Part shown: in pieces, positions 1-64,000 of the stretch
Numbering within the stretch: position 1 is the stretch's first letter
Layout of the letters: each line of letters begins with the position of its first letter
Source of the DNA: Limnochordia bacterium
Lineage (GTDB): Bacteria; Bacillota; Limnochordia; Darwinibacteriales; Darwinibacteriaceae
Direction: 5' to 3'
Assembly: GCA_050952265.1 (NCBI GenBank)
Contig: JBMNKP010000001.1
Span: forward strand, 431,596-495,595
DNA: 64,000 bases
The notes under the pieces: model-generated
Told to the model about the DNA's origin: nothing
Seen by the model: only the letters and a program-made list of their open reading frames with translations
Database searches by the model: none
Position numbers and translations under genes: made by a program

Positions 1-1
1 G

Positions 2-754
2 TCGGGGTATGAACACTATACGCCGGCGTTTGAGGAGCTTGTCGATGCCGTGCTGGCATCCGACGCCGCTTACTATGAGCCGCGCACGGGGTATGAGCAG
101 AGCTGGGGCGGCCTTACCCTGCAGGTGCTCAACCCAGCGCAGCTGAGAGGCACGGCACACCAGGACTGCCTCGTCGTGAAAGCCACGTATGGTGAGATAT
201 CCTTCCTTTTCACAGGCGATGCGGAAAAGAACACCGAGGCGGAGCTTGTGCAGGAGGGCCTGCCCCTGGAGGCGCAGGTGCTGCAGCTTGGGCATCACGG
301 CTCGCGCACTTCCTCCTCACTCGGTTTTCTCCTGGCCGTGAATCCAAAACTGGCCATTTACTCTGCGGGGCTGGGCAACGACTACGGCCATCCGCATGGG
401 GAAGTTGTCGACAGGTTGAGGATCCTGGGTATTCCCGTCTTCGGCACGGATCAGTACGGCACCATCGTGATAAAGACGGACGGTCAAAGCTGTGAGCTCT
501 CGGCCAGCCGCTGGGAAGAGCAGCCTTCTCTGCAGTGTGTGGATCTGAACACCGCGTCCTTTGGGGAACTGCAGCGCATCGTACACATCGGCCCTGAGCG
601 CGCTCAGCAGATCATCGAGGAAAGGGCAAAAAGGCCTTTCCGCAGCATCGATGAACTGGCCTTGCGCATTGAAGGCATCGGCGAGAAGAGGCTGGCGGAC
701 ATCAAAGCCCAGGGGTTGGCGTGCGTGAAGGAAGTGAGCGATGGTAAACAATAG
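2..754 (+). CDS. ComEC/Rec2-related MBL-fold hydrolase (C-terminal part) fused to a ComEA-type helix-hairpin-helix DNA-binding domain; 5' end lies outside the window
   Basis: Frame open from the window edge. HHGS and GNDYGHPH metallo-beta-lactamase motifs. C-terminal LNTASFGELQRIVHIGPERAQQIIEER...IEGIGEKRLADIK resembles the ComEA HhH pair. Confidence 0.6.
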   Translation, partial: SGYEHYTPAFEELVDAVLASDAAYYEPRTGYEQSWGGLTLQVLNPAQLRGTAHQDCLVVKATYGEISFLFTGDAEKNTEAELVQEGLPLEAQVLQLGHHGSRTSSSLGFLLAVNPKLAIYSAGLGNDYGHPHGEVVDRLRILGIPVFGTDQYGTIVIKTDGQSCELSASRWEEQPSLQCVDLNTASFGELQRIVHIGPERAQQIIEERAKRPFRSIDELALRIEGIGEKRLADIKAQGLACVKEVSDGKQ

Positions 755-1010
755 GCAGCGGGCGGTCATTGACCGCATCGTCGATGGGATATTTGCCGTC
801 CTGCTCCTGGAGGAGGGACGGGAGCAGATCACCGTTCCCGTGGACAAGCTTCCGGAAGGCAGCGCAGAGGGTCACTGGCTGCTGGTGAGGTTCGCTGGCG
901 GCGAGCTGATCGAAGCCGAGCTTGACTCGGCAAAGACCGAGGAGATGCGGGAGAGGATCAGGCGCAAGCGCGCCCTGCTCCTTGAGCGAATGAAAAAGCG
1001 GGGCGGATAA
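741..1010 (+). CDS. DUF3006-like small protein
   Basis: 89-aa ORF overlapping the stop of the upstream MBL/ComEA gene. Resembles DUF3006 proteins that commonly follow ComEC-like MBL genes; family assignment is from memory. Confidence 0.45.
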   Translation: MVNNRQRAVIDRIVDGIFAVLLLEEGREQITVPVDKLPEGSAEGHWLLVRFAGGELIEAELDSAKTEEMRERIRRKRALLLERMKKRGG

Positions 1011-1021
1011 CATTCGGGCAG

Positions 1022-1630
1022 CTAGCTGACTGGAGGGCGGCGGAGGATCAGCCAGCGGCCTGAAAGGTCACGGCGGCTGCCGCATTCGACGAAGCCGGCC
1101 GAGGCGTAGAGGCGCCTTGCGGCGGTATTGTCTTCCCGCACATTCAGCCCCACAGACTGCCCCTTAAGTAGATCAAGAACCTGGCTCAAGAGGAGAGTAC
1201 CCACACCCTTTCCCTGACAGGCAGGGAGGACGGCCACGGAGACGATGGTCGCCTGGGGTCTGGGTACTTTTTTGTCTCTGCGGGCGGTGGTCAGCATGAG
1301 AAACTCATTTGCAAGCAGTCGAAGCAGCTCGCAGGGGCCGACCATCAGGCCCATCTGCGCCAAGAGCAGGAACGCCTTAGAAACGTCTGGGCGGGCCTGC
1401 CCCTCGGCGCTGTCGTAGAGGCAGTAGCCGGAGAGATCGCCGCTTTCATCCAGAGCCACGATACCCTGAGCCCCCGCGGCGAAGACCAAAGCAAAGGAGA
1501 GCTCCAGCAGGCGCAGAAGCCTTTCCGGACGCTTGCGCGGGAAAAAGAGCTGGACGCTTTCGGGAAACGCCTGGCGGTACACTTCCGCGATGGAGCGGGC
1601 ATGGGCTTCAGTTGCCGCGGCTAAGCGCAT
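1022..1630 (-). CDS. GNAT family N-acetyltransferase
   Basis: 202-aa ORF. C-terminal acetyl-CoA-binding-like segment QGKGVGTLLLSQVLDLL...RRLYASAGF. Confidence 0.7.
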   Translation of the reverse strand: MRLAAATEAHARSIAEVYRQAFPESVQLFFPRKRPERLLRLLELSFALVFAAGAQGIVALDESGDLSGYCLYDSAEGQARPDVSKAFLLLAQMGLMVGPCELLRLLANEFLMLTTARRDKKVPRPQATIVSVAVLPACQGKGVGTLLLSQVLDLLKGQSVGLNVREDNTAARRLYASAGFVECGSRRDLSGRWLILRRPPVS

Positions 1631-1641
1631 GCTTTTCCTCC

Positions 1642-2520
1642 TTACTCAGGCTGGTCGATGGATGGGAAGGCCTCGGCGGATGCATCGTGGAGCAGTTCCG
1701 CCAGGGGCACGATTTCCAGTCCTTTGGCACGGATGATCTCGATCACCCGGGGCAGGGCCATAACCGTAGCCCTGCGGTCTCCTCCCTCGTTTCTGAGCAG
1801 AGCGCCGCTGTCGTGGAACAGGATGATATCGCCTCCCCGCACTCTGGACTCCACGAGCCGCTCGATATACGTGGCGGTCACTCCGAAGCGCCAGTCGCGC
1901 GTGGAGATGGACCAGAGCACGATTTCCTGTCCGAGGAGTTTGGCCATGCGCCGGAAGCGGTCATCGTACATGCCCCGGGGCGGCCGCACAAAACTGGGGA
2001 AGGCTCCCGTAACCTCTGCGATCACCGCAGTCGCTTCCATAAGTTCCTTCTGAAGCTGGACGGTGGAGAGGGTGGGAAGGTTGAGGTGATTCTGAGTATG
2101 GCTGCCGACGGCATGCCCCTCCTCAACCACCCGGCGGGCAATATCAGGGTACTTCTCTACATGGCTTCCCACCATGAAAAAGGTAGCCGGCACGTTGTAT
2201 TCTCGGAGAATGTCCAGGATAGCCGGGGTAAACTCTGCGCTTGGGCCGTCATCAAAGGTGATGGCCACTTTGTTTGACGATCGGTCACCGACGCGGTAGA
2301 TGTCCGGCTGGTAGCCAAAGCCGTGATAGACGTAGAACCAGAGCACCAGGAACAAGGTGGCGATGCCCAAGACGCCGGAAACAGCGGCCAGAAGGAACTT
2401 GGGGGCCTTAACCCGGCACCAACCAAGGATGCGGACGGCCACCCGCCAGTAAATGCGGGCGAAAAGCACCGCAATGAGTACAAAACCCAGAAATCTCAAA
2501 ATGACTTCAAGGTGAGCCAT
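1642..2520 (-). CDS. membrane-anchored polysaccharide deacetylase (NodB homology domain)
   Basis: ITFDDGPS, HTQNH and GGDIILFHD motifs. Start trimmed to ATG at 2520 (MAHLEV...) which has a GGGAGGA RBS 7 nt upstream. The 411-aa ORF-track call carries a spurious N-terminal extension. Confidence 0.75.
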   Translation of the reverse strand: MAHLEVILRFLGFVLIAVLFARIYWRVAVRILGWCRVKAPKFLLAAVSGVLGIATLFLVLWFYVYHGFGYQPDIYRVGDRSSNKVAITFDDGPSAEFTPAILDILREYNVPATFFMVGSHVEKYPDIARRVVEEGHAVGSHTQNHLNLPTLSTVQLQKELMEATAVIAEVTGAFPSFVRPPRGMYDDRFRRMAKLLGQEIVLWSISTRDWRFGVTATYIERLVESRVRGGDIILFHDSGALLRNEGGDRRATVMALPRVIEIIRAKGLEIVPLAELLHDASAEAFPSIDQPE

Positions 2521-2690
2521 GTATGGTCCTCCCGAGCGAGTAAGTCTTCCACTCATTTTACAACAACAGGTTGTGGGGCACAAGTTTGGAAAGGTTGCAC
2601 AGCGCCTAGTATAATAGTAGAGTATGAACAGGAGGGTGCGGCTCAGCCCGCCTGTTTTGTCTGATGGCCAGAGCATGGAGGTAATACCAG

Positions 2691-3473
2691 TTGAAGAACT
2701 ATCACACACATACTTTTCGCTGCAAACACGCGATAGGTGACGTGGCTGACTATGTGGAGGCCGCGGCCGCGCGGGGAATTTCTGTCCTAGGTTTCGCTGA
2801 CCACACGCCCCTGCCCGACGGCCGCTGGTCTTCGATCCGTATGGCTGTCGAGGATCTGCCTGGGTACGTCGGGGCAATTGAGCAGGCCAAGAAGGACAAT
2901 CCTCAGATGACTATCCTAAAGGGCATGGAGTGCGAGTGGGCTGCCGAGTACCACAGCTTCTTCCGAGATGTCCTGCTCGGGGAGTTCGGGCTGGATTACC
3001 TGGTCCTCGGCTGTCACCAGTTCCCAATTAACGGCGGCTGGCAGAGCAGCCACACCGCGCCCAACGACGCCGCCTATCTAGCCGCCTACACCAAGCATCT
3101 GATCGCCTCAATGCAGAGCGGACTCTTTGCTTTCGTCGCGCACCCCGATCTCTTCGGGCTGACCTATCTGGAATGGGATGAAGAAGCGGAGGCTGCGGCC
3201 AGGGACATTCTCAGCGCTGCCGAGGAACTGAGCCTCCCTCTAGAGATCAACGGCCTCGGCCTCAGCCACCGTGTTGTACAGACCTCCCTCGGACCCCGGA
3301 CCGCCTATCCCTGGCTTCCTTTCTGGGAACTGGCTGCGGAGTTCGACGTTCAGGTCGTGGTGAACTCCGACGCTCACCAGCCGCAGGGCGTGGCCCAGGG
3401 GCTGAGGGAAGGCCTGATGTTCGCCCGCAAACTGGGACTGACCCTGGCGGAGTTCGACCACCTAGGAGGTTGA
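2691..3473 (+). CDS. PHP-domain phosphoesterase, histidinol-phosphatase (HisJ/HisK) family
   Basis: N-terminal YHTHTFRCKHA...GFADHTP and C-terminal VVNSDAHQP are typical of PHP HisJ-type enzymes. TTG start with GGAGG upstream. Confidence 0.7.
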   Translation: MKNYHTHTFRCKHAIGDVADYVEAAAARGISVLGFADHTPLPDGRWSSIRMAVEDLPGYVGAIEQAKKDNPQMTILKGMECEWAAEYHSFFRDVLLGEFGLDYLVLGCHQFPINGGWQSSHTAPNDAAYLAAYTKHLIASMQSGLFAFVAHPDLFGLTYLEWDEEAEAAARDILSAAEELSLPLEINGLGLSHRVVQTSLGPRTAYPWLPFWELAAEFDVQVVVNSDAHQPQGVAQGLREGLMFARKLGLTLAEFDHLGG

Positions 3474-3475
3474 CG

Positions 3476-4711
3476 ATGTTTGTCATCTTCAACAAAGGGG
3501 AGCAGCGCCTGCCGATCAAGGTCTGGCTGCCCGGAAGGGAGCACCTGGAGGAGGAATGCCTGCGGCAGGCTCTGAACCTATCCAACCTGCCCTTTGCCTT
3601 CAGGCACATCGCCCTCATGCCCGATACTCACGCGGGCTACGGGATGCCCATCGGCGGTGTACTGGCTGCCGACGGTGTGATCATTCCCAATGCCGTCGGT
3701 GTAGACATCGGCTGCGGGATGGTCTTCGCCCGCACCAACGTCCAGGCTGAGCTGCTCCGGGAAGTGACTGCGCCTGGCGGAACCCTGGCCCAGTACCTGG
3801 TAGGCCAGATCATGCGCGCCGTGCCCCAAGGGTTTGACCATCACAAGGAAAAACAGAAGTCCAAGTTCCTGGATGCCTACCGGGTAGAGCGGCTCTACCG
3901 CTACGGGGCGGCTGATCTTCCAAAGAAAGAGGAAGCGTACATGCAGCTGGGCACCTTGGGAGGGGGTAACCACTTCATAGAGCTCCAGGAAGATGAAGAT
4001 GGGTACATGGGCCTCATGGTGCACACCGGTTCGCGCAACTTCGGCTACAAAGTGGCCAACTATTTCAACAGGGTAGCGAAGGACCTGAACCGCCCCATGG
4101 GTTCAGAGGTGCCGAGCCATTTCGATCTTGCCTACCTGCCCGTGGACAGCGAGGAAGGCCGCGGCTACATCGGCTGGATGAACTTCGCATTGGAGTTTGC
4201 CCGGCACAACCGGCAGCGGATCATGGAGCAGGTACAGCAGATCACGGCAGAGGGGCTGCGGCGCTGCGCGGGAGTCAAAGATGTACGGTTTTTTGGAGAG
4301 GTGAACGCCCACCACAACTACGCCGCCAGAGAGACCCATTTCGGGCGGGAGGTGTGGGTTCACCGCAAGGGCGCGATCAGTGCCAGGCAGGGCGAGCCCG
4401 GGATCATCCCTGGCGCCATGGGTTCCTACTCCTTCATCGTGGAGGGGCTGGGAAACCCCGAATCATTTCACTCGGCCAGCCACGGCGCGGGCCGGGTGAT
4501 GGGCAGGAAAGAAGCGGTGCGCCGGTTCAGTGTGGAAGAGGTCCTGGCCGATTTTGCCAAGAAGAACATGGTCCTGGGCAAGCAGCGCCGGGGCGACACC
4601 GCCGAAGAGTTCTACAAAGCCTACAAGAACATCGAAGACGTCATGGACGATCAGCGCGACCTTGTAAAACCCGTTCTGAAGCTGAGAACCGTGGCCGTAG
4701 TCAAGGGGTGA
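3476..4711 (+). CDS. rtcB: RNA-splicing ligase RtcB family protein
   Basis: PDTHAGYGMPIGGV, GGGNHFIEL and NHNYAARETHFGR regions are collinear with RtcB. AGGAGG lies 5 nt before ATG 3476, and the TTG at 3470 overlaps the upstream stop. Confidence 0.8.
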   Translation: MFVIFNKGEQRLPIKVWLPGREHLEEECLRQALNLSNLPFAFRHIALMPDTHAGYGMPIGGVLAADGVIIPNAVGVDIGCGMVFARTNVQAELLREVTAPGGTLAQYLVGQIMRAVPQGFDHHKEKQKSKFLDAYRVERLYRYGAADLPKKEEAYMQLGTLGGGNHFIELQEDEDGYMGLMVHTGSRNFGYKVANYFNRVAKDLNRPMGSEVPSHFDLAYLPVDSEEGRGYIGWMNFALEFARHNRQRIMEQVQQITAEGLRRCAGVKDVRFFGEVNAHHNYAARETHFGREVWVHRKGAISARQGEPGIIPGAMGSYSFIVEGLGNPESFHSASHGAGRVMGRKEAVRRFSVEEVLADFAKKNMVLGKQRRGDTAEEFYKAYKNIEDVMDDQRDLVKPVLKLRTVAVVKG

Positions 4712-4815
4712 CGGATCCACTTCCTCCATTGATTCCATGTCGTACTCAGAAGGAATTCGCCGTGAGATGAAGAAGAAAAAAGCTGGATTTCGAAAAAACG
4801 ACAGGAGGGTATACC

Positions 4816-5790
4816 GTGCGGAACAGAATCAGTTTTGTTGTGGTCATGCTGTTGCTTGTCGGACTCCTTGCCGCCCCTGCCTATGCGCAGAACAAGAAGA
4901 TCGGCTTGATCTTCGCTGACGGCGGCCTGGGAGACCAGTCCTTCAACGATGCGGCTTACCGCGGTCTGATGCAGGCCAAGCAGGAGCTGCCCGTTGACGT
5001 GATCTATGTCGAGCCGGCGGATATTGCAGAGATGGAAGAGCATCAGAGGGCCTATGCTGATCTGGGTTTGGACCTGGTCATCGTCATCGGCTTCATCCAT
5101 CAGAGCGCTCTGACAGAGGTATCAGCTGACTATCCTAACATTCATTTCGCCATCGTCGATGACGTTGTAGACAATCCCAACGTAACATCACTGCTCTTTG
5201 AAGAACATCAGGGTTCCTTCCTAGTAGGCGTTGTTGCCGGTATGATGACCAAGAGCAACACCGTTGGTTTCGTAGGCGGCATGGAAGTTCCTCTGATCCG
5301 CAAGTTCCAAGTGGGCTTTGAGGAAGGCGTAAAGTGGGCTAACCCCGATGCACAGATACTCGTGAACTATGCAGGCGCCTTCGACGATCCCGGCCGCGGC
5401 CGTGAGCTGGCCATCAGCCAGTACGAGCGCGGTGCGGACATCATCTACCATGCGGCTGGCGGTACCGGTGCCGGCGTGATTGATGCTGCGGCCAGCAATG
5501 ACTTCTATGCCATCGGTGTAGACTCCGACCAGGACTACATGGCACCCGGCAAAGTGCTCACCTCCATGATCAAACGGGTAGACCTCGCTGTCTACGAAGT
5601 GATCAAGGCTTGTGTCGAGGGCACTCTGGAAGGCGGCACCTGGACCTTCAGTGTTGCTGATGGCGGTGTAGGCACATCCGAGTTCACCTATACCAAGGAT
5701 ATCATTCCTCAGGAAGTCTTTGATGCGGTGGAAGAGGCTAAGCAGAAGATTATCTCTGGCGAAATCGTGGTAACCAACCCGCTGCAGTAA
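4816..5790 (+). CDS. BMP-family (PnrA/Med-like) ABC transporter substrate-binding protein
   Basis: Signal peptide ending AYA-Q, then KKIGLIFADGGLGDQSFNDAAYRGL typical of basic membrane protein / nucleoside-binding SBPs. GTG start with AGGAGGG RBS. Confidence 0.8.
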   Translation: MRNRISFVVVMLLLVGLLAAPAYAQNKKIGLIFADGGLGDQSFNDAAYRGLMQAKQELPVDVIYVEPADIAEMEEHQRAYADLGLDLVIVIGFIHQSALTEVSADYPNIHFAIVDDVVDNPNVTSLLFEEHQGSFLVGVVAGMMTKSNTVGFVGGMEVPLIRKFQVGFEEGVKWANPDAQILVNYAGAFDDPGRGRELAISQYERGADIIYHAAGGTGAGVIDAAASNDFYAIGVDSDQDYMAPGKVLTSMIKRVDLAVYEVIKACVEGTLEGGTWTFSVADGGVGTSEFTYTKDIIPQEVFDAVEEAKQKIISGEIVVTNPLQ

Positions 5791-5804
5791 GCCAGGAATA
5801 ACGT

Positions 5805-5850
5805 GAGGGAGGCCGCTGGCCGCCGTATGGTCGGCGCCCTCCCCTTTTTT
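5805..5850 (+). terminator. Rho-independent terminator after the BMP SBP gene
   Basis: GGGAGGCCGCTGGCCGCCGTATGGTCGGCGCCCTCCC hairpin followed by TTTTTT. Confidence 0.65.
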
Positions 5851-5867
5851 GCGTAGGAGGTTGTCGC

Positions 5868-7424
5868 ATGGGCAAAGTGCTCGAAATGCGGGCCATAACC
5901 AAACAGTTCCCCCGGGTTTTGGCCAATGACAAAGTCGACTTCGACCTGGAGTCCGGCGAAATCCACGCTCTCGTGGGTGAGAACGGTTCGGGGAAGTCCA
6001 CTCTTATGAGCATACTCTTCGGGCTGTACCAGAAAGACAGCGGTGAGATCATCATCCGCGGTGAGCCCGTAGAGATCAAAGAACCGCGCCATGCCATCGA
6101 CCTGAAGATCGGCATGGTTTTCCAGCATTTTATGCTGGTTGAGCCCCTGACCGTAGCCGAGAACATTGTGCTCGGCGCCGAGATCCGCAAGGGGCCCTTC
6201 CTGGACTACAAGAAGATGGTACAGGAAGTAGAGCGCATTTCGACCGAATACGGGCTGAAGATCGACCCCGAGGCCAAGATCGCCGACCTGTCCGTGGGAC
6301 TGCTGCAGAGGGTGGAGATCCTCAAGGCCCTCTACCGCGGTGCGGAAATCTTGATCCTGGACGAACCCACCGCCGTGCTGACCCCGCAGGAAGTTGACGA
6401 CCTGTTCGAAGTGCTGCTCGCCCTCAAAGCGAAGGGTACCAGCATCGTCTTCATCACGCACAAGATCAAAGAGGTCCTAGCTATTTCTGACCGGGTGACG
6501 GTTCTCAGGCGAGGGCGAAAAATTGGCACCAAGCCCACTTCCGAAACGAACGAACAGGATCTCGCCGAGATGATGGTCGGCCGCGTCGTGCTTCTGCAGG
6601 TGAAGAAAGAGCCTGCGAAACCCGGCCCCGAGGTGCTGCGGTTGGAGAATGTATCCGTAAAGGACAAGTTCGGACGGCTTCGGGTCAACAACGTCAGTCT
6701 GAGTGTCAGAAGCGGAGAAGTGCTGGGCATCGCCGGTGTTGAAGGAAACGGGCAGTCCGAGCTGGTGGAAGCCATAGCCGGCCTGAAAAGGGTCTCTAGC
6801 GGCAAGGTCTACCTATCCGGTAAGGATATTACCAACTGGTCGCCAAGGCGCAACCGGGCGGCTGGGATGGGCTTCGTCCCCGAGGACAGGCACCGGCGCG
6901 GTTTGGTTCTCGATTATTCTGTGGCTGACAACTTGGTTCTCGGCATCCACGGCGACCAGCCTTTCGTGAACAGATACGGTTTCCGTCAACAGGACGAAAT
7001 CACGCGGCATGCGGAGGGACTTATCGAATTTTACGATATCCGGCCCGGCGCCCCTGCCCAGGCGGCCAAGCATCTGTCCGGAGGCAATCAGCAGAAGATC
7101 GTGGTGGCCAGGGAGATTTCCCAAAATCCGGAACTTTTGATCTGTTCCCAGCCGACTCGCGGGGTAGATGTGGGAGCCATCGAGTCCATCCATCAGCGAG
7201 TGATCGCCCAAAGGGACCAGGGGTCGGCAGTTCTCCTTGTCTCGGCCGAGCTCGACGAGATCCTCTCCCTGAGCGATCGCGTTGCTGTGATGTACAACGG
7301 AGAGATTGTGAGCGTCATGCCCATTGAAGAAGCCACTGAACACAAACTGGGTTTCCTGATGCTGGGCGGGCATCCTGAAGAATACCAGAAAAGCGGGGTG
7401 AGCGGCAGTGTGGACCAAGCTTAA
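5868..7424 (+). CDS. ABC transporter ATP-binding protein with two NBDs (CUT2 / sugar-nucleoside type)
   Basis: Walker A GENGSGKST and a second NBD GVEGNGQSEL; LSGGNQQK signature. 518 aa. Confidence 0.85.
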   Translation: MGKVLEMRAITKQFPRVLANDKVDFDLESGEIHALVGENGSGKSTLMSILFGLYQKDSGEIIIRGEPVEIKEPRHAIDLKIGMVFQHFMLVEPLTVAENIVLGAEIRKGPFLDYKKMVQEVERISTEYGLKIDPEAKIADLSVGLLQRVEILKALYRGAEILILDEPTAVLTPQEVDDLFEVLLALKAKGTSIVFITHKIKEVLAISDRVTVLRRGRKIGTKPTSETNEQDLAEMMVGRVVLLQVKKEPAKPGPEVLRLENVSVKDKFGRLRVNNVSLSVRSGEVLGIAGVEGNGQSELVEAIAGLKRVSSGKVYLSGKDITNWSPRRNRAAGMGFVPEDRHRRGLVLDYSVADNLVLGIHGDQPFVNRYGFRQQDEITRHAEGLIEFYDIRPGAPAQAAKHLSGGNQQKIVVAREISQNPELLICSQPTRGVDVGAIESIHQRVIAQRDQGSAVLLVSAELDEILSLSDRVAVMYNGEIVSVMPIEEATEHKLGFLMLGGHPEEYQKSGVSGSVDQA

Positions 7425-8448
7425 GTCTTTGCCCTGGTATGAAGTACTGCTTCCTTTGGTTGCGGTGGTTTTGGCGCTGCTTATCGGATCCGGTTTCATC
7501 TTGTACGTGGGCGAAAACCCGCTGGAGGCCTACCGTATCCTGTTTACAGAATCCCTTGGAAGCATGCGCAACATTGCCACTACCCTGCAGAGGGCAACCC
7601 CCCTTATGTTCACCGGTTTGGCGGTGGCCTTTGCCTTCCGGGTAGGCCTGTTCAACATCGGTGCTGAAGGGCAGCTGTATATGGGAGCATTCGCCGCTGT
7701 CTGGGTCGGTATCACCTTTGATCTTCCCCGCTTTATCCACCTGCCCCTGGCCATCCTGGCCGCCATGGTGGGCGGCGCGCTCTGGGCATCCATCGCCGGT
7801 TACCTCAAGGCCAAACTGGGCGTTCATGAGGTGATCAACTCGATTATGCTCAACTTTATCGCCCTGTTCCTCACGGACTGGCTGGTAACCGGGCCTTTCC
7901 ACGGAGGTTCGTGGGTGCCCGAAACGGTGCGCATAAAACCTTCCGCGACTCTTACCAGGATCTACCTGCCAACCAGGTTGACTACCGCTATCTATCTGGC
8001 GGTGGCTGTCGCAGCTGTAGTCTATGTGATCTTGTGGAGAACCAAGCGCGGCTATGAATTGAGGGCAGTTGGCCTAAATCCAGAGGCAGCGGAGTACGCG
8101 GGGATCAGCGTCTCCCGCAACCTGCTGATCGGTATGGCCATCAGCGGAGCCCTGGCGGGTCTGGCGGGGGCCGAGCAGATACTGGGCCTTCACAACCGGT
8201 TTATCGTACGTTTTTCTTCCGATCTCGGGTTCATGGGCGTGGCAGTGGCGCTGCTCGGTAAGAACCATCCCGTGGGAGTGCTGCTGGCGGCAGTGCTCTT
8301 CGGTGCTCTCCAGTCCGGTTCAGCGGCTTTGGACCGCCTGACCTCGGTGCCCCGGGAACTCATTACCATCATCCAGGGCCTGATCATCTTTTTCGTAGCC
8401 GCGGAGTACCTCATCCGCCGTTTGCTGCGCCTAAAGGAGGACGCGTGA
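7408..8448 (+). CDS. ABC transporter permease (BMP/CUT2-associated)
   Basis: Multi-TM hydrophobic protein immediately downstream of the ATPase gene and overlapping it. Confidence 0.8.
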   Translation: MWTKLKSLPWYEVLLPLVAVVLALLIGSGFILYVGENPLEAYRILFTESLGSMRNIATTLQRATPLMFTGLAVAFAFRVGLFNIGAEGQLYMGAFAAVWVGITFDLPRFIHLPLAILAAMVGGALWASIAGYLKAKLGVHEVINSIMLNFIALFLTDWLVTGPFHGGSWVPETVRIKPSATLTRIYLPTRLTTAIYLAVAVAAVVYVILWRTKRGYELRAVGLNPEAAEYAGISVSRNLLIGMAISGALAGLAGAEQILGLHNRFIVRFSSDLGFMGVAVALLGKNHPVGVLLAAVLFGALQSGSAALDRLTSVPRELITIIQGLIIFFVAAEYLIRRLLRLKEDA

Positions 8449-9377
8449 TGGGCGATCTTCTTGCCATGATGTTTAACACCACAGTCTTTGCTGCCGCACT
8501 GCGCATGGCCACTCCCTTGATCTTCGCTGCGCTGGGCGGGATCATCTCCGAACGGAGCGGCGTTGTGAATATTGCCCTTGAGGGGATGATGCTCACGGGA
8601 TCGTTTACGGCCATGTTCGTCACCCACCTCACGGGGCTGCCCTGGGTGGGGGCGTTGGGTGCCATGGCGGCAGGCGCGTTGATGGGGCTTCTTCACGCTC
8701 TCTTCTGCGTGCGCTACCGGTCGAATCAAGTGGTTACCGGCACTGCCATCAACATCTTTGCCGGCGGGTTGACCGTCTTCCTGCTGCGGCATTTCTTCGG
8801 CTCCGCGGGTACTTCTCCACAAGTGACGGTGATCAAAGACATCACTATCCCGGTGCTGTCGCAGATTCCGTGGGTTGACAAGGTTTTGGGCAGACAGAAT
8901 CCCCTGGTATACTTGGCCTTCGTCGCCGTGGCCGTGGTGCACGTAGTCATCTACAAAACGCCTTGGGGTTTGAGGCTCAGAGCGGTGGGCGAACATCCCC
9001 AGGCCGCCGATACAGTGGGCGTCAACGTCTACAGAATGCGCTACACAGCCGTCGCGATCAGCGGTGCCCTCGCTGCCCTGGGCGGCACCTATCTTTCCAT
9101 AGCCCATCTCAGCCGCTTCAGTGAAGGGATGACAGCGGGCCGCGGCTTCATCGCCCTGGCAGCCGTCATATTCGGCAAGTGGACCCCCCTCGGGGCACTG
9201 GGCGCCTGCCTGTTCTTCGGCTACGGCGATGCTCTGCAGATGCGCCTGTCGGATGTTGGCATCCCCACGCAGTTCCTGAACATGCTGCCTTACGTGATGA
9301 CCATGGTGGCCCTGGCCGGCTTCATCGGCAAAGCCGTCGGGCCAAAGGCTTCTGGCCAGCCGTACATCAAAGGTTAG
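8445..9377 (+). CDS. ABC transporter permease (second subunit)
   Basis: Multi-TM protein. ATGA overlap with the preceding permease gene. Confidence 0.8.
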   Translation: MMGDLLAMMFNTTVFAAALRMATPLIFAALGGIISERSGVVNIALEGMMLTGSFTAMFVTHLTGLPWVGALGAMAAGALMGLLHALFCVRYRSNQVVTGTAINIFAGGLTVFLLRHFFGSAGTSPQVTVIKDITIPVLSQIPWVDKVLGRQNPLVYLAFVAVAVVHVVIYKTPWGLRLRAVGEHPQAADTVGVNVYRMRYTAVAISGALAALGGTYLSIAHLSRFSEGMTAGRGFIALAAVIFGKWTPLGALGACLFFGYGDALQMRLSDVGIPTQFLNMLPYVMTMVALAGFIGKAVGPKASGQPYIKG

Positions 9378-9397
9378 ATAGCGAGGTTTAGCACGAA

Positions 9398-11125
9398 TTG
9401 AAGGATCTGAAGAGGTTTGTTTCCTACTACAAGCCGGAGCTCCGCCTCTTCACTGCGGATCTGCTCGCGGCCAGCGTTATCGCCGTACTCGATCTGTTGT
9501 TTCCCATCATCACCCGTACCTTCATGAAAGACTTCATTCCCGGCCGAAATGTGCGGGCGGTGCTGGTCTGGGCCGGTGTGCTGGCAGCTTTATACCTGGT
9601 GCGCTTGCTCTGCACCTATTTTGTCGATTACTACGGCCATGTGGTGGGCGTGAACATCGAGTACCGCATGCGCAAGGATCTCTTTGCCCACCTGCAGACC
9701 CTGGACTTCCGCTTTTTTGACGATACCAAGGTAGGACACCTGATGAGCAGGATCGTCAATGACCTGCGGGACATCACGGAACTCGCCCACCACGGGCCTG
9801 AGGATCTGTTCATCGCCACGCTGATGCTGATCGGTTCCTTTCTCTACCTGTTGAGCATCAACGTGCCGCTGACCCTGATCACCTTTGTGTTTATCCCCTT
9901 GATCGGTGGCTATGCCTACAAGACCCGCACGAAGATGAATGAGGCATTCCGGGAAGAGCGCCGCAAGATCGCCGATGTGAACGCAGATCTTGAGAACAGC
10001 CTGTCAGGCATCAGGGTTGCCCAGAGCTTCGTCAACGAAGCCTACGAGATCAAGCGTTTCGATGCGGCAAACGCCTCTTTTAAGACATCGCGCTACAAAG
10101 CGATGCGGGCCATGGCGGTATATTCCTCCGGCCTGGGGTTTCTCACCGACCTGCTGAACGTGGCTGTCCTGACATGCGGCGCCCTGTTCATGTTCCGGGG
10201 ACACATCGATCTTGCGGATCTCACTGCTTACCTCATGTTCATCGGTTACTTCCTCCAGCCGATCCGGAGGCTGATCTCCTTCACCCAGCAGTACCAGCAG
10301 GGCATGGCAGGGTTCCGGCGCTTTGCCGAGCTGATGGAAGTTCAGCCGTCGGTGAGCGATCGGCCGGGTGCTGTGGATCTGCCGCCTGTGAAGGGAGATA
10401 TCGAGCTGCGGGATGTGTCCTTCCACTATGCGGAAGACAGCGAAGTCCTGCACAACGTAAACCTGACGTTACCTGCCGGCAGTACCGTGGCCTTCGTCGG
10501 CCCGTCGGGCGGGGGAAAGACCACCCTCTGTCACCTGATCCCCCGGTTCTACGATGTGGCCGAGGGGGCGGTGCTCATCGACGGGCACGATGTGCGGGAT
10601 GTCACCCTGAGCTCTCTGCGGCAGCAGATCGGCTTTGTGCAGCAGGATGTGTTCCTCTTCACCGGAACGATCAGGGAGAACATCCTCTACGGCAATCCCT
10701 CTGCCTCAGAGGAGGAGATGGTTGCCGCCGCGAAGCGGGCTCAGATCCACGATTTCGTGATGAGCCTGAAGGACGGCTACGACACCTACGTGGGTGAACG
10801 GGGCGTCAAGCTGTCCGGCGGCCAGAAGCAGCGCATTTCCATCGCCCGTGTTTTCCTGAAGAATCCGCCCATCCTGATCCTGGATGAAGCGACCTCTTCC
10901 CTTGACACCGCAACGGAAGTCGAGATTCAGGAAGCCCTTATGGAGCTGGCAAAAGACCGCACCACGCTGATCATCGCCCACCGGCTGAGCACCATCAGGC
11001 ACGCAGACGAGATTGTGGTGCTCACCGAAGGAAGGATCCGCGAGCGGGGTACCCATGGAGAACTCATGGCGAAAAACGGACTGTACGCGAAGCTCTGTGC
11101 CGCCCAGATGGAGCAGGTGATCTGA
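9398..11125 (+). CDS. ABC exporter, fused permease / ATP-binding protein (MsbA-like)
   Basis: N-terminal six-TM domain followed by an NBD with GPSGGGKTT, LSGGQKQR and ILILDEATSSLD. Confidence 0.85.
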   Translation: MKDLKRFVSYYKPELRLFTADLLAASVIAVLDLLFPIITRTFMKDFIPGRNVRAVLVWAGVLAALYLVRLLCTYFVDYYGHVVGVNIEYRMRKDLFAHLQTLDFRFFDDTKVGHLMSRIVNDLRDITELAHHGPEDLFIATLMLIGSFLYLLSINVPLTLITFVFIPLIGGYAYKTRTKMNEAFREERRKIADVNADLENSLSGIRVAQSFVNEAYEIKRFDAANASFKTSRYKAMRAMAVYSSGLGFLTDLLNVAVLTCGALFMFRGHIDLADLTAYLMFIGYFLQPIRRLISFTQQYQQGMAGFRRFAELMEVQPSVSDRPGAVDLPPVKGDIELRDVSFHYAEDSEVLHNVNLTLPAGSTVAFVGPSGGGKTTLCHLIPRFYDVAEGAVLIDGHDVRDVTLSSLRQQIGFVQQDVFLFTGTIRENILYGNPSASEEEMVAAAKRAQIHDFVMSLKDGYDTYVGERGVKLSGGQKQRISIARVFLKNPPILILDEATSSLDTATEVEIQEALMELAKDRTTLIIAHRLSTIRHADEIVVLTEGRIRERGTHGELMAKNGLYAKLCAAQMEQVI

Positions 11126-11151
11126 ATTAGTTTACGTAGCGATAACATCCA

Positions 11152-11190
11152 CGCCGCCGCCTTTGAAGGCGGCGGTTCTTTCATTTCAGC
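11152..11190 (+). terminator. Rho-independent terminator
   Basis: GCCGCCGCC...GGCGGCGG hairpin followed by TTCTTTCATTT. Confidence 0.6.
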
Positions 11191-11337
11191 CCGTTTTTCG
11201 GCTCTGGGCTGGCTTTTAACGGTACTCTCAATACTTTGTGCCAAAACGAACATTTTTCTTCCTGTATAGAAGGAGAACTTGCGTAATTCGTAGAATACTA
11301 GTGCCAGTTTTTTATCTTACAGGAGGAGAGGAGAAGC

Positions 11338-12438
11338 GTGAAGAAAAGGCTATCACTGTTGCTGGCGTTGGTTTTGGTTTTTGGTCTCATCGGTGCAGCA
11401 CAAGCCGCATCCCTGCCCTTTAAGATCGGTCTGATTACCGGTACGGTCTCCCAGGGCGAGGAAGAGTATCAAGCGGCGCTTCAGATGGTAGATCGGTATC
11501 CGGGTTCGGTCATACACGTCACCTATCCTGACAACTTCATGCAGGAGCAGGAGACAGTTATCGGCCAGATCGTCCAGTTCGCCATGGATCCTCAGGTCAA
11601 AGCGATCGTTGTCTGCCAAGGTGTTCCCGGCACGACCGCCGCTTTCAAGACCGTGCGGGAGATGCGTCCTGATATCGTCCTGATCACCGGGGTTCCTCAC
11701 GAAGACCCGCCTGTGATCGGCGGTGTGGCAGACATCGCATTCGAAACTGACCAGCTCAGGCGCGGTGCATCCATTGCTCAACTGGCCTACCAGATGGGTG
11801 CCAAGAAGATCCTGCATTACTCCTTCCCGCGGCACATGTCCATGGAGCTTCTGGCTGTTCGCTACCAGAACATGAAAGAAGAAGCCGCGAAGCTGGGCAT
11901 CGAGGTTATTGATGTCACTGCTCCAGACCCGATGGGTGACGCTGGCCTCCCCGGCACGCAGCAGTTCATCCTGGAGGATATCCCCCGCCAGGCGGCTATC
12001 CACGGTACTGACATCGCCTTCTTCGGCACCAACTGCGGTATGATGGAGCCGGCCATCCGGGCTTCGCTCGAAGCTGGCATCATCTTCCCAGAACAGTGCT
12101 GCCCGAGCCCGTTCCACGGCTATCCCGGTGCTCTCGGCATCGAGGTTGATGAAGAGCACAAGGGCGATGTGGCCTGGATCCTTGAGCAGATCAAAGCCAA
12201 GGTCGCTGATATGGGACGTTCCGGCCGCATGGCCACCTGGGTTGCCCCGATCAACATGGTGTTTGTCGAGGCCGGTGTGGAACTGGCTATCAAGGCCGTC
12301 CAGGAAGGCATGGACTTCTCTGATGCAGCTGCTGTAGAGGCGGCGATCTACGAAGCGACAGGCGTCAATCTGTCGATCAACCGCTACGAGGAAGGCTACA
12401 ACTACTACCTGGTACTTGCCGACTCCATCATCTTCTAG
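11338..12438 (+). CDS. putative ABC transporter substrate-binding protein, DUF3798-like
   Basis: Signal peptide ending AQA-AS. 366-aa secreted protein directly upstream of a CUT2-type ATPase and two permeases. DUF3798 assignment is from memory. Confidence 0.5.
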   Translation: MKKRLSLLLALVLVFGLIGAAQAASLPFKIGLITGTVSQGEEEYQAALQMVDRYPGSVIHVTYPDNFMQEQETVIGQIVQFAMDPQVKAIVVCQGVPGTTAAFKTVREMRPDIVLITGVPHEDPPVIGGVADIAFETDQLRRGASIAQLAYQMGAKKILHYSFPRHMSMELLAVRYQNMKEEAAKLGIEVIDVTAPDPMGDAGLPGTQQFILEDIPRQAAIHGTDIAFFGTNCGMMEPAIRASLEAGIIFPEQCCPSPFHGYPGALGIEVDEEHKGDVAWILEQIKAKVADMGRSGRMATWVAPINMVFVEAGVELAIKAVQEGMDFSDAAAVEAAIYEATGVNLSINRYEEGYNYYLVLADSIIF

Positions 12439-12468
12439 GAGCCTGGGCAAAAATAGCTGAAAAGCAAT

Positions 12469-12512
12469 GCGGAGCTCTCGCCCTCTCCGAGGGCGGAACT
12501 CCGCACTTTTGT
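12469..12512 (+). terminator. intra-operon attenuator/terminator hairpin between the SBP and ATPase genes
   Basis: GCGGAGCTCTCGCCCTCTCCGAGGGCGGAACTCCGC nested hairpin followed by TTTTGTT. Typical partial terminator that raises SBP expression relative to the downstream genes. Confidence 0.55.
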
Positions 12513-12537
12513 TGCTGAAATAGTGGAGGTGTTGCGA

Positions 12538-14124
12538 GTGAGCGTTCCTGTTCTGGAGATGCGGGGGATCTCCAAGGCCTTCTTCGGCACTCAGGTGCTG
12601 AAGGATGTCAACCTAACCGTAGAACGCGGCCAGATACACTGCTTAGTTGGCGAAAACGGAGCCGGAAAGTCGACCTTGATGAACATCCTCTTCGGCATGC
12701 CCGTGATCACGAACACCGGTGGCTATGAAGGTGACCTCTTCATAAATGGCGAGAAAAAGTCCTTTGATTCCCCGCGAGCGGCCATCGAAGCAGGTATCGG
12801 CATGGTGCACCAAGAGTTCATGCTCCTGCCGGGCTTCACGGTGACTGAAAACATCAAACTGAACCGGGAGCTGACCAAGGCCAATCCGTTCAGCGCCATC
12901 TTTGGTGAGAAGTTGGAGACGCTCAACCGGGCGCAGATGGCCAAGGATGCAAGAACAGCCCTGGACCGCCTGGGCATGACCATCGATGAATGGGCTCCTG
13001 TGGCGGGGCTGCCCGTGGGCTACCTGCAGTTTGTGGAGATCGCCCGGGAGATCGACAAGGAGAACCTGCAGCTGCTGGTTCTCGACGAACCAACCGCTGT
13101 GCTTACGGAAAGCGAAGCGGAGCAGTTTCTTGAAGTCATCAAGCGCTTGGCGCAGAGCGGCATAAGTATTCTTTTTATTACCCACCGCCTGGACGAGGTT
13201 ATGGCGGTCGCAGATCGGATTACTATCCTGAAAGACGGCGAGCTGGTCAGCACGGGTCCCAAGGAAGAATACACCATAAGCCAAATTGCCGAGTTGATGG
13301 TGGGCCGCAAGGTCGATACCGCCTCCCGGCGTACGAGAACCCGGCAGCCCAGCGATGAAGTGGTGCTGCAGATAAGGGGACTGCGGGTGAACATGCCCGG
13401 CGAAACCCTGCGGGGCATCGATCTGGATGTCCGGAAGGGAGAGATACTGGGTCTGGGAGGCCTGGCAGGCCACGGAAAGGTGGGTCTGGCCAACGGCATC
13501 ATGGGACTCTACCCGAGCCAGGGGCAGGTGCTCTATGAGGGCAGGGAACTGCCTCTTAACAACACCCAGGCCGCGCTCAAGGCTGGACTGGCCTTTGTTT
13601 CCGAAGACAGGCGCGGCGTGGGATTGGTTCTGGAGGACACCATTGCCAACAACATCGTGCTCACCAGTATGCAGAGCCAGGACAGGTTCCTCAAACCTGG
13701 GTTCCTCAAGCTCAAAGATGAGAAGAAGATCCTGGAACATGCCCGGGAGTTCATCGACAAGTTCGATATCCGCTGCACAGGGCCGGACCAGATCGTCCGC
13801 CGGCTCAGCGGCGGCAACCAGCAGAAGGTCTGCTTGGCGAGGGCCTTCACCCAGCAGCCCAAGCTGCTCTTTGTCTCCGAACCGACGCGGGGTATTGACG
13901 TTGGTGCAAAGAGCCGGGTGCTGGAGCTGATCGTGGAACTCAACGAGATGGGAGTAACGGTGGTCTTCACCTCCAGCGAGCTGGCCGAACTGCGCAGTAT
14001 CGCTGACCGCATTGCCATCGTCTATGAAGGCAGATTGGCTGGGTTCCTTCCGCCGGATGCTCCCGATGTGGCCTTCGGCCTCTTGATGGCCGGAAAATCC
14101 TTGGAGGAGGTGGCGGCTCGATGA
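12538..14124 (+). CDS. ABC transporter ATP-binding protein with two NBDs (CUT2 type)
   Basis: GENGAGKST, a second NBD GLAGHGKVGL, and LSGGNQQK. GTG 12538 follows GGAGGTG by 5 nt; GTG 12523 is an alternative start. Confidence 0.8.
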   Translation: MSVPVLEMRGISKAFFGTQVLKDVNLTVERGQIHCLVGENGAGKSTLMNILFGMPVITNTGGYEGDLFINGEKKSFDSPRAAIEAGIGMVHQEFMLLPGFTVTENIKLNRELTKANPFSAIFGEKLETLNRAQMAKDARTALDRLGMTIDEWAPVAGLPVGYLQFVEIAREIDKENLQLLVLDEPTAVLTESEAEQFLEVIKRLAQSGISILFITHRLDEVMAVADRITILKDGELVSTGPKEEYTISQIAELMVGRKVDTASRRTRTRQPSDEVVLQIRGLRVNMPGETLRGIDLDVRKGEILGLGGLAGHGKVGLANGIMGLYPSQGQVLYEGRELPLNNTQAALKAGLAFVSEDRRGVGLVLEDTIANNIVLTSMQSQDRFLKPGFLKLKDEKKILEHAREFIDKFDIRCTGPDQIVRRLSGGNQQKVCLARAFTQQPKLLFVSEPTRGIDVGAKSRVLELIVELNEMGVTVVFTSSELAELRSIADRIAIVYEGRLAGFLPPDAPDVAFGLLMAGKSLEEVAAR

Positions 14125-15167
14125 AAGAGCGGTTGACGGCAATCTACCACACCATCGGCCTGCCGCGCCTGATCATTGCCGGTTTCCTGCTCCTGCTCCT
14201 CATCATTGCTTCAGGTACGGAGCTGAGCGTAGCCGGGCTGCTCAGCGACGCTTTGGTGCGCATCGGCCAGAACGGCATCTACGTCTTGGCCATGGTGCCT
14301 TCCATCCAAGCCGGGGTAGGCCTCAACTTCGGTCTGCCCGTAGGCGTTATCTGCGGCATCGTCGGCGCCCTGGTGGCAATGGAGTTTAACCTTATTGGCT
14401 TCACCGGACTGCTTACAGCCCTGCTCTTGGCCATCCCGCTGGCTGTCGGAGCTGGTTTTCTCTATGCGCTGCTGCTTAACCGGGTAGCTGGGCAGGAGAT
14501 GATGGTGGGGACCTATGTGGGTTTTTCCGTTGTGGCCGGGATGTGCATCTTCTGGCTGCTGGCTCCCTTTAGAAACCCAGCCATGATCTGGCCAGTAGGC
14601 GGTGTAGGGCTCAGGACTACGCTGACCCTTGCGGACACCTTTGGCGGCACGCTCAATGACTTTTTGCAATTCGAGATCTTCGGTCTGACCGTGCCCACCG
14701 GGCTGCTGCTCTTCTACGCCCTAATTGTCACCCTGGTCTGGCTGTTCTTCAAGACCAAGGCGGGCGTGGCCTTAGAGGTTGTGGGGCGGAACCCGCGGTT
14801 TGCAGCGGCCAGCGGCCTGAGCCTGACTAAGTACCGTACGCTCGGGATCATCATGTCCACGGTTCTTGCTGCCATAGGCTACGTCACCTACGCTCAGAGC
14901 TTCGGCTTTGTCCAGCTCTACAACGGCCCTCTGATGACAGCCTTCCCGGCAGTAGCCGGTGTGCTGATCGGCGGGGCAAGCACAAGGGAAGCCAAGGTAA
15001 GCCACGCCATCTTGGGCGTGATCCTCTTCCAGACGCTGCTCACTGTGGCCATGCCCGTTACGAACCAGCTGATCGAGGGCAACATTTCGGAGATTGCCCG
15101 GGTGATTGTGAGCAACGGCATGATCTTGTACGCCCTGACGCGGGCAACCGGAGGTGAACAGGCGTGA
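14121..15167 (+). CDS. ABC transporter permease
   Basis: Multi-TM protein. ATGA overlap with the ATPase gene. Confidence 0.75.
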   Translation: MKERLTAIYHTIGLPRLIIAGFLLLLLIIASGTELSVAGLLSDALVRIGQNGIYVLAMVPSIQAGVGLNFGLPVGVICGIVGALVAMEFNLIGFTGLLTALLLAIPLAVGAGFLYALLLNRVAGQEMMVGTYVGFSVVAGMCIFWLLAPFRNPAMIWPVGGVGLRTTLTLADTFGGTLNDFLQFEIFGLTVPTGLLLFYALIVTLVWLFFKTKAGVALEVVGRNPRFAAASGLSLTKYRTLGIIMSTVLAAIGYVTYAQSFGFVQLYNGPLMTAFPAVAGVLIGGASTREAKVSHAILGVILFQTLLTVAMPVTNQLIEGNISEIARVIVSNGMILYALTRATGGEQA

Positions 15168-16243
15168 ACCAAATCAAACGGCTGATCTCGCGCAATGCAG
15201 TACCGATCCTCTTCGGCGTTGTCTGCCTTGTGGGCGTCTACTTTGCCAAGATGCCGGGCCAGTTCATACTCATGGAGATCGTGAAGCGCATGGCCCGCAA
15301 CTCCTTCCTGGTACTGTCCCTGATCATCCCTGTGGCTGCTGGCATGGGCCTGAACTTCGGCATCGTGCTGGGGGCTCTCGCCGGCCAGATCGCCCTGATC
15401 CTTGCCACTCACTGGGAGTGGGGCGGAATCGGCGGCCTGCTGGCCACCGCCCTCCTGGCTACGCCGCTGGCGGTTCTGTTCGGGTACCTCGCCGGCATCC
15501 TGCTGAACAAGGCTAAGGGCCGGGAGATGATCACCGGTATGGTCATGGGCTTTTTTGCCAACGGCGTGTACCAGTTTATCTTCCTGTTCCTGGTGGGTAC
15601 CGTTATCCCCTTCGACAACCCGAAGCTGCGCATATCCACAAGCCCGGGTCTGCGCAACACCATCGACCTGTACCGGCTGAAAGGCGCCCTTGATGGGATC
15701 TGGGAGGTGCGGTACGGGTTCACCAAGTTCCCGATGGTGACCTTCATCGTAATTGCCGTGCTGGCCCTGGCCATCTGGGCCTTTTTCCGGACCAAGCTCG
15801 GCCAGGAGTTTAGAGCTGTCGGTCAGGATCGCCATATTGCTGCCGTGGCCGGAATTAACGTTGACCGCAACCGCAAGCTGGCCATCATCTTCTCTACGGT
15901 GCTCGCTGCTTGGGGTCAGCTGATCTTCCTGCAGAACATCGGCACCTTGAACACGTATAACAGCCATGAGCAGGTGGGAACCTTTGCTATTGCCGCTCTG
16001 CTTATCGGCGGGGCGACCGTGACAAAGGCCACCATCGCACAGGCCTTGATGGGTACCTTCCTGTTCCACCTGCTGTTTGTGGTTTCGCCTACTGCCGGCC
16101 AAGCTATCTTTGGCAGCGCTCAGGTGGGCGAGTACTTCAGGGTGTTTGTGGCTTACGGGATCATTGCCATAAGCCTGGCCCTCCATGCCTGGCAGACAAG
16201 GACCGCAGCCAAAGCAAGCATGGAGGAAGACGTGTCAGCATAA
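15164..16243 (+). CDS. ABC transporter permease (second subunit)
   Basis: Multi-TM protein overlapping the previous permease gene. Confidence 0.75.
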   Translation: MNQIKRLISRNAVPILFGVVCLVGVYFAKMPGQFILMEIVKRMARNSFLVLSLIIPVAAGMGLNFGIVLGALAGQIALILATHWEWGGIGGLLATALLATPLAVLFGYLAGILLNKAKGREMITGMVMGFFANGVYQFIFLFLVGTVIPFDNPKLRISTSPGLRNTIDLYRLKGALDGIWEVRYGFTKFPMVTFIVIAVLALAIWAFFRTKLGQEFRAVGQDRHIAAVAGINVDRNRKLAIIFSTVLAAWGQLIFLQNIGTLNTYNSHEQVGTFAIAALLIGGATVTKATIAQALMGTFLFHLLFVVSPTAGQAIFGSAQVGEYFRVFVAYGIIAISLALHAWQTRTAAKASMEEDVSA

Positions 16244-16270
16244 GGGGGGCGCTCACCCCCTTTGTTCGTT
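16244..16270 (+). terminator. Rho-independent terminator
   Basis: GGGGGGCGCTCACCCCC hairpin followed by TTTGTT. Confidence 0.6.
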
Positions 16271-16476
16271 CCTATCAGTGTTCTTTACCTGTGAAAGCTC
16301 ACGCTCCTAAGCAGGAGAAATGCTCCTGGGCGCAGAAAGACAGGATATGTCAACGATGCCCTGGAAGGAGGTGGGCAGCGAAGCAGATACGGGGAGGCAA
16401 AAGGCGAACTTATCCAGGTTACAGCCGACAGATACGTTCATCAACCTACGGGAAATACTTTGGAGGTGCAGAAAGA

Positions 16477-16845
16477 GTGAAAAGGAGTTTCATAGTACTT
16501 ACCACCCTTGTCTTGGTTACTGTATTGCTTTCCGGCTGCAATGTGCTGCCCTGGAGCAGGATTAAGGTGGATTGTACGTATGATACGAACGTGTTCGCAA
16601 AGGGTAACCTGCCCGATCGCCTGAAGAAGGGTGATGCTGTCGACCTGTTCTTCCCCTTCAAGGATGACGCCAAAGGGAAGTACAACCTTGAGTCGTTTGA
16701 CATCGAGGTCAAAGCTGGAGACAAAACCGTAGAGCATCTGGCCGGTGAAATCCATGATGCGGATCATCAGGTGATCGGCATCTTCATCAGCATCCCGAAT
16801 GTGGGCGACAAACCGCTGACTGTCACGGTCCAGCTGAATAAGTAA
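16477..16845 (+). CDS. small lipoprotein, paralog 1 of 3
   Basis: GTG start 7 nt after GGAGGTG. LLSGC lipobox. Ends with the conserved IPNVGDKPLTVTVQL motif. The ORF-track N-terminal extension is rejected. Confidence 0.6.
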   Translation: MKRSFIVLTTLVLVTVLLSGCNVLPWSRIKVDCTYDTNVFAKGNLPDRLKKGDAVDLFFPFKDDAKGKYNLESFDIEVKAGDKTVEHLAGEIHDADHQVIGIFISIPNVGDKPLTVTVQLNK

Positions 16846-16865
16846 GACTCGGGTACTAAAGCACA

Positions 16866-16895
16866 CAAAAACCCCACGGCTGTGGGGTTTTTTTA
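16866..16895. terminator. bidirectional Rho-independent terminator
   Basis: AAAAACCCCACGGCTGTGGGGTTTTTTT. Confidence 0.65.
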
Positions 16896-17112
16896 TGTCT
16901 GTGCCCCATCAGCTGCATCCGCTTGCAATCAGGAATGTTGACAGCGCTGGTAGGAAAATCCTGTTCCCGCGTAGAAAAGTCCATAGAAATGTTTGAGCAA
17001 AAACGCCTGGCTGAAGAGCTGGATGAAAGGGGTGGGTGTTGAAGCAGCTGAACAGCTGAAGACGTGTTGAGCTCAGCGCGACCATCCCGCCAAAATGGAG
17101 GTGTGAACAAAC

Positions 17113-17484
17113 ATGAAGAGAAACCTGTTGGTGCTTGCCGCCGTTCTTCTCCTTGCTGTCCTTCTTGCAGGGTGCGAAGCGGTGCCCATCAACCTGATCA
17201 ATGTCAAATACGATGTAGACTCGAAAGTATTCAGGAAACCCAATTACGCCACTCAAATGAAGAAGAACGCCATTTTCGAGGGTGTCTTCTGGTTCCTGGA
17301 GGATCAGAGGGGAAGGACTGTTGACGATTTCACGATCAGAATTGACGATGGAAGCCTCGATGGGCTGAGGTACTCTGCCCGCAATGTGGCTGGCAGCGAC
17401 TTTGAAGGCATTTACCTTCAGATCCCTGATGTGGGTACCAAGAACATCACGATCAGCATCAAACTGAAGACGGAGCAGCAGTAA
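17113..17484 (+). CDS. small lipoprotein, paralog 2 of 3
   Basis: LLAGC lipobox. C-terminal IPDVGTKNITISIKL motif. Confidence 0.65.
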   Translation: MKRNLLVLAAVLLLAVLLAGCEAVPINLINVKYDVDSKVFRKPNYATQMKKNAIFEGVFWFLEDQRGRTVDDFTIRIDDGSLDGLRYSARNVAGSDFEGIYLQIPDVGTKNITISIKLKTEQQ

Positions 17485-17517
17485 GAAGGGAATTCATCTC
17501 TTTGGGGGTAAATCCGG

Positions 17518-17898
17518 ATGCAAAAGAAGTTGTTGTTGCTCGCCGGCGTCGTGCTTCTTGCTGTTCTCCTGACTGGGTGCTCGGGGCTGATGGTCAAAGT
17601 CTGGTACGAATACGATCCGGTCTATTTCTACCCCATATCAAGCAATCCGGGAAAAGTATGGAAGTACGATTCGATGCAAGCAGAGTTTGTGGTGCAATCG
17701 AGTTATAAGCACAGCTTTACAAGTGTCGTGGCTGAAGTCTACACGGCGGTCACAGGTGCGCCGATCGCCCATGAGGAGACTCTCGTAAAGCCGGGCGATT
17801 ACGTGACAAGTATTATTGTAAGAGTCCCAAATGTTGGCAACCAAGACATAGTGATCAAAATCAGGCCGGCCTTTGGAGACTCAAACGAAGAGCAGTGA
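17518..17898 (+). CDS. small lipoprotein, paralog 3 of 3
   Basis: LLTGC lipobox. C-terminal VPNVGNQDIVIKIRP motif. Starts 34 nt after paralog 2. Confidence 0.65.
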   Translation: MQKKLLLLAGVVLLAVLLTGCSGLMVKVWYEYDPVYFYPISSNPGKVWKYDSMQAEFVVQSSYKHSFTSVVAEVYTAVTGAPIAHEETLVKPGDYVTSIIVRVPNVGNQDIVIKIRPAFGDSNEEQ

Positions 17899-17903
17899 TG
17901 CAA

Positions 17904-17926
17904 GAACCCCACCGCTGGTGGGGTTC
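17904..17926. terminator. GC-rich hairpin between convergent genes (possible bidirectional terminator)
   Basis: GAACCCCACCGCTGGTGGGGTTC. Flanking U-runs are weak on both strands. Confidence 0.4.
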
Positions 17927-17938
17927 TCCTTTGAGTTC

Positions 17939-19144
17939 CTAGCTTTCTCTGTAGCGCAGCCACTTCCAGACTTCTTTGGGGGTGGCGTTTTTGCCGTACA
18001 TGAGCATGCCCACCCTGAAGATTTTGGCCGAGGCGCGCATAGTGATGAAGGCCGTGATGAGCAGCAGTGCTGCGGAAAGGAGCTGCTGCCAGAGGGGGAC
18101 GGCGGTAAACCCGCTGCGCAGCATCATGATCGCCGAACTGGTGAGGGGAAACAGGCTGGCAAAGACAGCGATCGATCCGTTGGGGTTGCTGATCACCGGC
18201 CCGAGGAAGAGGAAAGCCAGCATGGGAAGCATGATCACGATGCTCTGGGCGTTGCCGGCGCTCTGCAGGTCCTCCATAGTCGCTCCCAGTCCGACAAACA
18301 AGGCGCTGAAGAGCAGGTAGCCGCCGAGGCCAAAGGCCAGGATCACGGGGAGGTTCACCGCCCGCAGGGCTTCCAAGATGGGGAATTCCAAAAAACGGAC
18401 CGCGAAGGGCAGGCCGAGGGCCAGCCAGAAACCGAGCTGGATAAGACCCAGAAGGAAGTGCCCAACGATCTTGCCCTGCATCAGCTCCCGGGGGCTGATC
18501 GAAGACAGCACCACTTCCGCCATGCGGTCCCGCTTCTCCTGAACGGCGCTCTGCATGAGCATTGTTCCTGAGGTAAAGACCAGGAAGTAGACCAGGCCCG
18601 TGAACACGGAGGAGACCACCAGGTGCATGGTCTGCGGCTGGGCCTCTTCCTTGAGAGGTACCTGCTGCACCTGTGCCGATGCTGTGAGGAGGGCAAGTTC
18701 CTCGGGGCTTACCCCCGACCCCGCAAGGCGCAGCTGCTGCAGAAGTGCAGTCAGGGCTTGGCGCAGGGAACTCACTGCCTGGCTGTTGGAGTCGTTGTAA
18801 AAGAGCTCCAGCTGTCCGGTGGTGACGAAGCTCTCCTGAAGCAGGAAGTAACCGGCCCCTTTCTTGGACAGAACGAGCTCGCGGAGATCTGAACCAGGCT
18901 CTGCTTCCACCAGCACGACGTGGGTTGGCAGCAGCTCCTTCAGGGTGTCCGCGGCACCCAGCTCGTCCACCACGTAGTACGTTATTTCTGACGGCTGGTT
19001 CATCCGCTCCAAAAACACAGGCACCACGATGAAGAGGGCCATGATCAGAGGGGTGATGATCAGTCCGAAGATGAACTGCTTGTTGGTCAGGTTGCGCAGG
19101 ACTTCCCAACTAGCGATCTTCCAGGCGTTCCGCATGCTGCGCAC
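17939..19144 (-). CDS. ABC-2 family transporter permease (NatB-like)
   Basis: 401 aa: N-terminal TM helix, large extracytoplasmic loop, then a C-terminal cluster of TM helices typical of ABC-2 permeases. Overlaps the upstream ATPase gene. Confidence 0.75.
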   Translation of the reverse strand: MRSMRNAWKIASWEVLRNLTNKQFIFGLIITPLIMALFIVVPVFLERMNQPSEITYYVVDELGAADTLKELLPTHVVLVEAEPGSDLRELVLSKKGAGYFLLQESFVTTGQLELFYNDSNSQAVSSLRQALTALLQQLRLAGSGVSPEELALLTASAQVQQVPLKEEAQPQTMHLVVSSVFTGLVYFLVFTSGTMLMQSAVQEKRDRMAEVVLSSISPRELMQGKIVGHFLLGLIQLGFWLALGLPFAVRFLEFPILEALRAVNLPVILAFGLGGYLLFSALFVGLGATMEDLQSAGNAQSIVIMLPMLAFLFLGPVISNPNGSIAVFASLFPLTSSAIMMLRSGFTAVPLWQQLLSAALLLITAFITMRASAKIFRVGMLMYGKNATPKEVWKWLRYRES

Positions 19145-20045
19145 CTCCTTGAGCTACTTGAACGAAAATGTCGTGGAGCGAAGGACGGCTGATAGTCAGT
19201 TCACGCAGTGCCAGGTCGGCAGGCAGGCTCTGCATAAACTGCACTGGCTGAACTCCTTCTCTCAAGATGCACCTGAAGCGGCTGTCGTCCAGCTTTTCCC
19301 AGCCTTCCACGAGGCCGCTGTCGAAACGGAGCGCCTGCTCAGCTGAGCAGAGGAGATCAACGCGGAAGCTTCCGTAGCGTTCCTTGATGGACTGGAGGTT
19401 CCCCTTCACAACTTCCTTTCCCTTATTGATAAGGAAGATTTCATCGCAGAGCTCTTCCACGATGTTCATCTGATGGCTGGAAAGAAGTACTGCCGCACCC
19501 GAGCTGGCAAGAGCCCTGATCTCCGCCTTGAACAGATCCTGGCTCACCGGATCCAAGCCGGAAAAAGGTTCGTCGAGCACCACAAACTTTGGCTTGTGGA
19601 GTACAGCAGCGATAAACTGCACCTTCTGCGCCATCCCTTTGGAGAGCTGCTCCACCTTCTTGTTGGCGCAGTCTTCCAATCCGAACTTGCGCAGCCACTG
19701 CAGGGCGCGTTTCCTGGCCTCAGCAGGGGGCACATCCTTGAGGCCAGCCAGAAAGAGCAGAATCCGCAGAACCTTTGCTTCTTTGTACAATCCCCGTTCC
19801 TCCGGCAGGTAGCCTACGGAGGAGAAGGGGACCCCTTGAGTTTGGTTACTACCCTGTTGGAAGACCACCCGGCCGCGGTCAGGGGCGGTGATGCCCATGA
19901 TCATGCGCAGAATGGTGGTTTTTCCTGCACCGTTGGGACCGAGCAGGCCTAGGATCTTACCCTGAGGGGCTTGAAAGGAAACATTGTCTACCACAGTGGT
20001 GGAGCCATAGGACTTGGTGATCCCTTCTACGTGAAGACCGTCCAT
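19110..20045 (-). CDS. ABC transporter ATP-binding protein (NatA-like)
   Basis: GPNGAGKTT, LSKGMAQK and FVVLDEPFSGLD motifs. GGGAGGG RBS upstream. Confidence 0.85.
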   Translation of the reverse strand: MDGLHVEGITKSYGSTTVVDNVSFQAPQGKILGLLGPNGAGKTTILRMIMGITAPDRGRVVFQQGSNQTQGVPFSSVGYLPEERGLYKEAKVLRILLFLAGLKDVPPAEARKRALQWLRKFGLEDCANKKVEQLSKGMAQKVQFIAAVLHKPKFVVLDEPFSGLDPVSQDLFKAEIRALASSGAAVLLSSHQMNIVEELCDEIFLINKGKEVVKGNLQSIKERYGSFRVDLLCSAEQALRFDSGLVEGWEKLDDSRFRCILREGVQPVQFMQSLPADLALRELTISRPSLHDIFVQVAQGGAQHAERLEDR

Positions 20046-20074
20046 GATTTCCCTCCCTGGTCGTTATTTGGAAT

Positions 20075-20085
20075 ATTATAGCACA
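20075..20085 (-). promoter_or_regulatory. candidate extended -10 promoter (TGTGCTATAAT) for the ABC-2 transporter genes
   Basis: On the minus strand TGTGCTATAAT lies about 30 nt upstream of the RBS of the ATPase gene. Confidence 0.45.
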
Positions 20086-20154
20086 GGTGCAGGGATCTAT
20101 GTGATAAATTTCCTGAACGCGCTGGAACTGGACGCCAAGGTCCAGCTCCGCCGC

Positions 20155-20733
20155 TTATTCCTTTTCAGCCTCAACCGTTATCCTTTCTTCAGCGTAGATG
20201 CTGTACAGCTGATCCCTGTCCCGAACCGTTCCCCGCACTACCATGAGGTAGGAACCTGGCTCTTCCGGTGCCCGAACCATGAGGTAACCGTCCTGCAGCA
20301 GCTGAGCGCCTCTCGCCGTGAGTTCCAATATGGCAGGGCTCGCGCCCTCCTTTTCGGGCCAGATCTCCAGGATCGGCCCTTCTTCCTCACCAGCGGCACC
20401 AGGCTCCATGGTCAACACCAGCTTGAGCTCGGCTCCTCCCTGGACAATCTGGGGCTCGGGAAGCGGTACCGGTACCGAAAACATGCGCAGGGGAACGGGT
20501 TCCTCGACGTCCGGCAGCGGGGGAGGCTGGGGCTTCCACAATGACTGGGCAAACAAGGCCAGGATCAGAACCGCGGCCGCCGCCGTACCCAGCCAGAGGG
20601 GCTGTCTGGAGCGACGGGGCTCTCTGCGCAGCTGCTCCGAAACTTTCGCCCAAAGGGCATCGGGGGAGCCCTGCCACTGGCTGTTGGTCCTCAGCGCTTC
20701 GCTGATCCGCTCATCTGGAATCATCAATGCCAC
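20155..20733 (-). CDS. putative membrane-spanning anti-sigma factor
   Basis: Immediately downstream of and overlapping the ECF sigma gene. Single TM segment LWLGTAAAAVLILALFAQSLW followed by a Pro-rich extracytoplasmic domain. Confidence 0.5.
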   Translation of the reverse strand: MALMIPDERISEALRTNSQWQGSPDALWAKVSEQLRREPRRSRQPLWLGTAAAAVLILALFAQSLWKPQPPPLPDVEEPVPLRMFSVPVPLPEPQIVQGGAELKLVLTMEPGAAGEEEGPILEIWPEKEGASPAILELTARGAQLLQDGYLMVRAPEEPGSYLMVVRGTVRDRDQLYSIYAEERITVEAEKE

Positions 20734-21274
20734 CTCCTTGGAGGGCCGCGACGCTCTGCTTCAAGCGCTGCCTGGCGGTATAGAGACGTGACTTTACGGT
20801 GGAAAGGGGGATGCGGAGCGTCTGAGCAATCTCCGCTTCTGTAAGCTCCGATACATACTTCAACAGGAGGGGAATGCGGTATTTGTCATCGAGAGTGTTG
20901 ATCGCCTGGAAGAGCTGGTCCAGGCCAGCCCTGTCCAGGGCGCTGCTCTCCGGGTCTGCCGCAGCGCCGCTGTCTTCCTCCTCCAGTTCATAGGGTAGAT
21001 GGACCCGGTCGAGCCGGCTTTTCGTGCGCTTAGCCTTGTTGATCACAATGCGCGTGAACCAAGGCTTGAACGGCCTGCCGTCCTGAAAGCCGTGGAGAGA
21101 GCGGAATGCCTGCACAAACGCCTCCTGAACCGCATCTTCAGCAGTGGCCCAGTTGCGGGTGACCAGGTAGGCCAAGCGGATGGCGCTGTCTAGATGAGTT
21201 CTGAAGATCTGCTCCAAAGCGGCCTGCTCCCCCCGCTTGGCGCGCCTGATGAGTTCCTGCTCCGCAAGTTCCAC
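20711..21274 (-). CDS. ECF-type RNA polymerase sigma-70 factor
   Basis: Region 2 (AEDAVQEAFVQAFR) and region 4 (LSELTEAEIAQTLRIPLSTVKSRLYTARQRLK). Start trimmed to GTG 21274 (MELAEQELIRRAKRG...), 6 nt after AAGGAGG. Confidence 0.8.
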   Translation of the reverse strand: MELAEQELIRRAKRGEQAALEQIFRTHLDSAIRLAYLVTRNWATAEDAVQEAFVQAFRSLHGFQDGRPFKPWFTRIVINKAKRTKSRLDRVHLPYELEEEDSGAAADPESSALDRAGLDQLFQAINTLDDKYRIPLLLKYVSELTEAEIAQTLRIPLSTVKSRLYTARQRLKQSVAALQGGGIDDSR

Positions 21275-21500
21275 TCCGATCCTCCTTTCTGCCCTCACTT
21301 GATATATCCAAGCTGGGGTGAAAAGGTTGACTGCCGAGTGCATTTTTTCTCTGGCAGTTGTACCCAACCCCTTTGAAAAAAGATCCACAAACTCTGAGAT
21401 AAAGAACCTAATTGGCAGGGTTTGTTATCTATCTGTCGAATAAGGCGATCATGTATTTATTCACCTGACTAACTGAATAAACCTAGGATGTCCTGAGGGG

Positions 21501-22118
21501 GTGGCGGCTGTTTCTAGGCATGAACCGAGACTACCCGGTCTTGTGACACCAACCTTTGAGATCGAAGACAGAGTTATCAACGCACTAATGCATGTCCTCT
21601 ATGAGAAGAGCCCGCGCGAAGAGGGACATTCACGCCGAGTGAGCCAGATCTGTTTTGCCATCGGTGAGCAGCTTGGCCTGGAACACGCAGAAAAAATCCA
21701 GCTGGCCAAAGTCGGGCTGCTGCACGACATCGGCAAGATCTCCATACCCAGCGAGATTCTCAACAAAGCGGAGCCGCTCCTGCCGCGGGAGTGGAAAGAG
21801 ATACACGAGCACCCCGTCAATGGACATCGGTTCTTGAGTGCCGTGGTTGGGATGGCAGAAATTGCCGAAGCGACCCTGGCCCACCATGAGCGCATGGATG
21901 GAACCGGCTATCCGTACGGGCGCCGTGGCGAACAGATCCCCCTCATGGCCAGGATTGTGGCGGTAGCGGACGCCTATGATGCGATGGTCAGTCCGAGACC
22001 TTATCGGTATGCCTACAGTCACTGCCAAGCCATGCAGGAACTGATGCGAGGCGCAGGAAGGCAGTTTGACGCCAAAGTCGTACAAGCTTTTTGTGGATTG
22101 GTATCTAATATAGCTTAG
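21501..22118 (+). CDS. HD-GYP domain protein (likely c-di-GMP phosphodiesterase)
   Basis: GHSRRVS, LLHDIGKISIP and HHERMDGTGYPYG motifs. Confidence 0.75.
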   Translation: MAAVSRHEPRLPGLVTPTFEIEDRVINALMHVLYEKSPREEGHSRRVSQICFAIGEQLGLEHAEKIQLAKVGLLHDIGKISIPSEILNKAEPLLPREWKEIHEHPVNGHRFLSAVVGMAEIAEATLAHHERMDGTGYPYGRRGEQIPLMARIVAVADAYDAMVSPRPYRYAYSHCQAMQELMRGAGRQFDAKVVQAFCGLVSNIA

Positions 22119-22143
22119 GCCTAATAGAATGAAACGATGTTGA

Positions 22144-22174
22144 AACGGCGGCTGCTGGGCCGCCGTTGTTTTTA
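22144..22174 (+). terminator. Rho-independent terminator
   Basis: AACGGCGGCTGCTGGGCCGCCGTT hairpin followed by GTTTTT. Confidence 0.65.
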
Positions 22175-22651
22175 GTAACCCAGTTCCTTGAGGATGCGGG
22201 CGAGGGTGCTGAGGCGCTCGCCGATCAGCTCGCCATCCCGGGCGAGGGCATCGACAAACAGCTGGATATCTTCGTCGATCTTCTCGTTTTCCGTACAGAC
22301 GGCTACGGTCATGGCATCGCCCTGCAGGCCTACCCTGTCGATGACCGGCTTTTCTGGGTCATAGAACTTGGGGTAGCGGTAGGCTTCGGCGAAGTAGAGC
22401 CGCGCCCGGCAGACCAAGATGGCCAGATCGAGCACTCTGTGCAGAGGCAGTTCCTCAGACTGCCTTGACCAACGCTCTCCCGTGTGGCGCCAGACCTTGG
22501 CGGATATGTCCACCCGGCCCCGGTCGTTCCACTGGGCGAGCCCCAAGGACAGCCCCTTCGCGTCGGAGTTGTAGGCGCTTCTCCCATCGATGTTGCTGTA
22601 GTCTTCCACCACGATAACCGGTTTGTGCTTCAGATCAGTAGGTATCTTCAC
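22172..22651 (-). CDS. hypothetical protein (159 aa), no recognised family
   Basis: GTG start 7 nt after AAGGGGG. Isolated monocistronic gene between two terminators. Confidence 0.5.
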   Translation of the reverse strand: MKIPTDLKHKPVIVVEDYSNIDGRSAYNSDAKGLSLGLAQWNDRGRVDISAKVWRHTGERWSRQSEELPLHRVLDLAILVCRARLYFAEAYRYPKFYDPEKPVIDRVGLQGDAMTVAVCTENEKIDEDIQLFVDALARDGELIGERLSTLARILKELGY

Positions 22652-22679
22652 AATAATCCCCCTTGCCGTTTAGTACATC

Positions 22680-22701
22680 AGTAAAGCAGTAAATTAGTAA
22701 A
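22680..22701. repeat. three direct AGTAAA repeats (TTTACT on the coding strand of the minus-strand gene) at 8-bp spacing in a promoter region
   Basis: AGTAAAgcAGTAAAttAGTAAA located 30-50 nt upstream of the GTG of the 22172..22651 gene. Confidence 0.5.
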
Positions 22702-22854
22702 TCAGTCGATCCAAGCATACCGCGCCGCCGCGCCCCTGTCAAGCGTTTTTGCCGCGAGCCGCGGGCAGGGCAGAGTACCCGCCTGAGGAAGCAGGAAGTA
22801 CCGCCCATAAGGAGAAGCTAGCCAGAAAAGCCGAAAATATTCTTAACCAGGAGG

Positions 22855-24516
22855 TTGCCCATGTTGCTGCCCTGCTTCAAGGAAGTCAAGGAACTAACCG
22901 TGGAGCTGGTCAAGACTCCCAGCGTCGTCCGGACAAGCGGCGAGGCAGAGTGTGCTCGCAGGATCTATGGGTTCTACAGCGGACTCGAGTACTTCCGGCA
23001 GCATCCCGCCCAGCTGATCCTTCAGAGGACAGTGGAGGACGACATCGAGCGCTTCAATGTCCTGGCCATGGTCAGAGGTACCCAGGGAGATTCCCGCAGG
23101 GCCGTCATCCTCCTCGGGCACATCGACACGGTAGGCGTTGAGGATTTCGGCAGCCTCAGGGAACACGCCTGGGATCCAGAGACACTGGAGGGGCTGCTGC
23201 GCCAGATGGACCTGAGGGAGGAAGTGCAGAGGGACCTGGATTCGGGCGAGTACCTATTCGGCCGGGGCGCCTTGGACATGAAATCGGGCGTGGCAGGACA
23301 GATGTGGCTGGTGCGTTACTTCGCCGAGCATCCCGAAGAGCTAAACGGCTGTCTCATTGCCATCGCAGAATGCGATGAAGAAGACAACTCCCGGGGCATC
23401 ATCTCCGCACTGAAGGTTCTGAAGCAGTGGAAGGAAGAGCACGGGCTGGAGTACATCGCGGCCATCAATGCGGACTACTCCACACCCTATCACGAGCTCG
23501 ATGATAACCGATACGTCTACTGCGGGACCATCGGTAAACTCCTGCCCACCTTCTACGTGGTCGGCAGGGAAACCCATGCCGGCCAGCCCTTCGGAGGTTT
23601 GAACCCGAACCTGGTCACAGCGGAACTCACCAGGCTCATCGAACTCGATCCCGCTCTGTGCGACGAAGCTCAGGGAGAGGTCACCATGCCGCCTACCTGT
23701 CTCAAGCAGGCGGATTTGAAGGGCGCCTATGATGTGCAGACACCCCTCGCCGCCTATGCCTACTACAATGTCTTCATGCACAGTTTGGGCCCTGGTGAAG
23801 TCCTTGAGAGGATGAAGGAAAAGGCCGTCACAGCCTTTGAGAATGTGATCGCCCATGTCAACGCCTGCTACAAGGCATACTGCCAGCGCAGCGGGCACCC
23901 CTATACAAGACTTCCCTGGAAGGGCCGGGTATACACCTGGGCAGAGTTCTACCGGGAACTGCTGCAGCACCATGGGGAGGGTTTCGAGCAGCACCTGAAA
24001 CAGTTCACCCTTAAGCTTCAGCAGAGTAGGCCTGCCCTGGATCTGCGGGAGCTCAACCTGCGGATCGTGGAGGAGGCTTGGCAGTGGGCGCCTGATCAGA
24101 ACCCAGCCATCATCGTCTTCAACTCTTCCACCTACTTCGGCAGAGTGGAGGTAACCGGCAGGACTCCAGATGAAGAGCGGCTCCTCGAGAGCGTCAAGGC
24201 TGCGGTGGCGGAGGTGCAGGAGCATTCCGACCGGCCGATCGTGACCAAGATGTTCTACCCCTACATCTCCGACGCCAGCTTCATGTCCTTGGGCGGGGAG
24301 CAGCAGGAGCTTGAAGAACTGGCCGAGAACACGCCGGCCTGGGGGAGCGGGTACACCCATCCGGTTGACGATATTGCGGCCATAAACGTGCCAGTGGTCA
24401 ACATCGGCAGCTTTGGAAAGGACGGCCACAAGCTTACTGAAAGAGTGCACATGCGGCACACGTTTGAAATCGTACCCAACATCACCTACAGAACCGTCAA
24501 AAGACTTCTGGACTAG
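22855..24516 (+). CDS. M20/M25/M40 family metallopeptidase (553 aa)
   Basis: LLGHIDTVGVEDFG, GRGALDMKSGVAG and AIAECDEEDNSRG metal-binding motifs. AGGAGG RBS. Confidence 0.75.
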   Translation: MPMLLPCFKEVKELTVELVKTPSVVRTSGEAECARRIYGFYSGLEYFRQHPAQLILQRTVEDDIERFNVLAMVRGTQGDSRRAVILLGHIDTVGVEDFGSLREHAWDPETLEGLLRQMDLREEVQRDLDSGEYLFGRGALDMKSGVAGQMWLVRYFAEHPEELNGCLIAIAECDEEDNSRGIISALKVLKQWKEEHGLEYIAAINADYSTPYHELDDNRYVYCGTIGKLLPTFYVVGRETHAGQPFGGLNPNLVTAELTRLIELDPALCDEAQGEVTMPPTCLKQADLKGAYDVQTPLAAYAYYNVFMHSLGPGEVLERMKEKAVTAFENVIAHVNACYKAYCQRSGHPYTRLPWKGRVYTWAEFYRELLQHHGEGFEQHLKQFTLKLQQSRPALDLRELNLRIVEEAWQWAPDQNPAIIVFNSSTYFGRVEVTGRTPDEERLLESVKAAVAEVQEHSDRPIVTKMFYPYISDASFMSLGGEQQELEELAENTPAWGSGYTHPVDDIAAINVPVVNIGSFGKDGHKLTERVHMRHTFEIVPNITYRTVKRLLD

Positions 24517-24525
24517 GGTGGAGAG

Positions 24526-24630
24526 GTGGGTTACCTGGCCATGACCATCAGCGCTGGAACGGTGGTCTCGAGCCTGCTCAGCAGCCGCTTGATCGCCCGC
24601 TTTGGCACGGCCCGCGTGGGGCGGCACCTT
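24526..24630 (+). pseudogene. possible remnant of an MFS transporter gene
   Basis: LAMTISAGTVVSSLLSSRLIARFGTARV resembles the TM-helix-plus-RxGRR loop of MFS transporters, but the frame then degenerates; no full gene present. Confidence 0.2.
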
Positions 24631-24737
24631 CGGAGCACCGCTGTTCGGAGCGCTGGCTTCAGCCACTTCCCTCAAGCTGATGCCCTATTACCTGCTGGCC
24701 GCATCGGAAGCCCTGAGAACGAGGCAGGGGGCAGGAA

Positions 24738-24770
24738 GCTAGAACAAAGGGAGAGCCGCTGGGCTCTCCC
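24738..24770 (-). terminator. Rho-independent terminator of the SIMPL gene
   Basis: On the minus strand GGGAGAGCCCAGCGGCTCTCCC is followed by TTTGTTCT. Confidence 0.6.
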
Positions 24771-24787
24771 TGTTATCTCTTCTATTG

Positions 24788-25510
24788 TTAGAAGGCGAAT
24801 TCGAGTTCGACGGTGGCTCTGACTTCCACATCATCGGGGTTGATGGGTGTGGCGGCCTCTGCATCGGCCCGCAGGGCCATGTAGCCGGTCATGGGAGCGT
24901 AGGTGCTGTAGCTTTCGGTCATGTAGACGAGTTCGCCCAGGCTAACGCCGGCTGCTTCGGCCATGGCCTCTGCCTTGGCGATGCCCTGCTTCACGGCGAG
25001 CTTCAGTGCTTCGATCTGCATGTCCTGCTTATCCTGGACATCGAAGTTGATACCATACACCTGATTGGCACCAGCCTTGACAGCCCGGTCGATGATCTCC
25101 CCGACCTGTTCCAGGTTCTTGGTGGTGATGTTGATCCGGTTCTGCACCCAGTAGGTGGTGACCGTCTGCTCATCTTGCGTCCCGCGGTTGAGTATCTGTG
25201 TGGAACCCCAGATGTTGTAGCCGCTTGTGGTTACCTCTCTCTTACTAAGCCCCAGATCCTCCATGGCAGACAGGACCGCGGCCATGATATTGGCGTTGTC
25301 TTGGGCAGCCTTCTCCGCAGAGGGATCTTGAGTTTCCACACCGAGGGTGATGTAGGCGATGTCGGGGCTCGCGGAAATCACAGCCGTGCCTGTAACCTGC
25401 AGCCGCCTCCCAACGGAATCCGCCAGGGCCTCCTGAGGTTGGACAGCAGCAGCGAGAACGACCAGCAAAAGGAGAGTGAGCGTCCCTACCTGAAACACCG
25501 TTCTGCGCAT
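24788..25510 (-). CDS. SIMPL / DUF541 domain secreted protein (BP26-like)
   Basis: Signal peptide followed by ITLGVETQD...VYGINFDV...GELVYMTESYS, typical of SIMPL proteins. Start set at ATG 25510, 7 nt after AAAGGAAG. Confidence 0.7.
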   Translation of the reverse strand: MRRTVFQVGTLTLLLLVVLAAAVQPQEALADSVGRRLQVTGTAVISASPDIAYITLGVETQDPSAEKAAQDNANIMAAVLSAMEDLGLSKREVTTSGYNIWGSTQILNRGTQDEQTVTTYWVQNRINITTKNLEQVGEIIDRAVKAGANQVYGINFDVQDKQDMQIEALKLAVKQGIAKAEAMAEAAGVSLGELVYMTESYSTYAPMTGYMALRADAEAATPINPDDVEVRATVELEFAF

Positions 25511-25689
25511 CTTGATCTTCCTTTCTTTCATGTCTTGGACTTGCTTTCACCTTATATATCCTTCGAGGCGCCGGGAAGTTTGCTGTTCTGGCAGGAAATT
25601 TCTGCCTGCATCAGTCCGGAACGCCAAAAAAGGCATTGTAAGCGGAGAAACCTCTTGATAAACTATTGAAAAGAGGTGAGTCCCTGTCC

Positions 25690-26757
25690 ATGGAACAGCG
25701 CAAGCAGTTTGTCATCAACGCCTCTTATTTCGCCATCATCGCCGGAATTGCCTACCTAGTCATGAAGTATGTACTTGGTCTGGTGGCTCCTTTTATTATC
25801 GGCTTTCTAGTAGCCCTGGTGCTGCAGAGGAGCATCACTTTCTTCTCGGCGAAGCTCCGCCTGCCCAAGAAGCTGGCCGCGGTGCTGTTGGTCCTGGTCT
25901 TCTACGCTGTGCTGGGCGTTCTCCTCTTCTGGCTGGCGATGAGCGTGTTCGCTGGGGTTAAGGTTTTGGTGGAACGGCTTCCGGCTGTGTATGCCAACGA
26001 CATCGAGCCTTTCCTCATGGATGTCTTTGAGTCGGTGGAAAGGATCATGCTCCGCTTTGATATGACCGTGGCGGACTTTCTGGAGGACTTCCACGTCACC
26101 CTATCCCAATCTTTGGGCAAGATCGTTTCCGAGGTTTCGTCGGCAGCGATTTCGGCCGTCACATCGGCGGTTTCCTCGGTACCCAAGGCTTTCTTTGGAA
26201 TTGTACTCGCGGTGATCTCCTCAGCCTTTTTCGCCATGGATTTTGAGATGGTTATGGGCTTTTTCCAGAGCCTGCTTCCAGCCAAGTGGCAGGGGATGAG
26301 CGGCGAGATACGCGCCTTTTCGTCCAACATCCTAGGCAAGTACCTGAAGGCATATGCCCTGATCATGCTCATAACCTTTACGGAGATGGCTGTCGGCCTC
26401 TCCATCCTCGGGGTGAACGGCGCTATCCCGATCGCCGCCTTTACTGCTGTTGTGGATGTGCTTCCGGTTTTGGGTACAGGAGGGATCGTCATCCCCTGGG
26501 GGCTCTTCAACCTGGTGCGCGGCAACCTCTTCTTGGGGTTCGGGCTCCTGGTGCTCTATGTGGTGATCACTTTTATCCGCCAGGCCGTTGAACCGCGGCT
26601 GGTTGGTCAGCAGATTGGGCTGCACCCCATTGTGGTGCTGCTGTGCATGTACGCAGGCTTGAAGCTGTTCGGCGTGGTCGGGTTGTTCGGCCTGCCCATC
26701 ACCATCCTTGTGATCAAGTACTTCTACACTCACGGTAAAGGAGAGCCTGCTGCCTAA
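25690..26757 (+). CDS. ytvI: AI-2E family transporter / sporulation integral membrane protein YtvI-like
   Basis: Eight predicted TM segments. C-terminal ...ITFIRQAVEPRLVGQQIGLHPIVVLL... matches the UPF0118/AI-2E core. Confidence 0.65.
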   Translation: MEQRKQFVINASYFAIIAGIAYLVMKYVLGLVAPFIIGFLVALVLQRSITFFSAKLRLPKKLAAVLLVLVFYAVLGVLLFWLAMSVFAGVKVLVERLPAVYANDIEPFLMDVFESVERIMLRFDMTVADFLEDFHVTLSQSLGKIVSEVSSAAISAVTSAVSSVPKAFFGIVLAVISSAFFAMDFEMVMGFFQSLLPAKWQGMSGEIRAFSSNILGKYLKAYALIMLITFTEMAVGLSILGVNGAIPIAAFTAVVDVLPVLGTGGIVIPWGLFNLVRGNLFLGFGLLVLYVVITFIRQAVEPRLVGQQIGLHPIVVLLCMYAGLKLFGVVGLFGLPITILVIKYFYTHGKGEPAA

Positions 26758-26774
26758 AGTCGAGGAGGTGCAGC

Positions 26775-27689
26775 ATGGATAGGATTATTGAAGTGCGCGG
26801 CCTGGTCAAATCCTATGGCCCGGTTCAGGCTGTGCGGGGGCTTGACTTCTACGTGGAGAGAGGCAAGCTCTTTGCTTTTCTCGGGCCCAACGGTGCGGGC
26901 AAGTCTACTACCGTGGAGATTCTGTGTACTGCCCTCAAGAAAGATGGGGGAGAAGTAACCATCAACGGTTTCACCCTGGGGCAGGATGACGATGGGATCC
27001 GCGCCTCTATTGGCGTTGTGTTCCAGGGCCATGTGCTTGATGACCGGCTCACCGTGCGGGAGAACCTGCTCTGCCGGGGCAGCTTCTACGGGTTGAAGGG
27101 AGATGCGCTGCAGCAGGCTGCAGAGCGTGCGGCCCGTGAAGCTGCAGCATCAGACTTCCTGGACCGGCGCTACGGGAACCTCTCGGGCGGTCAGCGCCGG
27201 CGGGCTGACATCGCCAGGGCGCTTGTCAACCAACCGCAAATCCTCTTCCTCGATGAACCCACCACCGGCCTCGATGCCAAGACTCGCCGGGATGTGTGGG
27301 ACTTCATCCGCAGGATGCAGGAGGAAACGGGCATGACCGTGTTCCTCACCACCCACTACATGGAAGAGGCCGCGCAGGCCGATTACGTGATCGTGATCAG
27401 GCAGGGCCAGATCGCCGCCAAGGGAACTCCTGCTCAGCTGAAAGAGGCCTACGCCTCTGACCAGCTCCGGCTGTACTCTTCCCAGACTGAGGAACTCTCC
27501 GCTGTCTTGAGGGAGCTTGAGCTGAACTGGGAACAGCAGGGTGATGCCAGTATCGTCGCCCTCTCGGGAACGCTGGATGCCCTGCCCATCTTGGAGCGCT
27601 GCGGCGAGTACATCTACGGTTTTGAGGTGCTGCAGGGCACCATGGATGATGCATTCCTCAAGATCATCGGAGAGGAGCGGGGCGCATGA
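26775..27689 (+). CDS. ABC transporter ATP-binding protein (ABC-2 type)
   Basis: GPNGAGKST, LSGGQRRR and ILFLDEPTTGLD motifs. Confidence 0.85.
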   Translation: MDRIIEVRGLVKSYGPVQAVRGLDFYVERGKLFAFLGPNGAGKSTTVEILCTALKKDGGEVTINGFTLGQDDDGIRASIGVVFQGHVLDDRLTVRENLLCRGSFYGLKGDALQQAAERAAREAAASDFLDRRYGNLSGGQRRRADIARALVNQPQILFLDEPTTGLDAKTRRDVWDFIRRMQEETGMTVFLTTHYMEEAAQADYVIVIRQGQIAAKGTPAQLKEAYASDQLRLYSSQTEELSAVLRELELNWEQQGDASIVALSGTLDALPILERCGEYIYGFEVLQGTMDDAFLKIIGEERGA

Positions 27690-28534
27690 TCGCCTTTGCC
27701 GTACGCAATCTGAGGGTCTTTTTCCGCGACCGCGCCTCCGTGTTCTTTTCCCTGATCGCGGTCCTGATCATCATCGGTCTTTACGCTGCCTTTCTGGGCA
27801 ATACCCTCACTCAGGGTATGGAAGGCATGCCCGGGGCGCGGTTTCTGATGGACAGCTGGATCATGGCCGGGCTCCTCGCGGTCGCGTCGATCACCACTAC
27901 CCTCGGAGCTGCCGGAGTCATGGTCGATGATCAGAACAAGGGCATTTCCAAAGATTTCCGCTGCTTGCCGCTGAAGCGGAGCACCATTGTGGGCGGTTAC
28001 CTCCTGTCCGCGGTGGTGGTGGGGGTGATCATGTCCACAGCAGCCTTTGCTGCCGCCGAGATCTACATCGCTCTCAACGGGGGTAAGCTTCTGTCTGCCG
28101 CGGCGGTGTTGAAAGTGCTGGGGCTGATCATACTCTCGTCAGCGGCCAGCGGGGCCATGGTGTCGCTTCTTATTTCCTTCCTCAAGACGCCCAACGCCCT
28201 GGCCGTGGCCAGCACCGTAGTCGGCACCCTATCTGGATTTCTCATGGGAATATACGTGCCCATCAGCGTCCTGCCAAAGGCCGTTCAGACGGTGATCAAG
28301 GCCTTTCCCATTGCCCATGCTGCGGCCCTTCTAAGACAGGTGTTCATGGAAGTTCCCCTGGCAGAGAGCTTCGCAGGAGCTCCGCCGCAGGTGGTGGATG
28401 AGTTTAAGCAGAGCCTTGGAGTCGTGTTCACAATCGGAGGAGAGGCGTTCAGCGCCGCGGGCAGTGTGGCCATACTCCTCGCCACTACAGCAGTGTTCTT
28501 TGTTCTCGCCGTCTGGCGGATGTTAAAGCGATAA
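27686..28534 (+). CDS. ABC-2 family transporter permease
   Basis: Six-TM protein. ATGA overlap with the ATPase gene. Confidence 0.7.
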   Translation: MIAFAVRNLRVFFRDRASVFFSLIAVLIIIGLYAAFLGNTLTQGMEGMPGARFLMDSWIMAGLLAVASITTTLGAAGVMVDDQNKGISKDFRCLPLKRSTIVGGYLLSAVVVGVIMSTAAFAAAEIYIALNGGKLLSAAAVLKVLGLIILSSAASGAMVSLLISFLKTPNALAVASTVVGTLSGFLMGIYVPISVLPKAVQTVIKAFPIAHAAALLRQVFMEVPLAESFAGAPPQVVDEFKQSLGVVFTIGGEAFSAAGSVAILLATTAVFFVLAVWRMLKR

Positions 28535-28552
28535 TCACGGGAGGTTCTCTAG

Positions 28553-29320
28553 TTGGTAGAAATCGATGTTGTAAAGGAAATAGCACTGGGCGCGGGTAGG
28601 ATTTTGATCGAGAAGCTTCACACTGGAGTATGTGTGCAGGCCAAGGGCACGATCGATCTGGTTACCGATGCCGACAAGGCATCCGAGGCATACGTCGTGG
28701 GGGAGCTGCGCAGGAGGTTTCCCCAACACGCCATCCTGGCGGAAGAGGGCGGGCAGACTGCTGGCGCCGACGATTACCTGTGGGTTATCGACCCCCTGGA
28801 TGGAACTACCAACTTTGCCCACGGCTTTCGGCATTTTTGTGTATCTATCGCGCTGGTTAAGGGTGGAGATGCGGTTTTGGGCGTCGTCTACGATCCCCTA
28901 CATCAAGAGTGCTATGCGGCTGAAAAGGGCAGCGGAGCTTTTCTAAACGGTCAGCGGATCCAGGTTTCCAAGACAGAAACGGTTCTCCGGAGCCTGCTGG
29001 CCTCGGGCTTTCCCTATGATGTTGCCACATCAGAGGTCAACAACCTGGAGCCCTTCTGCCGTGTGATGAAAGCTTCCCAGGCGGTACGCTCCCTGGGGGC
29101 AGCAGCCCTGGATCTCTGCCAGGTGGCAGCGGGCCGGTTGGATGCCTTCTGGGAGCTGGTTTTGGAGCCCTGGGACCTAGCTGCAGGAGGCCTGATCGTG
29201 CAGGAAGCTGGGGGCAAGGTCACCGACTGTACAGGAGGGAAGTTCAATCCCCTGGGAACTAACATCTGCGCTTCAAACGGGCTGATCCACGCGGAGCTGC
29301 TTGGGTTAATCCAGGGTTAA
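28553..29320 (+). CDS. inositol monophosphatase family protein (SuhB-like)
   Basis: WVIDPLDGTTNFAHG and WELVLEPWDLAAG motifs. TTG start after GGGAGG. Confidence 0.8.
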   Translation: MVEIDVVKEIALGAGRILIEKLHTGVCVQAKGTIDLVTDADKASEAYVVGELRRRFPQHAILAEEGGQTAGADDYLWVIDPLDGTTNFAHGFRHFCVSIALVKGGDAVLGVVYDPLHQECYAAEKGSGAFLNGQRIQVSKTETVLRSLLASGFPYDVATSEVNNLEPFCRVMKASQAVRSLGAAALDLCQVAAGRLDAFWELVLEPWDLAAGGLIVQEAGGKVTDCTGGKFNPLGTNICASNGLIHAELLGLIQG

Positions 29321-29322
29321 CG

Positions 29323-30243
29323 ATGGTTGAGGGAGTGGGCAAGGTGGCCGAGGGCGGTACGCGGAACCTGGTGGGCAGTTCAGCCAGCCGCCGGGGAATT
29401 GCGCTGAACCTGCTGCTGGTTGCGGCCAAGTTGGCCGCAGGCATCTTTGCGGGCAGCGTTTCGACGGTGGCCGACGGGTTCAACAACTTGACTGATGCGG
29501 CCGGGTCGGTTATTACCTGGGCTGGGTTTAAGATGGCCGGGAAGAAAGCGGACAAAGAACACCCCTTCGGCCACGGCCGCTATGAGTACCTGGCCGGGCT
29601 TGGCGCGGCCGTCCTGATCCTGCTTGTCGGAATCGAGTTGGCAAGGAGCGGAGTGGGAGAAATCCTGCGGCCGTCTCCCCTCAAGCTGAGCCCGCTCCTC
29701 TTCGCAGTTCTCTGCACCTCGATCCTGGTCAAGACTTGGATGGCGGTGTACTACGGCCGCCTGAGCCGCAGGATCGGTTCCTCGGCCCTGAGGGCAGTGT
29801 CCTTTGACAGCAGGAATGATGTGCTGGCCACTGCGGCAGTGCTGGTCAGCGCGCTGCTTTACCACTGGACAGGACTGCAGCTGGACGGCTGGGCCGCGAT
29901 CATCATCGCTCTGTTCATTATCAACAATGGCTGGGGGTTGATCAGGGAGACCGTCAGCCAGCTGGTGGGGGAAGCCCCCTCGCCGGAGCTGGTAGACTAC
30001 ATCTGCGACAAGATCACTGGCCACGATCAGGTCCTGGGTATCCATGACCTGATCGTCCACGACTACGGGCCTGACAGGCGCTATGTGAGCGCACATGTGG
30101 AGATGCCTGAGGATGAAGACCCGGTAGTCACCCATGCGATCATCGATTCCATTGAACGGAGCTTCCTCGAGGAAGACGGCATCCACCTGATCATCCACTA
30201 CGATCCCGTGCCCAGGGAGGCTGGTTTGGGCGGTGGACATTGA
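29323..30243 (+). CDS. cation diffusion facilitator family transporter
   Basis: ADGFNNLTD...HPFGHGRYEY in TM2-3 and a C-terminal cytoplasmic domain. Confidence 0.8.
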   Translation: MVEGVGKVAEGGTRNLVGSSASRRGIALNLLLVAAKLAAGIFAGSVSTVADGFNNLTDAAGSVITWAGFKMAGKKADKEHPFGHGRYEYLAGLGAAVLILLVGIELARSGVGEILRPSPLKLSPLLFAVLCTSILVKTWMAVYYGRLSRRIGSSALRAVSFDSRNDVLATAAVLVSALLYHWTGLQLDGWAAIIIALFIINNGWGLIRETVSQLVGEAPSPELVDYICDKITGHDQVLGIHDLIVHDYGPDRRYVSAHVEMPEDEDPVVTHAIIDSIERSFLEEDGIHLIIHYDPVPREAGLGGGH

Positions 30244-30268
30244 GAGGCCTGCGGGCCTTCTTTTTTTG
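30244..30268 (+). terminator. Rho-independent terminator
   Basis: AGGCCTGCGGGCCT hairpin followed by TCTTTTTTT. Confidence 0.65.
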
Positions 30269-30406
30269 CCTGGGTTCCCCATAGGGTTGAGGGCAGGAGG
30301 TTATCGTTCTGCATAAAGGATTTAATGATAAACATGAAATAGTTATTGACACACATAAAACCGCCGTGCTATGCTGAGATCAAGAAGTTCAAAGGAGGCC
30401 ACAACT

Positions 30407-31009
30407 ATGCAGGCAGCAGAAGCACGGCTGGCGGCTAAGTTCGCCGGACCGGTCAGAACAGTACTCAAGGTCTTTCATTGGGCTGGGATCGTTGCCCTCG
30501 TCCTCGCAGTGCTCATGGCGGTGTTCACTGTGCTCGGACCTGACCGCTACTTCGCACCAGAACGCTTCGCCAGCAGCAGCTTCACCTTCGAGCTCAACGG
30601 GCTCGTGCGCTACCGGGTAGACACCGCCAAGATCGATCCCGCGCGGGGCGTGAGGGAGGTATTCCAGGGCATTGCTGCGGCAGCCATCGTCTATCTCCTC
30701 TTCTTTATCTTCATCGTGCTGCGTTTGCGGCAGGTGATGGACACGGTGGCTTCGGGCAACCCCTTCCATCCGGGCAACCCCAAGCGGGTTCGGGACATCG
30801 GTGCGGCTGTGATCGCAGGTGGCTTCATATTCCCCGCCGCCAACAGCTGGGTCGCGGTGAAGATGATATCCACCTTTTCCCTTGCCGGTTTTTCCGTCAC
30901 CTATTCCCCCGATGTGGAGCTGGCCTTCATCGGATTCTTGCTCACAGTGCTGGCGGCGGTGTTTGCCTACGGCTGCTACCTGCAGCAGGAAATGGATCAG
31001 ACGGTCTAG
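30407..31009 (+). CDS. DUF2975-like membrane protein
   Basis: Four TM segments. Classic partner of the small YozG-type HTH regulator that follows. ATG 30407 lies 8 nt after AAAGGAGG. Confidence 0.55.
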   Translation: MQAAEARLAAKFAGPVRTVLKVFHWAGIVALVLAVLMAVFTVLGPDRYFAPERFASSSFTFELNGLVRYRVDTAKIDPARGVREVFQGIAAAAIVYLLFFIFIVLRLRQVMDTVASGNPFHPGNPKRVRDIGAAVIAGGFIFPAANSWVAVKMISTFSLAGFSVTYSPDVELAFIGFLLTVLAAVFAYGCYLQQEMDQTV

Positions 31010-31019
31010 GAGGGTCCTT

Positions 31020-31235
31020 ATGCCTATCATCGTGAGACTCGATCGGGTCTTAGCCGACCGCAAAATGCCCCTCACCGTTCTCGCCGAAAAGGTTGGAATT
31101 TCCCTGGTCAACCTGTCGAACCTGAAGACAGGGAAAGTGAAGGCCATCCGCTTCAGCACTCTCGAGGCCATCTGCCGGGAGCTGGAGTGCCAGCCGGGAG
31201 ACATCTTGGAGTATCAAGAAGAAGCCAGCAGCTGA
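31020..31235 (+). CDS. yozG: YozG-like helix-turn-helix transcriptional regulator (71 aa)
   Basis: MPIIVRLDRVLADRKMPLTVLAEKVGISLVNLSNLKTGKVKAIRFSTLEAICRELECQPGDILEY is near-collinear with B. subtilis YozG. Confidence 0.75.
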   Translation: MPIIVRLDRVLADRKMPLTVLAEKVGISLVNLSNLKTGKVKAIRFSTLEAICRELECQPGDILEYQEEASS

Positions 31236-31248
31236 TGCTGGCTTTTTC
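31224..31248 (+). terminator. Rho-independent terminator overlapping the yozG stop
   Basis: GCCAGCAGCTGATGCTGGC hairpin followed by TTTTTC. Confidence 0.6.
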
Positions 31249-31330
31249 GCGGGCAGGAGCATTGTCAGGAGGAGGAGCGACTGATACCATAATAGGAAAG
31301 AAGCGAGCGGGTGCTTGAACGAGGTGGACC

Positions 31331-33967
31331 ATGGGGAGAAGAGTGGTGGGCATCCTGGCCCATGTCGATGCAGGGAAAACCACATTATCCGAGAGCATGC
31401 TCTACGTAAGCGGCCGCATCCAGCGTTTGGGCCGGGTGGACAAGGGCGATGCCTACCTCGATACCCACGATCTTGAGCGGGAGCGGGGCATCACCATCTT
31501 TGCCAAGCAGGCTGTTTTCCATTTCGGCGGCACGGAGTTCACTCTGCTGGACACCCCCGGCCATGTCGATTTTTCCCCCGAAATGGAAAGGACTCTGCAG
31601 GTTCTGGACAGCGCAATCCTCGTGATCAGCGCCGCAGACGGCGTACAGGGGCACTCCAGCACGATCTGGCGCCTGCTGGAACTGTACAGGCTCCCCGTCT
31701 TCATCTTTGTCAACAAGATGGACCAGCCCAAGGCAGATCGGGAGGCACTCCTGAGGGAGCTCTGGGAAGTGCTGGACGCCCGCTGCGTCGATCTTACCTC
31801 CGAGGACTTCCTGGAGCAGGCAGCCCTTTGCAGCGAGGAACTCCTCCAGGAGTACACGGCCACCGGCACCCTGACTCCCGAATCCATCCAGGCTGCAGTT
31901 GCCGGCCGCCGGCTCTTTCCAGTCTATTTCGGCTCGGCCCTCAAGGTAGAGGGCGTACTTGAATTCCTGGAAGGGCTTGCCGCCTATACGAAAGAGCCGT
32001 GCTATCACCGAGAGTTTGGGGCCCGGGTCTTCAAGATTTCCCGCGATGACCAGGGCGCCCGCCTCACACACCTGAAGATCACGGGCGGGAGCCTGAAGGT
32101 TAAGGATGCCGTGCAGGGGAGCGGTTGGGAAGAAAAAGTCAACCAGATCCGGGTTTATTCGGGCGGGAAGTACGAAGTGGTCCAGGAGGTGGGTCCGGGA
32201 ACGGTCTGCGCAGTAACGGGGCTCAGCCGCACCAGGCCAGGAGACGGCTTGGGGGCGGAGGGGCAGGCGCGCACTCCTGTACTGGAGCCTGTGCTGGCCT
32301 ACCGCATCATCCTCCCTGAGGGATGCGATGCCCGCAACATCCTGCCCAAACTCCGGGAGCTCGAGGAAGAAGAGCCCGCGCTGCACATCCTCTGGGATGA
32401 GCTGCTGCAGGAGATCCAAGTCCAGCTCATGGGAGAGGTGCAGACCGAGATCCTGCAGCGCCTGATCGCGGAGCGCTTTGGCCTTCTGGTACAGTTTGGC
32501 GAAGGCAGCATCCTGTACAAAGAGACCATCTCGAGCGCGGTTGAGGGTGTGGGGCACTTCGAGCCCATGGGGCACTATGCAGAAGTCCACCTGCTGCTGG
32601 AGCCCGGTGAGCGGGGCAGCGGGCTGGAGTTTGCCGTGGGCTGCAGCGAAGATGTGCTGGCCAAGAACTGGCAGCGCCTGATCCTCACCCACCTCCAGGA
32701 AAAAACCCATGTGGGCGTCCTGACTGGTTCGCCCATCACCGATATGAAGATCACCTTGGTCGGGGGACAGGCAAGCAGGGAGATCACGGAAGGGGGAGAC
32801 TTCCGGGAAGCCACCTACCGGGCCGTGCGCCAGGGGCTCATGGAAGCCCGTTCCGTCCTTCTGGAACCCTATTACTCCTTCCGCCTGGAGGTCCCGGAAA
32901 AGCAGGTCGGCCGCGCCATGAGCGACATGGAAAAGATGCAGGCAAGCTGGGAGCTTGCTCCTTCAGTTGGGGAGTCAGCCGTTTTGGTGGGCAGTGCACC
33001 TGTGGTAACCATGCGCAACTACCACCGGGAAGTAGCCGCATATACCAGAGGTTTGGGGCGCCTTTCGCTGAGCGTTGAGGGCTACCGGCCGTGCCACAAT
33101 GCTCAGGATGTGATCGCTGCCATCGGCTACGACCCGGAGCGCGATGCGGCCAACCCCTCCGGCTCGATCTTTTTCTTCAACGGCTCAAGCGTGTACGTGC
33201 CCTGGCACGAGGTCAAGCGCGTGATGCACGCACCCGCTTTCCTTCAGGAGGAGAAGCGGCAGGCAGGCTCCGGCCCCGTTATCAGGCATCCAGTGACGAG
33301 CTCCGCCGACGACTACGAGGACTGGGGTTTCTGGGACACCGCCGCGAACCGGGGAACACAGGCAGGCTTCAAGCAGAGCAGGGCCGCGGGCGGGAAGCAG
33401 GACAGGCAGGCTGCTTCCGGCCGGCTGCCCGAGCCCCGGGAACAGTACCTCCTTGTAGACGGCTACAACGTCATCCATGCCTGGCCCGAGCTGAAAGAGC
33501 TGGCCGAGGACAACATGGATATCGCGCGCATCCGGCTGCTCGATGCCCTCGCCAACTACCAGGGACTGAAGCAGAACAAGGTCATGGTGGTATTTGACGC
33601 TTACGCGGTGCCCGACCGCACCGTGGCCGAGGTTGAACAGCACCACAACATCCAAGTCGTGTACACCAAAGAAGCCCAGACGGCCGACGAGTACATCGAG
33701 AAGTTCGCCTACGATTTCAAGAAAGACTACGAAATCGTGGTTGCCACCAACGACGCCCTGCAGCAGGTGATCCTGCGGAGCGCGGGCTGTGCGCTGCTCT
33801 CCGCACGGGAGCTCAAGGAAGAATTAGAGGCGGCCCGAGAAAGGCTGGAAACGACCTACAAGAACAGGCGGAGGCTGGGCCGCGCTGCTCTGGAAGAAGG
33901 GCTCCCTGAGGAAATCAGGGAGCGGATGGAAGAGATCAGGCAGAATGCAGGGAGGAAGAAGCAGTGA
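31331..33967 (+). CDS. fusion protein: Tet(M)/EF-G-like ribosome-binding translational GTPase (about 640 aa) + low-complexity linker + Rae1/YacP-like NYN endoribonuclease domain (878 aa total)
   Basis: G1 AHVDAGKTT, G3 DTPGHVDF and G4 NKMD; overall collinear with Tet(M)/Tet(O). Residues about 720-860 (LLVDGYNVIHAWPELKEL, VMVVFDAY, VVYTKEAQTADEYIEKFA, VVATNDALQQ, SARELKEELE) match B. subtilis YacP/Rae1. Single uninterrupted frame. Confidence 0.75.
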   Translation: MGRRVVGILAHVDAGKTTLSESMLYVSGRIQRLGRVDKGDAYLDTHDLERERGITIFAKQAVFHFGGTEFTLLDTPGHVDFSPEMERTLQVLDSAILVISAADGVQGHSSTIWRLLELYRLPVFIFVNKMDQPKADREALLRELWEVLDARCVDLTSEDFLEQAALCSEELLQEYTATGTLTPESIQAAVAGRRLFPVYFGSALKVEGVLEFLEGLAAYTKEPCYHREFGARVFKISRDDQGARLTHLKITGGSLKVKDAVQGSGWEEKVNQIRVYSGGKYEVVQEVGPGTVCAVTGLSRTRPGDGLGAEGQARTPVLEPVLAYRIILPEGCDARNILPKLRELEEEEPALHILWDELLQEIQVQLMGEVQTEILQRLIAERFGLLVQFGEGSILYKETISSAVEGVGHFEPMGHYAEVHLLLEPGERGSGLEFAVGCSEDVLAKNWQRLILTHLQEKTHVGVLTGSPITDMKITLVGGQASREITEGGDFREATYRAVRQGLMEARSVLLEPYYSFRLEVPEKQVGRAMSDMEKMQASWELAPSVGESAVLVGSAPVVTMRNYHREVAAYTRGLGRLSLSVEGYRPCHNAQDVIAAIGYDPERDAANPSGSIFFFNGSSVYVPWHEVKRVMHAPAFLQEEKRQAGSGPVIRHPVTSSADDYEDWGFWDTAANRGTQAGFKQSRAAGGKQDRQAASGRLPEPREQYLLVDGYNVIHAWPELKELAEDNMDIARIRLLDALANYQGLKQNKVMVVFDAYAVPDRTVAEVEQHHNIQVVYTKEAQTADEYIEKFAYDFKKDYEIVVATNDALQQVILRSAGCALLSARELKEELEAARERLETTYKNRRRLGRAALEEGLPEEIRERMEEIRQNAGRKKQ

Positions 33968-34671
33968 TAGAGCAGATCAAACAGGAACTCCAGAAGTACA
34001 GCAATCCGGAAAAAGCAGAGTTCCTGCTCAAGTACTTCCAGGTAAAGCCTGGCGGTTACGGCGAGGGGGACATCCTGTGGGGCATCACTGTCCCCGACCA
34101 GCGGCGGGTAGCCCGGAAGTTCTACCGCCAGATCTCCCTGGCCGAACTGGAGGCCCTGCTGCGGGACCCCATCCACGAGTGCCGCTTTACCGCCCTAGCT
34201 ATGGCGGTGCCAAAGTTTAAGCGGGCCAAGAGCGAAGCCGAGCGCAGAGAAATCGTGGAGCTCTACCTCGGAGCCGCCGATTTCATCAACAACTGGGATC
34301 TGGTGGATACCTCCGCACCTAACATCTTAGGCGCCTATCTCTACGATCGCGATCGCAGCGTCCTGTGGGAGCTGGCCCGCTCGGGGCATCTCTGGCGCCA
34401 GCGCATCGCTGTGCTCGCGACTCAATACTTCATAAGTAAGGGAGACTTTGCCGACACCTTAAGGCTCGCCGAGTTCTTCCTCGATCACGAGCATGACCTG
34501 ATGCACAAGGCCGTTGGCTGGATGCTGCGGGAGATCGGCAAACGGGACTTTGAGACCGAGTACGCCTTTCTCCAGGAGCACTACCGCAGAATGCCCCGCA
34601 CCATGCTGCGCTACGCCATAGAGAAGTTCGACCCCGACCTGAGAAAGGCGTTCCTAAACGGGTCAATCTAA
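33964..34671 (+). CDS. DNA alkylation repair protein (AlkD-like HEAT-repeat family)
   Basis: GTG start overlaps the stop of the fusion gene (GTGA). N-terminus YSNPEKAEFLLKYFQVKPG...ITVPDQRRVARKF resembles the AlkC/AlkD family. Confidence 0.65.
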   Translation: MIEQIKQELQKYSNPEKAEFLLKYFQVKPGGYGEGDILWGITVPDQRRVARKFYRQISLAELEALLRDPIHECRFTALAMAVPKFKRAKSEAERREIVELYLGAADFINNWDLVDTSAPNILGAYLYDRDRSVLWELARSGHLWRQRIAVLATQYFISKGDFADTLRLAEFFLDHEHDLMHKAVGWMLREIGKRDFETEYAFLQEHYRRMPRTMLRYAIEKFDPDLRKAFLNGSI

Positions 34672-34713
34672 TCGCGAAAAGAGCGAGGCTCAGCAGAGGC
34701 CTGGCTTTTCCTT

Positions 34714-34926
34714 TCATGGGTGCACCCGCACTGTCCTGACATAGCAGATCTGTTCGCACTGAACCACCGTCAGTTGGAGCCTGGGATGCGTTTCCTCGAT
34801 TTCCAGAAACGTTTCCCCAACCGCGCGGAGTGTGCCCGAGATCTCTCCGCACTTGGTCACCACTACCACCCTGCGGTCCAGAAGGGGAATCAGCCCATCC
34901 GCGCAGCGGCAGCAGCGGCAGCTCAT
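34714..34926 (-). CDS. Cys-rich small protein (71 aa), paralog A
   Basis: ATG overlaps the stop of paralog B (ATGA). AGGAGG 7 nt upstream. MSCRCCRC N-terminus, then VVVVTKCGEISGTLRAVGETFLEIEE...LTVVQCEQICYVRTV. Confidence 0.45.
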   Translation of the reverse strand: MSCRCCRCADGLIPLLDRRVVVVTKCGEISGTLRAVGETFLEIEETHPRLQLTVVQCEQICYVRTVRVHP

Positions 34927-35192
34927 GGCTGTTCCTCCTGCGGGCCGAACTTGGGGATCCGGACGAAACAGATCTCGCCGCAGCGTACCACGATGTGCTG
35001 ACCCGATCTCGATTCCTGAAGGACAATCGAGTTTTCGCCCACGAACACCAGTCTGCCGGACACCTCTCCGCACCGTGCCGTCACCTCAACGAAGCGGTTG
35101 AGAAAGTCCCTGAGGGTGACTGGGCAGGGGCATGGGTCTCGTCTTGGCGGCGGCGGACAGTGCGGCAGGCCGTGGGGGCTGAGATACATCAC
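34923..35192 (-). CDS. Cys-rich small protein (89 aa), paralog B
   Basis: GTG start 6 nt after GAGGAGG. CPCP N-terminus, then VEVTARCGEVSGRLVFVGENSIVLQE...HIVVRCGEICFVRIP, following an Sm/Hfq-like motif pattern. Paralogous to the downstream gene. Confidence 0.45.
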   Translation of the reverse strand: MMYLSPHGLPHCPPPPRRDPCPCPVTLRDFLNRFVEVTARCGEVSGRLVFVGENSIVLQESRSGQHIVVRCGEICFVRIPKFGPQEEQP

Positions 35193-35252
35193 GGTCGACC
35201 TCCTCTCTGCTGACTGACAGTCCCAGTATATGCCGAAGGTTGGAGCGGCGGA

Positions 35253-36929
35253 CTAAGAACTGGGAGCCATCAGGGGCAGGGAGTACTGCCTCAGGCGCTG
35301 GTACACCGCCTCTCTGTGCGCTCCTTCAAGTATGCGGGGCTGAACGCCGGAGATGTAGGCAGGAATGATGTCTAAGTCGCGGACGCCGCCCCTCGTGAAG
35401 GTGAACTGGAGGAGCACAGTCTCCCAGGTGCTCGGCAGGTTGAGGTCGAAGACGAAGTTGCCAAGGCTGTAGGCGATCACGCCCTTCCCCCAAAACTCGA
35501 TCCCCTGAAGGACATGGGGGTGGTGGCCGAGTACAATATCCGCGCCCGCTTCAGCTGCAGCCCGGGCCAGGGACATCTGCTCGGGCGTAGGCTCGTGTAC
35601 ATATTCCTTTCCCCAGTGCACGCTGACAACCAGCACATCCACCTGCCCCCGCAGGCGGTGCACATCTTCCACCACTTGATCGAGCTCTGCAGGGGCGACA
35701 CCAGGTTCGTCCGGGGTGGCCTGCCAGCTGATGGGTTCCCGGGCATAGACAAACCACATTTCGGTGTATGCCAGAAAACCGACCTTCACTCCGCCCACCT
35801 CCCGGATCAGCGGGCGGCGGGCTTCTTCGATATTGCGGCCTGCGCCGACCCAGTCGATTCCGTACTCCCGCAGAAGCCGCATGGTCTCAAGCAAGCCTTC
35901 ATGGTGGTAATCCAGGGCGTGGTTGTTGGCGAGGGACAGAACATCGAGCCCGGCGAAGGCCAGGCCCTCCACGGCCTGAGAAGGGGCTTGGAACATGTTG
36001 ATGAAGCGGCCGGCCGCGCCGATGGGCGACTCCAGGTTAGCGAAGCTCAGATCTGCACTGCGCAGGAGGGGAGCGGTCTCCGCAAAAAGGTACTCCCAGC
36101 CCTTTTCCAGCCCCGATTTCTTCACATCCCGGTCGAGCATGATGTCCCCGGCCGCCAAAAGGGAAACCTCCCCCGCCCAGGGATCGGCGTAGTCAGTCTG
36201 CTGGGCCAGAAGGCGGAAAGCATCTATGGGATTGCGCAGCCGGTTCTGCACCCATGCCCTCAGCCGATCGGGGAGGCTCTGAGGCGCCTGGCTGAGGTAG
36301 ATGCCCCGGGTCAGGGGATAGGCTTCCGGGTCATCGGCGCACTCCCGGGGATCGACGCCGCCAAGGGGCAGAACCCGCACGGCGGGCCTCCGTGCCTGCA
36401 GGGGGATAATCCCCAGGGCGGCGCGGTTTTCACGCAGAGTCTCAACCACCTGGCCGGCGGGCAGGTACTGCACCGGCTTTCCTGACCAGGGGAAGCCCGG
36501 CAGAGCCAGCTCCGCGGCGACCAAGACTTGTTCCGGGCGGAAGAAAAGGAGGTCCTCAAGTTCTCTCACATCCAGCCCTTGGCGCTCGGAGAAGAACGGC
36601 ACAACAACCGCAGGGACCAGATAGCCCAGGGGCCAGCTCACCAAGCCGTCACCCGGCGCTCCGATTTCCAGAAGGTAGTCCAGGTCGCCGCTGACCAGGC
36701 TTTCCTCAAGCTGGCGCTCTCCTCCTAGAACCACCTCGGAAAACCTGCCACCGGGGAACAGGTCAAAGACCAGCTCGGCCGATAGGGCGGCAAGTCCCAG
36801 CCGCGGCGGGGGAGGTGGATCGGCCAGCCAGGCAAGTGCGGTAAGCGCTGCCCCCGCGGCCAGGAAGGCTAGTATGGGGAGCCAGAGCAGCCTGACCAGC
36901 ATCTGCCTTCGCACGATCAATACCAGCAC
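35253..36929 (-). CDS. CapA/PgsA-family metallophosphoesterase (poly-gamma-glutamate capsule synthesis-like) with an N-terminal membrane/extracytoplasmic extension
   Basis: C-terminal half LSLANNHALDYHHEGL...VVSVHWGKEY...LGHHPHVLQGIEFW...YSLGNFVFD matches the CapA PGA_cap domain. GTG start after GGGAGG. Confidence 0.7.
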   Translation of the reverse strand: MLVLIVRRQMLVRLLWLPILAFLAAGAALTALAWLADPPPPPRLGLAALSAELVFDLFPGGRFSEVVLGGERQLEESLVSGDLDYLLEIGAPGDGLVSWPLGYLVPAVVVPFFSERQGLDVRELEDLLFFRPEQVLVAAELALPGFPWSGKPVQYLPAGQVVETLRENRAALGIIPLQARRPAVRVLPLGGVDPRECADDPEAYPLTRGIYLSQAPQSLPDRLRAWVQNRLRNPIDAFRLLAQQTDYADPWAGEVSLLAAGDIMLDRDVKKSGLEKGWEYLFAETAPLLRSADLSFANLESPIGAAGRFINMFQAPSQAVEGLAFAGLDVLSLANNHALDYHHEGLLETMRLLREYGIDWVGAGRNIEEARRPLIREVGGVKVGFLAYTEMWFVYAREPISWQATPDEPGVAPAELDQVVEDVHRLRGQVDVLVVSVHWGKEYVHEPTPEQMSLARAAAEAGADIVLGHHPHVLQGIEFWGKGVIAYSLGNFVFDLNLPSTWETVLLQFTFTRGGVRDLDIIPAYISGVQPRILEGAHREAVYQRLRQYSLPLMAPSS

Positions 36930-36977
36930 AGTAACCGCCTCCCGCTAATGTATACTGATCCCCTGCTGCGGGCATGC

Positions 36978-37120
36978 GGCAGGACGGACATTCTGGCACA
37001 ACTTACCAGTATAGGCGGGGCGTGTGCGGAGCAAAATAGGGTCAGGACGGACTCGGCAGGAGTGCAAGACCACTCATGAGTGTTTCCATGCAGAGTGCTC
37101 TGACTGCCCTGTCCGTCCTT
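36978..37120 (+). promoter_or_regulatory. structured leader region with three copies (two direct, one inverted) of GGCAGGACGGAC
   Basis: Copies at 36978-36990, 37043-37059 and, inverted, 37104-37120. The inverted copy can pair with either direct copy. The palindrome CACTCATGAGTG lies between them. Confidence 0.4.
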
Positions 37121-37123
37121 CTG

Positions 37124-37150
37124 CGCGGGCCCTGTTGGGTCCGCTTTTTG
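37124..37150 (+). terminator. Rho-independent terminator-like hairpin upstream of the zinc-ribbon gene
   Basis: GCGGGCCCTGTTGGGTCCGC (8-bp stem with one G-U) followed by TTTTTG. No plus-strand gene ends just upstream, so this is an attenuator or the end of a small RNA. Confidence 0.5.
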
Positions 37151-37210
37151 CGCTTCATCAGGTTGAGCCTCCTCAGGAGCTGGTGTACAATTGATCGGGG
37201 TGGATGAGCG

Positions 37211-37576
37211 ATGTTTTTTATCGGGATCTTTGGAGTGCAGGACAAAGAAGAAACGATCAGAACGGAGCAGGCCGTGACCTGCCCCCTCTGCGGGGCCTAT
37301 GACCGCTACGAGGTGCTGCGGGTGTACAATTACTTCCACATCTTCTTCATCCCGGTCTGGAAGTGGAATAAGCGCTACTTCCTGCGCACCCGCTGCTGCC
37401 GGAGGATCTGCGCGCTGCGGGAAGAAGTGGGTCAGCGCATCGAGCAGGGGCAGGCCGTGACCATCACTTCAGCTGATGTCAAGTGCAGCGAACCAGTTGG
37501 GAACTCCTGCCCCAGCTGCGGCGCGCAGCTGCACAGCTCCTTCAGCTACTGTCCCTACTGCGGCAGCCGCCTTTGA
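37211..37576 (+). CDS. zinc-ribbon domain protein (121 aa)
   Basis: CPLCGAY near the N-terminus and CPSCGAQ...CPYCGS at the C-terminus; predicted internal TM segment. Confidence 0.55.
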   Translation: MFFIGIFGVQDKEETIRTEQAVTCPLCGAYDRYEVLRVYNYFHIFFIPVWKWNKRYFLRTRCCRRICALREEVGQRIEQGQAVTITSADVKCSEPVGNSCPSCGAQLHSSFSYCPYCGSRL

Positions 37577-37770
37577 AAAGCCGCCGGGCATTTACAGACA
37601 CTTTACGCATGGTTGATAATAACGCAACATGCAAGCGTTATAGTGCAGGCGACTGAACCGTTCGACGTTTTTCGTAATACGCATTGCACCACTATTCACA
37701 ACCGCGTTTCGACCACGGTTACGGACTGAAGGGATGGCGCGGGTCGTTTTTTGCCCTTGGTTTGACTGGA

Positions 37771-37900
37771 GGAAGTGAATATTTGGCAAACCATGAGAAA
37801 TCATGGGACGCAAAGCTAGAGGGGCTAAGCACGTTACGTGTATGCCAGCCAGTTGCGGTTTCGAATGCTTCCTAACTGCCTGGTTGGGAAGCGTTTTTTT
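37771..37900 (+). promoter_or_regulatory. candidate c-di-GMP-I (GEMM) riboswitch with intrinsic-terminator expression platform
   Basis: UUUGGCAAACCAUGAGAAAUCAUGGGACGCAAAGC parallels the V. cholerae Vc2 aptamer core GGGCAAACCAUUCGAAAGAGUGGGACGCAAAGCC, including the GAAA tetraloop hairpin. The 3' P1 strand GCUUCC doubles as the 5' arm of terminator GCTTCC-N13-GGGAAGC plus T7 (37867-37900). The gene ATG is at 37920. Confidence 0.55.
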
Positions 37901-37919
37901 ATGCCTAGGGGGGTTGGGA

Positions 37920-39806
37920 ATGACAAACGGAGTATCGTTGTCCAATTTGGGCGCGGAATCGTCGAAAGAATTAGAAAAAATAACCGAAAATGTAGTAGAA
38001 GCCGATCAGATCGACCGGGAGGGAAGGCTTGCCGTCGTCTGCGGGCAGCTGCGCATGGAAGAGCCGCAGGGGCGAGGCGCCTGGCCGGTGATTGTACCTG
38101 GTCCTCACCTGAGCCTGCGCCAGGGGGACAAGCTGGTCACAGGGCCGACAATTGTGGAGAGCCTGGAGGGCTTTTCCATCGCGCTCCAGCACGAGCCGCC
38201 GCAGAGCAAGTTTGAGCTGATCGTTTCCCGGGACAGGATGAAGGTGACCTTGAAAACGCGCTTTCGTTTCGGGACGGTGTACAAGCTGCGGGATGAGGAG
38301 TTTCAGCAGCGGCTGGTGCTCAAAGCGGTTCCGGCTGCAGACGTGCCGCCTAAGCCGATCGATCCCGCGTTGGTCTTGGCCAAGCTGCAGGAAATGGGTG
38401 TTCAACCTGAGACAGTCGAGACTGACCTGCTCCTGCAGGCCTGCAGTGAATGCCGCGATGCCGATGTGGTGATCGCCCGGGGCGTCGCGCCCGTTCCTCC
38501 AGTGGACGGTCGTGTGGAACTGGTCTGTGACCTCAAGCCCCGGGTCCCCAGTGAGAAGGAGGGCGACCGGGTAGACATTTTGGACCGAGGCACCTATAAC
38601 GCTGTGAATGCCGGCGAAGTCTTGGCCGTACTCCATCCTTCTGAACCGGGCAAGCCCGGGAAAGATGTCTTCGGCCGCGAGGTTCCGCCCCGGCTGCCGC
38701 GCCCGGTGCAGTTCACGGCAGGGCCCGGTGTGAAGTTGATCAAGGACGGGCGGATCGCCGTCGCCGAAGTGACCGGAAGGCCCACTTTCCAGCGGGGGGT
38801 GCTGCAGGTCAACACTCAGCTCGTGATCGGCGGGAATGTGACGGTAGCTTCGGGGAACGTCGATTTCAAAGGCGATGTGTTGATCATGGGCGATGTGGAA
38901 GAATCTCTGACCGTTAGGGCTGGCGGCGGGGTTGATGTGTACGGCAGCGCTTACCATGCGACTATTATCGCCGATGGGGGAGTGACCATCGCTGGCAAGC
39001 TGATCGGAGGCTCTGTGATCGCCGGCATCAATCAGCCAGGACTTGCAAAGGCCGTCAAGCTCTTGAGCTGGCTGGACCGTGATCTGGATCAGCTTCTTTC
39101 TGCTTTTTATCAGCTCCGGGAACATCTTGCTGGGAGCGGGAACTCCTTTGGCTGGCGCGGCGACGGCTACCTGATCAAAGTCCTGCTGGAGACCCGCCTG
39201 CCCCAGATCCCGAAACACTTTGGTCAGCTGCACGAGCTGCTGAGCGGCGACCTGGATCCCGGTGCAGAAGAGCTTGCCAAGTCGTCCGCGGCTTTGAAGT
39301 ATATCGCTGAAAGGTTTCTAGGTGCAGCCCCTCTGGAGATCGCCTGCTCTGAAGAGGTCGCCCGTTACCGGCTGCAGCTGCGCACCCTTGCCAGTCAACT
39401 GGAGGAGCACGTTGACGCGGCAGCAGATGTCGTGGTGCACTACTGTCAGAACGCTAAGATCGAGGCTACCGGTAATGTTACGGTGGCAGGTCTGCTGATC
39501 TACGACTGCGAGATCACTGCCGGGAAGACTTTGGAATTGGGCGGGCAGTGCCGCAGCGGCTCCTATACCGGTTCCTCCATTTATGCCCAGGTGGTGGGTT
39601 CCACTGGCATGGGAGCGCCGTCTCTAACGGTGTGCGACGGAGGGGTGATCGCGGCTCGCCGGTTCTGCTCCGGAGTGCGGCTGCGGATCGGCTCTGTGCA
39701 GGGGACCATCGGTACAGATTGTGCCAACAGGCTGTTTTACGCGAGCGATGGCGAACTGCACAGCAGGCACTACCAGTCCCGGCGAGAGGCAGTGCCTCCA
39801 GCATGA
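37920..39806 (+). CDS. DUF342 (FapA-like) beta-helical protein
   Basis: Repeated GNVTVASGNVDFKGDVLIMGDV...AGGGVDVYGS segments. Start set at ATG 37920 after GGGGGG; the ORF-track N-terminal extension (from 37803) would run through the riboswitch terminator and is rejected. Confidence 0.75.
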   Translation: MTNGVSLSNLGAESSKELEKITENVVEADQIDREGRLAVVCGQLRMEEPQGRGAWPVIVPGPHLSLRQGDKLVTGPTIVESLEGFSIALQHEPPQSKFELIVSRDRMKVTLKTRFRFGTVYKLRDEEFQQRLVLKAVPAADVPPKPIDPALVLAKLQEMGVQPETVETDLLLQACSECRDADVVIARGVAPVPPVDGRVELVCDLKPRVPSEKEGDRVDILDRGTYNAVNAGEVLAVLHPSEPGKPGKDVFGREVPPRLPRPVQFTAGPGVKLIKDGRIAVAEVTGRPTFQRGVLQVNTQLVIGGNVTVASGNVDFKGDVLIMGDVEESLTVRAGGGVDVYGSAYHATIIADGGVTIAGKLIGGSVIAGINQPGLAKAVKLLSWLDRDLDQLLSAFYQLREHLAGSGNSFGWRGDGYLIKVLLETRLPQIPKHFGQLHELLSGDLDPGAEELAKSSAALKYIAERFLGAAPLEIACSEEVARYRLQLRTLASQLEEHVDAAADVVVHYCQNAKIEATGNVTVAGLLIYDCEITAGKTLELGGQCRSGSYTGSSIYAQVVGSTGMGAPSLTVCDGGVIAARRFCSGVRLRIGSVQGTIGTDCANRLFYASDGELHSRHYQSRREAVPPA

Positions 39807-39901
39807 TGGAAAAATCACATGAAAAGAAAGGGATTTGGCGTTCAAAGGACGAAAAGATCTGGTAAAAAAACAGCGGTGATATACCACGGGGGGAAGAGGC
39901 C

Positions 39902-40708
39902 ATGAGCAACCACCTGGATCAGTTGGACGAACTGGACCTGCAGGCCGCCAGAGAGCGCATCCGGGAGCTTGAGGAACAGCTCAACTGGGAGAGGCGCCTG
40001 CTGCGGGCGGTCAAAGATAATCTCAAGATCGCCGTCTACGCCAAAGACCTTGAAGGCAGGAAGCTTCTTACCAACCCTGTGGATCTAGACAACCAGGGGA
40101 TCAGAGACGAATCCCAGGTGTTGGGCAAAACCGACTTCGATCTCTTTCCAAGGCACATCGCCGAGCAGTTTTGGCGCGATGACTGTGCCGTGCTGCAGCA
40201 GGGCAAGTCCATTATCGACCGGGAAGAGCTCCTGATTGAAAAGGCAACCGGCCGGCAGAGGTGGCTGCGCACCTCCAAACTGCCCATCCGTGACGACAGC
40301 GGGCAGGTTATCGGCCTGGTGGGCTTCGGCCAGGACATCACTGTGGAAAAACAGCTGGAACAGGAAAACGCGGAGGCCGCTGCCAAGATCAGGGAGCAGG
40401 AAGACGCGGTGGAAGCCATGATCTCCGAACTGGCCAAGATCCCTGATAACATCGGCAAACTGGTCAACTCCATCACCTACATAGCCAAGCAGACCAAGAT
40501 GGTATCGATCAACGCCACCATCGAAGCTGCCCGGTTGGGGGACCTCGGCCGCGGCTTCGAAGTTGTGGCAGAAGAGGTGGGTCAGCTTTCCGATCGTTCC
40601 AACCAGGCAGCTGCCCAGGTGCGGGCGGCCATCGCCGAAGTAGAGACGCTGGTGTCTCGAATTCTAGAGGTCTGGAAGACCCGCAGTCAGGCGGACGAGC
40701 GCCGCTGA
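39902..40708 (+). CDS. PAS-domain protein with a truncated methyl-accepting-chemotaxis signalling segment
   Basis: PAS core DITVEKQLE; then MVSINATIEAARLGDLGRGFEVVAEEVGQLSDRSNQAA resembles the MCP signalling domain but is only about 100 aa. No TM segments. Confidence 0.65.
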   Translation: MSNHLDQLDELDLQAARERIRELEEQLNWERRLLRAVKDNLKIAVYAKDLEGRKLLTNPVDLDNQGIRDESQVLGKTDFDLFPRHIAEQFWRDDCAVLQQGKSIIDREELLIEKATGRQRWLRTSKLPIRDDSGQVIGLVGFGQDITVEKQLEQENAEAAAKIREQEDAVEAMISELAKIPDNIGKLVNSITYIAKQTKMVSINATIEAARLGDLGRGFEVVAEEVGQLSDRSNQAAAQVRAAIAEVETLVSRILEVWKTRSQADERR

Positions 40709-40744
40709 CGCGATCAGTACCAGCCGAACAGATTAAGACGAGGT

Positions 40745-40775
40745 AGAGCTCAGTGCAATCTGGGCTCTTTTTTTT
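40745..40775 (+). terminator. Rho-independent terminator
   Basis: GAGCTCAGTGCAATCTGGGCTC hairpin followed by T9. Confidence 0.65.
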
Positions 40776-40860
40776 GCTGCTTGGATAGAAGGAAATGGAA
40801 ACAGGTGCGTGGAACGCAAAAACACATTTAGGCAGGTTTCTTCTGCCCAAGGAGGACGCT

Positions 40861-41394
40861 ATGCGCTTAGAACACAGCGAACTGGTAATCAGAGATGCAG
40901 AAGTCGGGGACGCCAGGCTGCTCTGCCAGTGGTGGAACGACGGCAAGGTGATGGAGCATGCCGGGTTCCCCCTGGGACTCGGCACCACTGAGGAAGAGGT
41001 TGTCAAGCTGCTGGCACAGGACGAAGACGGCATCCACCGCAGGTTGATCTTGGAGGTTGCCTCGGTGCCAGTAGGTGAGATGAACTACCGCAATAAAGGC
41101 GGGGGCACGGCGGAGATCGGGATCAAGATCTGCCGGTTCGACCATCAGGAAAAGGGTTACGGCACCAAGTTCCTCAAGATGCTGATCGCCTATCTCTTCG
41201 ATGAACTGGGCTTTACCAGGATAATCCTGGACACAAATGTGAAGAACACCCGTGCCCAGCACGTTTACGAAGAGAAACTCGGTTTTAGGAAGGCCGGGGT
41301 CAGGATCGACTCCTGGAAAGACCAGCTGGGTGAGCTGCAGTCATCCATTGACTACGAACTCCTGCCGGAAGATTTCGCACCTCACCGCATGTAA
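40861..41394 (+). CDS. GNAT family N-acetyltransferase
   Basis: ATG 5 nt after AGGAGG. QEKGYGTKFLKMLIAYLFDELGFTRI acetyl-CoA-binding motif. Confidence 0.7.
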   Translation: MRLEHSELVIRDAEVGDARLLCQWWNDGKVMEHAGFPLGLGTTEEEVVKLLAQDEDGIHRRLILEVASVPVGEMNYRNKGGGTAEIGIKICRFDHQEKGYGTKFLKMLIAYLFDELGFTRIILDTNVKNTRAQHVYEEKLGFRKAGVRIDSWKDQLGELQSSIDYELLPEDFAPHRM

Positions 41395-41441
41395 ACTAAT
41401 AGAACCATAACATATCTGCGGGAAATTTGACTGACCATCAA

Positions 41442-41471
41442 TTGACAGGCTCTGGGCAGGGTTAGTATAAT
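41442..41471 (+). promoter_or_regulatory. sigma-A-type promoter of the hydrogenase operon
   Basis: TTGACA-N18-TATAAT, about 120 nt upstream of the first hydrogenase gene. Confidence 0.55.
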
Positions 41472-41593
41472 GAAGTTGCTCGTGAAAAAAATAACGAAAT
41501 TCACCAGCAGAAAGAAATGGACCTCGAGTTTCTACCCGGATCAGCAAGATGGTTGTTGCCTGGACGTTACGAAATTTGCAAAGGAGATGGGAT

Positions 41594-42116
41594 CATGGGA
41601 TGCATTTGTGGTCAGGACAAACAGAGCATGCAGGCCTACCTGCAGCCCCTGCAGCAGGTTTTGAACCGCTATGCCAGGGAAGAACGCTTCCTTGTGCCGA
41701 TTCTCCAGGATGCCCAGGAAGCCTACGGCTACCTGCCCGCTGAGGTGATGCGCGAGATCGCCCGGAGCCTGAACATCTCGTTCACGAAGGTGTACGGAGT
41801 CGCCACTTTCTACAGTCAGTTTCACCTCCGGCCGCGGGGCAGGAACGTGATCAAGGTCTGCACGGGGACTGCCTGCCACGTCAGGGGAGGCGGAGAAGTG
41901 CTTAAGGCCATCCAGAATGTCCTTGGTATCGAGGCGGGCGGCACCACACCCGATCTGGAGTTCACCCTGGAGACTGTGGCCTGCATCGGTGCCTGCGGAC
42001 TGGCGCCCGTGATCATGATCAACGACGACACCCACGGACGGGTTAATCCCGAGAACATCAAGTCCATCCTCGACGGCTACCGCCAGCCGGTGCATACGGA
42101 GGTGGCCGCTGGATGA
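41594..42116 (+). CDS. [FeFe]-hydrogenase NuoE-like [2Fe-2S] subunit (HydC/HndA type)
   Basis: Thioredoxin-like [2Fe-2S] ferredoxin fold with Cys motifs CTGTACHVRG...CIGACGLAP. ATG 8 nt after AAGGAG. Confidence 0.8.
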
Positions 42117-43987
42117 GGTCAGCAAAGGAACTGAACGAGTTGAGGGCGGCCCTTGCCCAGCAGCTGGCTGAAAGAAAGCGAGCTAAGCCTCGGATCATCA
42201 TAGGCATGGGGACCTGCGGGATAGCAGCTGGAGCCAGGGAGATCCTCAAAGCAGTACTGCGGGAAGTGGAGAACCGCAGGCTCGATGTGGAGGTATGCCA
42301 GACGGGGTGTATCGGCATGTGCCAGTACGAGCCGCTCCTCGATGTGCAGCTGCCCGGCGGGCCGCGGGTAACCTACGGCAGTGTGGCAGTGAAGGATGTG
42401 CCGCGCATCATCGCCAGCCATGTGATGGGCGGCAGGGTTGTGGAAGAGCTGGCTGTGGCTCAGATGGCCGATGGCGAACCGCTTGTGGAAGGAGTCCCAA
42501 CCTATGATGAACTGGATTTCTTCGGCAGGCAGCTGCGCATCGCTCTTGCCAACTGCGGCCGTATTGACCCTGAAAGCATAACTGAGTACATCGCCTGCGG
42601 CGGCTATGCCGCCTGTGCGAAGGCCTTGACCGAGATGACCCCGGAAGAGGTTATCTCCGAGGTCAAGAAGGCCGGCTTGCGCGGGCGGGGGGGTGCCGGC
42701 TTCCCAACCGGCCTCAAATGGGAGCTGACCAGCCGCACGCCCAGCGATAAGAAGTACATCGTCTGCAACGCTGACGAAGGCGATCCCGGTGCCTTCATGG
42801 ACCGCAGCCTGCTGGAGGGCGATCCTCACCGGGTTATCGAAGGCATGATCATCGGCGCCTATGCTATCGGGGCCGATGAAGGGTATATCTACGTCAGAGC
42901 CGAGTATCCCCTGGCCATTAAGCGCCTTGAGATCGCCCTCAAGCAGGCGCGGGAGCAGGGCCTTTTGGGGGAGAACCTTTTTGGAAGCGGCTTCAGCTTC
43001 GATCTCCACATCAAAAAGGGAGCGGGCGCCTTCGTCTGCGGCGAAGAGACTGCGCTTATGGCTTCCATCGAAGGCCGGCGGGGCATGCCCCGGCCCAAGC
43101 CTCCCTTCCCCTCCGTTTCCGGCCTCTGGGGCAAACCCACCAACATCAACAATGTAGAGACCTTCGCCAACGTGGCTGAGATCATAGACCGCGGAGCCGA
43201 GTGGTTTGCGGGCATCGGCACCGAGGGGAGCAAGGGTACGAAAGTCTTTGCCCTCACCGGCAAGATCGCCCACACCGGCCTCGTGGAAGTTCCCATGGGC
43301 ATGTCGCTGCGGGAAGTCATTTACGACATCGGCGGCGGACTCCCTGCGGGTGCTCAGCTGAAAGCGGTGCAGATCGGCGGCCCCTCGGGCGGCTGTATCC
43401 CCGCTGAACTCCTCGATCTTCCCATCGACTACGAGTCTCTGCGGGAAGTCGGGGCGATGATGGGTTCCGGCGGTATGGTGGTCATGGACCAGAACACCTG
43501 CATGGTCGATGTGGCCCGCTTTTTCCTGAAATTCACCCAAAACGAATCCTGCGGCAAGTGCACCCCCTGCCGTGAGGGCACCAAGCGCATGCTGGAGATC
43601 CTGGACAGGATCTGCTCGGGCGATGGCAAGGATGGCGATCTCGAACTTTTGGAGGAGCTCGCCTGCCACATCAGGGACACCTCCCTCTGCCAGCTGGGCG
43701 GTTCCGCTCCGAACCCCGTTCTCAGCACCCTCCAGTACTTCCGGGATGAGTACGAAGCCCACATTAGGGACAAGCGCTGCCCGGCGAATGTCTGCGCAGG
43801 CACGAGCGCACCTTACCAGATCAACGCTGCTGTCTGCATAGGCTGCGGGCTTTGCGTAAGGGTCTGCCCCGCGGGCGCGGTCAGCGGCGAGCGGCGCCAG
43901 CCTCACCACATCGATGCTGGAAGCTGCTTGGTCTGCGGCGCGTGCGCTGCCAAGTGCCCGGTGCACGCCATCGCCCAGGGCGCTTGA
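42113..43987 (+). CDS. [FeFe]-hydrogenase NuoF-like flavoprotein subunit (HydB/HndC type) with N-terminal [2Fe-2S] and C-terminal 2x[4Fe-4S] domains
   Basis: GRGGAGFPTGLKW FMN/NADH site, CGKCTPCREG [4Fe-4S], and terminal CIGCGLCVRVCP / CLVCGACAAKCP ferredoxin motifs. Confidence 0.85.
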   Translation: MRSAKELNELRAALAQQLAERKRAKPRIIIGMGTCGIAAGAREILKAVLREVENRRLDVEVCQTGCIGMCQYEPLLDVQLPGGPRVTYGSVAVKDVPRIIASHVMGGRVVEELAVAQMADGEPLVEGVPTYDELDFFGRQLRIALANCGRIDPESITEYIACGGYAACAKALTEMTPEEVISEVKKAGLRGRGGAGFPTGLKWELTSRTPSDKKYIVCNADEGDPGAFMDRSLLEGDPHRVIEGMIIGAYAIGADEGYIYVRAEYPLAIKRLEIALKQAREQGLLGENLFGSGFSFDLHIKKGAGAFVCGEETALMASIEGRRGMPRPKPPFPSVSGLWGKPTNINNVETFANVAEIIDRGAEWFAGIGTEGSKGTKVFALTGKIAHTGLVEVPMGMSLREVIYDIGGGLPAGAQLKAVQIGGPSGGCIPAELLDLPIDYESLREVGAMMGSGGMVVMDQNTCMVDVARFFLKFTQNESCGKCTPCREGTKRMLEILDRICSGDGKDGDLELLEELACHIRDTSLCQLGGSAPNPVLSTLQYFRDEYEAHIRDKRCPANVCAGTSAPYQINAAVCIGCGLCVRVCPAGAVSGERRQPHHIDAGSCLVCGACAAKCPVHAIAQGA

Positions 43988-44008
43988 GACGGAGAAAGGA
44001 GAAGCTGC

Positions 44009-45727
44009 ATGAACAAGATCACCTTTACCATAGATGGACATACCGTCGAAGTGGAACGGGGGACTACCATTCTGCAGGCAGCCCATTCCCTGGGCATCGA
44101 CATCCCCACCCTCTGCTACCATCCAGACCTGTCACTGCACGTATCGTGCCGGGTGTGCATGGTGGAGGATGTGCGCAGCGGCAGGCTCCTCGCTTCCTGT
44201 GCCACTGAAGCAGCAGAAGGTATGGAGATCAGCACCCGCAGCAGCCGGGCCCGCCGGGCACGGCGGCGCAATGTGGAACTGCTGCTCGCCAACCACCCCC
44301 GGGACTGCCTGAGCTGCTACCGCAATGGCAGCTGCGAGCTGCAGGATATCACCTTTAGGCTTGGCGTGACCAAGGAAGACGTTGACCGCCTCCGCGGCGA
44401 GCAGCGCAGCTTCCCCGATGACGAAACCGGTCCCGCCCTGCGCAGGGAACCGAACAAGTGCATCCTCTGCGGCCGCTGCGTGCGGGCGTGTGAAGAGATT
44501 CAGGGCATCGCGGCCCTGGGGTTTGCCGGCCGCGGCTTTAACTCCATCGTGACCACAGCCTTTGATCTTCCCCTCAGCGAGATCAACTGCGCAAACTGCG
44601 GCCAGTGTTCGGCCGTCTGCCCCGTAGGGGCGATCACTGAAGTGAGCGAGATCAACGCGGTCTGGCGGGCACTGGAGGATAGGGACAAGTTCGTAGTGGT
44701 GCAGACTGCTCCTTCCATCCAGGCAACGATCGGAGAAGAGTTCGGCCTGGAGCCCGGGACGGTGGTGACCGGCCAGCTGGTGGCAGCTCTCAGGCTGCTC
44801 GGCTTCGACCGGGTCTTTTCCACAGAGTTCACTGCTGATTTGACCGTCCTGGAAGAAGGCTGGGAGTTTATCTCCCGCATTGAGGGGAACAAGGACCTGC
44901 CCCACATCACATCCTGCTGCCCTGGCTGGGTCAAGTACGCTGAGCACAACTACCCCGACCTGATCGATCATCTTTCTTCAGCCAAGTCGCCGCAGCAGAT
45001 GTTTTCAACACTGGCCAAGACCTATTACGCGCAGCAGCTGGGGATCGATCCGGCGCAGATCTACACTGTTTCCATCATGCCCTGTACCGCTAAGAAATTC
45101 GAGAAAGAGCGGCCGGAGCACCGCGACAGCGGCTATCAGGACACGGATGCCGTCCTTACTACGAGAGAACTGGCGCGTATGCTCAAAGAGGTCGGTATCG
45201 ACCTGGTGCACCTCCCCGAGGAGCACTACGACTCGATCATGGGCAGCCAGTCCGGAGCGGCCACCATCTTCGGGACCACGGGCGGCGTGACTGAAGCCGC
45301 ACTGCGCACGGTGAAAGAAGTGCTCACCGGCGAACCGCTGGACCGGCTCAACCTGGGCTTTTTGGGCCGCAAGGAAGCGGAAGTCGAGATCGGCGGCCGC
45401 ACCTTCAAGATCGCTGTAGTAAGCGGCCTGGCCGAGGCCGGGCGCATCCTGGACGAAGTCCGGGCGGGAAGATCCGACCTGGACTGGATTGAGGTTATGG
45501 CCTGCCCCCACGGCTGTGTGGGAGGGGGAGGGCAGCCCAGGCCCAACAGCAAAGCGATCATGGACAAGCGGGCGCAGGGCCTGGCCCAGCTCGACCGGAG
45601 CAACACCATCCGCAAGTCCCATGAGAATCCCGATGTGATCAGGTTGTACGAGGAATATCTCGGAGAGCCGCAGAGCGGGCGGGCTCACGAGCTGCTGCAC
45701 ACAACCTACCAAGCCCGGCCGAGGTAA
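44009..45727 (+). CDS. hydA: [FeFe]-hydrogenase catalytic subunit
   Basis: H-cluster motifs TSCCPGW, MPCTAKKFE and EVMACPHGCVGGGGQP, plus N-terminal [2Fe-2S] and [4Fe-4S] ferredoxin domains. Confidence 0.9.
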   Translation: MNKITFTIDGHTVEVERGTTILQAAHSLGIDIPTLCYHPDLSLHVSCRVCMVEDVRSGRLLASCATEAAEGMEISTRSSRARRARRRNVELLLANHPRDCLSCYRNGSCELQDITFRLGVTKEDVDRLRGEQRSFPDDETGPALRREPNKCILCGRCVRACEEIQGIAALGFAGRGFNSIVTTAFDLPLSEINCANCGQCSAVCPVGAITEVSEINAVWRALEDRDKFVVVQTAPSIQATIGEEFGLEPGTVVTGQLVAALRLLGFDRVFSTEFTADLTVLEEGWEFISRIEGNKDLPHITSCCPGWVKYAEHNYPDLIDHLSSAKSPQQMFSTLAKTYYAQQLGIDPAQIYTVSIMPCTAKKFEKERPEHRDSGYQDTDAVLTTRELARMLKEVGIDLVHLPEEHYDSIMGSQSGAATIFGTTGGVTEAALRTVKEVLTGEPLDRLNLGFLGRKEAEVEIGGRTFKIAVVSGLAEAGRILDEVRAGRSDLDWIEVMACPHGCVGGGGQPRPNSKAIMDKRAQGLAQLDRSNTIRKSHENPDVIRLYEEYLGEPQSGRAHELLHTTYQARPR

Positions 45728-45739
45728 AGGAGGGCTACC

Positions 45740-46696
45740 ATGAAAAGGCTGCAAGCTCTGATGGCCGGCATGGTCATCTTGTGCGCGCTGCTTCCATGCG
45801 CCGCTGCCTGGGCAGGAGAACCGGTCAAGGTTCGCATCCAGGGTCCGCCTGCCGCAGGGATGCTGCCCCTGATCTGGCTGCAGGAGAGCGGCCTTCTGGC
45901 CGGGCAGGCAGAGCTGGAGATCACTTTCTCCCAGGACCACCAGCGGGGTCTTGCCCTCGCCGCCGCTTCTGATCTGGATCTTCTGGTCACCGGCGTCAAC
46001 GTGGGCGCCAAAGCCTACAACAAGGGCATAGACCTTAAGCTCCTCAGCACCAACACTTGGGGGCTGGATTATCTGCTCACAGCCGGCTTTCAAGCCGAGA
46101 ACTGGCGGGATTTGGAGGGGAAATCGCTCTGTCTGCCCCTTCAAGGAGGGCCCCTGGACTTCCTCGCCCGCTACTTCCTGCTGCAGCACGGGGCCGACCT
46201 GGGGCGGGTGGAGTTTGTCTACCTGCCGTCAAACAGCGGGGCGAAGACCTTTCAGCTTGGCCGCGTCGATGCCATCATCCTGCCCGAACCCTTAGCCACC
46301 GTGACCCTCCGCAGCTTTGAGCAGGCTGTACTGTCCCTTGACCTGCAGGAGGAATGGGGCCGGCTGCACGGCGGCGATGAACGCATCCCCTTCGTGGGGC
46401 TCTTCGCCCGGGGCGGCTTTGCCCGGGAGAATCAAGAGCTTGTCCGCCTGATCCGCGAGTACTACCAAGCAGGCGCTGCCTGGATGGAGGCCCATCCAGA
46501 AGAGGCTGCCTCCCTAGCTGAGCGGCATTTCGGCCAGCCGGCGGAGGTGTTCCAGGAGTCGCTCAAGAGGACTCATGTTCAGGTCTATCCCAGAGCGGAA
46601 GAGAGGGAGCTGATCGAAGTCTTTTTCAGCGCCATCATGGACCTATTTCCAGAAATGATAGGTGGGACGCTGCCCGATGATGGCTTTTATTACTAG
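45740..46696 (+). CDS. ABC transporter substrate-binding protein (NitT/TauT / NMT1-like family)
   Basis: Signal peptide and periplasmic-binding fold. Followed by a cognate permease and ATPase. Confidence 0.65.
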   Translation: MKRLQALMAGMVILCALLPCAAAWAGEPVKVRIQGPPAAGMLPLIWLQESGLLAGQAELEITFSQDHQRGLALAAASDLDLLVTGVNVGAKAYNKGIDLKLLSTNTWGLDYLLTAGFQAENWRDLEGKSLCLPLQGGPLDFLARYFLLQHGADLGRVEFVYLPSNSGAKTFQLGRVDAIILPEPLATVTLRSFEQAVLSLDLQEEWGRLHGGDERIPFVGLFARGGFARENQELVRLIREYYQAGAAWMEAHPEEAASLAERHFGQPAEVFQESLKRTHVQVYPRAEERELIEVFFSAIMDLFPEMIGGTLPDDGFYY

Positions 46697-47453
46697 GCAC
46701 AAAACAGAACTGCAGAAGGTGCTTGCCGGGCTTTTGGGCCTGGGAGGCATCTTTCTGCTCTGGAGTATCCTATCTGCGAGCTACCACCCGCTGATCTTCC
46801 CTTCGCCCAGGGAGACATGGCAGGCCCTCGGCGATCTGTGGGAAGAAGGCAGCCTGGTCCCAAGCATCGCCATCACTCTGCACCGGACGCTCTATGGGTA
46901 CGGCCTTGCTCTGCTCATCGGTTTCAGCCTCGCCGCCTTTTCCCGCATCGGGGCTTTCTGGCAGGCCCTCTTCAAGCCCGTGCTGGCCGTGGTGCAGATC
47001 ATCCCGCCGGTTGTCTGGACCATTTTGGCCGTGATCTGGTTTGGCATTTCAGGCGGCGGTGCGCCAGTGTTCCTGATCTTCATCGTCACCCTGCCCCTTG
47101 CTTTTTCCCAAGCTGCGGCCGGCCTGGAGGGCATTGACCGGAGGCTCGTGGAGATGTCGCAGGTGTACCGCTGCCGTAAAAGCCGGGTTCTGCGGGACAT
47201 CTATCTCCCGGCCCTCGTCCCCCACCTGGCTGCAACCCTTGGTGTAGGCTTTTCCTTCGCCTGGAAAGCGGCGATCTTTGCCGAGTTCATGGGCAGCACG
47301 AGCGGGGTGGGCTTTTTGCTCAGCACAGCCAACAGCAACCTGGATACGGAGAGGGTCTTTGCCTGGGTTGTGGTCCTGGCCGTGCTGATGCTGATCTGTG
47401 AATACGGGCTCCTCATCCCCTTGAGGCGCCGGGCTGCGAGGTGGTGCAGTTGA
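46662..47453 (+). CDS. ABC transporter permease (NitT/TauT family)
   Basis: Six-TM permease with an EAA-like loop. Start codon choice uncertain (overlaps the SBP gene end). Confidence 0.75.
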   Translation: MGRCPMMAFITRHKTELQKVLAGLLGLGGIFLLWSILSASYHPLIFPSPRETWQALGDLWEEGSLVPSIAITLHRTLYGYGLALLIGFSLAAFSRIGAFWQALFKPVLAVVQIIPPVVWTILAVIWFGISGGGAPVFLIFIVTLPLAFSQAAAGLEGIDRRLVEMSQVYRCRKSRVLRDIYLPALVPHLAATLGVGFSFAWKAAIFAEFMGSTSGVGFLLSTANSNLDTERVFAWVVVLAVLMLICEYGLLIPLRRRAARWCS

Positions 47454-48187
47454 TCAACCCCATGCTTGAGTTCGTGCAGGTTTTCAGGGAGTTTGAGACA
47501 GAACGGGGCAGGCTCGCTGCGGTGGAAGGCATCTCCCTGTCAGCCGCTGCCGGCGAGATCGTTGCCCTGGTCGGGCCGTCGGGCTGCGGCAAGACCACTC
47601 TGCTCAATCTGGCTGCAGGCATCCTGCGCCCAACCAGGGGCCGGGTGGTGCTGACACCTAATGCCAGGCTTGCCTACGCCTTTCAGGAGCCGCGGCTTCT
47701 GCCCTGGAAGACAGTGGAGGAGAACATCAGCTTTGTGCAGGAAGGCCTGCTGCCTGCCGGTGAAGCCGCCGCCGCCCGCCGCCGCATCTTGGAAGAAACG
47801 GGCTTGGCAGAGTTTCGCAGGGCCTATCCCCGCGAGCTCAGCGGAGGGATGAAGCAGCGCCTTGAGCTTGCCAGGGCACTGGCCGTACGGCCGCGCCTGC
47901 TGCTTTTAGACGAGCCCTTCAGGTCCCTCGACGGAGCGACAAGACAGGAGCTCCACGCTCTCCTGCAGTCCGAACACGGGCGCGAGGGCTTTTCGGCCCT
48001 GCTCGTGACCCACGATCCGGAAGAAGCTGTACTCCTGGCCGATCGGGTGGTCGTGCTTTCACCGAGACCCGCAAGGATCCTCAAGGAAGTGGTTCTCGCT
48101 ACCCCCAGGAAGCGGCGCCTGCTCAACCGCGCCCTGGTGAGCAGCTCCCTGGAGCGCATCGAGGGCCTTCTGTCCTCTGCTGGATAA
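47441..48187 (+). CDS. ABC transporter ATP-binding protein (NitT/TauT family)
   Basis: GPSGCGKTT, LSGGMKQR and LLLLDEPF motifs. Confidence 0.85.
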   Translation: MVQLINPMLEFVQVFREFETERGRLAAVEGISLSAAAGEIVALVGPSGCGKTTLLNLAAGILRPTRGRVVLTPNARLAYAFQEPRLLPWKTVEENISFVQEGLLPAGEAAAARRRILEETGLAEFRRAYPRELSGGMKQRLELARALAVRPRLLLLDEPFRSLDGATRQELHALLQSEHGREGFSALLVTHDPEEAVLLADRVVVLSPRPARILKEVVLATPRKRRLLNRALVSSSLERIEGLLSSAG

Positions 48188-48236
48188 TTCCCTCCCTTTG
48201 CTGGGAAACTAGGAGGGAAAGAACCTCGCAGAAAGG

Positions 48237-48992
48237 GTGACAGTATTGCCGGACAACTTACAGCCGCCCACACCTACCATGCAGGATATGGAGATAGTCG
48301 CGCAGGACATGAAGGCCTTTGACGGCCGGTTCAAGCTGGATAAGTACGGCTTCGATCCTCAGATGCCGGGGCACGCCACCGAACACGAGATGATCGTGCG
48401 CCAAGAGCCGCGGACAGCGAAGAAAGTCGGCTGCGGCATCAGCCTGCCCCTGGAGGTCCGCCAGGAGATCGCCCTCATGCTCGATGAGCACCAGTGCGCC
48501 CTCTCGGTAGCCCTGCATCAGTACAACAAACACCACTGGCTGAGCGAAGGAGCCGAGGGGTTCATCAGCCTGCACCACCTCCTGGAGGAACACATTGAGA
48601 AGACGATGAAACACATCGATGACATCGGGGAGAGGGTGGCCAGGCTGGGCGCAGTTCCCACTGCGCATCCAGTGACCCAGCATGAGCTGTCGTATATCAA
48701 GTGCGAACCTGAGGGCAGGTACTCCATCCGCGATTTCCTGCGCAACGACCTGGAACACGAACTGAAGATCCAGCAGATGCTGCGCAAGACCATCGAGCGT
48801 GCTCACCAGCTGAAGGATTACGGAACAGTCGAGGTGCTGGAGGATATTTTGGTGGAGCGGGAGGACCTGGGTTACCACCTCTACAGCGTCCTCGAAGACG
48901 ACACCCTGGTGCGCGGCATGGAACATCTGGTATTCCAGTCTGGCAACATCGCCGGCGACCGCCCCATGGACCCCAACACTCCCCTGCAGTAA
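48237..48992 (+). CDS. Dps-family ferritin-like protein with an unusually long N-terminal region
   Basis: The core (...HQYNKHHWLSEGAEGFISLHHLLEEH...IDDIGERVARLGAVP...) matches the Dps ferroxidase-site pattern. The first 60-80 aa have no match and the true start is ambiguous (no good RBS for any candidate). Confidence 0.6.
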   Translation: MTVLPDNLQPPTPTMQDMEIVAQDMKAFDGRFKLDKYGFDPQMPGHATEHEMIVRQEPRTAKKVGCGISLPLEVRQEIALMLDEHQCALSVALHQYNKHHWLSEGAEGFISLHHLLEEHIEKTMKHIDDIGERVARLGAVPTAHPVTQHELSYIKCEPEGRYSIRDFLRNDLEHELKIQQMLRKTIERAHQLKDYGTVEVLEDILVEREDLGYHLYSVLEDDTLVRGMEHLVFQSGNIAGDRPMDPNTPLQ

Positions 48993-49005
48993 GCCCAAAC
49001 GGCCA

Positions 49006-49040
49006 GCCTCGCTGCCCGGGCCGGGCAGCGGGGCTTTTTG
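49006..49040 (+). terminator. Rho-independent terminator
   Basis: CTGCCCGGGCCGGGCAG-containing GC hairpin followed by TTTTT. Confidence 0.6.
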
Positions 49041-49139
49041 TCGCGCGACAATTCATGAAACCTTTGGAACAAGGAAGGAGAAATGCCGCTGATATAGAAG
49101 AAAATGAATGAAACTTGTGAAGCAATGAGGAGAATACAC

Positions 49140-50165
49140 ATGGCCACGATGCGAGACATAGCCCAGCGGGCTGGCACTTCCCTGGCAACCGTGAGCCGCG
49201 TTCTGAACGGGCACCAAACTGCAAACGCGGTGGTAGCTGCCAAGGTGCTGGAGGCCGCTGCCGAACTAGGTTACGAGAAAAGAACAGGAAAAAAGTTGAA
49301 ACAGACCCTGGCCGTATTGGTCACCTGGCCGAGTACCTCGCCAACCCAGACCCTGCAGGACAGTCAATATGCCATGATGTTCCTGCACCCCATCTATGTG
49401 GCAGCCGAGAGATTGGGCTACCATCTGGTGTTCCACTTCGGCACGCCAGAAGGGAAGCTCTCTTCTTTTCTGCGCTGGGAGATAGCGACCAAGCAGTTCG
49501 AGGGAGCCTTGATCGTCGGCAGCTACGACACCATGGAGTTTACCTATGTCAAGCACTTGAGAACGGCCGGCATCCCCTTCTTTCACCTGACGATGCCGCC
49601 CCTGGACGCGGGCGGGGCCTTGAGCTATGTAGCGGTAGATGACTACGCCGGAGGCTACCGGGCTGGGGAACACCTCGCCAAATTGGGCTGCAGGTCTCTT
49701 CTGCACATCGCCGGTCCCAAGAACTCCCGCGACGCCATGGAAAGACAGAAAGGGTTCCTGCAGGCCTGCCGCGATCACGGGCTGGAGAACCGCCAGATCG
49801 CCGTGTTCCAGGGGGACTTCCACGAGCCAGCCGGTGAACGCTGCGCTGAGTACCTGCTCAGGCAGGACAAGCTTCCCGATGGCATCTTTGCCGCCAACGA
49901 CATGATGGCCATCGGCTGCATGCGGGTACTGCAGAACGCTGGGGTGAAGATACCCGGAGATACCCGTCTGGTTGGTTTTGACGATGTGGTCCTGGCTTCC
50001 TATGTCGAGCCCAGCTTAACGACGATCAGGGTGCCCTACGAAGATCTGGCGCGCATCGCCACCGAAGAGCTTGTGAAGCAGATCGACCATCCCGTGCGCA
50101 AGACAGTGAAAGTGAGGCTCGAGGCGGAGCTGGTGGTGCGGCGCTCCTGCGGTGCCAAAGCCTGA
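49140..50165 (+). CDS. LacI family transcriptional regulator
   Basis: N-terminal HTH MATMRDIAQRAGTSLATVSRVLN plus a periplasmic-binding-like effector domain. Confidence 0.8.
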   Translation: MATMRDIAQRAGTSLATVSRVLNGHQTANAVVAAKVLEAAAELGYEKRTGKKLKQTLAVLVTWPSTSPTQTLQDSQYAMMFLHPIYVAAERLGYHLVFHFGTPEGKLSSFLRWEIATKQFEGALIVGSYDTMEFTYVKHLRTAGIPFFHLTMPPLDAGGALSYVAVDDYAGGYRAGEHLAKLGCRSLLHIAGPKNSRDAMERQKGFLQACRDHGLENRQIAVFQGDFHEPAGERCAEYLLRQDKLPDGIFAANDMMAIGCMRVLQNAGVKIPGDTRLVGFDDVVLASYVEPSLTTIRVPYEDLARIATEELVKQIDHPVRKTVKVRLEAELVVRRSCGAKA

Positions 50166-50265
50166 AGATAGGCCCAAAAGAAGTCCTCTCTGGTTGAGGG
50201 ATAGAGTAGTTTGTGGTACGATAACAGTAGACACTGGGACAAGTTTCCACGAAGGAGGGCTAGCC

Positions 50266-50661
50266 GTGCCGTGGCATGAGTCGTTATCCGTGGGCATCGC
50301 ACAGATCGACGAGCAGCATAAAGAGTGGTTTAGGCGGGCAGAGAACCTGTTCGAGGCAGGCAAGCAGGGAAAAGCCAAGGAGTATATCGGCGAGATGCTG
50401 GAGTTCTTGGACAGATATACCAAGAAGCACTTTGCCGATGAAGAGCGGTATATGCAGCAGATCGGCTATCCTGGGCTGGACGAGCAGAAAAAGGCGCACG
50501 CGGCCTTTATCTCCCAGCTGGCTAAGCTGCGGGACGACTATGAGTCGTCAAGCGGCAGCATTTCCGTCATTATCGCTGCGAATAAGATCGTTATCGATTG
50601 GCTTACCAAGCACATCTCCAACTTAGATCGGAAGATCGGGGAGTTTGTGCGCAGCAAGTAG
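50266..50661 (+). CDS. hemerythrin-like (bacteriohemerythrin) protein
   Basis: GTG start after GGAGGG. W-x-[SE]-L-S-V-G...ID-E-Q-H and H..EE.YM...Y motifs. Confidence 0.7.
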   Translation: MPWHESLSVGIAQIDEQHKEWFRRAENLFEAGKQGKAKEYIGEMLEFLDRYTKKHFADEERYMQQIGYPGLDEQKKAHAAFISQLAKLRDDYESSSGSISVIIAANKIVIDWLTKHISNLDRKIGEFVRSK

Positions 50662-50674
50662 AATATTTCGGGAA

Positions 50675-50707
50675 AAGAGGGGCGCAGCTCGCGTTCCTCT
50701 TTTTTGC
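50675..50707 (+). terminator. Rho-independent terminator
   Basis: AGAGG...CCTCT hairpin followed by TTTTTTG. Confidence 0.5.
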
Positions 50708-50791
50708 ATCTTCGTGGCAGGAAGAAACCGGCAGGACTCCCGCGGGGAATATGTAATATTTACACGATCCACATGCCAGGGGTGAGGAACT

Positions 50792-51928
50792 ATGACAAGG
50801 GCCGCGCTCAGAGCAGGGTGCTTTTTTGTGCTTTTGCTGATCCTCCCGGCGCTGCTCCTTGCCGGCTGCACTCAGCAGAAGGGCAACGGGCAGAGCCTCA
50901 TTTACATCCCCATCTTGGCAGACGCTTCCTGGCTCTTCGCCGACGGTGCGTTCATCAGCGGCGTGAACATGGCCGTGGAGGAGCTCAACCGGGAGTATGC
51001 GGACCGGGGCATCGAGGTCAAAGCGGAAGTCTTGGATGATGCGGGGGGTTATGAACAAGGTGTGAAGATCGCGGCGCAGGTTGCCGCCGACCCGGCAGTT
51101 ACTGCCGTGCTTAACCTGCAGAATTTCGATGTCAGCAAGACAACCGCGGACATGCTGGCTGCCGCCGGCAAGGTGGTCCTCTTCCCCTATGGAGCCTATG
51201 ACAGCTTGTTTGCCAGGGGCAACCCGTACCTTTTCTGCGGTGTCCCGTCCTTTGCCAACCTGGGCGAAGCCATGGCCAAGTATGCCATGGACGCCGGTTA
51301 CAAGCGCATCGCTGTCTACTACAACGGGCTGCAGTCCCAGGAAGAGCTGGTAACAGCCTTCGAGCTGGCCCTTATGGACAGCGACGCCAAGGTCGTGGAC
51401 TATGTCTCTTCGATCATCTCACCGAGCCAGTTCATCAGCATCAACAACCGCTGGCAGGCCCTCGGGGTGGAAGCGGTGGTTATGGCCCAGTACGGGCTCG
51501 ACCCTGCCTTCAGGGTTCTGGAGATCATCAGAGAAGCGAACAGCGCGGTGGCGGTGATCGGCGAGCCCATCTTCAACCGGGCCAATGCCCTGGCCGTCTA
51601 CAAGGACATCGCTGAAGGTATGGTGGTCCCTTCCACCCTGGTGCTGGAAGAGAGCGAAAGGCTGGCCGCTTTCCGGGAGCGCTACCGGGAGAAATACGGG
51701 TACGAGCCGGACACCTGGGCTGTCCAGGGTTATGATGTGGTGCGGCTGGTGGTGGACACGGCAGCGAGGCTGGGGAAAGTTGATCCGGCGAGTATTGCGG
51801 AAGGCCTGCACGATGCCGCCGGCTACCAGGGAGTGGGGCGGTTGATCAAGTTCCAGCCGGGAGGAGCCTTGGAAGTGGATATCACGAAGCTTCCCATGCT
51901 GACCTGCCGCGATGGAGTGTTCCGCTAG
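50792..51928 (+). CDS. orphan periplasmic-binding lipoprotein, branched-chain amino acid (LivJ-like, type 1 PBP) family
   Basis: LLAGC lipobox. Peripla_BP_6-like fold. No cognate permease or ATPase adjacent. Confidence 0.65.
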   Translation: MTRAALRAGCFFVLLLILPALLLAGCTQQKGNGQSLIYIPILADASWLFADGAFISGVNMAVEELNREYADRGIEVKAEVLDDAGGYEQGVKIAAQVAADPAVTAVLNLQNFDVSKTTADMLAAAGKVVLFPYGAYDSLFARGNPYLFCGVPSFANLGEAMAKYAMDAGYKRIAVYYNGLQSQEELVTAFELALMDSDAKVVDYVSSIISPSQFISINNRWQALGVEAVVMAQYGLDPAFRVLEIIREANSAVAVIGEPIFNRANALAVYKDIAEGMVVPSTLVLEESERLAAFRERYREKYGYEPDTWAVQGYDVVRLVVDTAARLGKVDPASIAEGLHDAAGYQGVGRLIKFQPGGALEVDITKLPMLTCRDGVFR

Positions 51929-51939
51929 GGGGATGGGCG

Positions 51940-52350
51940 ATGAAACGGTATCTATGGGCGGCTGTGATCCTGGTGCTCGTGTTAGCACTGGCCGGCTGGG
52001 ACAGCGGGCGCACAGTGAAATATAGGCTGTACATCGGCCTCAATGACCAAGATACGTATCAGCAGGTGAAATCAACTGAGGAAGCCCAAGAGCTGGTGGC
52101 CGAAATCGCCCTCAAGTATGTGGAGGGTTTCACCCTCATCACCGCCCAGGGCGTATATACCGATCATCTCGGAGTCGTAACCCGTGAGAACACCCTGATC
52201 TGCGAGATTATCGGGGCTTCAGAAGAACAGATCAATCACATCATGGACGAAGTCTTGAGCGCACTTAACCAGAGCGCTATCCTGGTGGAGAGGGAGGAAG
52301 TGGAATCCCGCTTCTACGCCGGCTCAGCCTTGAGGGGCGCGGCGCAGTAG
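51940..52350 (+). CDS. membrane-anchored hypothetical protein (136 aa)
   Basis: N-terminal TM/signal anchor. Coupled to the upstream SBP gene (11-nt gap; GGGGGA RBS). Confidence 0.45.
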   Translation: MKRYLWAAVILVLVLALAGWDSGRTVKYRLYIGLNDQDTYQQVKSTEEAQELVAEIALKYVEGFTLITAQGVYTDHLGVVTRENTLICEIIGASEEQINHIMDEVLSALNQSAILVEREEVESRFYAGSALRGAAQ

Positions 52351-52352
52351 GT

Positions 52353-53117
52353 TCATTCTGGGAAGATGACTTCCACTCCCGCTGATTCCAGCCGCTTGAG
52401 CCATTCATCAGAGGGGCGCCGATCAGTAACCAAGCAGTCCAGCTCTGCGGCTCCGCAGACCAGGCGGTAAGAAATCTGGTCGAACTTGGTGTGGTCGCAG
52501 AGGAAGACTGCTTTGCGCGTCCTGCGAATCATCTCCTGTTTGAGGCAGACGTCTTCTTCATTGACGTCAGTGATCCCGTTCTCCCATGAAAAGGCCCGGG
52601 CAGAGAAGAAGGCCAGGTCAGTGTAGTATTCTGCAATGCGCATGCGGGTTGTCTCCCCTGTGAAGCCACGGCTGGTGGCGCTCAGCCAGCCTCCCGTGCA
52701 GAATATCCGCGCCGGCAGAAGGAGATCAAGACAGTCCAAGGCGATCTGGGCGCTGGTGGTGATGATTTTGAGGTTTTCCTTGTTGTGCAGAAAGCGGGGC
52801 AGGGTGGCCGCCGTGGTGGTTGCATCCAAGGAGATGACCTGGTTATCGGCGACCAGATCCGCTGCCAGCTCGGCGATGATCTCCTTGGCTGCCAGGTTTT
52901 CTTCCTTGCGGGTGAAGAAGGGGATTTCGTTGCTCGGATGCTCCATGAGCTTGGCCCCGCCGTAGAAGCGGCGGACGAGGCCTTCTTTCTCAAGATGGCC
53001 AAGATCGCGCCGGATGGTGGACGGGCTTACGAAGAGTTTTTCTGCTAACTGGTTAACGTAGACCACCTTTTTACTTTTCAGCTGTTCCCTGATGAAATCG
53101 ATTCTCTCCAGGCCCAT
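52353..53117 (-). CDS. DeoR/GlpR family transcriptional regulator
   Basis: N-terminal HTH VNQLAEKLFVSPSTIRRDLGHLEKEGLVRR plus a sugar-phosphate-binding C-terminal domain. Start trimmed to ATG 53117, 6 nt after AAGGGGAG. Confidence 0.75.
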   Translation of the reverse strand: MGLERIDFIREQLKSKKVVYVNQLAEKLFVSPSTIRRDLGHLEKEGLVRRFYGGAKLMEHPSNEIPFFTRKEENLAAKEIIAELAADLVADNQVISLDATTTAATLPRFLHNKENLKIITTSAQIALDCLDLLLPARIFCTGGWLSATSRGFTGETTRMRIAEYYTDLAFFSARAFSWENGITDVNEEDVCLKQEMIRRTRKAVFLCDHTKFDQISYRLVCGAAELDCLVTDRRPSDEWLKRLESAGVEVIFPE

Positions 53118-53382
53118 AATGCTCTCCCCTTCTGCGTGTTTCTGCTCGATTTTGCGCATTTGACGTTCCCATCGTGCGTTGTTTTCAATTTTATCACCTT
53201 GCCCTTTTGGGTACAAGTTTTTTACGATATAATTACCCTGTACTCGCTGTGGAATGAGGGAGAAAGTGCGCGCTCCTGACACCCGAGGCGGTCTTGTCTT
53301 CGAGGGGTTGGTGTAGGACGCGTTTTTGTCTGTAATGAATGGCTGCGCGTGATCGTGCAGCCTGGGAAGGGGAGAACAGCAG

Positions 53383-54534
53383 ATGAGTGTGGATATCAAG
53401 ATCAAGAATGCTCTCAAAAAGTTCGGTGACAACGTCATCATCCCAGATCTCAGCCTTACTGTAAAGAAGGGCGAGTTTTTTACCCTCTTGGGGCCCTCTG
53501 GCTGCGGTAAGACTACGCTGCTCCGGATGATTGCCGGGTTCAACACAATCGACGGCGGCGACTTCTACTTCGACGAGCGCCGGATCAACGATCTGAACCC
53601 TGCCAAGCGCAACATCGGCATGGTCTTCCAGAGCTACGCCATTTTCCCTCATATGACGGTGCGCAAGAACGTGGAGTTCGGCTTGACGAACAAGAACCTC
53701 TCCAAAGCCGAAATCCGCAGCAGGGCCGAGAAGTTTATGGACCTCATGCAGATCAGCGAGTTAGCAGACCGTATGCCCACCAGCCTTTCGGGCGGTCAGC
53801 AGCAGCGCGTCGCCCTGGCGCGGGCGCTCTGCATCGAGCCTGATGTGCTGCTTATGGACGAGCCCCTGTCCAACCTGGATGCCAAACTGCGCATCGAAAT
53901 GCGCAGCGTGATCAAGGACATCCAGCAGACCGTGGGCATCACCACCATATACGTGACGCATGACCAGGAAGAAGCCATGGCCATTTCCGACCGCATCGCG
54001 GTGATGAACAAAGGAGTTATCCAGCACATCGGGACTCCTAAGGGCATCTACCAGCGGCCGGCCAACACCTTTGTCGCGGCCTTTATCGGTCGCAGCAACC
54101 TGCTCGAGGGTGAGCTGGTGATGAAAGGCGACATGCCCTACGTCCGCTTTGAGCAGTATGAAGCACCGGTGCCTGCGGTGGCGAGTGAATTCAGGAAGCC
54201 CCAAAAAGTGATCATCTCTGCACGGCCTGAGGAGCTGTCCATCAGCCGCGAGGACAATGGCGGCTTCAAAGCGACGATCATCAGCAGCATCTTCCTTGGC
54301 CTGAACACGCACTACTTCATGCGCCTGGAAAACGGCATGCAGATGGAATCGGTCCACGAATCGACGCTGGACAGCATTATCGAGCCGGGGACAAAGGTAT
54401 CGGTTACCTTCAATACCGACAAGATCAACCTTTTCACTGCCGATGGGTCGACGAACATCCTCACGGGCGTGCAGAACGATGCCCAGCCCTCAGCTGTGTC
54501 CCGAGCAGGCGGCAAGCGCCTGGCGGTAGGTTGA
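53383..54534 (+). CDS. ABC importer ATP-binding protein (PotA/FbpC type with a C-terminal TOBE-like domain)
   Basis: GPSGCGKTT, LSGGQQQR and LLMDEPLSNLD motifs plus a C-terminal regulatory domain. Confidence 0.85.
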   Translation: MSVDIKIKNALKKFGDNVIIPDLSLTVKKGEFFTLLGPSGCGKTTLLRMIAGFNTIDGGDFYFDERRINDLNPAKRNIGMVFQSYAIFPHMTVRKNVEFGLTNKNLSKAEIRSRAEKFMDLMQISELADRMPTSLSGGQQQRVALARALCIEPDVLLMDEPLSNLDAKLRIEMRSVIKDIQQTVGITTIYVTHDQEEAMAISDRIAVMNKGVIQHIGTPKGIYQRPANTFVAAFIGRSNLLEGELVMKGDMPYVRFEQYEAPVPAVASEFRKPQKVIISARPEELSISREDNGGFKATIISSIFLGLNTHYFMRLENGMQMESVHESTLDSIIEPGTKVSVTFNTDKINLFTADGSTNILTGVQNDAQPSAVSRAGGKRLAVG

Positions 54535-54553
54535 GGGAAGGGGGGCAGAGATC

Positions 54554-56206
54554 ATGCAGGCAAAACGCAGATTTGATCTCTGGACAGTAGTATCCCTGGT
54601 TACTCTGGGCTTCTTCGTGCTTTTCCTGCTCTATCCGCTGTGGGGTCTGCTGCGCCAGTCTGTGTTCAACGCCAAGGGTGAGTTCACCCTGGAGTACTTC
54701 AAGCGGTTCTTCCAGTACCGCTACTACACTGTCACCATATTCAACAGTATCAAGGTGTCTCTGGCCATCACGCTGGTGACCCTGCTCTTGGGCATCCCCA
54801 TTTCTTACTTCTACTCTTTTTACCAGCTCAAGGGCGCCAAGTTCCTGTTTGTGGTCAGTCTGCTCTGTGCCATGTCGGCGCCGTTCATCGGAGCCTATGC
54901 CTGGATCCTGCTGTTGGGGCGCCAGGGCGTGATCACCAAGTTCATGGCCAACACCTTCGGGCTCAACATCGGCTCGATCTACGGCTTCGACGGGATCTTG
55001 TTCGTGCAGTCATTGAAGCTGTTCCCGCTGGTCTTCATCTACATGAACGGTGCGTTCAAGGACATCGACAACTCCCTGCTGGAAGCATCGGCCAACATGG
55101 GTGTGGTCGGGGTGAAGCGGTTTTTCAAGGTGATCCTTCAGCTCTCCATGCCCACCATTTTGGCAGCGTCCTTGGTGGTGTTCATGAGGGCCTTTGCCGA
55201 CTTCGGCACGCCGCTCCTGATCGGTGAAGGGTACCGGACCTTCCCCGTGGAGATCTACAACCAGTACCTGGGAGAACACGGGCAGGACTACCGTTTTGCA
55301 GCGGCGATCAGCGTGATCGGGGTCATCATGACCACGGCCATTTTCCTGCTCCAGAAGTGGGCGACCAGCCGCTACAATTTCTCCATCAGCGCCATGCATC
55401 CCGTGGAGAAGAAGAAGCCTAAGGGCATCGGCGGCTTCCTGATGTACCTGTATTCCTACGCGCTGGTTGGCCTGGCTTTCCTGCCTCAGGCATACATCGT
55501 CTACCTGTCCTTCCGTAACTCGGACGGTGCGGTGTTCCTGCCGGGTTACTCGTTTACCAATTACCGCATGGCGGTAACGCGCCTGCTCGGCCGCTCGGTG
55601 AACAACACCGTGCTCCTGGGCCTGGCAGCCCTGGCCATCATCGTCCTTCTGGCCGTGATCATCGCCTACCTGGTAGTGCGCCGGGCAAGCATGCTGAACA
55701 ACGTGATCGACACTCTATCCATGGTGCCCTACATCATGCCCGGTTCGGTTATCGGTGTTGCTCTGGTCATCGCCTTCAGCAACAAGCCCTTTGCTCTGAC
55801 CGGAACGGCGCTGATCATGATCATCGCCTGGGTGATCCGCCGTATGCCGTACACCATCAGGTCGGCAACGGCTACTTTGCAGCTTGTGCCGCGGGATGTG
55901 GAAGAGGCGGCCACGAGCTTGGGTACTTCAAAGCCCAAGACCTTCTTCCGGATCACCGTGCCCATGATGCGCAACGGCATCATCTCCGGCGCCATCCTGA
56001 GCTGGATCTCAATCGTCACAGAGCTCTCCAGCGCTATCATCCTCTACAACAACCGGACGATTACCCTGACTATGTCCACCTATGTGGCCATCTCCCGGGG
56101 CAATGACGGACTGGCGGCAGCCTTTGCGGCCATCACCACGGTTGTAACGGCCGTGTCGATCATGATCTACCTCAAGGTCAGCAAGACGGAGGATGTCAAG
56201 ATTTAA
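54554..56206 (+). CDS. ABC importer permease with duplicated permease domains (FbpB/ThiP-like, 12 TM)
   Basis: 550 aa with two tandem six-TM modules. Confidence 0.8.
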   Translation: MQAKRRFDLWTVVSLVTLGFFVLFLLYPLWGLLRQSVFNAKGEFTLEYFKRFFQYRYYTVTIFNSIKVSLAITLVTLLLGIPISYFYSFYQLKGAKFLFVVSLLCAMSAPFIGAYAWILLLGRQGVITKFMANTFGLNIGSIYGFDGILFVQSLKLFPLVFIYMNGAFKDIDNSLLEASANMGVVGVKRFFKVILQLSMPTILAASLVVFMRAFADFGTPLLIGEGYRTFPVEIYNQYLGEHGQDYRFAAAISVIGVIMTTAIFLLQKWATSRYNFSISAMHPVEKKKPKGIGGFLMYLYSYALVGLAFLPQAYIVYLSFRNSDGAVFLPGYSFTNYRMAVTRLLGRSVNNTVLLGLAALAIIVLLAVIIAYLVVRRASMLNNVIDTLSMVPYIMPGSVIGVALVIAFSNKPFALTGTALIMIIAWVIRRMPYTIRSATATLQLVPRDVEEAATSLGTSKPKTFFRITVPMMRNGIISGAILSWISIVTELSSAIILYNNRTITLTMSTYVAISRGNDGLAAAFAAITTVVTAVSIMIYLKVSKTEDVKI

Positions 56207-56383
56207 GTGGTTTTTGCAGCTGCTCTCGCAGTGCCGTTTGCAGCTCCTCAAGCAGCTCTTTCTGCTGTCCGGGGAAGCAGGATCGAGGCGTGCTTTGGCG
56301 GGCGCGGCAGAAGTGGACGCTGCGGGAACCGAAGCTGTAAAAATACAGAACAAAAGCAACAGATAAAAGGAGGAGCTGAAAGA

Positions 56384-57430
56384 ATGAAAAAGCATCTTGG
56401 TCTTATGCTTTCGTTCGCGTTGGTGCTGTCGCTGCTCGTGTCGGCGTTTGCTCTGGCTCAAACCTTGGCCGACCCGAACTTCAAGAGCGACCTCGTACTG
56501 TATTCCAGTATGACAGACAACGACCTGAACAACCTGGTAAGGCTGTTCACCCAGCGGTACCCCGGCATCCGCATTGAGATCGTGAACGGTTCCGCTGGTG
56601 AGCTCACTGCTCGAATCAGGGCTGAGAAGAACAACCCGCAGGGCGACGTTATGTGGGGCGGCCTGAGCAACAGCGACGGCATGATCTATGAGGATCTGTT
56701 CGAGCACTATCTCTCCCCTTACGAGGAAGAGATCTACCCGGCATACAGGTCCAACAACGGTTTCTACAACCTGGATCACCTGTCCACCATCGTCTTCTGC
56801 GTCAACACCGACCTGGAGAAAGAGCTGGGCATGAACATCACCGGCTACAAGGATCTGCTGGATCCCAGGCTCAAGGGTAGGATCGTTCTGCCTGACCCGA
56901 ACTCTTCGTCTTCTGGCTGGAACCATGTGTGCAACATCTTCGCCGTCTTCGGCAATGACAGCCCTGAGGCATGGGAGTTCATCGAAGGCCTCATGAAGAA
57001 CGGCGTCGTGATCTCCACCTCTTCGTCCGTTGCTTTCCGCAGCGTCCTGTCTGGTGAGTATGTTGTCGGTATGTCCTATGAAGACGGTGCTTCCACCCTG
57101 CTCAAGGCCGGCGCTACCAACATCAAGCTGGTGTACCCTGAGGAAGGCGCTTCCGCATCCGCTTTCGGCGTCGCCGTGATCAAGGGCGCCAAGAACATGG
57201 AAGCCGCTAAGCTCTTGGTTGACTACCTGATGAGCGTTGAAGGTCAGTCCGAGCTGGGTACCGCCCTGGGCACCCTGCGCTTCACCAACTCCAAGGCTGT
57301 TTACTCCACGCCGTACCTGCCTGCAACCGAAGAGGTCACCTGGGCTGACAGGGACATCGAGTGGTTGATCGAGAACAAAGAGTATGTCCTGCAGCGCTGG
57401 AACGACATCTACATGAGGACCCGGTTCTAA
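56384..57430 (+). CDS. ABC importer substrate-binding protein (family 1; FbpA/PotD-like)
   Basis: ATG 8 nt after AAAAGGAGGAG. Signal peptide, then an SBP_bac_1/8-like fold. The ORF-track 5' extension is rejected. Confidence 0.75.
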   Translation: MKKHLGLMLSFALVLSLLVSAFALAQTLADPNFKSDLVLYSSMTDNDLNNLVRLFTQRYPGIRIEIVNGSAGELTARIRAEKNNPQGDVMWGGLSNSDGMIYEDLFEHYLSPYEEEIYPAYRSNNGFYNLDHLSTIVFCVNTDLEKELGMNITGYKDLLDPRLKGRIVLPDPNSSSSGWNHVCNIFAVFGNDSPEAWEFIEGLMKNGVVISTSSSVAFRSVLSGEYVVGMSYEDGASTLLKAGATNIKLVYPEEGASASAFGVAVIKGAKNMEAAKLLVDYLMSVEGQSELGTALGTLRFTNSKAVYSTPYLPATEEVTWADRDIEWLIENKEYVLQRWNDIYMRTRF

Positions 57431-57460
57431 CCTCACAACTGAACATGCGATTCACAAAAG

Positions 57461-57489
57461 GTGCTGGGCATATGCCCGGCACTTTTTTC
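57461..57489 (+). terminator. Rho-independent terminator
   Basis: GTGCTGGGCATATGCCCGGCAC hairpin followed by TTTTTTC. Confidence 0.7.
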
Positions 57490-57595
57490 GCGATGGGCTG
57501 TGCGGCAGGGGTCAGGCTGTTTGTATCAAAACCTGATATACACGGGCCTTTTAGCGGTATGCAACCGCACTGGCTGACAACAAAGGAGTGGAAGC

Positions 57596-58257
57596 ATGGA
57601 AAAACCAACCCTTAAACAGAGAACCGCAGCCCTCACTTACCTTGCGTTTGCCGTCATCATCGCAGCCTGGACCGCCGCCTGGCTCGTGAAGATTAACTTG
57701 GACCAGCGCTGGAGCTGGCTCACGGCCGGAGGCGGAAGCTTTGCCTACTGGACGGCGGCAAAGCTGATCGTCTGGATCGTGCCCGCTTTGTGGCTGATTG
57801 GGCGTTCTGGGCGCAGCCTGCAAGAGGTATTGGGCCTGGCCAACTGGAAGGCTGCCCTGGCCTGGGGCGGCGGCATCGGTCTTCTCATCGCCCTCACCGG
57901 GATCATCCCCAACTACCTGCAGGGCAGGCCCGTTCTGCCCACCAAGGTGGACTTCCCGCTCCTGAATGTGATCGTCATCGCACCCACCTTGAGGAGTTTC
58001 TGATGCGCGGCGCGGTTCAGGCGAACCTGAGCCGGCAGTGTCCCTTCTGGAAGGCGAACATCCTGACTTCGCTGCTCTTTGTCCTTCTCCACATTCCGGG
58101 CTGGTTCTTCATGGGAGTGCTGTGGGAGAACCTGACCCAACCTGCAGGTGGGGCTCTGTCCATCTTCCTGGTCAGCCTCGGTTTTGGCTATGCCGCGCAC
58201 CGCTCCCGTTCGGTGCTGGGGGGAGTTATCGCGCACTTCTTGAACAACCTCTTCTAG
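57596..58257 (+). pseudogene. CPBP (CAAX) family intramembrane metalloprotease, disrupted by a frameshift near 57985
   Basis: The N-terminal TM helices (57596-58003) and the C-terminal part carrying EEFLMRG, FVLLHIP and IAHFLNNLF (57790-58257) are in different frames. Adding one C in the CACCCACC run would join them as ...IAPTLEEFLMRG... Confidence 0.6.
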
Positions 58258-58319
58258 CAGGCTTTCCGCCCCAAGGTGAAGAACCCGAATTCTCAACCTC
58301 CAACAGGAGTTTTTGCGAT

Positions 58320-59540
58320 ATGCCAGAATATAGAGAGAAACGCCTACTTGCCGCGAACAGCGGGCTCAAGACGGGGTTTGGGGGGTTGGCCATGCATATC
58401 ATGAGTTATCTTCAGAAGGTTTACCGAGAGCTCCACGCCCAGCCAGAGCTGTCGGCTCAGGAAGCCCAGACGGCCGCCTTCGTCGCAGCTGAACTGAAGG
58501 AGATGGGCTTTACTGTGACCACAGGAGTTGGCGGTCACGGCGTGGTGGGAGTGTTCCCGCTGGTTGGTTCGGGCCCGACCCTGGCCCTGCGCTGCGACAT
58601 GGATGCCCTGCCGGTCAGCGAGGAAACGGGGGCGGACTTCGCCTCCCAGAACCCTGGAGTGATGCACGCCTGCGGCCATGACAGCCACATGGCCATGGTG
58701 CTGGGAGCCTGCCGCTATGCTGTGGCCAATGAGGAGCGGCTGAGAGGCACGCTCATGGCCATCTTCCAGCCTTCAGAAGAGGTTGGGATGGGGGCAAGAT
58801 CCATGCTTGAGGCAGGTGTCTTCTCCCGGCTCAAGCCCTTCCGCCTCGTTGGCATCCACAACTGGCCTGACCTGCCCGCAGGCACCTTGGGCCTGCAGAG
58901 CGGGCCGATCACTGCGTCTACCGATCAGTTTAAGGCGGTCTTGAGGGGTGTTGGCGGCCACGGAGCGCGTCCGCACCAAACCAGGGACACCATCGCCATG
59001 GCGGCCGCCGCTGTGCAGAATGCCTTCACCTTGGCGCAGAGGCGCGCCGATCCCGCTTCTCCCCAGGTGCTGTCGTTTGGAGCAATCCGGGGCGGAACCA
59101 GCTTCAACATCATCCCTGAGCAGGTTGTCCTGGAGGGCACGGTGCGCACTGTCCGCAGCGAGGATCAAGCCCTGATGATCCGCCTTCTGCACCAGGCCTT
59201 CAAAGCAGCAGCCGACCTGCACGGAGGTTCCTATGAACTGATGTATGAAGAAGGAGTCCCCGCGGTGGTCAACGATCCTGCAGTTACTGCCGAGATCGCC
59301 GGCTTCTTTGCGGCCCGGATCCCTGATATCCCCGTTGTTTCCGAAGGACTGGCCAGCCTGATCGGGGAAGACGTAGGCTGCTTCCTTCAGGAGGTGCCAG
59401 GCATCCTGCTCTTTATCGGATCGGGACAGGAAGGAGCCGTGAATGAGCTCCACAATCCCCGCTTCCTCGTTCCCTGCCAGACCCTGGTCACAGGGTACAA
59501 GGCCCTTACCAGCATCATCGCCGGTTATCTGAGCAAGTAG
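58320..59540 (+). CDS. M20D family amidohydrolase (N-acyl-amino acid amidohydrolase / hippurate hydrolase-like)
   Basis: RELHAQPELS, ALRCDMDALPV and MHACGHDSHMAM motifs. Alternative start ATG 58392. Confidence 0.8.
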   Translation: MPEYREKRLLAANSGLKTGFGGLAMHIMSYLQKVYRELHAQPELSAQEAQTAAFVAAELKEMGFTVTTGVGGHGVVGVFPLVGSGPTLALRCDMDALPVSEETGADFASQNPGVMHACGHDSHMAMVLGACRYAVANEERLRGTLMAIFQPSEEVGMGARSMLEAGVFSRLKPFRLVGIHNWPDLPAGTLGLQSGPITASTDQFKAVLRGVGGHGARPHQTRDTIAMAAAAVQNAFTLAQRRADPASPQVLSFGAIRGGTSFNIIPEQVVLEGTVRTVRSEDQALMIRLLHQAFKAAADLHGGSYELMYEEGVPAVVNDPAVTAEIAGFFAARIPDIPVVSEGLASLIGEDVGCFLQEVPGILLFIGSGQEGAVNELHNPRFLVPCQTLVTGYKALTSIIAGYLSK

Positions 59541-59560
59541 ACGAAGAATGCATAGGAGCT

Positions 59561-59899
59561 TTGGAGGAGATTCATTTGCACAAACAGATCCTGCTTGGTT
59601 TGTTGGTAGTACTGCTCGCAGTTTCTGCCGGTGTCGGCGCGTCCAGTCCCTATCTTATCTTCCATCTTGATGCTGTCAGCTCTCCGGTCTTCTTCCGCGA
59701 ACTGGAGGCCGGCAACCTGCCAAATATCGAACGGCTGTTTGCGGGAGGCATCCACATCAAACACGGGTTGACCCTTTATCCCGGCGGCACTGAAGTGATC
59801 TACCCCCGCCTGAAAATGGGCATTGGCAATGATCAGGGACGCACCGTCAGCTGGGGCTTGGTCGATCCGGAAACGGAAGAGATCATCACCAGCCCGTGA
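59561..59899 (+). CDS. alkaline-phosphatase superfamily (type I phosphodiesterase / nucleotide pyrophosphatase-like) protein, N-terminal segment
   Basis: Signal/TM region then LIFHLDAVS...TLYPGGTEVIYPRLKMG resembling the AP-superfamily metal-site/nucleophile region. Ends TGA, overlapping the next ORF start (GTGA). Confidence 0.45.
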   Translation: MEEIHLHKQILLGLLVVLLAVSAGVGASSPYLIFHLDAVSSPVFFRELEAGNLPNIERLFAGGIHIKHGLTLYPGGTEVIYPRLKMGIGNDQGRTVSWGLVDPETEEIITSP

Positions 59900-61179
59900 T
59901 CCTCCGCGAGATGTTGAGCCATATGCCCAGAGAGTCGCTGGGCTTCTGGACCTACGGCGTCCCCGGGCTGCACCACCTGGCATCCCTCTCGCTGCTCAAT
60001 GTGCCGCGTGTTTTAGAGAAGTTCGGCTACGCCGAGGTCCTCTGGTTCTGCACCGATCTCCTCGGACATGTCGTTGGCCCCAGGGCCTACCTTGCTTCCC
60101 TGTACAACTTTGACAGGGCTATCGGGCGTTTCCTGCCCCTGGACGAGCTGGAAGATGTGAACATAATCCTCTATGCCGACCACGGCATGTCTTTTGGGGA
60201 ATCGGGGCTCGTTGATTACAACGCCGCCGCGCGAGAGGTTTTTGGACCTGACCTCAAGTTCTGCACTTACCCCAACATCTACATATCTGCTGAAGTGGAC
60301 CGCAGCCAAAAGGCGAGGGAGCTGGTTGACGCCGGGATCGACTTCGTCTTCTACCGGGAAGGCGAAACGGTAGTGGCCTGCCATGGAGGAGGCCTGGCGT
60401 ACTTCACAGAGCACGATGGGCTGTTCAGGTACACTTTCACCGGCAGCGATCCCTTCGGGTACTACGCCGCGGGCTACCGCGGGGAGGCATTGAGCAGAGA
60501 AGAGTGGCTGGAGTTAACGGCTGATCTCCGGTTCCCGGCCGTTCCCCCCAATGTCTACAGCTATCTCCAGAATCCCTACGTTGGAGATTTTGTGATCAGT
60601 ATCACCCCGCCGAAGCTGCCGAAAACGCCGCTTACAAATAAGGCCAATCACACGGGTTTGACCACAACCGATCTCATGGTCCCCATCCTGCTCAAAGGGC
60701 CCGCTTTTGAGCAGCTGCGGGGCATGGAGACCATGTGGCTGCATGATCTCTACTCCGAGTATGCTCCCGTCGACTTCGACTTCGTCCCCGCGAGGGATCA
60801 GAACAAGGTTGCCGCCTTCAGTTCTCCCAACGGGCCCGTGGTGGACCTTGAGCTTTCTCCCGCATACCGGTTGAGGAGCCGGCTTGAGATGGCCGGTCTG
60901 CACAGCGCTTCGCTGGGTGTGGAGTGGGATCTGTACTCGACCTTCTTATCCCGCATCTGGTTGGGCGCCGGAGCCAAGGTGGCCCCGGAGGAGTCAGCCA
61001 TCCTGGTCGGCGGCGTCTATGAGCTGACTCTGGGACGGCTCTCCGCAGCCGCCCGCTTCACCTACGAAGTGGGTCCGAACAAATGGGAGCTTGCGCACAG
61101 CCTCGCCTGGAATCTCACGTCCCAGCTTTCTGCAGTCTGGCAGATCGGGAGGGGTGTGGGTGTGCAGTTCACCTGGTGA
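59896..61179 (+). CDS. alkaline-phosphatase superfamily protein, main segment, with a C-terminal beta-strand-rich tail
   Basis: ILYADHGMSFGE (DHG motif). The final 140 aa alternate hydrophobic residues and end in ...VGVQFTW. Together with the previous ORF it looks like one gene split by a frameshift, or two coupled genes. Confidence 0.55.
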   Translation: MILREMLSHMPRESLGFWTYGVPGLHHLASLSLLNVPRVLEKFGYAEVLWFCTDLLGHVVGPRAYLASLYNFDRAIGRFLPLDELEDVNIILYADHGMSFGESGLVDYNAAAREVFGPDLKFCTYPNIYISAEVDRSQKARELVDAGIDFVFYREGETVVACHGGGLAYFTEHDGLFRYTFTGSDPFGYYAAGYRGEALSREEWLELTADLRFPAVPPNVYSYLQNPYVGDFVISITPPKLPKTPLTNKANHTGLTTTDLMVPILLKGPAFEQLRGMETMWLHDLYSEYAPVDFDFVPARDQNKVAAFSSPNGPVVDLELSPAYRLRSRLEMAGLHSASLGVEWDLYSTFLSRIWLGAGAKVAPEESAILVGGVYELTLGRLSAAARFTYEVGPNKWELAHSLAWNLTSQLSAVWQIGRGVGVQFTW

Positions 61180-61213
61180 GCCTGCCGCATGAACACAGCG
61201 CACGCAGAGTGGA

Positions 61214-62149
61214 GTGACGACGTTGGCCAGAGCAAAGACCAAGACCTCTTCCTTCGGCACGTCCAGCCGGGAAGGCCATGACGCTTCTGAGTTCTACAAC
61301 CGCAGCCTGTACGGCCGAGACCTGTTCTCAGTCTTTGCCCAGCTGAACGAGGTGATCGCGGGCGGGAAGCCCCGTGAGGTACCGGACCGCCCCAGGGAAG
61401 AATGGGTGAACCGCATCTACTGCCACACCTCGGAAGATATGCACCACCTTCCCGACGCATCCGTGGGGCTGGCCTTCACCTCACCGCCCTATAACGCTGG
61501 GAAGGACTTCGATGAGGACCTGGGGCTCTTGGAATACCTAACCGTCATCGCCAATGTTGGCCGGGAGGTCTACCGCGTGCTCACGCCAGGCGGTCGGTAC
61601 GTTGTCAACCTGGCCAATCTCGGGCGCAAACCGTACATCCCCCTCCACGCTTACTTTTACGGCATCCACACTGCCCTTGGTTTTCTGCCCGTGGGCGAGA
61701 TCATCTGGCAGAAGGGGAAGGGCATGAACGCCAACTGCGCGTGGGGTTCCTGGCTCTCGGCCCGTTCGCCGCGGCTGCGGGACCTCCACGAGTACCTCCT
61801 GGTCTTTGCAAAGGAGGACTTCCGCCGACCCGAGCGGGGGGAGTCGGACATTTCCAAGGAAGAGTTTATGAATGCCACCCTGTCGGTGTGGAACATTCCG
61901 CCCGAATCAGCTCGCAAGGTTGGCCATCCTGCGCCTTTCCCGGTGGCGCTGGCTGATCGGGTTATCCGGCTCTTTTCCTACAAAGACGATGTGATCCTCG
62001 ATCCATTCTGCGGTTCGGGCACAACCTGCCTTGCCGCCGCCTTCACGGGACGCCCTTACGTGGGCTACGACATCTCTCCCGAGTACTGTGAGCTCGCGGA
62101 AAGGCGGATCAAGGCCGAAACGGCCCAGAGCACCCTGCTCCTGGAGTAA
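61214..62149 (+). CDS. beta-class DNA methyltransferase (SPPY motif; N4-cytosine or N6-adenine), no adjacent restriction gene
   Basis: Motif [13 protein letters not shown] precedes motif [17 protein letters not shown] start. Confidence 0.75.
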
Positions 62150-62160
62150 AGCGCTCGCTG

Positions 62161-62187
62161 CCCCAGCTGAATTAGCTGGGGTTTTTT
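62161..62187 (+). terminator. Rho-independent terminator
   Basis: CCCCAGCTGAATTAGCTGGGG hairpin followed by TTTTTT. Confidence 0.7.
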
Positions 62188-62226
62188 GATCTTCAGCTGC
62201 TCCAACATTTTTTACCAAAAAAAGGG

Positions 62227-62256
62227 TTCGCAGGACCCCTCCCCTTGTGGTACAAT
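62227..62256 (+). promoter_or_regulatory. candidate pyrG promoter with extended -10 (TGgTACAAT)
   Basis: TTCGCA-N18-TACAAT with TG at -15/-14, about 100 nt upstream of pyrG. Confidence 0.4.
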
Positions 62257-62355
62257 TCTCAGAGAATAAGCAGGGAGAGCTTGTGAAACATCGAACAGAT
62301 GGGCTTTTTGGCAGTCTTTGGATGTCTCAGGAGCGAAGCAAAGAGGAGGGAAAGC

Positions 62356-63957
62356 GTGGCGAAGTTCATCTTTATCACAGGAGGAGTTGTATCTGGGCTC
62401 GGCAAGGGGATCACCGCTGCCAGCCTGGGCAGGCTGCTCAAACAGAGAGGCCTGCGCGTCGCAGCCCTGAAGCTGGACCCTTACATGAACGTGGATCCCG
62501 GAACCATGAGCCCCTATGAGCACGGAGAGGTGTTCGTGACAGACGACGGAGTAGAGACGGATCTCGATCTGGGCCACTATGAACGGTTTATGGACGAAGA
62601 TCTGAACGAGTTTTCCAGCATGACTTCAGGCAAAATCTTCTGGAGCGTGCTCAGCCGGGAACGTTCCGGCGGCTACCTGGGACGCACGGTCCAGGTCATT
62701 CCCCATGTTACTGGGGAAATCATGGACTTCATCTACCGGGCTGCCGAGAGGAGCGGGGCCGATGTCCTGATCACCGAAATTGGGGGCACCGTCGGCGACA
62801 TCGAAAGCCAGCCTTTCCTGGAGGCTATCAGGCAGATTTCCCTCCAGCGGGGTCCGGAGAACTGCCTCTTCATCCATGTAACCCTGGTGCCCTACCTCAG
62901 CTGGGCAGGGGAGCACAAATCCAAACCCACGCAGCATTCGGTCAAAGAGCTGCGCTCCATGGGCATCTCGCCGAGCATCATCGTCGCCCGCACAGATCAT
63001 CCCCTGAACGACCAGATCAGATCGAAGATTGCCCTCTTCTGCAACGTAAAGCCCGACTGCGTGATCGAAAACCTTACTCTGCCCTTCCTCTATGAAGCGC
63101 CCCTCATGCTGCACCGCGAGGGCCTTGATACCGTGGTCTGCCGGGAGCTGCAGCTTCAGACGGCAGAGCCCGATCTCAGGGAATGGGAAGAGCTGGTGCA
63201 GAGGATCCGCACCCGCTCGGGCCGGGTTGTCATCGCTATTGTGGGCAAGTACACCAAGCTGCACGATGCCTACTTGTCTATTATCGAGAGCCTCAACCAC
63301 TCAAGCTATGCCGCCGGGGTGTACGTGGAGATCAAGTGGGTGGACAGCGAGGTCGTTAACCCAGAGAATGTGGCGGAGCAGTTGAGCGGCATCGACGGGA
63401 TGATCATACCCGGCGGTTTCGGGGAGCGGGGTATCGAAGGCAAGGTGGCAGCCGCCCGCTACGCGCGGGAGAACGGCATCGCCTTCCTCGGGATCTGCCT
63501 GGGCATGCAGGTAGCGGTGATCGAGTTTGCCCGAAGCGTCTGCGGGCTGGCAGGGGCGAACTCGGCCGAGTTCGACGAGCGTGCGCCACACCCGGTGATC
63601 GACCTGATGGAAGAGCAGAAGGGCATCGTGGATAAGGGAGGAACTATGCGCCTGGGCGCCTATCCCTGCCAGGTTCAGGAGGGCAGCCTGCTGCACAGCC
63701 TCTACGGCGCTCTGCAGATCAGCGAGCGGCACCGCCACCGCTTTGAGGTGAACAACGCTTACCGGGAGATCCTGAGCAGGCACGGCATGGTCCTGAGCGG
63801 TACCTCGCCCGACGGCCATCTCGTGGAAGCGGTGGAACTCGCCGGACACCCCTTTTTCGTAGGAGTGCAGTTCCATCCAGAGTTTAAGAGCCGGCCTACC
63901 AGGCCGCACCCGCTGTTTCTCGGCCTCGTCAAGGCTTCTATGGAGGGAAGATCATGA
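62356..63957 (+). CDS. pyrG: CTP synthase
   Basis: GTG start 5 nt after [30 protein letters not shown]-terminus and a C-terminal glutamine amidotransferase domain GICLGMQ...HRHRFEVN. The ORF-track upstream extension is rejected. Confidence 0.9.
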
Positions 63958-64000
63958 GGGACTATGAGCTGGAACTAAAGGACAGAATCGGGTTTATCCG
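63954..64000 (+). CDS. start of an unidentified gene (3' end outside window)
   Basis: ATGA overlap with the pyrG stop; [15 protein letters not shown]... Confidence 0.3.

Follow-up and report, generated by a model that had tools for sequence, protein, structure and literature searches.

A TetM-like/NYN_YacP fusion protein from a Limnochordia bacterium as a candidate GTPase-delivered, ribosome-dependent endoribonuclease

The analysed stretch of 64,000 nucleotides (hereafter the window) contains a gene (31331..33967; + strand, as for all features below) whose product combines an EF-G/Tet-like translational GTPase (residues 4-591), a folded block (589-636), a tether (641-701), and a Rae1/YacP-type NYN nuclease (707-870) in a single polypeptide. 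We consider it roughly an even bet (probability of about one half) that this protein acts as a GTPase-delivered endoribonuclease, which would be directed to stalled ribosomes and depend on them for cleavage. Judged by its sequence, the window protein is a member of the TetM-like/NYN_YacP fusion family and differs from it in nothing essential.

In agreement with the original prediction for this DNA, the gene was found to be one unbroken ORF of 878 codons plus stop, in one frame, starting with an ATG that is preceded by GAGGTGG. All peptide strings quoted in that prediction are present in the translation, its B. subtilis Rae1 strings agree with the alignment to PDB 5MQ9, and the domain architecture it claimed was recovered by Pfam profile search, including NYN_YacP at residues 707-870. 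The GC content is level across the junction of GTPase and nuclease. Furthermore, at related loci a single ORF of about 850-975 aa was found each time the contig spanned the full gene. The recurrence of this single ORF at every such locus rules out both a chimeric join and a missed stop.

The nuclease module (33449..33940) matches the NYN_YacP profile (PF05991, 3.5e-50) with 170.7 bits compared to a gathering threshold of 24.6, covering positions 1-165 of the 166 in the profile, and aligns with the sequence of Rae1 in PDB 5MQ9 at an E-value of 4.5e-26. D710, D756, D786, and D808 align to Rae1 D7, D53, D81, and D104 (numbered by our own count along the 5MQ9 sequence), and the DGYN motif, which together with at least four catalytic Asp residues characterises the family according to Matelska et al. 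2017, corresponds to D710-G-Y-N713. These four Asp residues and N713 are present in every one of the 199 relatives whose alignment underlies all conservation counts given here, confirming the proposed retention of the NYN active site. An AlphaFold2 model of the domain superposes on 5MQ9 with 1.7 A over 137 columns at 41% identity (TM-score 0.73, target-normalised), and 2 C-terminal basic helices are predicted at residues 825-854 and 860-873. At position 807, the window copy has Asn and 198 of the 199 relatives have Ser.

Residues 4-591 are assigned to the EF-G/EF2 branch of translational GTPases, with the domain order II-III-IV-V predicted as in EF-G. The G domain (residues 4-220; 31340..31990; PF00009 GTP_EFTU, 1.2e-49) contains the motifs AHVDAGKTT (G1), RGITI, DTPGHVDF (G3) with the catalytic His78, NKMD (G4), and GSALK (G5). 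Among the 199 relatives, K16, T17, T55, D74, G77, N128, K129, and D131 are invariant (with a gap at K16 and T17 in one), and His78 is kept in 198. Within domains II to V (residues 229-591; 32015..33103), the Pfam families EF-G_D2 (229-307), EFG_IV (393-506), and EFG_C (509-591) score above their cut-offs, and EFG_III (319-390) is weak at 21.4 bits compared to a cut-off of 27. The best Foldseek matches are EF-G structures (2.5e-52), with an EF-G fold over residues 1-636. Domain IV is the best-conserved region of the protein, with a mean column identity of 0.83. Its tip loop (GGQASREITEGGDF, residues about 478/479-492; 32765..32806), delimited by alignment to TetO and EF-G, follows the consensus G-R-A-H-x-x-H-T-x-G-G-D-F across the family, in which H482 takes the aligned position of EF-G His573 (T. 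thermophilus numbering). H482 is found in 194 and H485 in 196 of the 199 relatives; the window copy carries S482 and I485 instead, and a search for a frameshift revealed none that explains this change. Because H482S, H485I, and S807N depart from near-invariant residues, the activity of the window copy may differ from that of its family.

Domain V is followed by a conserved block (residues 589-636; 33095..33238) with a mean column identity of 0.76 and a pLDDT of about 80-92, which is predicted to fold into one helix, a beta-hairpin, and a short helix. This block carries the motif CHN..EV...GYD.E.D..NP.GS.F...G....V.W..VK..MH, and no Pfam family matches it. The low-complexity linker described in the original prediction corresponds to a net-basic tether (residues 641-701; 33251..33433), which the AlphaFold2 model indicates to be disordered (pLDDT 25-34). 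Across the family, the tether spans 58-118 aa (median 72 aa) with a median net charge of +3 and a mean column identity of only 0.13, and includes the semi-conserved motif N-x-G-[KR]-[KR]-x-x-W-[KN]-[RK].

The suggestion that this fusion had not been described did not hold. A YacP-like NYN domain was reported on Tet proteins of ten clostridial species by Atkinson 2015 (BMC Genomics, PMC4342817), where RNase activity of these proteins was named as something to test; "TetM-NYN_YacP fusion proteins" were described by Matelska et al. 2017 (NAR, PMC5499597); and the architecture is already named in RefSeq. The family extends far beyond the ten species known in 2015. The architecture is shared by at least 120 homologous protein clusters, grouping at 50% identity gives well over 100, and a one-genome-per-species collection yielded at least 590 confirmed matches, of which the best 80 are fusions. 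Members occur in Clostridia, Limnochordia-like bacteria, and Desulfitobacteriaceae; the most similar sequences come from Limnochordia-type Bacillota (73-75% identity), and annotated members from Ca. Darwinibacter acetoxidans, Acetivibrio thermocellus, and Desulfosporosinus show 58-75% identity. The nuclease is carried by 144 of the 150 top representatives after clustering at 50% identity, and since every fully covered locus additionally encodes one ORF, the fusion is obligatory in the family.

From this conserved architecture, we infer ribosome binding, the ribosomal state recognised, mRNA as the substrate, and a link to rescue. The GTP-bound GTPase would dock at the ribosomal factor-binding site like EF-G and Tet proteins, with the highly conserved domain IV probing the decoding (A-site) region. 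Docking on a stalled or trailing collided ribosome would hold the tethered nuclease near the ribosome-bound mRNA, which would then be cut, while GTP hydrolysis would free the factor and tmRNA or another rescue pathway would take over the truncated message. The fusion would thereby be a one-polypeptide, GTPase-delivered counterpart of the stand-alone Rae1 of B. subtilis, which cleaves mRNA endonucleolytically and in a ribosome-dependent manner at stalled/collided ribosomes and feeds tmRNA (PMC12407103; PMC13622287). The original prediction had taken A-site cleavage by Rae1 as established, a premise that has been withdrawn by the discoverers of Rae1: according to the revision of 2025-26, the cleavage site lies 12 nt upstream of the A-site codon, at the tail of stalled/collided ribosomes (PMC12407103; PMC13622287). 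The general idea of a tethered Rae1-type nuclease delivered by a ribosome-docking GTPase is reasonable. However, Rae1 in the current view acts where the mRNA leaves the stalled ribosome and not at the A-site, beside which an EF-G-like factor docks, so that the geometry of the fusion would require either its long tether or a collided ribosome next to it. In favour of the proposed mechanism, trailing collided ribosomes are trapped in the rotated pre-translocation state, to which EF-G binds. We put forward, tentatively and as the less probable extension, that the family might be a single-polypeptide no-go-decay factor, in which the EF-G-like GTPase senses a rotated trailing collided, or factor-accessible stalled, ribosome, and GTP-gated docking licenses an inter-ribosome mRNA cut. 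If so, tmRNA rescue would be fed by a GTPase-coupled collision sensing that would differ from SmrB, MutS2, and stand-alone Rae1 and would be widespread in gut and environmental Clostridia.

Either rRNA or tRNA might just as well be the substrate of the nuclease. As a ribosome-directed rRNA/tRNA nuclease, the protein would cut rRNA (h44, H69, or the sarcin-ricin loop) or ribosome-bound tRNA, leading to ribosome inactivation, turnover, or maturation. The tether probably exits beside domain IV, near decoding-centre rRNA, as deduced from EF-G topology, and both the function first predicted for NYN_YacP domains and the mrnC-rlmB-yacP setting point to rRNA/tRNA processing. However, Rae1, the sole characterised NYN_YacP enzyme, cuts mRNA, and the nuclease of the fusion keeps 41% identity to it as well as the C-terminal helices. 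Moreover, rRNA-processing genes are not conserved beside the fusion, and the canonical cysS-mrnC-rlmB-yacP-sigH setting was seen in C. difficile but not at fusion loci. We regard such a role as unlikely.

Among the loci compared, no conserved neighbour of the fusion was found, and a Pfam census shows 146 different families downstream. The fusion is surrounded by variable housekeeping genes, with a MatE efflux gene in 2-3 loci on each side; this absence of a conserved operon partner fits a self-sufficient housekeeping factor. In the window, the fusion is preceded by genes for a DUF2975 membrane protein (30371-31009) and an HTH_26 regulator (31020-31235), both assigned by Pfam, a pair that is conserved in the closest relatives only. 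The intergenic region (31222..31290) contains a hairpin and then a short T-run at about 31222-31249, 3' of the HTH_26 gene. These elements lie where a terminator had been proposed (31224-31248), but the scan gave the hairpin a formal score on the minus strand alone. Further on, a consensus scan placed a promoter-like TTGTCA-17-TACCAT at 31262-31290; both hairpin and promoter are pattern matches.

Downstream, the window encodes an AlkD-like protein with HEAT-like repeats (33964..34671; DNA_alkylation, PF08713, 4e-61, 206.9 bits compared to a cut-off of 21), for which an NCBIfam search returned no match. As originally noted, its GTG (33964-33966) overlaps the TGA of the fusion (33965-33967), and a GGGAGGA Shine-Dalgarno sequence is located about 10 nt upstream. 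This arrangement raised the possibility of a lineage-specific alkylation-damage module, in which the fusion would cut alkylated, ribosome-stalling mRNA while AlkD repairs DNA. The overlap with its good Shine-Dalgarno sequence and a 10-nt overlap at locus L005 speak for such a module, as does Desulfosporosinus sp. SB140, where an unrelated alkylpurine glycosylase (PF02245) is encoded 79 nt downstream of the fusion and Tag 5 kb upstream; in addition, ribosomes of E. coli are known to stall on alkylated mRNA, with rescue by tmRNA as the consequence (PMC7521929). However, an AlkD-like gene is found near the fusion in only 4 of 78 loci (the window, L001, L005, and L006), all from one clade, and in L001 and L006 it is separated by about 630-655 nt, with 2 small genes, one of them HTH, called in between in L001. 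The Desulfosporosinus loci L009 and L013 have no glycosylase neighbour, and 146 different Pfam families occur downstream of the fusion. Any enrichment estimate is post hoc. The AlkD-like gene is thus a clade-specific neighbour outside the conserved unit, the nucleic-acid damage response module suggested earlier does not extend to the family, and we consider this explanation improbable.

A similarly low, marginally smaller probability applies to a variant tetracycline ribosomal-protection protein in which the nuclease would aid resistance, a possibility raised by Atkinson 2015 (PMC4342817). Several database names refer to the TetM/W/O/S family, the best NCBIfam model is tet_protect (NF012153), and TetO is the top match in a PDB sequence search. 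However, the tet_protect score of 402.7 bits is about half of the 775 demanded by the equivalog cut-off, the fusion likewise falls far short of the cut-offs set for Tet(M)/Tet(W), Tet(Q), and Otr(A), and TetO (238.6 bits) and EF-G (236.2 bits) score nearly equally. In the domain IV loop of Tet proteins, the YSPVS motif dislodges tetracycline, as seen in cryo-EM work on TetM and TetO. This motif is absent from the fusion: TetO YGLYYSPVSTPADFR aligns to GGQASREITEGGDFR of the window copy, and the family has the EF-G-resembling A-H-x-x-H-T of its tip-loop consensus instead. The fusion is, moreover, a widespread chromosomal gene with housekeeping neighbours that is not mobile, and MatE is only an occasional neighbour. 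With half the required score and without the YSPVS loop, identification as a tetracycline-protection protein was rejected, and the Tet(M) label of the original prediction is a loose one.

Ribosome-dependent RNases are common among toxins, but an abortive-infection or toxin-like translational shut-off system, as had also been envisaged, is very improbable here, since neither the fusion nor the AlkD-like protein matches a PADLOC model (0 families), an antitoxin-like conserved neighbour is absent from the loci compared, no real phage or plasmid copy was found (the one examined of two "phage" scaffolds is a mislabelled bacterial chromosome scaffold), and the fusion behaves as a broadly spread chromosomal gene across Clostridia.

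Returning to the GTPase-delivered, ribosome-dependent endoribonuclease, the closest known systems are the TetM-like/NYN_YacP fusions of Atkinson and Matelska, whose domain architecture and taxonomic group (Bacillota, mainly Clostridia) are identical; the window copy is set apart by H482S, H485I, and S807N as well as by the clade-specific overlap with the AlkD-like gene. Tet(M)/Tet(O) share the five-domain layout with a short G' region and are collinear over residues 6-588, whereas the fusion adds the post-domain-V block, the tether, and the nuclease, and its gene is not on mobile elements. EF-G provides the nearest structures, with all GTPase motifs in common and the tip-loop His of the fusion family aligned with His573. 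Nevertheless, identity to EF-G is about 25% in structural alignments, and the fusion scores far under the EF-G equivalog cut-offs, carries the C-terminal nuclease, and has a domain IV loop 1 of its own (GVGHFEP..HYAEVH). With Rae1/YacP of B. subtilis (PDB 5MQ8, 5MQ9), the fusion has the NYN_YacP fold, DGYN, the four catalytic Asp residues, and the C-terminal helices in common. However, Rae1 stands alone, with a length of about 170-180 aa, and is the product of a gene in a gltX...rlmB-yacP-sigH operon; it locates the ribosome unaided, while the nuclease of the fusion is tethered to a GTPase and encoded in variable contexts. Finally, the logic of a sensor of stalled/collided ribosomes combined with a nuclease, or of an A-site factor delivered by a GTPase, is shared with MutS2 (B. 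subtilis), SmrB (E. coli), and Cue2/NONU-1 together with Hbs1-Dom34 (eukaryotes), although their folds (SMR domains, MutS ATPase, eRF1-like Dom34) are unrelated to those of the fusion. To our knowledge, an EF-G-type GTPase joined to an NYN nuclease does not occur among them; MutS2, an NTPase joined to a nuclease-type (SMR) domain, provides a parallel to the fusion.

The gene at 31331..33967 (+) is one ORF of 878 codons, without interruption and with even GC content, whose ATG follows a GAGGTGG and which encodes an EF-G/Tet-like GTPase joined through a tether to an NYN nuclease. Pfam placed GTP_EFTU at residues 4-220 (1.2e-49), EF-G_D2 at 229-307 (4.4e-09), EFG_IV at 393-506 (2e-15), EFG_C at 509-591 (1.6e-14) and NYN_YacP at 707-870 (3.5e-50, profile positions 1-165 of 166), together with a weak EFG_III match at 319-390 (21.4 bits vs a cut-off of 27). 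The C-terminal domain matched the structure of B. subtilis Rae1/YacP (5MQ9) at E 4.5e-26, with Rae1 residues D7, D53, D81 and D104, counted along the 5MQ9 sequence, aligning with D710, D756, D786 and D808 of the fusion; the identity of the catalytic-mutant residues was taken from the alignment and from Matelska et al. 2017 (PMC5499597). In an AlphaFold2 model based on 79 sequences (mean pLDDT 77), the EF-G-like body is predicted with confidence, a small block at residues 589-636 is folded, a segment at 641-701 is disordered (pLDDT 25-34), and two long helices come after the NYN domain. The body of the model matched EF-G structures at 2.5e-52 in Foldseek, and a separate C-terminal model superposed on Rae1 5MQ9 with an RMSD of 1.7 A over 137 columns at 41% identity. 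The uninterrupted GTPase-NYN ORF of the original prediction was thus borne out, as were the other factual elements of what was a right and carefully made observation.

On the 5' side of the gene, a hairpin with a short T-run is followed by a promoter-like site, both recognized at the level of patterns, while an Rfam search for regulatory RNAs near the fusion gene found none. Of several long ORFs antisense to real genes in the window, one of 441 aa runs against the fusion gene (31385-32710, -) and one of 271 aa against the DUF2975 gene; they are typical shadow ORFs of ~60% GC DNA and should be left out of the gene set.

The original prediction knew of no description of this architecture, but the claim of novelty fails: Matelska et al. 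2017 (PMC5499597) reported "TetM-NYN_YacP fusion proteins" in some Clostridia and called the role of the fusion unclear. Among 5.8 billion proteins searched through a word index, at least 120 clusters (869-906 aa) share 58-75% identity with the fusion, with PF05991 and EF-G-type domains in every one; they originate from Limnochordia (Ca. Darwinibacter acetoxidans, 75%), Acetivibrio thermocellus, Pseudoclostridium, Desulfotomaculum, Desulfosporosinus, Herbinix and Anaerovoracaceae. Furthermore, NYN-domain patterns matched at least 600 stretches when one genome per species was searched, 590 being confirmed among the matches listed. The best 80 of these at least 590 confirmed stretches all reach from domain IV to NYN; many belong to gut Lachnospiraceae (Enterocloster, Mediterraneibacter, Roseburia, Blautia, Dorea) and others to Desulfitobacterium, Clostridium, Anaerovorax, Peptostreptococcaceae and Flavonifractor. 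When representatives of 50% identity clusters were searched exhaustively, nearly all of the best 150 were 830-1000 aa long, with number 150 still scoring 639 bits, and an HMM of the NYN region found the nuclease in 144 of them, the exceptions being mostly fragments. All related loci with the gene wholly on the contig carry it as a single ORF of about 850-975 aa. This rules out a chimeric join or a missed stop, for which a check had been asked, and, together with the wide spread, shows the architecture to be old, stable and very common rather than an assembly artefact. Members are named "NYN domain-containing protein", "translation factor GTPase family protein" or "TetM/TetW/TetO/TetS family..." in RefSeq, and a literature search for experimental studies of the family returned none. 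The window protein genuinely belongs to this known family, and the finding is an ordinary, slightly atypical addition to it.

Across 199 members, K16, T17, T55, D74, G77, N128, K129 and D131 show no variation, the catalytic His78 is present in 198, and the NYN residues D710, N713, D756, D786 and D808 are present in all. Mean column identity is 0.83 in domain IV, 0.77 in the NYN core, 0.76 in the post-V block (589-636) and 0.13 in the tether, which is 58-118 aa long (median 72), net basic, and carries the semi-conserved motif N-x-G-K-K-x-x-W-K-R. Strong purifying selection acts on both enzymatic halves and on the domain IV decoding-site probe.

The window's own copy differs from its public cluster representative at two residues. 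At the 395 columns conserved in at least 90% of sequences it has 16 deviations (family median 7, maximum 17) and ranks second of 79, which is close to the family's upper limit and still within its range, so that pseudogene-like decay is unsupported. Its tip loop carries H482S and H485I (residues 482-485, window 32774-32785), the histidines being lost in 5 and 3 of 199 sequences, respectively, and S807N (window 33749-33751), unique among the 199 members, adjoins the catalytic D808. A compensated frameshift behind the tip-loop change was ruled out, since out-of-frame translations of the relatives never give QASREIT. Moreover, the first histidine is also missing in the relatives L006 and P0014, and the position therefore seems relaxed in the window clade. 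The function of the window copy may therefore depart from that of the family.

A factor of the EF-G type binds the ribosome at the factor-binding site, its domain IV lying in the decoding region, and in the EF-G fold the chain runs back towards domain IV after domain V; this would place the base of the fusion's tether close to the decoding centre. Being disordered and 58-118 residues long, the tether could span the distance to mRNA in the A-site, to the mRNA entry channel or to an adjacent ribosome, so that geometry alone leaves the target unfixed; the premise of A-site cleavage by Rae1, a 2017 proposal adopted in the original prediction, no longer holds. Stand-alone Rae1 is a translation-dependent mRNA endonuclease. 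While the architecture, its conservation and its independence of genomic context are shown directly, ribosome binding, the substrate and a link to rescue are inferred; in the best-supported model, with a probability of about 0.5, the fusion would be a GTPase-docked, ribosome-dependent mRNA nuclease that feeds rescue in four steps. The protein would dock in a GTP-dependent manner on a ribosome unable to proceed, a candidate target being the trailing, rotated ribosome of a collision, which is attractive because this state is recognised by EF-G. The tethered NYN domain would then cut the ribosome-bound mRNA, GTP would be hydrolysed and the factor released, and the truncated message would finally be rescued by tmRNA or another pathway. 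Cleavage of rRNA or tRNA instead of mRNA is a tentative reading, clearly less probable than mRNA cleavage.

It is unlikely that the fusion and its downstream gene form a clade-specific alkylation link. As predicted, the ORF directly downstream (33964..34671) encodes an AlkD-like protein (DNA_alkylation, Pfam 4e-61), and its GTG, with a GGGAGGA Shine-Dalgarno ahead, overlaps the TGA of the fusion as GTGA. The window is syntenic with its closest relatives, L001, L005 and L006 (73-75% identity), and the gene order in this clade is cation-efflux, DUF2975, HTH_26, fusion, AlkD-like, LysM and PGA_cap. The overlap is not fixed even within the clade, measuring 4 nt in the window and about 11 nt in L005, while the AlkD-like gene starts about 630-655 nt beyond the fusion in L001 and L006; in L001, the gap holds two small called genes, one of them an HTH. 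In Desulfosporosinus sp. SB140 (L004, CP144211.1), an alkylpurine glycosylase (PF02245, Pur_DNA_glyco; 8731-9351) lies 79 nt downstream of the fusion and a Tag gene (PF03352; 289-849) 5 kb upstream, and this adjacency is absent from two other Desulfosporosinus loci, L009 and L013. The two independent adjacencies, in the window clade and in SB140, are a curiosity and form no pattern.

Three systematic tests agree that the fusion is without a conserved genomic partner. BLAST clustering of ORFs within 5 kb at 85 loci gave no cluster present in more than 12 loci, the largest being generic ABC and MATE transporters. With AlkD, Pur_DNA_glyco, Tag, HTH and peptide deformylase seeds, phmmer found AlkD-like genes only in the window clade and the others at one or two loci. 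A Pfam census counted 146 families among the 78 nearest downstream genes (top: DNA_alkylation, 4) and 135 among the 65 nearest upstream genes (top: MatE, 3). The proposed damage-repair module does not hold for the family, adjacency to the AlkD-like gene being confined to the window clade.

Matelska et al. 2017 (PMC5499597) noted HTH genes occasionally co-expressed with TetM-NYN_YacP fusions; HTH genes near the fusion are sporadic here, occurring in L001, in the Desulfotomaculum locus L003 and as the upstream HTH_26 of the window clade. In L003 (BAAHYV010000007.1, 9144-9833), an HTH_3 regulator and then a peptide deformylase follow the fusion; the pair, a translation-related neighbour seen only twice, also lies 8 kb from the fusion in locus L032. 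Outside the window clade the genes around the fusion are unrelated to those in it; in A. thermocellus, for instance, they encode a GH26 dockerin protein and a regulator of the Crp type. Directly 5' of the window's fusion, 30371-31235 (+) encodes a DUF2975 membrane protein and a 71-aa HTH_26 regulator, a pair kept only in the closest relatives; the listed ORF 30882..31235 begins too early, and the HTH_26 start is likely the ATG at 31020, after GGAGGG. Further downstream, a c-di-GMP-I riboswitch (RF01051; 37775-37860, +; 71.9 bits vs a gathering score of 35) sits at the 5' end of ORF 37803..39806, whose syntenic counterpart in Ca. Darwinibacter is FapA-like (PF03961/PF20250).

A Tet-type resistance role is unlikely, slightly more so than the alkylation link, and the Tet(M) label of the original prediction does not hold. 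The best NCBIfam model for the fusion is indeed tet_protect, ahead of the EF-G models (272-317 bits), but its 402.7 bits fall short of the curated cut-off of 775, and sequence scores against PDB entries are a near tie (TetO 238.6 bits, EF-G 236.2 bits). In Tet proteins, a motif in the domain IV loop displaces tetracycline. This loop reads YGLYYSPVSTPADFR in TetO vs G-R-A-H-x-x-H-T-x-G-G-D-F-R in the family, so that the tetracycline-displacing motif is absent, and the first histidine of the family loop aligns with His573 of T. thermophilus EF-G. The domain IV tip of the fusion is EF-G-like, yet family-specific.

A role in defence or as a toxin is very improbable, as PADLOC models matched neither the fusion nor the AlkD-like protein. 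In phage and plasmid collections, fusion-type matches were confined to two replicons, one of 252 kb and one of 518 kb, and to a pair of virome scaffolds of unverified status. A phage-borne copy on one scaffold, L085 (MT835514.1, 'UNVERIFIED: Bacteriophage sp.'), was rejected: the stretch examined holds no phage genes and encodes FeoB, ZIP, RsmH, the fusion, GltX, a RelA_SpoT small alarmone synthetase, GlpK and cardiolipin synthase, so that the scaffold is bacterial chromosome and its label wrong. Its rsmH/gltX/alarmone-synthetase context does not recur and was rejected as a conserved setting. No second NYN gene was found in the 64-kb window. The stand-alone Rae1 of C. difficile lies in its canonical context, cysS-mrnC-thyX-rlmB-yacP-sigH, and a search seeded with it gave only Peptostreptococcaceae matches. 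One locus, the C. difficile 'plasmid' pZ1322HCD0102-3 (L086, PLSDB NZ_CP149721.1), displays this canonical setting of stand-alone Rae1 in a Clostridium; it has core chromosomal genes on board (cysS, mrnC-like, thyX, rlmB, yacP, sigH, tuf, rpmG, secE, nusG, rplK) and probably represents a piece of chromosome assembled from a single cell.

The TetM/W/O/S tetracycline-resistance labels often given to fusion genes inflate resistome counts, and our evidence argues against them. The family suggests a physical coupling of a Rae1-type nuclease to a GTP-driven ribosome-docking module in many Clostridia, among them abundant Lachnospiraceae of the human gut. If confirmed, the GTPase-docked mRNA nuclease would represent a new bacterial way of choosing the ribosomes whose mRNA is cut, and would offer a natural probe of the ribosomal site at which nucleases of the Rae1 type act. 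The family is an attractive target because Rae1 is now linked to ribosome collisions: its connection to ribosomes that have stalled or collided, and to rescue by tmRNA, is recent (2025-26), and in a 2026 preprint (PMC13622287) the stand-alone enzyme makes tmRNA substrates from collided ribosomes.

Follow-up and report, generated by a model that had tools for sequence, protein, structure and literature searches.

The window analysed here is a 64,000-nucleotide stretch of a Limnochordia bacterium contig. It contains a FapA-family (DUF342) gene at 37920–39806 on the + strand, encoding 628 amino acids and identified by Pfam matches to FapA_N (9.4e-32) and FapA (8.5e-22), in agreement with the DUF342/FapA assignment of the initial annotation. 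After a gap of 95 nt, the same strand carries a gene for a soluble protein of 268 amino acids (39902–40708) that combines a PAS domain with an MCP-signalling domain (Pfam PAS_4, 1.8e-17; MCPsignal, 4.4e-21). This PAS-MCP gene is probably co-transcribed with fapA as the second gene of a riboswitch-controlled unit. The protein encoded at 21501–22118, previously read as an HD-GYP protein, indeed consists of a stand-alone HD_5 domain (5e-41) with the motifs HDIGK and GTGYP, which place it among the HD-GYP proteins. All leader features described below lie on the + strand.

We searched the whole 64-kb window against all 4227 Rfam families with cmscan at gathering thresholds. The sole match was to the c-di-GMP-I family (RF01051) at 37775–37860, which scored 71.9 bits (E = 3.8e-12; gathering score 35) and covered the model in full (positions 1–87); the c-di-GMP-II family (RF01786) gave no match at the gathering threshold in the window. 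This covariance search bears out the GEMM/c-di-GMP-I class proposed in the initial annotation, and the conserved block quoted there is found at 37782–37830. The distance from the aptamer's 3′ end to the fapA start codon is 59 nt; the two share a strand, and the predicted promoter would place the aptamer in the 5′ leader of the gene. We are close to certain that the element is a genuine, well-conserved c-di-GMP-I aptamer. The riboswitch is a further member of a known, already characterised class, here hosted by an uncultured anaerobic-digester member of the Bacillota, which is present in the digester samples ERZ941585 and ERZ2648087.

The aptamer is of the GEMM-I, tetraloop/receptor type. The P2 hairpin (37786–37811; P1b in some nomenclatures), delineated by the cmscan structure line and an RNAalifold consensus, carries a GAAA tetraloop at 37797–37800. 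Across 11 lineages, the RNAalifold consensus keeps the stem paired, and 4 pairs show compensatory changes. The P3 hairpin (37814–37854) contains the receptor motif, formed by CUAAG (37825–37829) and UAUG (37841–37844), and both halves fit the model consensus (CUAAg / uAuG) in the cmscan alignment, on which the P2 tetraloop-receptor features are present. With these motifs in place, docking of the tetraloop into its receptor is predicted. The receptor is kept in most lineages without being invariant: lineage L029 has UAAG for the UAUG half, and the CUAAG half reads CUAAA in L026 and CUACU in L025.

In the Vc2 riboswitch, the ligand-contacting nucleotides are G20, A47, and C92 (PMC5888326). The G20 equivalent is G37785 (model position 11), predicted to contact one guanine of c-di-GMP (role from PMC5888326, PMC9262584), and the C92 equivalent is C37856 (model position 83), the putative Watson-Crick partner of the second guanine (role from PMC5888326, PMC11705072). 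Model alignment places the A47 equivalent at A37812, directly after P2. All three equivalents are invariant in the orthologs, and the G20 equivalent is G in 12 of 12 RF01051 lineages. On these features, the window's aptamer would be expected to bind c-di-GMP.

The survey of orthologs links the riboswitch to a clade of FapA proteins. RF01051 followed by a terminator lies directly upstream of FapA orthologs in 12 lineages spanning 38–100% protein identity (38–66% apart from close relatives), and the matches in the 11 other lineages score 63–77 bits. A FapA homolog at 27% identity has the sister variant RF03167 upstream. No GEMM match was found for the distant FapA homologs L007–L012 and L018–L022 (~23–38% identity; Lachnospiraceae, Arsukibacterium, and several unclassified metagenome contigs) or for L031; L030 also gave none, and since its sequence breaks off within the upstream gene it is uninformative. 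The regulated unit of most lineages further encodes STAS / anti-sigma-kinase / PP2C partner-switching proteins together with an HD-GYP phosphodiesterase. We found no description of the link between the riboswitch and the FapA/DUF342 clade in the searchable literature, where FapA, riboswitch, and c-di-GMP together led only to an unrelated study of Shewanella HubP/PdeB.

A candidate promoter can be placed at 37591–37644, where a consensus scan (10/12 matches) identified TTTACA-18-GATAAT (37591–37620) and a TATAGT box lies at 37639–37644. The TATAGT aligns opposite the TATAAT of L005 and L006, and in L013, L015, L024, and L029 the aptamer is preceded at ~25–85 nt by TATAAT or TGTATAAT boxes. Transcription is predicted to start at ~37627–37651. 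A promoter within 37760–37790, built from TTGACT and nearby AT-rich hexamers, was rejected by inspection for its wrong spacing. An extra attenuator (hairpin and U6, ~37711–37752) was also rejected, because shuffled versions of the region 37645–37770 are more structured than the native sequence (z = +2.0). The intergenic GC content is 0.47–0.54 versus 0.58–0.70 in the flanks, matching the lower GC content described for this region at the outset.

Downstream of the aptamer, an intrinsic terminator spans 37863–37900. The consensus scan delineates a 15-pair stem at 37863–37896 (core 37865–37876 paired with 37883–37894) and a run of seven T at 37894–37900; the hairpin alone folds at −19.6 kcal/mol. 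Across nine lineages, 92.6% of cells are paired, changes on both sides occur in 5 of the 12 pairs, and the observed covariation score is reached by none of 500 shuffles. Scan, folding, and covariation agree on the strong intrinsic terminator that the initial annotation saw before the DUF342 gene. The T run ends 19 nt before the fapA ATG (37920–37922), which is preceded by the ribosome-binding site AGGGGGG (37907–37913); both were read from the sequence, and the start agrees with public gene calls.

The top of this terminator can pair with the 3′ part of the aptamer to form a predicted antiterminator. Specifically, the upstream strand (37845–37860) consists of CCAGCCAG (37845–37852), which is the 3′ strand of P3, and GCGGUU (37855–37860), which includes the C92 equivalent. 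The downstream strand (37874–37887) consists of AACUGC (37874–37879) and CUGGUUGG (37880–37887), spanning the top of the terminator 5′ arm, the loop, and the top of the 3′ arm. Within it, C37879 and C37880, which belong to the terminator loop and not to its stem, are predicted to pair with G37855 and G37852. The antiterminator is the minimum free energy (MFE) structure of 37838–37894, at −22.7 kcal/mol. In nine lineages, 91% of its cells are paired versus 15–48% with the partner slid, a comparison that favours the antiterminator because it was derived from the same sequences. Compensatory change is seen in two pairs (for example, GCGG:CUGC in the window versus GCAC:GUGC in L024), and the observed percentage of paired cells is attained in 24 of 500 shuffles, covariation statistics that are weak because most pairs are invariant, one strand being fixed by the aptamer. 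The inner helix is shifted in register to CUGAA:UUCAG in L033, and L032 has the textbook layout, with the terminator 5′ arm pairing with the aptamer 3′ strand. Duplexes between the aptamer 3′ strand and the platform exceed shuffles in most of 11 lineages (Fisher combined p = 1.8e-4, the lineages not being independent). The terminator loop (UGCCUG) is conserved across lineages at 50–66% protein identity, which the antiterminator pairing accounts for and which is otherwise unexplained. A pairing of aptamer AAAGC with terminator GCUUU was dropped, as it comprises only 4–5 bp and forms a pseudoknot with the other pairing.

The folding model was nearest-neighbour thermodynamics, in which tertiary contacts, ligand, and kinetics play no part. 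In most lineages, the full-length MFE retains the terminator with or without the aptamer and does not discriminate between the two states, and the choice must then be made kinetically. Growing transcripts were folded step by step in place of the full-length comparison. In 11 of 11 lineages, emergence of the terminator loop and upper 3′ arm turns the ligand-free MFE into the antiterminator (7–12 bp), at a point where the terminator is still unable to close. Every lineage has the terminator in its full-length MFE when the aptamer is enforced, and the holo aptamer is therefore compatible with termination. Because the holo aptamer excludes the antiterminator and is compatible with the terminator, the leader has, computationally, the layout of an OFF switch, and the conserved pairing between the aptamer 3′ strand and the terminator top points to read-through without ligand and termination with it. 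Our preferred reading, to which we assign a probability of roughly 0.6, is that a c-di-GMP-I riboswitch in the fapA leader would act as a transcriptional OFF switch through the terminator and would probably also control the PAS-MCP gene.

In the mechanism we propose, CCAGCCAG and GCGGUU would pair with AACUGC and CUGGUUGG when no ligand is bound, generating an antiterminator hairpin at 37845–37887. This hairpin would block closure of the terminator stem, allowing RNA polymerase to read into fapA. Binding of c-di-GMP would lock P3 and the pocket so that the antiterminator could not invade; the terminator would then form, transcription would end at the T run, and FapA expression would drop.

The initial annotation had reached the opposite polarity, an ON switch in which c-di-GMP stabilises a P1 helix between 37770–37777 and 37866–37873, sequesters the lower terminator 5′ arm, and induces fapA. 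The complementarity on which it was built is real: the 5′ strand AGGAAGUG (37770–37777) can pair with UGCUUCCU (37866–37873) in an 8-bp helix at −9.0 kcal/mol, in which GGAAGUG (37771–37777) and UGCUUCC (37866–37872) form 7 bp, including two G-U pairs, and A37770-U37873 adds the eighth. The helix overlaps the terminator 5′ arm, which is the classic ON layout. When the 5′ flank is shuffled, however, the helix proves marginal in the window (p = 0.048), and in the other 10 lineages it does no better than chance (Fisher combined p = 0.31 over 11 lineages, window included), so that P1 is not conserved and the ON logic finds no support in the orthologs. A systematic search of 11 lineages for helices between the 5′ and 3′ flanks found a respectable one only in the window; P1 candidates in L005, L013, and L023 were weak and in different registers. 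No 5′ partner for the terminator arm exists in L023, L024, or L026–L028, and L029 has only a weak 5-bp match (AAGCA:UGCUU, −3.4 kcal/mol). The closest lineages L005, L013, and L015 do have a G-rich stretch on the 5′ side (GGYUGGGG) similar to the terminator 3′ arm, and its Y matches a terminator change in L015, as an ON switch might have it. In L025–L028, a mere 1–5 nt separate the C92 equivalent from the start of the terminator, and a Vc2-like P1 would necessarily overlap the terminator. When the aptamer is enforced, P1 enters the MFE of transcripts that end at 37873–37885 and of no others, and it is thermodynamically displaced once the 3′ arm emerges. The Vc2 P1a helix stacks directly under C92 (PMC11705072), whereas the window's helix is set off from the pocket by 7 nt (5′) and 9 nt (3′), which makes its coupling to the ligand doubtful; no P1 in the Vc2 register (from directly 3′ of C92, ~5 nt before G20) is present in the window. 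A P1 helix does not strictly define the family, because Cd1, an accepted member, has no detectable one. HD-GYP genes in sister-lineage operons would give homeostatic negative feedback under ON control, yet an ON switch leaves the conserved complementarity between the aptamer 3′ strand and the terminator apex unexplained, and that same pairing would produce read-through in the ligand-free state too. Taken with these observations, we judge an ON switch unlikely.

A working aptamer might also exert control other than by a simple terminator switch, either as a mostly constitutive attenuator whose ligand acts on translation or RNA stability or by dual control of transcription and translation. Such dual, non-canonical regulation is known for Bc1 of B. 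thuringiensis (PMC11218506), Vc2 is described as a translational switch, and the retention of the terminator in the full-length MFE of either state, seen in most lineages, could be read in the same way. We think this improbable: the ribosome-binding site (37907–37913) is downstream of the terminator hairpin and outside it, with no obvious pairing partner by inspection, and in every lineage the conserved, covarying terminator overlaps a conserved alternative pairing, which is what a transcriptional switch needs. A different ligand, such as the 3′3′-cGAMP of GEMM-Ib riboswitches or something else, is more improbable by far. The overall fold does not tell GEMM-I from GEMM-Ib, and riboswitches for cGAMP initially carried a c-di-GMP annotation (PMC9262584). 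In the window, the junction 5′ of the G20 equivalent is U-rich (AUAUUU) where the consensus is A-rich, and the RF03167 upstream of the distant FapA homolog is a GGC variant. The GEMM-Ib elements of Geobacter, pilM and Gs1761, have an A at the position-20 equivalent and sense cGAMP, and cGAMP-selective members as a group reportedly have A at position 20 (work of Kellenberger and of Nelson, both 2015). This GEMM-Ib hallmark is absent here, as the window and all orthologs have G. A G rather than an A at 37785 argues for c-di-GMP over cGAMP, the A47 and C92 equivalents are intact, and c-di-GMP enzymes are at hand: the HD-GYP protein in the window and a GGDEF-EAL protein adjoining the L033 locus.

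The OFF switch that we favour has its nearest parallel in Cd1 of the C. difficile flgB operon, an experimentally studied, P1-less transcriptional OFF switch of the GEMM-I class (PMC9262584). The Cd1 antiterminator uses an aptamer-stabilising strand and thereby excludes ligand binding (PMC9262584). Compared with Cd1 by description, the window's element likewise combines a GEMM-I aptamer with an intrinsic terminator downstream of it in the 5′ leader of a Bacillota gene, with a predicted OFF layout, no conserved P1, an antiterminator drawn from an aptamer strand, and regulated genes linked to flagella or motility. Repression by c-di-GMP of a flagellar-assembly-type gene near chemoreceptor genes would fit the Cd1/flgB precedent. 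The two differ in their targets, a FapA/DUF342 gene here and a flagellar structural operon in Cd1, and in the platform, which is much shorter here: the terminators begin 1–45 nt past the pocket, whereas antiterminator folding in Cd1 starts at ~nt 134. Unlike in Cd1, the antiterminator predicted here engulfs the terminator apex (upper arms and loop).

Vc2 from Vibrio cholerae, the crystal-structure reference, belongs to the same family model and shares the G20, A47, and C92 equivalents and a GNRA tetraloop with its receptor in the neighbouring helix, although docking is predicted in our case. Vc2 requires P1a immediately 3′ of C92, and the window has no helix in such a register; Vc2 is described as a translational OFF switch, whereas the element in the window has a terminator. 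The Geobacter pilM and Gs1761 riboswitches are ON switches for cGAMP that share the overall fold and differ by the G at the position-20 equivalent in every lineage here. Their terminator platform with an overlapping P1 corresponds to the layout of the initial annotation, an overlap not conserved among our lineages. Bc1, located upstream of mcpE in B. thuringiensis, is another Bacillota GEMM-I riboswitch that is linked to a chemoreceptor and uses terminators (PMC11218506), a link paralleled by the PAS-MCP gene that follows fapA. Bc1 differs in its long platform with two terminators and incoherent effects on transcription and translation, as opposed to the single compact terminator found here.

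The c-di-GMP-I class is among the best-studied riboswitch classes, and the element itself is not new, in that routine annotation with Rfam or PGAP would pick it up. What the comparison adds is a tight, evolutionarily old link between the riboswitch and a FapA/DUF342 clade, which extends over 12 RF01051 lineages and reaches down to 38% protein identity. Within Bacillota, it connects this poorly understood family with c-di-GMP signalling, chemoreceptors, partner-switching modules, and HD-GYP enzymes. The locus is also a cautionary case, as the P1/terminator overlap in a single sequence suggests an ON switch and ortholog comparison points to a Cd1-like OFF switch. The platform is compact, and the ON and OFF models could be separated cleanly by mutations restricted to the terminator loop, making it a convenient test case for P1-less GEMM-I riboswitches. 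We raise, tentatively and as a conjecture we hold to be rather less probable than not, that a P1-less c-di-GMP-I OFF subfamily co-evolved with one FapA/DUF342 clade in uncultured high-GC Bacillota, with an antiterminator that swallows the terminator apex, and that low c-di-GMP induces the enzyme for its own degradation. If true, this would constitute a positive-feedback, potentially bistable circuit over a motility- or chemotaxis-linked module and would offer the first regulatory handle on the role of DUF342 proteins in Firmicutes.

The region upstream of fapA contains an element that is almost certainly a c-di-GMP-I aptamer. A scan of both strands of the 64-kb window against 4227 Rfam families at curated thresholds returned RF01051 (c-di-GMP-I) as the sole match, at 37775–37860 (+), where the model aligns over its full length at 71.9 bits (gathering threshold 35; E = 3.8e-12); c-di-GMP-II (RF01786) gave no match in the same scan. 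This agrees with the GEMM class proposed in the initial annotation, whose quoted GEMM string is located at 37782–37830. The model alignment reveals a GC-AAA-stem hairpin with a GAAA cap (37797–37800, +), the GACGCAAAGC junction (+) that is a hallmark of the family, and the two receptor halves of the second hairpin, CUAAG (37825–37829, +) and UAUG (37841–37844, +). In the crystal structure, c-di-GMP is contacted by G20, A47, and C92 (PMC5888326; PMC11705072), and selectivity is determined by position 20 (PMC9262584). The equivalents of these Vc2 residues in the model alignment are G37785, A37812, and C37856 (+). A G occupies the position-20 equivalent in every lineage and the C92 and A47 equivalents are intact, which argues, at the sequence level, for c-di-GMP over 3'3'-cGAMP as the ligand; cGAMP-selective members are said, in 2015 work by Kellenberger and by Nelson, to carry A at position 20. 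Just 5' of the G20 equivalent, the junction reads AUAUUU, U-rich where the RF01051 consensus is A-rich. Positions 37782–37784 and their orthologs are UUU or YUU against a consensus AAa, U-rich in 11 of 12 lineages, the exception being GUG in L025, one of the FapA loci compared here.

The aptamer is followed by a strong intrinsic terminator, as first annotated: a 15-pair stem (37863–37896) and a T7 run (37894–37900) by terminator scan, with the hairpin alone folding at −19.6 kcal/mol. A ribosome-binding site, AGGGGGG (37907–37913, +), precedes the ATG (37920, +) of fapA (37920–39806, +), whose 628-aa product contains FapA_N (9.4e-32) and FapA (8.5e-22) domains, confirming the DUF342/FapA assignment. 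The next gene encodes a 268-aa PAS and MCP-signalling protein (39902–40708, +), and a zinc-ribbon protein gene (37211–37576) lies upstream of the riboswitch. The intergenic region is indeed less GC-rich than its flanks (0.47–0.54 versus 0.58–0.70). It contains a candidate sigma-70-like promoter found by consensus scan (37591–37620, +) and a TATAGT box (37639–37644, +) that aligns with the TATAAT boxes of orthologs. No unusual structure was found in the leader between the promoter boxes and the aptamer (z = +2.0 versus shuffles). The stretch between −10 box and aptamer (37645–37760, +) is ~90 nt longer than in orthologous loci L005 and L015, and folded alone it is no more structured than shuffles; in ligand-free folds, GCCCUUGGUUU (37753–37763) pairs with the aptamer P3 5' strand (37812–37825). 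An identical FapA protein also occurs on long anaerobic-digester metagenome contigs.

Elsewhere in the window, the HD-GYP protein previously noted is present at 21501–22118 (+), a stand-alone HD_5 protein of 205 aa (5e-41) with HDIGK and GTGYP motifs, whose divergent neighbor is an ECF-type sigma factor gene (20711–21388, −). A single 878-aa ORF (31331–33967, +) carries the domains of an EF-G-like translational GTPase over residues 4–591 (GTP_EFTU plus EF-G domains 2, III, IV, and C) and, at its C-terminus, an NYN nuclease domain of YacP/Rae1-like type (residues 707–870, 3.5e-50); the combination of a GTPase that binds ribosomes with a ribosome-associated RNase domain in one protein appears uncommon. 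A 436-aa ORF (17799–19109, −) has a third-position GC of 0.39, versus 0.55–0.82 in all other long ORFs of the window; either the frame is spurious or the DNA is foreign.

FapA orthologs came from genome and metagenome collections scanned by pattern, from a protein search, and from context look-ups. Every lineage at 38–66% protein identity (L005/L014, L006/L015/L016, L013, L023, L024, L025, L026, L027, L028, L029, and L033) has RF01051 (63–77 bits) directly ahead of fapA, with a hairpin and then a U run after the aptamer. L032, whose FapA homolog is 27% identical, has the sister variant RF03167 (c-di-GMP-I-GGC) instead (518–603, +; 71.4 bits; 238 nt upstream of the gene). No GEMM match was found for homologs of ~23–38% identity from Lachnospiraceae, Arsukibacterium, and several unclassified metagenome contigs, nor for L030 and L031, the upstream sequence of L030 being incomplete. 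The core hardly varies among 11 aptamers, while four pairs of the P2 stem have undergone compensatory change. Pairing in the terminator is 92.6% over the nine platforms that could be aligned, and 5 of 12 pairs differ on both sides, a covariation reached by 0 of 500 shuffles. Because aptamer and terminator are conserved and covary across lineages, the window element is, by this comparison, a functional, selected riboswitch and terminator and not a chance match.

The 3' strand of the aptamer's P3, together with a few bases beyond it, can pair with the terminator's loop and with the upper part of both its arms. The outer strands pair as CCAGCCAG (37845–37852, +) with CUGGUUGG (37880–37887, +), and GCGGUU (37855–37860, +), which contains the C92 equivalent, pairs with AACUGC (37874–37879, +). 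For segment 37838–37894, which covers the whole terminator stem minus its two outermost pairs, the MFE structure is this antiterminator hairpin (−22.7 kcal/mol). Across nine lineages, its 14 pairs are 91% paired, versus 15–48% with the partner slid by 1–3 columns, a structure derived from the same sequences used to assess it. Both sides change at two pairs (for example, GCGG:CUGC in the window versus GCAC:GUGC in L024), most others being unable to covary with one strand fixed by the aptamer; in L033 the outer helix is retained, and CUGAA:UUCAG in another register stands in for the inner helix. Duplexes of aptamer 3' strand and platform are stronger than those with shuffled platforms in most lineages (Fisher combined p 1.8e-4, the lineages not being independent). 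In ligand-free stepwise folding, the MFE turns to the antiterminator (7–12 bp) in 11/11 lineages at the point where the loop and upper 3' arm of the terminator have been made but the stem cannot yet close; in the window this spans 3' ends 37882–37891 or 37894, depending on the 5' flank included. Full-length MFE structures computed under an enforced aptamer all include the terminator.

In these nearest-neighbor models, which leave out tertiary contacts, ligand energy, and kinetics, aptamer and antiterminator are mutually exclusive because the latter uses C37856, and aptamer and terminator are compatible because both coexist in every aptamer-enforced full-length fold. Without ligand the RNA would adopt P[AT]H, the antiterminator, and with ligand [PA][TH], aptamer plus terminator. 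We estimate a probability of roughly 60% that the switch is OFF, so the ON direction initially annotated is probably reversed. That annotation had a ligand-stabilized P1, GGAAGUG (37771–37777) with UGCUUCC (37866–37872), sequestering the terminator 5' arm. The complementarity is real, extending to 8 bp (−9.0 kcal/mol), and the window lineage shares with its nearest relatives a G-rich 5' element able to pair with this arm; the helix itself is not conserved among the orthologs. The window helix is marginal against dinucleotide shuffles of the 5' flank (p = 0.048), that of the other 10 lineages is at or below chance (Fisher combined p = 0.31 over 11 lineages, window included), and the arm lacks a 5' partner in L023, L024, and L026–L028, with a weak 5-bp match in L029. 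With the aptamer enforced, P1 forms in the MFE for transcripts ending at 37873–37885 but is displaced by the terminator once the 3' arm emerges.

P1 also lies 7 (5') and 9 (3') unpaired nt from the pocket, whereas ligand-dependent P1a of Vc2, the Vibrio cholerae reference, starts directly after C92 (PMC11705072), a register in which the window has no helix. ON control further leaves unexplained the sequence conservation of terminator loop and upper stem among lineages at 50–66% protein identity, where the alternative pairing is conserved instead, and we consider it unlikely; non-canonical control or another ligand takes the small remaining share. OFF logic, as derived here from folding and comparison, matches Cd1 of C. 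difficile in the same family, an experimentally characterized switch without a P1 helix, in which c-di-GMP turns flagellar genes off and the antiterminator involves an aptamer strand and abolishes binding (PMC9262584). Variant L032 has the textbook layout, its terminator 5' arm UGGCAGC pairing with the aptamer 3' strand GCUGCCA.

The riboswitch class is a familiar one, and the element is picked up by routine searching with Rfam. No paper linking c-di-GMP riboswitches with FapA/DUF342 was found in the searchable literature; the riboswitch–fapA association is conserved across the sequences compared and apparently undescribed. One related lineage (L015, L017) has a c-di-AMP riboswitch, RF00379 (78–79 bits), on the opposite strand ~1.3 kb downstream of fapA (5629–5763, −, and 1771–1904, −, respectively), with no counterpart in the window by Rfam scan. 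Behind fapA, the window lineage has the PAS-MCP gene. Most of the more distant lineages (L023, L024, L025, L029) have a set of STAS, HATPase_c (anti-sigma-type kinase), HD_5 (HD-GYP-type), and SpoIIE (PP2C) genes there, amounting to a partner-switching module and a likely c-di-GMP phosphodiesterase; only STAS and SpoIIE are present in L028, and within their contigs L030 and L031 show only STAS and the kinase. Chemoreceptor, GGDEF-EAL, and YjfB_motility genes neighbor several loci. If high c-di-GMP represses a flagellar-assembly-type protein here, this would mirror Cd1 upstream of flgB; where an HD-GYP gene is co-transcribed with fapA, an OFF switch would give positive feedback.
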